Shown: positions 1-12,581 of the stretch, one piece after another
How the letters are laid out: every line of letters starts with the position of its first letter
Position numbering within the stretch: position 1 is the first letter of the stretch
Source: Clostridia bacterium
GTDB lineage: Bacteria > Bacillota > Clostridia > TANB77 > RGIG9151
Assembly: GCA_016287855.1 (NCBI GenBank)
Contig: JAEEXS010000044.1
Coordinates: 1 to 12,581, forward strand
Direction of reading: 5' to 3'
DNA length: 12,581 nt
Program-made: the position numbers and the translations under genes
Notes under the pieces: model-generated
The model's database searches: none
What the model saw: the letters and a program-made list of their open reading frames with translations, nothing else
Told to the model about the DNA's origin: nothing

Positions 1-138
1 GAATCACGTATCCGTGATGTAGATATGGCAGAAGAGATGGTAAACTATACAAAGAATAGTATATTGAACCAAGCTGCTATGGCTATGTTAGCACAAGCTA
101 ACCAACAACCACAAAACATTTTGTCATTACTTCAATAA
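1..138 (+). CDS. fliC: Flagellin, C-terminal fragment (5' end lies outside the window)
   Basis: Frame 1 reads [45 protein letters not shown], then TAA at 136-138. This is the conserved flagellin C-terminal D0 helix and parallels residues 334-378 of the complete flagellin at 433-1569. It is not in the ORF track because it is truncated. Confidence 0.9.
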
Positions 139-272
139 TAAGGGATAGAGTTACCTTAATAAAAGGTTAAGGACAAAAATCTTTAATGTACATATAAATT
201 TAAGTGTATTCTTAAATTATACGGCGAAAAAATAAAGAAATAGTACAAAAGAGGTTAAGTTAATAATAAGTT

Positions 273-299
273 TAGACGATAATCTAAACAGCCGAATAA
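273..299 (+). promoter_or_regulatory. Candidate sigma-D/sigma-28-type promoter for the second flagellin gene
   Basis: TAGA (273-276), a 15-nt spacer, then CCGAATAA (292-299). This resembles the flagellar sigma consensus TAAA-N15-CCGATAT used by flagellin genes in Firmicutes. The match is imperfect in both elements. Confidence 0.35.
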
Positions 300-323
300 G
301 TCTTTGGTTTCCAAGGACTTTTT
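298..323 (+). terminator. Candidate intrinsic terminator for the upstream flagellin gene
   Basis: GTCTTTGG (300-307) pairs with CCAAGGAC (311-318), with one G-U pair and a 3-nt loop, followed by TTTTT (319-323). Its left arm abuts the candidate sigma-28 -10 element. Transcripts starting at that promoter would therefore lack the full hairpin. Confidence 0.35.
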
Positions 324-391
324 GGCGTTCTGTAAAATATTTATAGAACGCTAGAGGTTTTTTGGAGAGAAAAGTCATATCGGTCTTGGCA

Positions 392-426
392 CAAGGAAGC
401 TGTCAATACAAAGAATTCAAGGAGGA
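392..426 (+). promoter_or_regulatory. Two CsrA-binding-like AAGGA motifs in the flagellin leader, the second overlapping the Shine-Dalgarno sequence
   Basis: CAAGGAA at 392-398 and CAAGGAGGA at 418-426, with the ATG at 433. The GGA-in-A-rich-context pattern and the two-site layout (one on the SD) match the known CsrA/FliW control of flagellin translation in Bacillus. Confidence 0.4.
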
Positions 427-432
427 ATTTAT

Positions 433-1569
433 ATGAGAATCAACACTAATCTAATGGCGCTTAACGCGCAGAACAAATTGCAGGTAAATCAGTCAAACGT
501 GGAGAAATCAATTCAAAAGTTATCTTCTGGATTGAGAATAAACTCGGCTGCCGATGATGCTGCGGGATTAGCGATTAGTGAGAAAATGCGTGCGCAGATC
601 CGAGGTCTGGGACAAGCTCAGGATAATGCGCAAGACGGAATTTCTCTCCTCCAAACCGCAGAAGGCGCATTGCAGCAAACGACCGACATTTTACAAAGAA
701 TGAGGGAGCTTGTAATAAAGGCGCAAAACACAGGTGTATTGACAGACAACGATAGAACATCAATAACAAGTGAGCTTAGTACACTACGAGACGAACTAGA
801 TAGAATAGCGACTTCGACGACCTTTAACTCAAAGAAATTGTTAAATGGAGAACTTGCAGTTCAAAGAGCAGAAGATGGTGGAACTTTTTCTGCTGGGATA
901 GTGGATGTTGTAAATGCAAATGCAGGTACAACGTATACGATTACTGCTCAAGCCGGTCGACGTGCATATATTTCATACGTAGATTCAACTGGTACCACGA
1001 TAAGCTGTGTTTCAGATATTACTATGACTGGAACACTTACTGGAAAAGTAAATTTTTCAGATGCTGGAATCTCAATAAACTTTTGGACTAATAAAATTAA
1101 TCTAAATAGTTTTAATGGCACAACAATAATCACAGCAGATGAGTCGATGGGCAAAAAAGCAGATTTTAAAATCGGAGCTAATACATATACCGAAGATATA
1201 TTAGCAATAGGTATAGGGGATATGTCATCTCGTGGGTTAAATATCAAAGGTGATGGAAACAAATTCTCTATAGATATTTCTACGGCTAAGTCAGCGAATG
1301 ATGTACTAGATGCAGTCGATTTCGCAATAGATGCGGTATCTTCACAAAGAGCTACACTAGGAGCGATACAAAATCGAATGGAATATGCTATTAGCAATTT
1401 GAGTGCAACTAAAGAAAACCTAACAGCAGCAGAGTCACGTATTCGTGATGTGGACATGGCTGATCAGATGGTAAGCTATACAAAAGATAACATACTAACG
1501 CAATCTGCTATGGCGATGCTTGCTCAAGCAAATCAGTTACCTCAACAAATTTTAACTTTATTACAATAA
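433..1569 (+). CDS. fliC: Flagellin (378 aa)
   Basis: N terminus MRINTNLMALNAQNKL...LSSGLRINSAADDAAGLAISEKMRAQIRGL and C terminus LGAIQNRMEYAISNL...[11 protein letters not shown]...LAQANQLPQQILTLLQ are canonical flagellin D0/D1 segments around a variable centre. SD AAGGAGGA sits 6 nt upstream of the ATG. Confidence 0.96.
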   Translation: MRINTNLMALNAQNKLQVNQSNVEKSIQKLSSGLRINSAADDAAGLAISEKMRAQIRGLGQAQDNAQDGISLLQTAEGALQQTTDILQRMRELVIKAQNTGVLTDNDRTSITSELSTLRDELDRIATSTTFNSKKLLNGELAVQRAEDGGTFSAGIVDVVNANAGTTYTITAQAGRRAYISYVDSTGTTISCVSDITMTGTLTGKVNFSDAGISINFWTNKINLNSFNGTTIITADESMGKKADFKIGANTYTEDILAIGIGDMSSRGLNIKGDGNKFSIDISTAKSANDVLDAVDFAIDAVSSQRATLGAIQNRMEYAISNLSATKENLTAAESRIRDVDMADQMVSYTKDNILTQSAMAMLAQANQLPQQILTLLQ

Positions 1570-1576
1570 TAAAGAA

Positions 1577-1605
1577 TCCCGGGTTAAAAACCCGGGAATT
1601 TTTTT
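1577..1605. terminator. Bidirectional intrinsic terminator between convergent fliC and rpoD
   Basis: TCCCGGGTT (1577-1585) pairs with AACCCGGGA (1589-1597) around an AAA loop, followed by a run of 7 T (1599-1605). On the minus strand the same stem is followed by TTCTTTATT. The rpoD stop codon (1604-1606) lies inside the T-tract. Confidence 0.85.
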
Positions 1606-2695
1606 AATCTAAATAATCTTTTAATTTCTTACTTCTGCTAGGATGACGAAGTTTTCTAAGAGCTTTTGCTTCTATTTGACGAATTCTTTCTCTAGTAACA
1701 TTAAATACTTTTCCTACTTCTTCTAGAGTCCTAGCTCTTCCGTCGTCTAATCCAAATCTTAATTTTAATACTTTTTCTTCTCTAGGAGTTAAAGTCCCTA
1801 AAACATCAACAAGTTGCTCTTTTAAGAGAGTAAAAGCAGCAGATTCCGCAGGAGCAGGAGCGTCATCATCAGGGATAAAGTCGCCCAAATGACTATCTTC
1901 TTCTTCACCTATTGGAGTGTCTATTGAGATAGGTTCTTGAGAAATTTTTTCGATTTCTGCAATTCTTTCAACAGGCAAATCTATCTCACGAGAGATTTCT
2001 TCAGGTGTAGCTTCACGACCTAGTTGTTGAAGAAGTTGCCTCTTTACACGAATTAATTTATTAATAGTTTCAACCATATGAACAGGCACACGAATAGTTC
2101 TAGCTTGGTCTGCAATTGCACGGGTAATAGCTTGTCTTATCCACCAAGTAGCATAAGTACTAAACTTATAGCCTTTTGTATAGTCGAATTTTTCAACTGC
2201 TTTAATAAGACCCATATTACCTTCTTGAATTAAATCAAGTAGAAGCATACCACGACCAACATATTTTTTTGCAATACTAACAACAAGACGTAAGTTAGAT
2301 TCAGCTAGTCTCTTTCTAGCATATTCGTCTCCTTTAGCCATTTTTTCAGCAAGTTCTATTTCCTCTTCCATAGAAAGAAGAGGTACTTTACCAATTTCTT
2401 TTAAGTACATTCTAACAGGGTCATCTACACTAGTACCTTCTGGAAGAGTTAAGTCAATTTCTTCATCTGTTAATTCGCCGTCACTAAAATCAACATCGCC
2501 TAAATCATCATCGAAATCGTCTATTACTTCTATTCCATTTGATTCAAGAGTTTCAAATATTTTATCTATTTGCTCTGGGTCAACCATACCATCAAATTCA
2601 GCCATTATTTGGTCATAGGTAAGAGAGCCCTTGCTTTTTCCTAAATCTATTAGTTTTTGAATGCATTCTTTTTTACTAGTTTCTTTTTCTTCCAA
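1604..2695 (-). CDS. rpoD: Primary (housekeeping) RNA polymerase sigma factor, sigma-70/SigA family (363 aa)
   Basis: Region 2 ([32 protein letters not shown]), region 3, and region 4.2 ([30 protein letters not shown]) are present, with an acidic N-terminal region 1. It lies immediately downstream of dnaG, as in the conserved dnaG-rpoD operon. The start codon is TTG, with AGGAGG 8 nt upstream inside the dnaG 3' end. Confidence 0.96.
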
Positions 2696-2697
2696 AA

Positions 2698-4500
2698 TTA
2701 TTTCCTCCTCTCGGCAGAAATAGAATGTAATTTTAAAATTACATCATTCAGCCTTCTTTCCAATTCATTAGCCTTAGGTCCATTTGGATCATCTTTTAAG
2801 CTTTTTAAAATAGCAGATTTTTCTTTTTCTAAATCGAATTTTCGTAGAACATCTACTGCATCTAAAAGTGCTTTTTCATTATTATTCCCTAAATTATCTT
2901 CTTCTTGCATAATTCCGGTAATAACGTTAATATCATTCTCATCAGAGAATAAATCTATAATATTTTGTTGCTTTTCACTCTCAAAGTGCATATATAATTT
3001 TTCGGCTAAATGGCGATATAAATTAACCGTAAAATTATCATAATTCATATATTTTTTTATTGTGTTAAAAATTTTTTTGTCATTTTGACATAGTAAAAAA
3101 ATTAACAATTTCTCAGAGTCATACACATTTTTAGGAATGTCTATGATTTTTGTTGTAGCGGTTTCTAGTGAAGGAATTGGAGAACGTTTAACACTCTTCG
3201 TAGAATTTCCAAATATTTTTTTATTTATTTCAGAATAGATAGATTCTACCCCAACTCCAAGTTCTGCTGCAATTTTATTTATGTAAAAATCTCTTTCAAT
3301 TGAATTATCTAGTTTAGCAAGTATAGTTGCTGCAGAGTTTAAATACGAAATTTTACCGTCAGTAGTAGACATATCTATATTTTTCTTTAAATTAGACAAC
3401 TTAAATTCAACTAGAGTTATTGCATTATCCATCAATTTTTTCATTTTTTCAGGTCCAAATTTATTTACAAATTCATCAGGGTCTTTTGCATCAGATATTT
3501 TTAATACTTTCACGTTACACCCAAGAGATGTAAGTATATCTAGCCCACGCATTATTGCATTTTGACCAGCACCATCTGCATCGTAGCCAAGTATTATTTC
3601 AGGAGCATATTTTCTCATAAGCCGACCTTGAGTTTCGGTAAGAGCAGTACCTAAAGAGGCAATTGCATTAGGGATTCCTGCTTTATGCATAGATATTACA
3701 TCCATATAACCTTCTACCATAAGTAGTTTATTTACTTTTGCGCGCCGAGCAAAATTTAGGGCATATATATTTTTTCCTTTGTTGTATATAGGAGTTTCGG
3801 GAGAATTCATATATTTAGGTAAGGAATCATCTAAAACACGCCCACCAAAAGCAATTACTCTATCTTTTATATCAAAGATAGGGAACATAAGCCTATTTTT
3901 AAATCTATCGACAAAAGAGTTATTATTTCGAATTATTAACCCAGAATCAACCATTTCGTCAGGTGTAAAACCAAGTGAACTTAAATGATTAAAAAGATCA
4001 TTCTTAACTCCAAAAGAAAAACCAAGTCCAAATTTATTTACGGTTTCATTATCTAGATGACGTTTATTTATATACTCTTGTGCAGATTTGGCGGCAGGGG
4101 AGTATAAATTGTTCCTAAAATATTTTGCAGCTTCTAAGTTTACTTGAAATAATCGTTCTTTATGCTTTATATTAGCAAAATTTACATTCGTATTATCTTC
4201 AGGTAGAGTTATTTTGGCTCTTTCGGCAAGTTGCTCAACTGCTTCGTAAAAATCTATATTTTCTGTTTGCATTAAAAACTTTATTACATCTCCTCCAACA
4301 CCACATCCAAAACAATGAAAAATTTGCTTATCTGGAGATACGGAGAAAGATGGAGTTTTTTCTTTATGAAATGGACAAAGCCCTTTATATGAAGGACCTG
4401 CACGTTTTAGAGTAACATATTCTCCTATTATATCTACAATGTCATTTGCGGCTTTTATTTCATCTATTAAAGCCTCATCTAAGAATGCCAAAAACTTCAC
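2698..4500 (-). CDS. dnaG: DNA primase DnaG (about 597-600 aa)
   Basis: CHC2 zinc finger ([30 protein letters not shown]), RNA polymerase core, and TOPRIM motifs ([15 protein letters not shown]). The ORF-track start at 4500 is GTG and forms part of a GAGGTGA SD-like string. The TTG at 4491 has proper 5-nt spacing and may be the true start. Confidence 0.95.
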
Positions 4501-4592
4501 CTCACTTGTACCAAAAATATCCCTAGTTACATTATTATTCTACATAATGCAATAAAATCCTTTTACGTAAACATAAATATTTATTAGGCACC

Positions 4593-4621
4593 TTGAAGAA
4601 TAAGAACACATGTGATATAAT
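4593..4621 (+). promoter_or_regulatory. Sigma-A-type promoter with extended -10, driving the small ORF at 4678
   Basis: TTGAAG (4593-4598), a 17-nt spacer, and TATAAT (4616-4621) preceded by TG at 4613-4614 (TGATATAAT). This is close to the consensus vegetative promoter. Confidence 0.6.
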
Positions 4622-4677
4622 ATACAAGTAAAATTATTATGTATATTCAAATGCTATATTTATGCTGGAGGAAGAAG

Positions 4678-4911
4678 ATGGATACTGTAATGAGTGTCGA
4701 AAAGAAAGAGAAGCAGGTCAAAGTTACGGGCTACAAGTATTGGTTGCAGCAACAGTGCTGGAAGGCCGGTGGCCACACCTATACGATGCGTTCTCACTGG
4801 GGAATTATCTGGACCGAATGTATTTGCTGTGGCGCAAGAATAGTGGATGGAAGAAAAATGGAAGAATTTGAAGATGAGTATGAGGACGAGGAAATCGAAG
4901 AAACTGAATAA
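4678..4911 (+). CDS. Hypothetical small protein, 77 aa, Cys/Trp-rich core with an acidic tail
   Basis: GGAGG (4667-4671) lies 6 nt before the ATG at 4678, which is in frame with the 4639 ORF. Product: MDTVMSVEKKEKQVKVTGYKYWLQQQCWKAGGHTYTMRSHWGIIWTECICCGARIVDGRKMEEFEDEYEDEEIEETE. It is flanked by a strong promoter and a strong terminator. I recognise no family. Confidence 0.5.
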   Translation: MDTVMSVEKKEKQVKVTGYKYWLQQQCWKAGGHTYTMRSHWGIIWTECICCGARIVDGRKMEEFEDEYEDEEIEETE

Positions 4912-4926
4912 GTAATATAACAATGC

Positions 4927-4958
4927 AAGCGTACCCTAAATGTAGGGTACGCTTTTTT
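4927..4958. terminator. Bidirectional intrinsic terminator between the small ORF (+) and spoVAE (-)
   Basis: AAGCGTACCCT (4927-4937) pairs perfectly with AGGGTACGCTT (4944-4954) around a 6-nt loop. The T-run spans 4953-4958. The spoVAE stop codon (4957-4959) overlaps the T-tract. Confidence 0.85.
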
Positions 4959-5313
4959 ATGCTTTTGCATGGGCTCTAAAAATTAGACCAACAATTAAGC
5001 TAAAAAATATAGCAGCGCCAACACCTGCAGCAGTAGCCTTTATTCCACCAGTGAATATACCCAAGAATCCATAATTGTTTATTTCTTTGATTACTCCATT
5101 TACGAGGGCATATCCAAACCCTGTAAGCGGTACAGTAGCGCCCGCACCGCCGAACTTAACTATTGGCTCATATAATCCAATAGCAGTTAAGATTACTCCA
5201 GAAACTATAAATAAAACTAATATTCTAGCAGGAGTTAGTTTTGTTTTGTCTATTAAAATTTGCCCGATTGAGCATATTATACCACCAGTTATAAAAGCAG
5301 TAAGATATGACAT
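4957..5313 (-). CDS. spoVAE: Stage V sporulation protein AE (SpoVAEb-type membrane protein, 118 aa)
   Basis: Small polytopic membrane protein with the motif GGAGATVPLTGFG, paralogous to the SpoVAC motif. It is the last gene after spoVAC-spoVAD, the typical clostridial tricistronic order. Confidence 0.88.
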   Translation of the reverse strand: MSYLTAFITGGIICSIGQILIDKTKLTPARILVLFIVSGVILTAIGLYEPIVKFGGAGATVPLTGFGYALVNGVIKEINNYGFLGIFTGGIKATAAGVGAAIFFSLIVGLIFRAHAKA

Positions 5314-5329
5314 ATTTAATCAATCCTTT

Positions 5330-6334
5330 CTAGTTTTCTATTGCAATAGCATGAGCAATACCTTCTATTGCTTCTCCTTGCTGGATAGCAGTAGGACTCA
5401 TAAGAGCTCCTGTTGCAACTAAAAGTATTTTATTTAATTCTTTTTGTTGTAATTTATTATATAAATAACCAGCAAAAACACTTCCACAACAACCACAACC
5501 ACTACCACCTGCGTGTGTATCTTGTGCTTTACTATCAAACATTAAAATTCCGCAATCATTATATCTACCTTTTATATTAATATCATTTTTAAGTAGAATA
5601 TCTTTTAATATTTCTCCGCCAATTATTCCTAAATCTCCGGTTACAATTAAGTCATAGTAGCTTGGATCACGACCTGTTTCATTAAAATGAGAATAGATTG
5701 TATCGGCTGCCGCTGGTGCCATTGCTGCGCCCATATTATTTGCATCTTTTATGCCCATATCTACAACTTGACCAATTGTTACATGAGTTATTTTAGGACC
5801 TTTTTGCTCAGTAGAAACAATAGCAGCACCAGATCCGGTAACAGTCCATTGGGCTGTTGGTGTACGTTGAGTCCCTTGTTCAAGAGGGAATCTAAATTGT
5901 CGTTCGGCAGAACAGAAGTGGCTTGAAGTCATTGCAATTATATTGTCTGCGAATCCGCCGTCAACTAACATAGAGCCTATTGCTAAAGACTCTACCATAG
6001 TTGAACAAGCACCATATAGTCCTATAAAAGGTATCTCACTTTCACGAACGGCATAAGAGGAAGAGATACATTGGTTTAGCAGATCCCCAGCTAATATATA
6101 GTTTATATCCTCTGGAGTTTTTTTGGCTTTTTGTAGAACTTTATTTAAATTTTCTTTTAAAATTTTTATTTCTGTTTTCTCGAAGCTCTTTTCTCCCCAG
6201 TATTCGTCTTCCAAAATAAAGTCAAAATATTTAGCAAGAGGTCCTTCACCTTCTTTTTTACCCACAATTGAAGAAGTTTCAATTATATGTGGCTCTGAAG
6301 TTAGAGCTACTGTCTTTTTTCCAAGTCTTTTCAT
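5330..6334 (-). CDS. spoVAD: Stage V sporulation protein AD (thiolase-fold, DPA-binding, 334 aa)
   Basis: Close colinear resemblance to Bacillus SpoVAD: AGDLLNQ, GLYGACST..ESLAIGS, TSSHFCSAERQFRFP, GSGAAIVS, MGAAMAPAAADTI, GDLG, GGSGCGC, VATGALMSPT. Confidence 0.93.
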   Translation of the reverse strand: MKRLGKKTVALTSEPHIIETSSIVGKKEGEGPLAKYFDFILEDEYWGEKSFEKTEIKILKENLNKVLQKAKKTPEDINYILAGDLLNQCISSSYAVRESEIPFIGLYGACSTMVESLAIGSMLVDGGFADNIIAMTSSHFCSAERQFRFPLEQGTQRTPTAQWTVTGSGAAIVSTEQKGPKITHVTIGQVVDMGIKDANNMGAAMAPAAADTIYSHFNETGRDPSYYDLIVTGDLGIIGGEILKDILLKNDINIKGRYNDCGILMFDSKAQDTHAGGSGCGCCGSVFAGYLYNKLQQKELNKILLVATGALMSPTAIQQGEAIEGIAHAIAIEN

Positions 6335-6345
6335 ATATAGTCTCC

Positions 6346-6792
6346 TTATAAATTAAATATAAAGTATAAAAAACCAACAATTATTGATGAGGATATGCCG
6401 TAAACAAGTACGGGCCCCGCTATAATAAACATTTTGGCTCCTAGTCCCATAACTAAGCCTTCAGTTTTAAACTCAATTGCAGGAGATGCAATAGAATTCG
6501 CAAAGCCAGTAATAGGGACAACAGTACCTGCTCCTGCACGTTTGCCTATATTATCATACCAACCGAGTGCCGTTAAAATTATTGCACCTAGAATAAGTAA
6601 TATAGAAGTTATTGAGGAAACAGTGTCGCGGGGTAAGCCTCTTGCAGTGAAGAAATTTGTTATAAATTGGCCTATTATACATATTAGACCACCGATTAAA
6701 AAAGCCCAAGCTATATCCTTAAATAATGGACTATTAGGTGACTTTTTCTCAACATACTTTGAATATTCTGGTTTTGTATACGGTTGTTTCAT
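6346..6792 (-). CDS. spoVAC: Stage V sporulation protein AC (148 aa)
   Basis: Membrane protein with an N-terminal KSP...F...F..GG.IC..GQ pattern and GAGTVVPITGFANSIASPA, characteristic of SpoVAC. It is the first gene of the spoVAC-AD-AE set. Confidence 0.92.
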   Translation of the reverse strand: MKQPYTKPEYSKYVEKKSPNSPLFKDIAWAFLIGGLICIIGQFITNFFTARGLPRDTVSSITSILLILGAIILTALGWYDNIGKRAGAGTVVPITGFANSIASPAIEFKTEGLVMGLGAKMFIIAGPVLVYGISSSIIVGFLYFIFNL

Positions 6793-6814
6793 AAAAACTC
6801 TCCTTTATAGTAGA

Positions 6815-8200
6815 TTAGATGGTTAATACCCCATTTGGTGTATTAATAATTATTAAAATATCTTCCTCTTTTCCAGTATCTGCATTTATATAAACAATAA
6901 AATCCCTATTATCTACTTCCCCTTTAAATTCATGTACCAATACCTCTTCCTTTGTTTCTGTAGGGATAATTGCAAGACCGGTATATTCTGGGTTTAAATC
7001 TTTATTTATATGCTCTAAAGCCACTTCTTTAGAGATTTTGAGCTCAGAAATATTTCTATCTACGTGAGAAAACAGGTATCCAGCGGCCTCAAAACCAGTT
7101 ATATCGCCGTTATCCATTGCAACAGAAACCTTTATTAAATCAGGGTAAATAGTTATAGACTTATCGGTATATGCAAAGTTTAAAGTGGCTATATTATTCT
7201 CATCTATATAATAAGTAGGGACCATCTTTGTAAAACCCTTTGAATTTAAAAAATCTAAGCCCCGAGATTTTGCATCATCTATTGTTAAAACCTTATTTTC
7301 TACATCTTTGTTGTATAAAAACCATATAACATGGCCTCCTTTTTTAGAGATATCTACATTTGCAGTTTCACCACTTTTTAATTTTATAGAAAGGCTAAAA
7401 CAAGGGATTTTTGAATTAAAAGATTCGACGATATTTTCTATTTCTTGTATTTTATCTTGCCCAATGAAATCAGTTGCTATTTTTTTAGCTTTTTCCTGGT
7501 CTATATCATTACCAGTTATACCTTTTGGCTCTAAGTCGACTATGTGGTCAGAAAAAGGCCCATCATATATTAAACCAGGATAATCTTGAAAGTTATCTGA
7601 CATATCTTGAAAAACACTTTTTTCATCAGAAGTTTTTTCGAGATTGGCAAAAGTTTTTGAACCTTTTTTAGTAAGCTCATTCCAAGATAGTCTTCCTTCA
7701 GCAAGTTGAGCAGATAGGTCAAAAATACTGTTTTGAAGTTTGGTTGCATAATCAGATAAAGACTTTATTTGGATTAGTTGATCAGTTGTTATAGGATTTT
7801 GATCTATTGTTTGTAGAGTTAAAGAATGAGAGAAATCACTAGTTTGAGAAAGGAACTTTGAAGTTTGAGCAATTAAATTTTGTTCAATAGGTAAATCGGA
7901 AAGGTTAGCCTTTGCAAGATTCGCTTGACGCCATATTTCACTCATTGTTTTAGCCCCATGAGTTGGGTCTTTACTAATTAAAGATTTAGCAAGCAAAGTA
8001 TCAATATTTTCAACATAGGAAGCCATCTCAAAAAAGGCTTGATTGTATCTATTTTCTAAAGCTTGTTTGTTATCATTACGTATTTTAAAAATATAGCCAA
8101 GAAGAGCTAAAATTACTAGTAAAGAAGTTATTACAATAGTAAACATATGTCTATCTCTTAAACGTTCCCTAAAATCTTTAAGTTTATCTACAAAATTCAT
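6815..8200 (-). CDS. ypeB: Spore germination protein YpeB (N-terminal anchor plus PepSY-type repeats, 461 aa)
   Basis: Colinear with Bacillus YpeB: ENRYNQAFFEMASYVENID, IWRQANLAKANLSDLP, SKFLSQTSDFS, DISKKGGHVIWFLYN. There is a single N-terminal TM segment. SD AAAGGAGG precedes the ATG. Confidence 0.88.
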   Translation of the reverse strand: MNFVDKLKDFRERLRDRHMFTIVITSLLVILALLGYIFKIRNDNKQALENRYNQAFFEMASYVENIDTLLAKSLISKDPTHGAKTMSEIWRQANLAKANLSDLPIEQNLIAQTSKFLSQTSDFSHSLTLQTIDQNPITTDQLIQIKSLSDYATKLQNSIFDLSAQLAEGRLSWNELTKKGSKTFANLEKTSDEKSVFQDMSDNFQDYPGLIYDGPFSDHIVDLEPKGITGNDIDQEKAKKIATDFIGQDKIQEIENIVESFNSKIPCFSLSIKLKSGETANVDISKKGGHVIWFLYNKDVENKVLTIDDAKSRGLDFLNSKGFTKMVPTYYIDENNIATLNFAYTDKSITIYPDLIKVSVAMDNGDITGFEAAGYLFSHVDRNISELKISKEVALEHINKDLNPEYTGLAIIPTETKEEVLVHEFKGEVDNRDFIVYINADTGKEEDILIIINTPNGVLTI

Positions 8201-8230
8201 TAGTAATTAGCCTCCTTTGTGTAATGTTAC

Positions 8231-8259
8231 TATTTTTAACAAAAACTTATAAAATATAC
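8231..8259 (-). promoter_or_regulatory. Candidate forespore (sigma-F/sigma-G-type) promoter upstream of ypeB
   Basis: The minus strand reads GTATA (8259-8255), a 17-nt spacer, then AAAAATA (8237-8231). Compare sigma-G-type GHATR-N17/18-CAHWHTA: the -35 matches and the -10 matches 6 of 7. It lies about 30 nt upstream of the ypeB ATG. This is a pattern match only. Confidence 0.3.
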
Positions 8260-8372
8260 ACTTTTTATATTGTGCTTTACTATACTTTTGTGATAGTATT
8301 CAAAGGATGGGACAAAGTAAGTAGTGATTTAAATTTTTTGTACCAAATTTATCATTAAAAGGAGAGGATTAG

Positions 8373-8999
8373 ATGGAACCAATTGTATTAACACATCCAT
8401 TGGTTAAACACAAACTTGCAATTTTAAGAGACAAGAATTCAGGAACAAAAGAATTTAGAGAAATCGCTGCAGAGCTTGCAACAATGCTTTGCTATGAAGC
8501 TACGAAAGACGCACCGTTATATGATACGGAAATAGAAACACCTATTGCCAAAATGAAAGCTCAAAAATTAGATGAAGATAATTATGCATTTTTACCAATC
8601 CTAAGAGCTGGAATGAGCATGGTTGAAGGAATACTAAATATTATACCTAACGCAAAGGTAGGGCATATCGGGTTATTTAGAAATGAGGAAACGTTAGAGC
8701 CAACTCAATATTATTTTAAGGTGCCCCACGGGATAGAAAATAGAACGGTAATCATATTAGATCCAATGATTGCAACTGGCGGAAGTGCTTGCGATGCAAT
8801 CCAGAGCTTAAAGAATATTGGAGTTAAAAAGATTAAATTTTTAGCACTTATTGCAGTCCCAGAAGGGCTAGAAAGAATACAAAAAGAACATCCGGACGTT
8901 CAAATTTATTGTACAAGTATAGATAGTCACTTAAATGAAAAAGGATATATTGTTCCTGGCTTAGGAGATGCTGGGGATAGAATATATGGAACAAAATAA
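8373..8999 (+). CDS. upp: Uracil phosphoribosyltransferase (208 aa)
   Basis: HPLVKHKL..LRDK, ILRAG, the PRPP-binding loop ILDPMIATGGS, and C-terminal YIVPGLGDAGDR are all canonical Upp motifs. SD AAGGAGAGGA lies upstream. Confidence 0.95.
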   Translation: MEPIVLTHPLVKHKLAILRDKNSGTKEFREIAAELATMLCYEATKDAPLYDTEIETPIAKMKAQKLDEDNYAFLPILRAGMSMVEGILNIIPNAKVGHIGLFRNEETLEPTQYYFKVPHGIENRTVIILDPMIATGGSACDAIQSLKNIGVKKIKFLALIAVPEGLERIQKEHPDVQIYCTSIDSHLNEKGYIVPGLGDAGDRIYGTK

Positions 9000-9022
9000 A
9001 TTTTTAGAGAGGAGTTTTTAGT

Positions 9023-9757
9023 ATGAAGTATAAAAGAGTTTTGCTTAAATTAAGTGGAGGAGCTTTATCTAAAGACGAAAGGCATGGCTATACAAAAGAA
9101 GCCTTAGACCATATTACTAACGAAATTATTACCGCTGCAAATGCTGGAGTTGAAGTAGCTATTGTAACAGGCGGTGGAAATATATTCAGAGGAAGAGTTG
9201 CAGATGATTGGAACTTTGAAAGAGCAGAAGCAGATAATATTGGAATGCTTGCAACAATAATGAATAGCTTGATGTTAAGAGGGGCATTAACTGCTAAAGG
9301 TGTAGAAAACGTAAGAGTTATGACTGCTATCCCTATGAATACAGTAGCAGAACCATATATAAGACTTAAAGCATTAAAGTATCTAGATAGAGGAAGAATA
9401 GTTATTTTTGGTGGTGGTACAGGTAACCCATTTGTTACAACAGACTATACTTCTATCCAAAAAGCGCTAGAAATTAGAGCTGACGTAGTACTTATGGCTA
9501 AACAAGGAGTTAATGGAATATATACGGCTAATCCAAAAGACGACCCTAATGCAAAAAGATATAAATCTGCTACATATGAAGAAGTTATTGCAAAAAAACT
9601 TCAAGTTGCAGACCAGTCAGCGTTTATTTTAGCTAGTGAATACAAAATGCCAATGTACGTATTTGATTTTGATGAAAAGAATTCCATAATGAGACTTTGC
9701 GAAGGTGAAAATATTGGTACATATGTTGGAGAAGATTGCCAAACAGAGATGTATTAA
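9023..9757 (+). CDS. pyrH: UMP kinase family protein (PyrH-like, divergent; 244 aa)
   Basis: Amino-acid-kinase fold motifs: YKRVLLKLSGGAL, VAIVTGGGNIFRG, ADNIGMLATIMN, GGGTGNPFVTTD, NGIYTANPKDDPNAKRY. It departs from the usual KLSGEAL and MDRATADYMGML signatures. The symbol is tentative. Confidence 0.8.
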   Translation: MKYKRVLLKLSGGALSKDERHGYTKEALDHITNEIITAANAGVEVAIVTGGGNIFRGRVADDWNFERAEADNIGMLATIMNSLMLRGALTAKGVENVRVMTAIPMNTVAEPYIRLKALKYLDRGRIVIFGGGTGNPFVTTDYTSIQKALEIRADVVLMAKQGVNGIYTANPKDDPNAKRYKSATYEEVIAKKLQVADQSAFILASEYKMPMYVFDFDEKNSIMRLCEGENIGTYVGEDCQTEMY

Positions 9758-9769
9758 GGAGGTTGAAAA

Positions 9770-10255
9770 ATGGTTAAAAAAAGAGAAAATTATTTAACAT
9801 GGGATAACTATTTTATGGCTATAGCAAAATTATCTGCTATGCGTAGTAAAGACCCTTCTACTCAAGTTGGTGCTTGCATAGTAAGCCCAGATAATAGGAT
9901 TTTATCTATGGGATATAACGGAGCCCCAAATGGTCTTAATGATGATGATTTCCCTTGGGCAAGAGAAGGCGCCCCCCTTGATACTAAGTACCTTTATGTT
10001 TGCCATGGAGAAATGAATGCAGTTATGAATTATAGAGGAAACAAAAGAGATTTAGAAGGTGCAAAAATATATGTTGATTTATTCCCTTGTAATGAGTGTG
10101 CAAAGATAATTATTCAAGCAGGAATAAAAGAAGTTATATACCTTAGTGATAAATATGCAGACAAAGATATTTTTATCGCATCCAAGAGACTTTTTGATGC
10201 TTGCGGTGTTAAGTATAGGCATTTAGAAGGCTTTGAAGAGATAAATATTAAGTAA
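9770..10255 (+). CDS. comEB: Deoxycytidylate (dCMP) deaminase, ComEB type (161 aa)
   Basis: Zinc-dependent cytidine/deoxycytidylate deaminase motifs HGEMNAV and PCNECAKII, with an N-terminal [19 protein letters not shown] typical of dCMP deaminases. Confidence 0.9.
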
Positions 10256-10261
10256 AGATAT

Positions 10262-10303
10262 TCCTCAATCATTAAAAAAAATGATGATTGAGGATATTTT
10301 TTT
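10262..10303 (+). terminator. Intrinsic terminator ending the upp-pyrH-comEB operon
   Basis: TCCTCAATCAT (10262-10272) pairs perfectly with ATGATTGAGGA (10284-10294), followed by TATTTTTTT (10295-10303). Confidence 0.85.
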
Positions 10304-10408
10304 ATTAAAATATGCAAAAACACTAAACAAAAAAGAGTATTGTGCCGATACACTGAAAGTATAAGGAGTTTAGTATAAAAATACTAAAAATTAAAGGAGG
10401 AAATTTTT

Positions 10409-10618
10409 ATGAAGAAAAACATGTTAAAAAAAGGCGGAGTAGCTGATATCGTTACTCTTATAATTATCGTAGGATTAGTTGTAGCGTTAATCATTGCAGT
10501 AGTTCTTCCTATGGTAACTAGCGTTAGAGAAAGAGAAGATACAACAGATGAAAACCTTGGAAAAGTAGATAATTATATTAGTGGCATGGCAGGCACAGAC
10601 TATTCATATTCACATTAG
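10409..10618 (+). CDS. Small pilin-like protein 1 (69 aa), K-G-G leader plus one hydrophobic helix
   Basis: MKKNMLKKGGVADIVTLIIIVGLVVALIIAVVLPM..., with SD AAAGGAGG 8 nt upstream. It has a short basic leader ending in GG, then a roughly 22-residue hydrophobic helix and a polar tail. This is the size and architecture of Flp-type or archaeal class-III-signal pilins. Confidence 0.6.
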   Translation: MKKNMLKKGGVADIVTLIIIVGLVVALIIAVVLPMVTSVREREDTTDENLGKVDNYISGMAGTDYSYSH

Positions 10619-10656
10619 TCTTTAGTGTGATTTAATTCGTATTGAGGGTGAATGAT

Positions 10657-10830
10657 ATGAAAAAATTAAAAGGTGGAATAGAGAGTATAGTTGCTGTTGT
10701 TATTTTAGTAGGCATAGTTGTTGCTCTGATTATAGCCGTAATTTTGCCTATGACTAGCAAAACACGGGAGATGGCTGATGGAGGAACAGAGAGAATGTCT
10801 GAATTAACAAAAGAGATGAAAGGCGAGTAA
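10657..10830 (+). CDS. Small pilin-like protein 2 (57 aa)
   Basis: MKKLKGGIESIVAVVILVGIVVALIIAVILPMTSKTREMADGGTERMSELTKEMKGE. I prefer the ATG at 10657 (SD GAGGGTG 6 nt upstream) to the TTG at 10642 in the track. It shares the invariant G-x-VVAL-x-IAV-xx-PM core with proteins 1 and 3. Confidence 0.62.
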   Translation: MKKLKGGIESIVAVVILVGIVVALIIAVILPMTSKTREMADGGTERMSELTKEMKGE

Positions 10831-10840
10831 GGGTGATTAT

Positions 10841-11017
10841 ATGCTAAATAAATTAAAAGGTGGCTTAGAAACCGTAATAGCCATAGTTATAGTTGCTGGT
10901 TTAGTAGTTGCACTTCTTATAGCCGTGGTTATTCCTATGTCTCAACAAGGAGATGAACTTATTGGGGCAACTACAGACAGTTTAACTCAGCAACAAACAA
11001 CTATAGGGCCACAATAA
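10841..11017 (+). CDS. Small pilin-like protein 3 (58 aa), not present in the supplied ORF track
   Basis: Hand translation: MLNKLKGGLETVIAIVIVAGLVVALLIAVVIPMSQQGDELIGATTDSLTQQQTTIGPQ, with TAA at 11015-11017. SD AAGGGTGA overlaps the stop of gene 2. A 14-nt stretch, AAATTAAAAGGTGG (10850-10863), is identical to 10663-10676 in gene 2 and encodes KLKGG. Confidence 0.6.
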   Translation: MLNKLKGGLETVIAIVIVAGLVVALLIAVVIPMSQQGDELIGATTDSLTQQQTTIGPQ

Positions 11018-11033
11018 TTAAGAAGTTGATTAG

Positions 11034-11084
11034 GTTTGAAGAATAATTGGGTATATAGCTCAATTATTTTTCAAACTGTTTTGC
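11034..11084 (+). terminator. Long hairpin (terminator or attenuator) between the small pilin genes and the larger downstream genes
   Basis: GTTTGAAGAATAATTG (11034-11049) pairs along all 16 positions (one G-U) with CAATTATTTTTCAAAC (11061-11076). It is followed by TGTTTTGCGTATTT, a T-rich but interrupted tract. Confidence 0.55.
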
Positions 11085-11110
11085 GTATTTAAGGAAGGAA
11101 TGTGATTAAA

Positions 11111-11626
11111 ATGAAGAAAGAGGCATCATTAAAGCTAAAAAAGGGCGGACTTGATACTATAGTTGCGTATATAGTTGTAATGTTACCTCTTTTTTATGTG
11201 CTTGTATATATGATTGCAACTATATATCATTTTTCTGTACAACAATATATGAATCAGGTAGTAAAAGAAGCTTGTGTCATGGCGAGTACATACGGTGCAA
11301 TAACTGAAGGACATGAAAATTATATTTATTCTAAATTAGCAAAAGCGCTAGATGATGATAAAGATGGTAAGGCAGATGTTACTATAACTTATTATAGGCG
11401 ACCATTTGATGAGTCAACGGGTGTAGTAGGAAATATTAGTGATGGAAGTTCAGCAAGACCCGGTGTAAATAAAGGCGATATAATAGGAATATATGTACAA
11501 TCGAAAAAACCGTCATTACTAGGTACAGTGGGGAATTTTAATGTTTTTATGTTTGGACGAGGAAATGATAACTTGTTAAAATATACTGCTTATAGAGAGG
11601 AGATTATTCGAAATGAACATCCATAA
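11111..11626 (+). CDS. TadE-like / minor-pilin-like protein carrying the same K-G-G leader (172 aa from the ATG at 11111)
   Basis: MKKEASLKLKKGGLDTIVAYIVVMLPLFYVLVYMIATIYHF..., followed by a soluble domain of about 120 aa. SD AAGGAAGGA (11091-11099) is better spaced for the ATG at 11111 than for the GTG at 11102 in the track. The architecture (leader, TM helix, small globular domain) resembles TadE-family pseudopilins. Confidence 0.5.
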   Translation: MKKEASLKLKKGGLDTIVAYIVVMLPLFYVLVYMIATIYHFSVQQYMNQVVKEACVMASTYGAITEGHENYIYSKLAKALDDDKDGKADVTITYYRRPFDESTGVVGNISDGSSARPGVNKGDIIGIYVQSKKPSLLGTVGNFNVFMFGRGNDNLLKYTAYREEIIRNEHP

Positions 11627-12581
11627 TAATCTCGGTAAGCATATTTCTAATAATAGTGGTAGTGGGATAGGTGTAATCTTATATGGTATGACGTTATTAC
11701 TCATACTTATTTTTACTGCTGTAAATATTGTAAATTCTAAAACAATTGAAAGTGGGTATAATTCTTTAAGAGATGCAGTCTATTCTGCTTCGACTGGTTC
11801 AGTTATCCACTTACTTACATCAAATCGTAGCACTACTAGTGCTCAAAATAGCATAATAAGTAATGCAAATTATGATGTATATCTGCAACTTGCTTTAGGG
11901 TATTTGATAAACAGAAATCCTACATCCTCAAGTAGTGATAGATATGTGCAAAATGGTGAATTAAATAATTTTATAAAATTAGATCACCAAAAAGTAGTAA
12001 ATTCTACAATGGCATTATTTGCTGATGCTGTTTTTAGAAATCGTGGTGGCAATCACTATGAAACAATAAGTGATACTAATAAATATAAAATATTGATGTT
12101 TTTTATAGAACCTTATGCTGATGCAGGTAATCAAAAATATTTTGATATAATTTGTTATAGCAATAATGGTTGGAATGGCAATGTTACTGCAGAATATGCG
12201 CGAAGTGCAGTTAAACTTGACGCTGGAAATATGAGATCTGTTTATAATGGTGTACAGGGGCAGATTAATAGTATCGTTAATGGCTTTTGCGATGATGGAA
12301 GAAGTTATAATATAAATATAAATGCGAATGGAAGCGACTTGGCAGGGAAAGTAAGAGAAATGGAAACGTATCCACATTATCTTATAGTAGTAAAAGATTT
12401 TGCCTTGCCTACGATTTTTGATGGAGTAGATACTAACGATAGAGAAAGAGCTGGAATAAGAAGTATCTTTACCTCTCTTTCAGGAGATGGAAAGCTTCAT
12501 ACACCTATGTGTGCGTTAAATACAGGTAAAGTTCAACGTCAAACAGAAGATAAAGGGTGGAAGCAAGAGAGATGGTATACT
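11613..12581 (+). CDS. TadG-like / Flp-pilus-assembly-like protein, 3' end outside the window (323 codons seen); not in the ORF track
   Basis: Open frame from the ATG at 11613 (SD AGAGAGGAG upstream) to the window end, overlapping the previous gene by 14 nt. The N terminus is MNIHNNLGKHISNNSGSGIGVILYGMTLLLILIFTAVNIVNSKTIESGYNSLRDAVYSAS. A Gly-rich stretch, a hydrophobic helix, then L..A..sA about 15 residues later echo the TadE/G-like N-terminal domain. Confidence 0.45.
   Translation, partial: MNIHNNLGKHISNNSGSGIGVILYGMTLLLILIFTAVNIVNSKTIESGYNSLRDAVYSASTGSVIHLLTSNRSTTSAQNSIISNANYDVYLQLALGYLINRNPTSSSSDRYVQNGELNNFIKLDHQKVVNSTMALFADAVFRNRGGNHYETISDTNKYKILMFFIEPYADAGNQKYFDIICYSNNGWNGNVTAEYARSAVKLDAGNMRSVYNGVQGQINSIVNGFCDDGRSYNININANGSDLAGKVREMETYPHYLIVVKDFALPTIFDGVDTNDRERAGIRSIFTSLSGDGKLHTPMCALNTGKVQRQTEDKGWKQERWYT

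Follow-up and report, generated by a model that had tools for sequence, protein, structure and literature searches.

The pilin cassette and its transcription unit

The window, that is, the whole 12,581-nucleotide stretch of Clostridia DNA analysed here, ends within a cassette of six genes, comprising three mini-pilin genes, two genes for larger pilin-like proteins and one for a dedicated prepilin peptidase, which is laid out together with its hairpins as follows.

10262..10294, + strand: terminator-like hairpin (stem of 13 pairs, then a T-run) at the end of the upstream dCMP-deaminase gene
10409-10618, + strand: mini-pilin gene 1, predicted type A prepilin, 69 aa; Shine-Dalgarno (SD) site aggagg
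10657-10830, + strand: mini-pilin gene 2, predicted type B prepilin, 57 aa; SD site gagggtg
10841-11017, + strand: mini-pilin gene 3, predicted type C prepilin, 58 aa; SD site agggtg
11033..11087, + strand: hairpin between genes 3 and 4, 20 bp plus U-run
11111-11626, + strand: gene 4, pilin-like protein, 171 aa, with a KGG leader
11613..12581, + strand: gene 5, running past the end of the window; 328 aa on the full contig
just beyond the end of the window on the full contig, directly after gene 5: gene 6, A24 prepilin peptidase, 178 aa

The three tiny genes that the original prediction had recognized are real and lie at exactly the positions claimed, each with an SD site of its own; the array of three is nevertheless only the first half of the unit, which continues past 11017 with genes 4 and 5 and the peptidase gene. 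A mechanical list of open reading frames begins gene 2 at a TTG at 10642, but the ATG at 10657 is its true start, since every homolog begins MKKLKGG and an SD site precedes this position.

Two terminator-like sites were found between 10200 and 11700, compared with 0.4 expected from shuffled sequences. The hairpin at 10262..10294 delimits the pilin transcription unit on its 5′ side. That between genes 3 and 4 (free energy −23.9 kcal/mol, z −5.8), which is present also in the closest relative, L005 (z −4.7), and missing in those other lineages whose spacer is 13–35 nt, is probably a partial terminator holding the expression of the minor subunits and of the peptidase below that of the pilins.

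The three mini-pilins

As had been proposed, the products of the first three genes share a single plan, consisting of a basic leader ending in K-G-G, a hydrophobic helix and a polar tail. In type A (gene 1) the leader MKKNMLKKGG is followed by VADIVTLIIIVGLVVALIIAVVLPM and by a variable polar tail; in type B (gene 2) the leader MKKLKGG precedes IESIVAVVILVGIVVALIIAVILPM plus a tail; in type C (gene 3) the leader MLNKLKGG is followed by LETVIAIVIVAGLVVALLIAVVIPM and by the conserved tail GDxLIxATTDSLTxQQxTIGPQ. The three-way alignment leaves invariant K8, G9, G10, G22, VVAL (24–27), IAV (29–31) and P34-M35, the invariants of the hydrophobic helix being G12 and P24-M25 when numbered from the residue after the GG, and the likeness of the three, judged from their sequences, is far beyond chance. 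The median mature lengths of types A, B and C are 63, 50 and 50 residues, respectively (range 50–63). The AF2 model of type A (mean pLDDT 80) is one helix that spans residues 11–62 and starts right after the GG, and a Foldseek comparison of this model with the PDB gave no match whatsoever.

A profile built from the three mini-pilins retrieved 137 protein clusters at E ≤ 0.01, with E-values down to 1e-26. The family comprises ~100–140 clusters, every one of them made up of unnamed metagenome sequences from gut or rumen; with 7 of 185,579 species representatives, its range is restricted to a narrow group of uncultured Clostridia of these two habitats. All 120 listed members have the GG, in 114 of them directly after a K. 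Throughout the relatives, A, B and C constitute three orthologous types whose order never changes. The 26-residue core of type A is 91% identical among 63 homologs and its tail 25%, while tail identity is 37% in type B (31 homologs) and 65% in type C (26 homologs), indicating that the type C tail, unlike that of type A, is constrained; within the core, synonymous codon changes equal or outnumber amino-acid changes when close lineages are compared. Since A, B and C are fixed as orthologous subunit types and the tail is hypervariable in A only, the suggestion that the tails are antigenic variants of one another is disfavoured and is not the best reading of the data; type A is a candidate for the major pilin.

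The family is unannotated, insofar as neither Pfam nor NCBIfam has a model for it and its members are unnamed or bear generic placeholder labels. Indeed, Pfam and NCBIfam scans of all five proteins of the window (genes 1–5) returned nothing significant. The Flp profile (PF04964) had no match at E ≤ 1 with the three mini-pilins nor at E ≤ 10 among 32 family members, Flp1_like (PF16982) was absent from the Pfam matches of both sets, and the Class_IIIsignal and N_methyl profiles (PF04021; PF07963 / TIGR02532) matched no pilin, ComGE at E 0.98 being the only match of the type IVa/Com kind. Thus, the comparison with the Flp, Flp1-like and class-III-signal families called for by the original prediction gave no match. 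Against profiles of archaeal pilin N-termini (PF04021, PF07790 and DUF7288/7289 among them) the only matches lie under the curated cut-offs, namely DUF7288 (E 0.016–0.6 in 7 of 32 members), DUF7289 (E 0.17) and UpsC, to which a Pilin_N match at E 0.42 in a distant relative, also below its curated cut-off, can be added. The most recurrent sub-threshold Pfam match is DUF6724 (21 of 32 members, best E 0.003), on which no literature was found; others are the YxzE-like bacteriocin (3 of 32) and Hol_Tox (2 of 32).

Genes 4 and 5

Gene 4 begins with the leader MKKEASLKLKKGG, which is of the LKKGG/LDTIV type seen in the mini-pilins, and continues with LDTIVAYIVVMLPLFYVL and a globular part. Its invariants across 11 orthologs include L9, G12, G13, D15, AYIVV and P26, and one distant relative, L025, carries the gene in duplicate. 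Comparable in size and position to TadE/TadF, the protein is a candidate minor pilin.

The N-terminus of the gene 5 product, ..NSGSG/IGVILYGMTLLLILIF, leads into a hydrophobic helix and then an alpha/beta domain. Its homologs form 78 clusters, none outside this clade, in which G16 and G18 (G-x-G) and many core residues are invariant, and the ortholog in another distant relative, L027, is 667 aa long and contains Flg_new surface repeats. When 33 homologs were compared with Pfam, scattered chance matches were all that emerged, the Tad/TadG domain being absent; the AF2 model is of low confidence (pLDDT 56) and its Foldseek matches, MHC class I chains at TM ~0.13, are meaningless. This protein is a candidate for a large minor pilin or a tip subunit.

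The prepilin peptidase and the predicted processing site

The product of gene 6 scores 31.9 bits against Peptidase_A24 (PF01478), whose gathering score is 26.5, and the scores of three orthologs range from 31.9 to 35.5 bits. The aspartate motifs SI(E/I/R)D(W/Y) and GGGD are kept in nine orthologs of 170–188 aa, and both Asp are retained (GDW, GGGD) in the 151-aa ortholog of L027. No equivalog match was obtained in NCBIfam and a sequence search of the PDB found nothing. By sequence the protein is a short, TadV-like (TadV/CpaA-type) A24 aspartyl peptidase, its catalysis being putative, and it is devoid of a methyltransferase domain. A prepilin peptidase was among the genes that the original prediction had wanted sought downstream, and in all relatives, as on the full contig, the operon closes with the A24 gene.

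The Flp cleavage motif is G/XXXXEY, with Glu at +5 and Tyr at +6. In the three proteins considered here the GG is followed by V-A-D-I-V-T, I-E-S-I-V-A or L-E-T-V-I-A, with the acidic residue at +2/+3 and without Tyr; this motif fits neither Flp nor ComG, as had been noticed from the letters of the window. Some relatives are leaderless and start with M-E-K-I-I-A precisely where the post-GG residue sits, with an SD site of their own, a circumstance that supports cleavage after GG. Furthermore, the K-G dipeptide occurs in 114 of 120 pilins, whereas gene 5 keeps G-x-G without a basic residue, and this, together with the leaderless starts, favours GG|φ. The most likely site is therefore predicted to follow the invariant Gly-Gly, although an archaeal-style cut, K-G/G, may represent the alternative. 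Cleavage before the GG, which would bring the acid back to +5, was considered and discarded, for it fits gene 1 only and would place Lys at −1.

That a GG precedes the mature part and that the Pfam matches, all sub-threshold, include the YxzE-like bacteriocin and Hol_Tox could suggest small double-glycine-leader (bacteriocin-like) peptides, or else unrelated small membrane proteins whose likeness to pilins is a by-product of their transmembrane helix; this we consider highly improbable. Double-glycine bacteriocins have a GG leader of 15–30 residues and an adjacent C39-peptidase ABC exporter or immunity gene. The pilin leaders, on the other hand, are merely 6–11 residues long (medians 8–11), the same leader stands on a protein of 171 aa, an A24 peptidase gene invariably accompanies the pilins, as does Tad machinery in relatives, while none of the loci, more than 12 in number, contains a C39-peptidase ABC exporter or an immunity gene, the association that the original prediction had named as adverse. 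The bacteriocin reading is effectively refuted by gene context, and leader length, too, speaks against it.

Genomic context and the motor genes

The order of the six genes is identical in at least four neighbourhoods that are unrelated to one another:

context 1: upp/dCMP-deaminase...SRP RNA/dnaX
context 2: POR...YfhO/rplM
context 3: YfhO upstream
context 4: SLT...HDOD

The spoVA and ypeB genes nearby prompted the idea of a link with sporulation, which was dismissed since the surroundings of the cassette in other lineages are unrelated. As to the secretion machinery expected by the original prediction, the outcome was mixed: in the lineage of the window and in its closest relatives no gene for an ATPase or a platform protein comes within 10 kb of the cassette, whereas genes for the ATPase and for TadZ-like and CpaB-like proteins are contiguous with the cassette in L025 and L027.

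In L025 (identities of 46, 44 and 40% for the three pilins, 37–43% for gene 4, 34% for gene 5 and 48% for the peptidase) the cassette lies directly downstream of genes for an RcpC/CpaB-like protein, an AAA_31 TadZ-like protein, a T2SSE ATPase and two membrane proteins, an arrangement that recurs, equally contiguous, in L027. The AAA_31 match of the TadZ-like protein exceeds the threshold, while the RcpC/CpaB-like match (E 3e-4) is under that of Pfam. The best NCBIfam match of the L025 ATPase is the TadA family (1.8e-26), and among solved structures Caulobacter CpaF (2.7e-23) comes closest to the ATPase, followed by archaeal GspE-like, VirB11, FlaI and GspE. The two adjacent polytopic proteins that follow the ATPase in L025, L027 and L031 are platform candidates, of which one matches T2SSF faintly (E 0.0048) and the other not at all; aligned to each other by hhalign they show a weak relationship (P 8e-4, probability 25%), and PDB sequence searches with both gave no match.

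Three further loci of the clade (L031–L033) contain orthologs of all five machine genes, with 35–80% identity, and not a single GG-pilin ORF in 21.5 kb; machinery of this kind, having no pilins, is the complement that would be expected of a cassette having no ATPase. The ATPase family comprises 28 clusters at 74–81% identity.

Taken together, the data make it probable, in our opinion, that the cassette is the pilin and peptidase module of a Tad-like pilus (type IVc, related to the archaeal Epd system) encoded apart from its motor. The reading of the small proteins as Flp/Tad- or archaeal-type mini-pilins is supported by the A24 peptidase in the operon and by the Tad machinery linked to it in relatives. 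Because the motor genes are not within 10 kb, we infer, rather than observe, that a filament is assembled in this genome.

Some archaeal class-III-signal proteins are not pilus subunits, and by analogy the five proteins might be processed by the A24 peptidase and stay unpolymerised in this lineage, anchored in the membrane or at the cell surface, the motor having been lost or never linked. The cassette never adjoins an ATPase in the at least four contexts of the window's lineage group, which would agree with such a decoupled module. We nonetheless judge it unlikely, considering that all six genes are strongly conserved over many lineages, that relatives hold the cassette within a full tad-like locus, that machinery-only loci occur in the clade, that the 28 ATPase clusters exceed what the two complete-locus lineages alone suggest and that helix-only proteins of 50 residues have little obvious role besides that of polymer subunits.

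It is quite improbable, too, that the cassette feeds another type IV machine, such as the Clostridial type IVa PilB/PilC, rather than a Tad-type motor. CpaF/TadZ-type machinery is the sole physical linkage seen for the pilin family, the cassette brings its own short peptidase and the pilins are without the G/FTLxE signal of the type IVa and Com systems, even though one locus (L013) contains, ~9 kb upstream of its cassette, a gene for a canonical N-methyl-type pilin (MKNKGFTLVELV..., 403 aa) and prepilin peptidases and pilins can be shared across systems (PMC6668835).

Relationship to known type IV filament systems

Several features of the pilus module that we favour are those of the Tad/Flp systems (Caulobacter CpaA-F/PilA, Aggregatibacter Flp1-TadV), namely mature pilins of 50–63 residues that are predicted to consist of a helix only, a short A24 peptidase without methyltransferase domain, larger pilin-like proteins which, as TadE/TadF do, bear a pilin leader and, in the loci of relatives, the order CpaB-like, TadZ-like, CpaF-type ATPase and two platform-like membrane proteins. 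In fact, Tad pilins are domain-less proteins of 40–60 residues, in which Tyr6 is always conserved, as Glu5 is in bacterial type IV pilins (PMC10710030). Unlike these, the KGG pilins have K-G-G followed by φ-(E/D), with neither Glu5 nor Tyr6, and their leader is very short (6–11 residues); moreover, the cassette contains three fixed pilin paralog types and, in this lineage, the pilin and peptidase module presumably stands apart from the motor genes. A further difference is that G12 and P24 are invariant in the KGG pilins, whereas the Caulobacter Tad pilin has no Pro22-like residue (PMC10710030).

Among Gram-positive bacteria, some tad loci have no recognisable pilin, and the genes for pilins may lie apart from those for biosynthesis (Imam et al. 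2011, PMC3244431). The Flp-like proteins described there fit [GAS]-x4-[DE] (PMC3244431) and resemble the KGG pilins in being small, hosted by Clostridia and without Tyr6; the acid of the KGG pilins, on the contrary, is 1–2 residues past +1 and breaks this pattern, so that a PilFind-type rule would presumably miss them.

The archaeal EppA-dependent (Epd) pilins, too, are short, have a basic residue and Gly before the helix and can dispense with Glu5, and matches to archaeal pilin N-termini recur here, albeit all insignificant (E 0.016–0.6). The archaeal class III signal has [K/R] at −2 and G/A at −1 of the cleavage site, whereas the basic residue of the KGG pilins would be at −3 if cleavage follows GG; furthermore, the host is a bacterium and the ATPase resembles bacterial CpaF more closely than it does FlaI or the archaeal GspE-like proteins. 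An Epd-like system is believed to be the ancestor of the Tad systems (PMC6668835). With the type IVa/Com pilins (G/FTLxE) the KGG pilins share a plan of the class III type, with the basic leader, the Gly at −1 and the hydrophobic helix, in which the helix-perturbing Gly12/Pro24 recall Gly14/Pro22; they differ in having no Phe1, Glu5 or globular domain and in a peptidase without methyltransferase domain.

A possible assembly pathway

The following sequence of events can be envisaged. The five proteins would enter the membrane through their N-terminal hydrophobic helix, the short basic leader staying in the cytoplasm, where the peptidase of the cassette would cut it off, most likely after Gly-Gly. 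The mature N-termini would have a hydrophobic first residue followed by Glu or Asp at +2/+3 and, since the peptidase has no methyltransferase domain, no N-methylation is expected. A CpaF/TadA-type ATPase, with a TadB/TadC-like platform, a TadZ-like ATPase and a CpaB-like protein, the genes for this motor presumably occupying a different chromosomal locus in this lineage, would then extract the mature helices and polymerise them. Type A, with its conserved core (91%) and divergent tail (25%), would be the exposed major subunit, whereas types B and C and the products of genes 4 and 5 would be low-abundance priming or tip subunits, that of gene 5 being a likely adhesin.

Implications

Tad pili, which serve in adhesion and colonisation, occur widely among gut Clostridia, where their subunits often remain unidentified. 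For such systems the locus supplies an unannotated pilin family together with a dedicated peptidase, a family that breaks the Glu5/Tyr6 rule (PMC10710030) and that motif-based pilin finders would miss. Its biological reach is limited, since it occurs only in a small group of uncultured Clostridia from gut and rumen (7/185,579 species representatives), and it constitutes an added variant of a known machine, not a new principle.

As a tentative proposal, which we advance with some doubt, the KGG pilins could represent an undescribed branch of type IV filament subunits, substrates of Tad machines that dropped Glu5/Tyr6 for Glu2/Asp3, re-acquired Gly12/Pro24 and, with a peptidase of their own, form a self-contained module able to separate from motor loci and perhaps to pass from one such locus to another. 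If this were true, neither the G-x4-[DE] rules for finding pilins nor the corresponding explanation of the subunit register would be general for bacterial type IV filaments, and the missing subunits of the “pilin-less” tad loci of Clostridia would be explained. The substrate and motor modules of a type IV filament system can occupy separate loci within one clade, and this matters for the automated detection of these systems.

A six-gene cassette

The window is a segment of a low-GC, Clostridia-type chromosome whose other genes encode flagellin, SigA, DnaG, SpoVAC/AD/AEB, YpeB, Upp, an amino-acid-kinase-fold protein and dCMP deaminase. Between dnaG and spoVAE lies a short conserved ORF (4678-4911, + strand), rich in Cys and acidic in its tail; it is called as 77 aa in L001, the full public contig of this locus, and as 84 aa in the relative L005, and has no match in Pfam. 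The three small pilin-like genes originally predicted are all present exactly where they had been placed, and belong to a cassette of six genes, not three.

Features of the pilin region in the window
10262-10294, terminator-like hairpin upstream of the pilin genes
10409-10618, gene 1, 69 aa, good Shine-Dalgarno site
10657-10830, gene 2, 57 aa, good Shine-Dalgarno site
10841-11017, gene 3, 58 aa, good Shine-Dalgarno site
11033-11087, hairpin of 20 bp with U-run (-23.9 kcal/mol, z -5.8)
11111-11626, gene 4, 171 aa, beginning MKKEASLKLKKGG/LDTIVAYIVV...
from 11613, gene 5, 328 aa on the full contig

The start of gene 2 is ATG 10657, as in every homolog, the mechanical ORF list giving TTG 10642. 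The products of genes 1-3 follow a common plan, M-(K/x)-K-x-L-K-G-G, a hydrophobic residue, an acid at +2 or +3 and then a helix, in which G22, VVAL, IAV and P34-M35 (gene 1 numbering) are invariant in the three-protein alignment. In gene 4 the leader, D15, AYIVV and P26 are invariant across 11 orthologs, and at the N-terminus of gene 5 an invariant G-x-G precedes (I/L/M)(G/A)(V/I) and a hydrophobic helix.

The look-up of gene 1 in public assemblies led to L001 (22.8 kb), in which an 11-nt spacer separates gene 5 from the next gene, whose 178-aa product scores above threshold against Pfam Peptidase_A24 (31.9 bits; gathering score 26.5). Both Asp motifs are present (...SIEDW... and ...GGGD...) and the protein is as short as TadV/CpaA, too short to include a methyltransferase domain; neither NCBIfam models nor PDB sequences gave a match to it. 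Directly 3' of this sixth gene is a bacterial large SRP RNA gene (L001:12826-13092, ~245 nt past the window end; Rfam RF01854, 151 bits), and then HDOD/HD, dnaX, ybaB and recR.

The hairpin between genes 3 and 4 is shared by the nearest relative, L005, and lineages whose spacer is 13-35 nt lack it. It is possibly an attenuator setting the ratio of pilin to minor subunits, in which case genes 4-6 would be expressed below the pilins.

Three types of small pilin

A profile of the three proteins retrieved 137 clusters at E≤0.01 among 5.8 billion proteins, all from metagenomes or MAGs, none with an informative name and none with a Pfam domain except for a precomputed PF10717 (ODV-E18) on a single cluster, P0078. 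When 1.84 billion cluster representatives were searched exhaustively by HMMER with a profile of 32 sequences, only 104 reached E≤1e-3. All 120 listed members have the GG, with K before it in 114 and R in 3. Furthermore, codon comparison with orthologs reveals many synonymous-only changes in the helix core (gene 1 against the relative L007, for example: 9 synonymous and 3 amino-acid-changing), which, together with the profile matches, indicates that the pilin genes are real.

The members fall into three orthologous types with identical gene order in every locus: type A (gene 1; KKGG/VADIVTLM..., 91% identity in the core and 25% in the tail), type B (gene 2; KGG/(I/V)E(S/G)II..., 37% in the tail) and type C (gene 3; KGG/LE(T/G)(V/I)IA..., tail GDxLIxATTDSLTxQQxTIGPQ, 65%). 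Only the type A tail is hypervariable. Genes 1-3 are thus distinct subunit types, and the suggestion that they are variants of one another did not hold.

Relation to known pilins and site of cleavage

Profile searches against Flp, Flp1_like and Class_IIIsignal, proposed with the original prediction, gave no reportable match, nor did Pilin_N or N_methyl. The acid falls at +2 to +4 under either of the cleavage sites considered below, not at +5, and there is no Tyr6; by the tests that define the Flp family these pilins fall outside it, and the processing motif is, as had been proposed, unlike that of Flp. The pilin-finding rule [GAS]-x4-[DE] (PMC3244431) would likewise not be expected to match them. 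DUF6724 of Pfam aligns over the helix region in 21 of 32 members of the pilin family alignment, below its 27-bit cut-off (best E 0.003); no paper mentions this family, perhaps a sister group of small pilin-like proteins. Archaeal pilin N-terminal families also appear below threshold (DUF7288 in 7 of the 32 members, plus DUF7289, Pilin_N and UpsC), matches that are not evidence of membership and are compatible with the archaeal Epd-like ancestry proposed for Tad systems (PMC6668835).

An AlphaFold2 model of gene 1, built from a 32-sequence alignment, is one continuous helix (residues 11-62, core pLDDT >90) beginning exactly at the residue following GG. G12 and P24, both invariant in the mature helix, are reminiscent of type IVa Gly14 and Pro22, whereas the Caulobacter Tad pilin lacks a Pro of the P24 kind. 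Median mature lengths of 50-63 residues resemble those of Tad pilins, which are domain-less and 40-60 residues long (PMC10710030).

Comparison of the N-termini favours cleavage after the second Gly, since GG is invariant across all pilins and gene 4, gene 5 keeps G-x-G-(hydrophobic) and not the basic residue, and leaderless relatives (120-170 aa, with their own SD site) begin M-E-K-I-I-A-V-V at exactly that position; an archaeal-style K-G/G cut may be the alternative. One leaderless relative, L024:21-539, has a strong SD directly before its start, and the downstream ORFs (664-1092, 1107-1313) encode small proteins with N-terminal hydrophobic helices; this set may represent a related system needing no prepilin peptidase.

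The cassette in relatives

The order A, B, C, a protein of ~170 aa, one of ~320-370 aa and an A24 peptidase of 170-188 aa is shared by at least four neighbourhoods: upp/dCMP-deaminase...HDOD/dnaX (L001, L005, L021), pyruvate-ferredoxin oxidoreductase...YfhO/rplM (L007, L009, L011, L012, L016, L019), the same pyruvate-ferredoxin oxidoreductase/rplM region with YfhO upstream (L015), and SLT...HDOD (L013, L014). That the small proteins are bacteriocin-like or unrelated membrane peptides is contradicted by the leader length and by every gene context, and is highly improbable.

Membrane glycosyltransferase-type genes accompany the cassette in several relatives (L007:12739-15294, L015:6303-8786, L025:9319-10584). 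YfhO (GT-C) is directly 3' of the peptidase in one lineage and directly 5' of the pilins in another, and in L025 a Wzy_C/O-antigen-ligase-like gene stands between gene 5 and the peptidase. These neighbours suggest glycosylated Ser/Thr-rich pilin tails; no such gene adjoins the cassette in the window's own locus.

In L013 (175-8929) a canonical type IVa-like pilin (MKNKGFTLVELV..., 403 aa) is encoded ~9 kb upstream of the cassette and is followed by a 2450-aa SLH-anchored repeat protein. Its proximity speaks for a cassette served by another type IV machine, an explanation we consider quite unlikely.

Linkage to Tad-type machinery

The peptidase and ATPase anticipated near the locus were found in part: the former is in the operon, while no T2SSE ATPase or T2SSF platform gene occurs within 10 kb of the cassette in the four neighbourhoods. 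A substrate module that is processed but not polymerised is therefore to be considered, and appears unlikely, though somewhat less so than service by another machine. The ATPase gene and candidate platform genes are present in L025 and L027.

L025, a 21.5-kb contig carrying the distant pilin match P0252, encodes, in the order of genes 1, 2 and 3, pilins 46, 44 and 40% identical to them; gene 4 is present as two paralogs (37 and 43%), and identity is 34% for gene 5 and 48% for the peptidase. Immediately 5' of this homologous cassette are five machinery genes. Their products are a protein resembling RcpC/CpaB (E 3e-4, below threshold), a MinD/TadZ-like ATPase with an above-threshold AAA_31 match, a T2SSE ATPase of 493 aa that among NCBIfam models matches the TadA family best (1.8e-26), and two polytopic membrane proteins, of which one matches T2SSF faintly (E 0.005). 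The T2SSE ATPase belongs to a tight family (28 clusters at 74-81% identity, against ≤42% for generic CpaF); among solved structures Caulobacter CpaF is closest (2.7e-23), followed by archaeal GspE-like, VirB11, FlaI and GspE. One family member, labelled by NCBI 'Flp pilus assembly complex ATPase component TadA', is in the 118-kb scaffold L027, where genes for CpaB-like, TadZ-like, ATPase and two membrane proteins are contiguous with five GG mini-pilins, gene 4, gene 5 and the A24 peptidase. The gene-5 ortholog of this goat-rumen lineage (L027:15727-17730) is 667 aa, twice the usual length, and its Flg_new (Listeria-Bacteroides repeat) surface repeats are consistent with an adhesin role. L023 and L028 are the two halves of this locus in the goat-rumen MAG, broken at the pilin genes.

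In L031-L033, which carry the ATPase family member P0306, the five machine genes are 35-80% identical to their L025/L027 counterparts and lead directly into dnaE and uvrA; no GG-pilin ORF occurs within 21.5 kb. The clade thus has three arrangements: the complete locus, the pilin and peptidase cassette alone, and the machinery by itself. On the simplest reading, the second and third would be the halves of a single system, both present in the same genomes. The genes gcpE and coaD flank the tad locus upstream in L031 and downstream in L027, a hint that the system was split by a rearrangement. In L031 the CpaB-like gene is preceded by genes for two membrane proteins of 108 and 278 aa that carry no annotation, and a few kb away (L031:1-4253) are a T4SS coupling protein (TraG/VirD4-type, 620 aa) and an SMC_N/AAA protein.

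Proposed mechanism and distribution

The gene content, the families of the peptidase and the ATPase, and the linkage are established by the sequences; for leader cleavage, subunit roles and filament assembly we infer the following pathway. The five leader-bearing proteins would insert into the membrane and the TadV-like peptidase of the cassette would remove their 6-13-residue leaders; a CpaF-type motor, with TadB/C-like platform, TadZ-like and CpaB-like proteins, presumably encoded elsewhere in the window's lineage, would then polymerise type A as major subunit, leaving the variable tail exposed. The products of genes 4 and 5, and types B and C, would serve as putative priming or tip subunits. 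The likeness to the Tad pilus lies in this proposed way of working and in the linkage to Tad-type machinery in relatives.

Gene 5 homologs form only 78 clusters, and in a scan covering a single genome for each GTDB species the gene occurred in 7 of 185,579, all MAGs of uncultured Clostridia, Eubacteriales or unclassified bacteria, the named sources being human (Hadza) gut, water-deer rectum and goat rumen. The pilin reading of the small genes is upheld and extended to a six-gene unit with its own A24 peptidase, and the evidence supports a Tad-like module of pilins, minor pilins and peptidase that represents a previously unrecognised pilin family with a split genetic layout, confined to a narrow clade of uncultured gut Clostridia.

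Follow-up and report, generated by a model that had tools for sequence, protein, structure and literature searches.

Two overlapping open reading frames at the 3' end of the window, i.e. the whole stretch of 12,581 nucleotides that was analysed, probably encode the medium and the large pseudopilin (minor pilins) of a Tad-like type IV filament from Clostridia that has diverged strongly. In the lineage of the window, the pilin block and its leader peptidase stand without an assembly motor beside them. We favor the pseudopilin reading because the leaders are invariant, a gene for an A24 peptidase adjoins the block, the genes are under purifying selection and their orthologues in the related locus L022 are linked to a motor. 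The original prediction had already interpreted both proteins as pseudopilins, and this view is sustained by the common type of leader, by the dedicated peptidase and by the location of the gene pair, whose orthologues and homologues occupy the TadE/TadF position of complete Tad-like operons.

Table 1. Features of the pilin locus within the window. The arrow (↓) marks the predicted cleavage site, here and in the text.
Feature	Coordinates	Strand	Details
Upstream pyrimidine genes			upp, AA_kinase (pyrH-like), dCMP deaminase; 5' of the pilin block
Terminator-like hairpin	10262..10294	+	13 pairs, then T-run; closes the upstream pyrimidine genes
Small pilin-like gene 1	10409..10618	+	69 aa; leader MKKNMLKKGG, junction ↓VADIV; no Pfam match
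Small pilin-like gene 2	10657..10830	+	57 aa; leader MKKLKGG, junction ↓IESIV
Small pilin-like gene 3	10841..11017	+	58 aa; leader MLNKLKGG, junction ↓LETVI
Hairpin between pilin and pseudopilin genes	11033..11077	+	20-bp stem
Predicted 171-aa pseudopilin (TadE-like in role)	11111..11626	+	leader MKKEASLKLKKGG↓LDTIVAYIVV
Predicted large pseudopilin	11613..12581 (window end)	+	residues 1-323 of 328; leader ...NNSGSG↓IGVILYG

The structure of the locus is summarized in Table 1. Its first hairpin isolates the pilin block from the upstream genes, in agreement with the original prediction of housekeeping pyrimidine genes behind a terminator, and two terminator-like sites were found in the region versus 0.4 expected from shuffled sequences. 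The hairpin between the pilin and the pseudopilin genes has a folding energy (dG) of -23.9 kcal/mol (z = -4.8) and is kept in a relative with 81% identity (L023); an equivalent is missing in L005, L007 and L008, where the spacer comprises only about 20-36 nt. It is probably a leaky terminator or an mRNA-stabilising element, which would result in a high pilin:pseudopilin ratio. At the other end of the locus, the peptidase represents the last gene in the lineage of the window and is followed by the genes for an HD-GYP protein and dnaX. Giant proteins are encoded 5' of the L008 block and of the L017, L018 and pCLK loci, and the one of L008 is not homologous to the others. The metagenome-assembled genomes with the block include GCA_017934955.1, GCA_964318315.1 and the assemblies of CAKSUD01, CAVHFU01, CAYZJZ01, CAZVVZ01 and CAZXFU01. 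Apart from one fragment, a scan of JGI metagenomes yielded nothing but the contig of the window itself.

The gene of the medium protein extends from ATG 11111 to TAA 11624-11626 and comprises 172 codons including the stop, so that the product has 171 aa; the length of 172 aa in the original prediction had included the stop codon. An alternative start is GTG 11102, and ATG 11111 fits as the start because the orthologues begin with M-x5-KLKKGG. The leader that the prediction had noticed in this protein and in all three small pilins is indeed common to them, as documented by the junction KKGG↓LDTIV of the former and KKGG↓VADIV, LKGG↓IESIV and LKGG↓LETVI of the latter. All 67 homologues of the 171-aa protein share G12, G13 and D15, and the KKGG leader therefore reflects more than chance; P26 and the C-terminal motif YREEIIRNE are also conserved in this set. 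The dN/dS values of the gene (0.09-0.37) indicate purifying selection. Its orthologue within the complete operon of L022 has 193 aa (39% identity, E 2e-43), and a profile comparison of the 171-aa family with a 180-aa protein of L017 (hhalign) resulted in a probability of 94% (E 9e-8). L005, L007 and L008 contain an orthologous trio of small pilins, which has a P-M motif and in which the GG is invariant. The junction of the small pilins corresponds to KGG↓[IVLM][EAD] and lacks Tyr6; the proteins are Flp-sized, with about 50-59 aa after predicted cleavage, and they exhibit neither an HMM match to Flp pilins (PF04964, Flp1_like) nor the G↓xxxxEY motif.

The large ORF starts with ATG 11613 behind a GAGGAG ribosome-binding site and continues for 323 codons to the window end. 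The parent contig (L001) provides the complete protein of 328 aa, of which the window misses only five residues. The predicted arrangement, an ORF of at least 323 aa that overlaps the 171-aa gene by 14 nt, was confirmed in its coordinates and in the exact length of the overlap, and the overlap of the two genes is kept in other loci. G16 and G18 of the leader (KGSG↓[IL][GA]V) are invariant in 78 homologues and the motif is thus more than a chance feature. Its hydrophobic helix is devoid of an acidic residue, unlike those of the four other proteins of the block, which have one close to the mature N-terminus. Both pseudopilins show the characteristics of a class III signal peptide, namely a short basic leader with invariant Gly, a single N-terminal hydrophobic segment (residues 12-43 and 15-45, respectively) and a long helix. 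In the AlphaFold models a helix of 44-57 residues begins near the junction and is followed by a beta-sheet; the AF2 model of the 171-aa protein (pLDDT 83.6) contains a helix from residue 5 to 61, a second helix and a small beta-sheet, and that of the 328-aa protein, which is poor (pLDDT 59), a helix from residue 19 to 62.

The richness of the large protein in Asn, Ser and Gly, another observation of the original prediction, was confirmed, although it is moderate (N 11.3%, S 8.8%, G 8.2%). The proposal that the part beyond the N terminus serves as a tip or adhesin module receives indirect support from one orthologue that is fused to Listeria-Bacteroides surface repeats, and from the faster divergence of the gene in comparison with its neighbours. 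We consider the 328-aa protein a candidate for the tip or initiator position. Its orthologue in L022 shows 46% identity (E 2e-79), and comparison of the 328-aa family with a 261-aa protein of L017 (hhalign) yielded a probability of 94% (E 1e-7) over 214 columns.

Wherever a locus continues far enough, the large ORF is directly followed by a short gene of the Peptidase_A24 family (PF01478), whose product comprises 178 aa in the block of the window. The five block peptidases scanned score 32-36 bits on PF01478 (cutoff 26.5), and an alignment of eight sequences shows both catalytic Asp residues, D46 (DW.TG) and D112 (GGGD), without variation; the block thus encodes an A24 peptidase with the two catalytic Asp of a type IV filament system. 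The L022 orthologue exhibits 53% identity (E 5e-45), and a sequence search of the PDB revealed no relative of the block peptidase. The shared processing enzyme that had been postulated from the leaders alone has hence found a plausible counterpart in this dedicated gene adjoining the block, whose product would cleave all five substrates. The dN/dS values across the genes for the 171-aa protein, the 328-aa protein and the peptidase range from 0.09 to 0.53, and all three are under purifying selection.

Assignment to established families proved impossible for both pseudopilins, which have no match in Pfam and NCBIfam, including TadE, TadE/G-like, Flp and N_methyl. The predicted membership in the TadE and TadE/G-like families (PF07811 and the TadE/G-like N-terminal domain, which we take to be Pfam 'Tad', PF13400) was not recovered at E <= 1, neither with the window proteins nor with the 26 large-family and 67 small-family members scanned. 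TadF (PF16964) appeared in one distant relative only (0.088). DUF4320 (PF14208), whose proteins may lie in Firmicutes Tad-like loci, gave sub-threshold matches (E 0.012 to 1) to the N-terminal helix region in nine of the 67 members of the 171-aa family, the window protein not being among them; its best match was the distant relative P0154 (E 9.5e-5, 22.9 bits vs. a gathering cutoff of 25). Weak matches to the archaeal DUF7288/DUF7289 and to UpsC were not significant, and the scans of the five window proteins otherwise returned noise. The profile of the 171-aa family found nothing significant among PDB sequences, and that of the 328-aa family only the de novo designed repeat protein 8g8i (E 6.6e-10), which we treated as a compositional artefact. 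A Foldseek comparison of both AF2 models with the PDB provided nothing at E <= 0.001 and no pilin fold, the 328-aa model being too poor for interpretation. A tblastn search of plasmids with the 328-aa protein and two peptidases had no match, and the literature on DUF4320, on YfhO together with pilins and on Tad pili of monoderm conjugative elements or botulinum plasmids contained no description of this system.

These results bear on the question whether the proteins are pilin-like at all. The acidic residue at position +2 or +3 rather than +5, the lack of Tyr6 and the missing HMM and fold matches are points against the pseudopilin reading, and the GG motif in front of the predicted cleavage site would also suit small membrane or bacteriocin-like peptides with double-glycine leaders, encoded next to two unrelated membrane-anchored proteins. 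We regard this as barely tenable. The basic leaders of 7-18 residues are directly followed by a hydrophobic helix of 20-30 residues and differ in form from double-glycine leaders, the neighbouring peptidase belongs to family A24 and is no C39 ABC transporter, and the operons of the homologues contain genes for a T2SSE ATPase and a CpaB-like protein. The double-glycine bacteriocin leader was rejected on these grounds.

The motor linkage of the pseudopilin genes is documented in L022, which represents one subclade. There, the orthologous block comes directly after a series of genes that encode a CpaB-like and a TadZ-like protein, a T2SSE ATPase and a pair of membrane proteins. These motor genes correspond gene for gene to those of L017, L018 and the Clostridium botulinum plasmid pCLK, and the ATPases of L022 and these loci are 36-37% identical (E about 1e-100). 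The ATPases of the relatives exceed the threshold of PF00437 (T2SSE score 33 bits) and remain below the cutoffs of TIGR03819 (TadA family) and VirB11; the CpaB-like proteins match TIGR03177 at E 1e-8 to 1e-11, below the NCBIfam cutoff. L017 and pCLK contain distant homologues in the same two gene positions with the same KKGG and NKGSG leaders, and even the most distant homologues retain the leader motifs, in the form [KR]G[GS]↓x[DE]T.

The situation differs in the lineage of the window. We found no gene for an ATPase, a platform, a CpaB-like or a TadZ-like protein within about 10 kb in approximately 12 independent loci, which represent three subclades including that of the window (259 kb of partly redundant DNA). 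The original prediction had proposed synteny with a Tad-type ATPase as a check, and a T2SSE ATPase and a platform protein are encoded beside the pilins in L022, L017, L018 and pCLK, but not in the three subclades. It had also claimed that the pilin genes lead the locus instead of following tadZ/A/B/C; the locus in the window's lineage is free of tadZ/A/B/C-like genes, whereas the sister subclade and the outgroups show the arrangement of classical tad operons, with the pilins behind the motor genes. The ancestral form of the operon has the order CpaB-like, TadZ-like, T2SSE ATPase, two polytopic membrane proteins, pilins, medium pseudopilin, large pseudopilin and peptidase. The block corresponds to its distal half, and the motor half is not in the locus in the lineage of the window.

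A motor-less block could be a decaying remnant without present function, left over from a mobile-element-borne Tad-like operon after deletion of its motor. Complete homologous systems occur on conjugative plasmids of C. botulinum and in L017, a putative conjugative element, which is compatible with such an origin, as is the missing motor itself. This scenario is nevertheless very improbable: all six ORFs are intact in every locus covering them, with identities of 34-88% across at least 7 GTDB species and about 78 protein clusters, the dN/dS values are well below 1, the catalytic Asp and the leader glycines are invariant, and the chromosomal positions of the block are stable within subclades. 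The purifying selection and the lack of motor genes in any locus of the three subclades would also be expected of a motor-independent membrane or surface complex, whose processed proteins would have remained in the membrane once the motor was lost, as a non-filamentous, possibly glycosylated surface or anchor structure, or would be assembled without a dedicated ATPase; a YfhO-type GT-C membrane glycosyltransferase, which adjoins the block in many loci, points in the same direction. We judge this alternative unlikely, since the small mature proteins of 50 aa consist of little more than the polymerising helix, a motor is retained beside the same genes in both the sister subclade and the outgroups and, to our knowledge, every type IV filament characterised so far requires an extension ATPase and a platform protein.

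For the pseudopilins of a Tad-like filament we infer the following course of assembly. The five proteins of the block would insert into the membrane via their single N-terminal hydrophobic segment, and the short aspartic peptidase of family A24, whose gene lies just beyond the window, would cut the basic leaders after the Gly of [KR]-G-G or K-G-S-G. The three Flp-sized proteins would then build the fibre, and the 171-aa and 328-aa proteins, whose overlapping genes would be translationally coupled, may form a priming or tip complex, in which the large protein probably caps the fibre and bears the exposed, fast-evolving part. Our favored guess is that a motor from another part of the genome acts in trans. 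There is a small chance that the chromosomal block works without a cognate chromosomal motor, either with that of a mobile element in trans (pCLK/L017-type, conjugative plasmids or ICEs) or as an ATPase-independent surface structure, YfhO-glycosylated where this enzyme is present; it would then represent a type IV pilin set that is uncoupled from its own assembly machine.

Our analysis draws attention to two protein families without a Pfam or NCBIfam model and without an informative name among the matches, one with about 78 clusters and the other with only 26 among 1.84 billion representative proteins, both of which are likely pseudopilins of a clostridial Tad-like lineage that is missed by current HMMs. 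The same lineage, annotated only as hypothetical, is found beside conjugation genes and in C. botulinum and C. sporogenes on their large neurotoxin plasmids, where it possibly functions in mating contact or adhesion. The motor-less form in chromosomes of gut and rumen Clostridia offers a natural test whether modules of pilins, pseudopilins and peptidase are selected apart from the motor, and the invariant KGG↓x(D/E) junction provides a simple search motif for further substrates of this class of A24 peptidases.

GspK, the large tip pseudopilin of type II secretion, has an N-terminal helix without the conserved acidic residue. As in GspK/GspIJK and in PilVWX of type IVa pili, the pseudopilins of the block are encoded together and the largest is devoid of this acid, which is an analogy without sequence or detectable fold similarity and with a leader type different from G↓FTLxE. 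The resemblance to Tad/Flp systems (type IVc; Aggregatibacter, Caulobacter Cpa) comprises the Flp-sized pilins, the short TadV-like peptidase without an N-terminal PilD domain and, in the relatives, the order of the cpaB-like, tadZ-like, ATPase, two platform, pilin and pseudopilin genes. The pseudopilins of Tad/Flp systems are described as having the pilin leader and the peptidase in common (Tomich et al. 2006, as cited in PMC3244431). Unlike Tad/Flp, the block has no match to the Flp, TadE, TadF and TadE/G-like models, its acidic residue follows the junction at +2 or +3 in place of the E5-Y6 motif of Flp, its peptidase gene is the last one and the motor half is missing from the locus in the window's lineage; the motor proteins of the relatives are very divergent, as seen from the low scores of the ATPase and the CpaB-like protein.

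The closest equivalent is the pCLK locus of C. botulinum A3 Loch Maree (CLK_RS20005 to CLK_RS19965, NC_010418.1) and of sister neurotoxin plasmids, which belongs to the same lineage of systems. It differs in its plasmid location, the presence of the motor, a half-sized last pseudopilin and junctions without a following acidic residue, and no peptidase gene was found in the stretch examined. All its genes are annotated as hypothetical. They encode a CpaB-like protein, an ATPase that is 37% identical to that of L022, two membrane proteins and small proteins with K[KR]GG↓LS leaders, followed by a 155-aa protein (KKGG↓LSV) and a 162-aa protein (NKGSG↓LSF), the latter matching the N-terminal part of the 328-aa family over roughly 120-140 residues.

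The two larger ORFs at the end of the window most likely encode pseudopilins, one medium and one large, that belong to a divergent type IV filament of the Tad-like kind. The first is a real ORF, but its product has 171 aa, the 172 aa of the original prediction including the stop codon. Its overlap of exactly 14 nt with the large ORF was correctly read, as were the sharing of its KGG-LDTIV junction with the small pilins and the location of pyrimidine genes behind a terminator upstream of the locus (see table). The window is contained in the 22.8-kb metagenome contig JAEEGH010009422.1, which was found via an exact match of the 171-aa protein and provides the sequence past position 12581. The completed large ORF encodes 328 aa and is directly followed (3') by a 178-aa Peptidase_A24 gene and then by genes for a membrane HAMP/HD-GYP protein, dnaX, ybaB and recR. 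The unit thus comprises six genes: three for small pilin-like proteins, the 171-aa and the 328-aa gene, and one for a short prepilin peptidase. A hairpin ahead of the 171-aa gene (-23.9 kcal/mol, z = -4.8), which is kept in the related locus L023 and missing in loci with a short spacer, would yield more pilin than pseudopilin transcript. Elsewhere in the window, a small called gene encodes a 77-aa product whose tail, EEFEDEYEDEEIEETE, is strongly acidic; the product also contains a Cys cluster (CICCG) and has no Pfam match. A gene is also called at the equivalent position in L023.

Coordinates of the features in the window and in retrieved loci (L numbers; L001 is the contig containing the window)
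Feature	Location	Strand	Details
171-aa gene	11111 (ATG) to 11624-11626 (TAA)	+	protein starts MKKEASLKLKKGG-LDTIVAYIVV
Large ORF	11613 (ATG) to window end, 323 codons	+	GAGGAG ribosome-binding site ahead of start
Three small ORFs	5' of 171-aa gene		69, 57, 58 aa; junctions KKGG-VADIV, LKGG-IESIV, LKGG-LETVI
Pyrimidine genes	farther 5' of block		upp, AA_kinase (pyrH-like), dCMP deaminase
Terminator-like hairpin	10262-10294		closes the upp/AA_kinase/dCMP deaminase set
Hairpin, 20-bp AT-rich stem	11033-11077		between third small pilin gene and 171-aa gene
77-aa called gene	4678-4911	+	between dnaG and spoVA
Window-type context	L001, L009, L014, L023		dCMP deaminase, block, HD-GYP, dnaX
Second context	L007, L010-L012, L024		PFOR, block, YfhO, rplM
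Third context	L005		YfhO, block, rplM
HAMP + HD-GYP gene	L001:12493-13440, L009:3652-4719, L014:9091-10197, L023:12093-12959		L001 copy just past window end
YfhO-family gene	L005:6303-8786, L007:11558-14113, L010:2279-4825, L011:9982-12525, L012:11510-14062, L022:10208-12811, L024:11525-14065
2450-aa ORF	L008:293-7645		C-terminal SLH domains; upstream of block
Variant block	L016:17-4134		five small pilin genes, not three; 667-aa large pseudopilin
Conjugation-linked region	L017:12200-19944
pCLK Tad-like locus (L019)	NC_010418.1, 213644-225056		Clostridium botulinum A3 Loch Maree plasmid

The originally proposed likeness of the two proteins to TadE and to the TadE/G-like family was not borne out by profile searches. 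None of the five window proteins had a significant match in Pfam-A or NCBIfam, and when the whole 171-aa family (67 members) and 26 diverse sequences from the 328-aa family were scanned one by one, no TadE, TadE/G-like, Flp or N_methyl match came up at E <= 1. The sole recurring related family was DUF4320, sub-threshold in 9 of the 67 171-aa-family members and, at 22.9 bits against a cutoff of 25, in one distant relative; TadF gave a single sub-threshold match (0.088).

Each of the two proteins contains one hydrophobic segment, at the N-terminus. When 1.84 billion representative proteins were searched with the profile of the 171-aa family by a word-index-free HMM method, 26 matched at E <= 1e-3. 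All family members share G12, G13, D15 and P26, and YREEIIRNE, a C-terminal motif, is almost invariant. The AF2 model of the 171-aa protein (pLDDT 83.6) shows a pilin-like lollipop, in which a helix at residues 5-61 is accompanied by a second, short helix and by a small beta-sheet. Of 5.8 billion clusters, 78 contain homologues of the 328-aa protein. Every one derives from a metagenome or from MAGs of uncultured Clostridia/Eubacteriales, and none carries an informative name or any Pfam domain. The protein is present in only 7 GTDB species genomes; those titles that state a source give human (Hadza), water-deer rectum and goat rumen. G16 and G18 are invariant in the leader (KGSG|[IL][GA]V[IV], the bar marking the predicted cleavage junction), as are the internal motifs YLQLALGY, NNFIKLDH, FIEP and VVKDFALPT. 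The AF2 model of the 328-aa protein is poor (pLDDT 59), although a 44-residue helix does begin in it at residue 19, immediately behind G18. No significant PDB match was obtained with either model. Divergence is faster in the 328-aa gene than in the genes around it: between the near-identical loci L011 and L012 the identity is 99% for the 171-aa protein, 97% for the peptidase and 87% for the large protein, a pattern that suggests local hypervariability or recombination in the central region of the latter. In L016, whose contig begins at the first pilin gene, the large protein carries C-terminal Listeria-Bacteroides repeats (Flg_new/TIGR02543), which are typical of surface proteins. Fast divergence and repeat fusion fit an exposed position.

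About a dozen independent loci, which differ in their flanks, show this six-gene order, with three to five small pilin-like genes per block. The overlap of the pseudopilin genes is retained in every locus examined (11-26 nt), which suggests that they are translationally coupled. The block peptidase scores above the Pfam threshold, its residues D46 (DW.TG.IS) and D112 (GGGD) are invariant, and dN/dS of the three larger genes ranges from 0.09 to 0.53 (Nei-Gojobori). In many loci the block adjoins a gene for a YfhO-family (GT-C type) membrane glycosyltransferase of 830-870 aa, upstream in one arrangement and downstream in others, by which the pilins may be glycosylated; in the window's own lineage the block has no such neighbour. 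There, the peptidase is followed by the membrane HAMP + HD-GYP protein (motif HHERFDGKGYP), a placement kept in window-type loci as divergent as about 50-60% identity, and this protein could regulate the block in a c-di-GMP-linked manner. The 2450-aa ORF of L008, only partly listed by the gene caller, is preceded by a gene whose product weakly matches N_methyl (type IV pilin).

Whether the block travels with a Tad-type ATPase depends on the lineage. In that of the window, annotation and searches revealed no gene for a T2SSE ATPase, for a T2SSF platform or for a CpaB-like or TadZ-like protein within about 10 kb, and tblastn with the relatives' motor proteins found no match in 259 kb of motor-less loci. 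The homologous locus L022, by contrast, harbors orthologues of the 328-aa protein (46% identity, E 2e-79), the 171-aa protein (39%, E 2e-43) and the peptidase (53%, E 5e-45), with YfhO downstream, and directly 5' of its block lie five genes of 299, 278, 501 (T2SSE ATPase), 319 and 387 aa. These correspond one by one to the motor genes of the pCLK locus and of L017 and L018, both retrieved through distant homologues of the 171-aa family. Identity between the ATPases is 36-37% (E about 1e-100). HMM scans of two of these loci, L017 and pCLK, showed their first gene to be CpaB-like (TIGR03177, E 1e-8 to 1e-11; RcpC and SAF sub-threshold), and the 299-aa protein of L022 matches these proteins by BLASTP; the best models for the ATPases of the two scanned loci, TIGR03819 (TadA family) and VirB11, stay below cutoff. 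At both pseudopilin positions L017 encodes a protein remotely homologous to its counterpart in the window (hhalign, 94% probability; E 9e-8 at the 171-aa position, E 1e-7 over 214 columns at the 328-aa position). Their pCLK counterparts have the junctions KKGG|LSV and NKGSG|LSF, the latter protein matching the N-terminal part of the 328-aa family (roughly 120-140 residues).

In L017, conjugation genes (VirD4/T4SS-DNA_transf, TrbL_4, TraC-like, VirB4-like P-loop_TraG) lie directly 3' of the Tad-like locus, which is complete, and the system may be used for mating contact by a conjugative element of a monoderm. The pCLK locus, also complete, encodes a giant protein, the CpaB-like protein, the ATPase, two membrane proteins, KKGG-leader pilins and two pseudopilins, all annotated as hypothetical except the ATPase with its generic family name. 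The giant proteins of L017, L018 and pCLK are unrelated to the 2450-aa protein of L008. A second match to the ATPase is present on the same plasmid, and a plasmid search with it returned 20 Clostridium records, the top-scoring all from C. botulinum or C. sporogenes. Publication titles describe pCLK-type plasmids as conjugative.

The block of the window is the distal half of an ancestral operon, namely pilins, pseudopilins and peptidase. Given that the motor is adjacent in the outgroups and in one ingroup subclade, its absence in the window's lineage is most simply explained by a split or loss that is derived. The purifying selection on the genes, together with the intact catalytic residues and the invariance of the leaders, suggests that the block is still functional, which for the loci examined (about 10 kb around the block) would argue for a putative motor encoded elsewhere and acting in trans. 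Current models do not detect this lineage, which lies unannotated on botulinum neurotoxin plasmids, and its chromosomal motor-less form is present in gut and rumen Clostridia. The kind of system, a Tad-like type IV filament, is already known; new are the two unrecognised pseudopilin families and the distinctive KGG|x(D/E) junction without E5/Y6. Clostridial tad loci with motors but without recognisable prepilins have been reported (Imam et al. 2011, PMC3244431), and the window's block, with pilins but no motor, is their complement.
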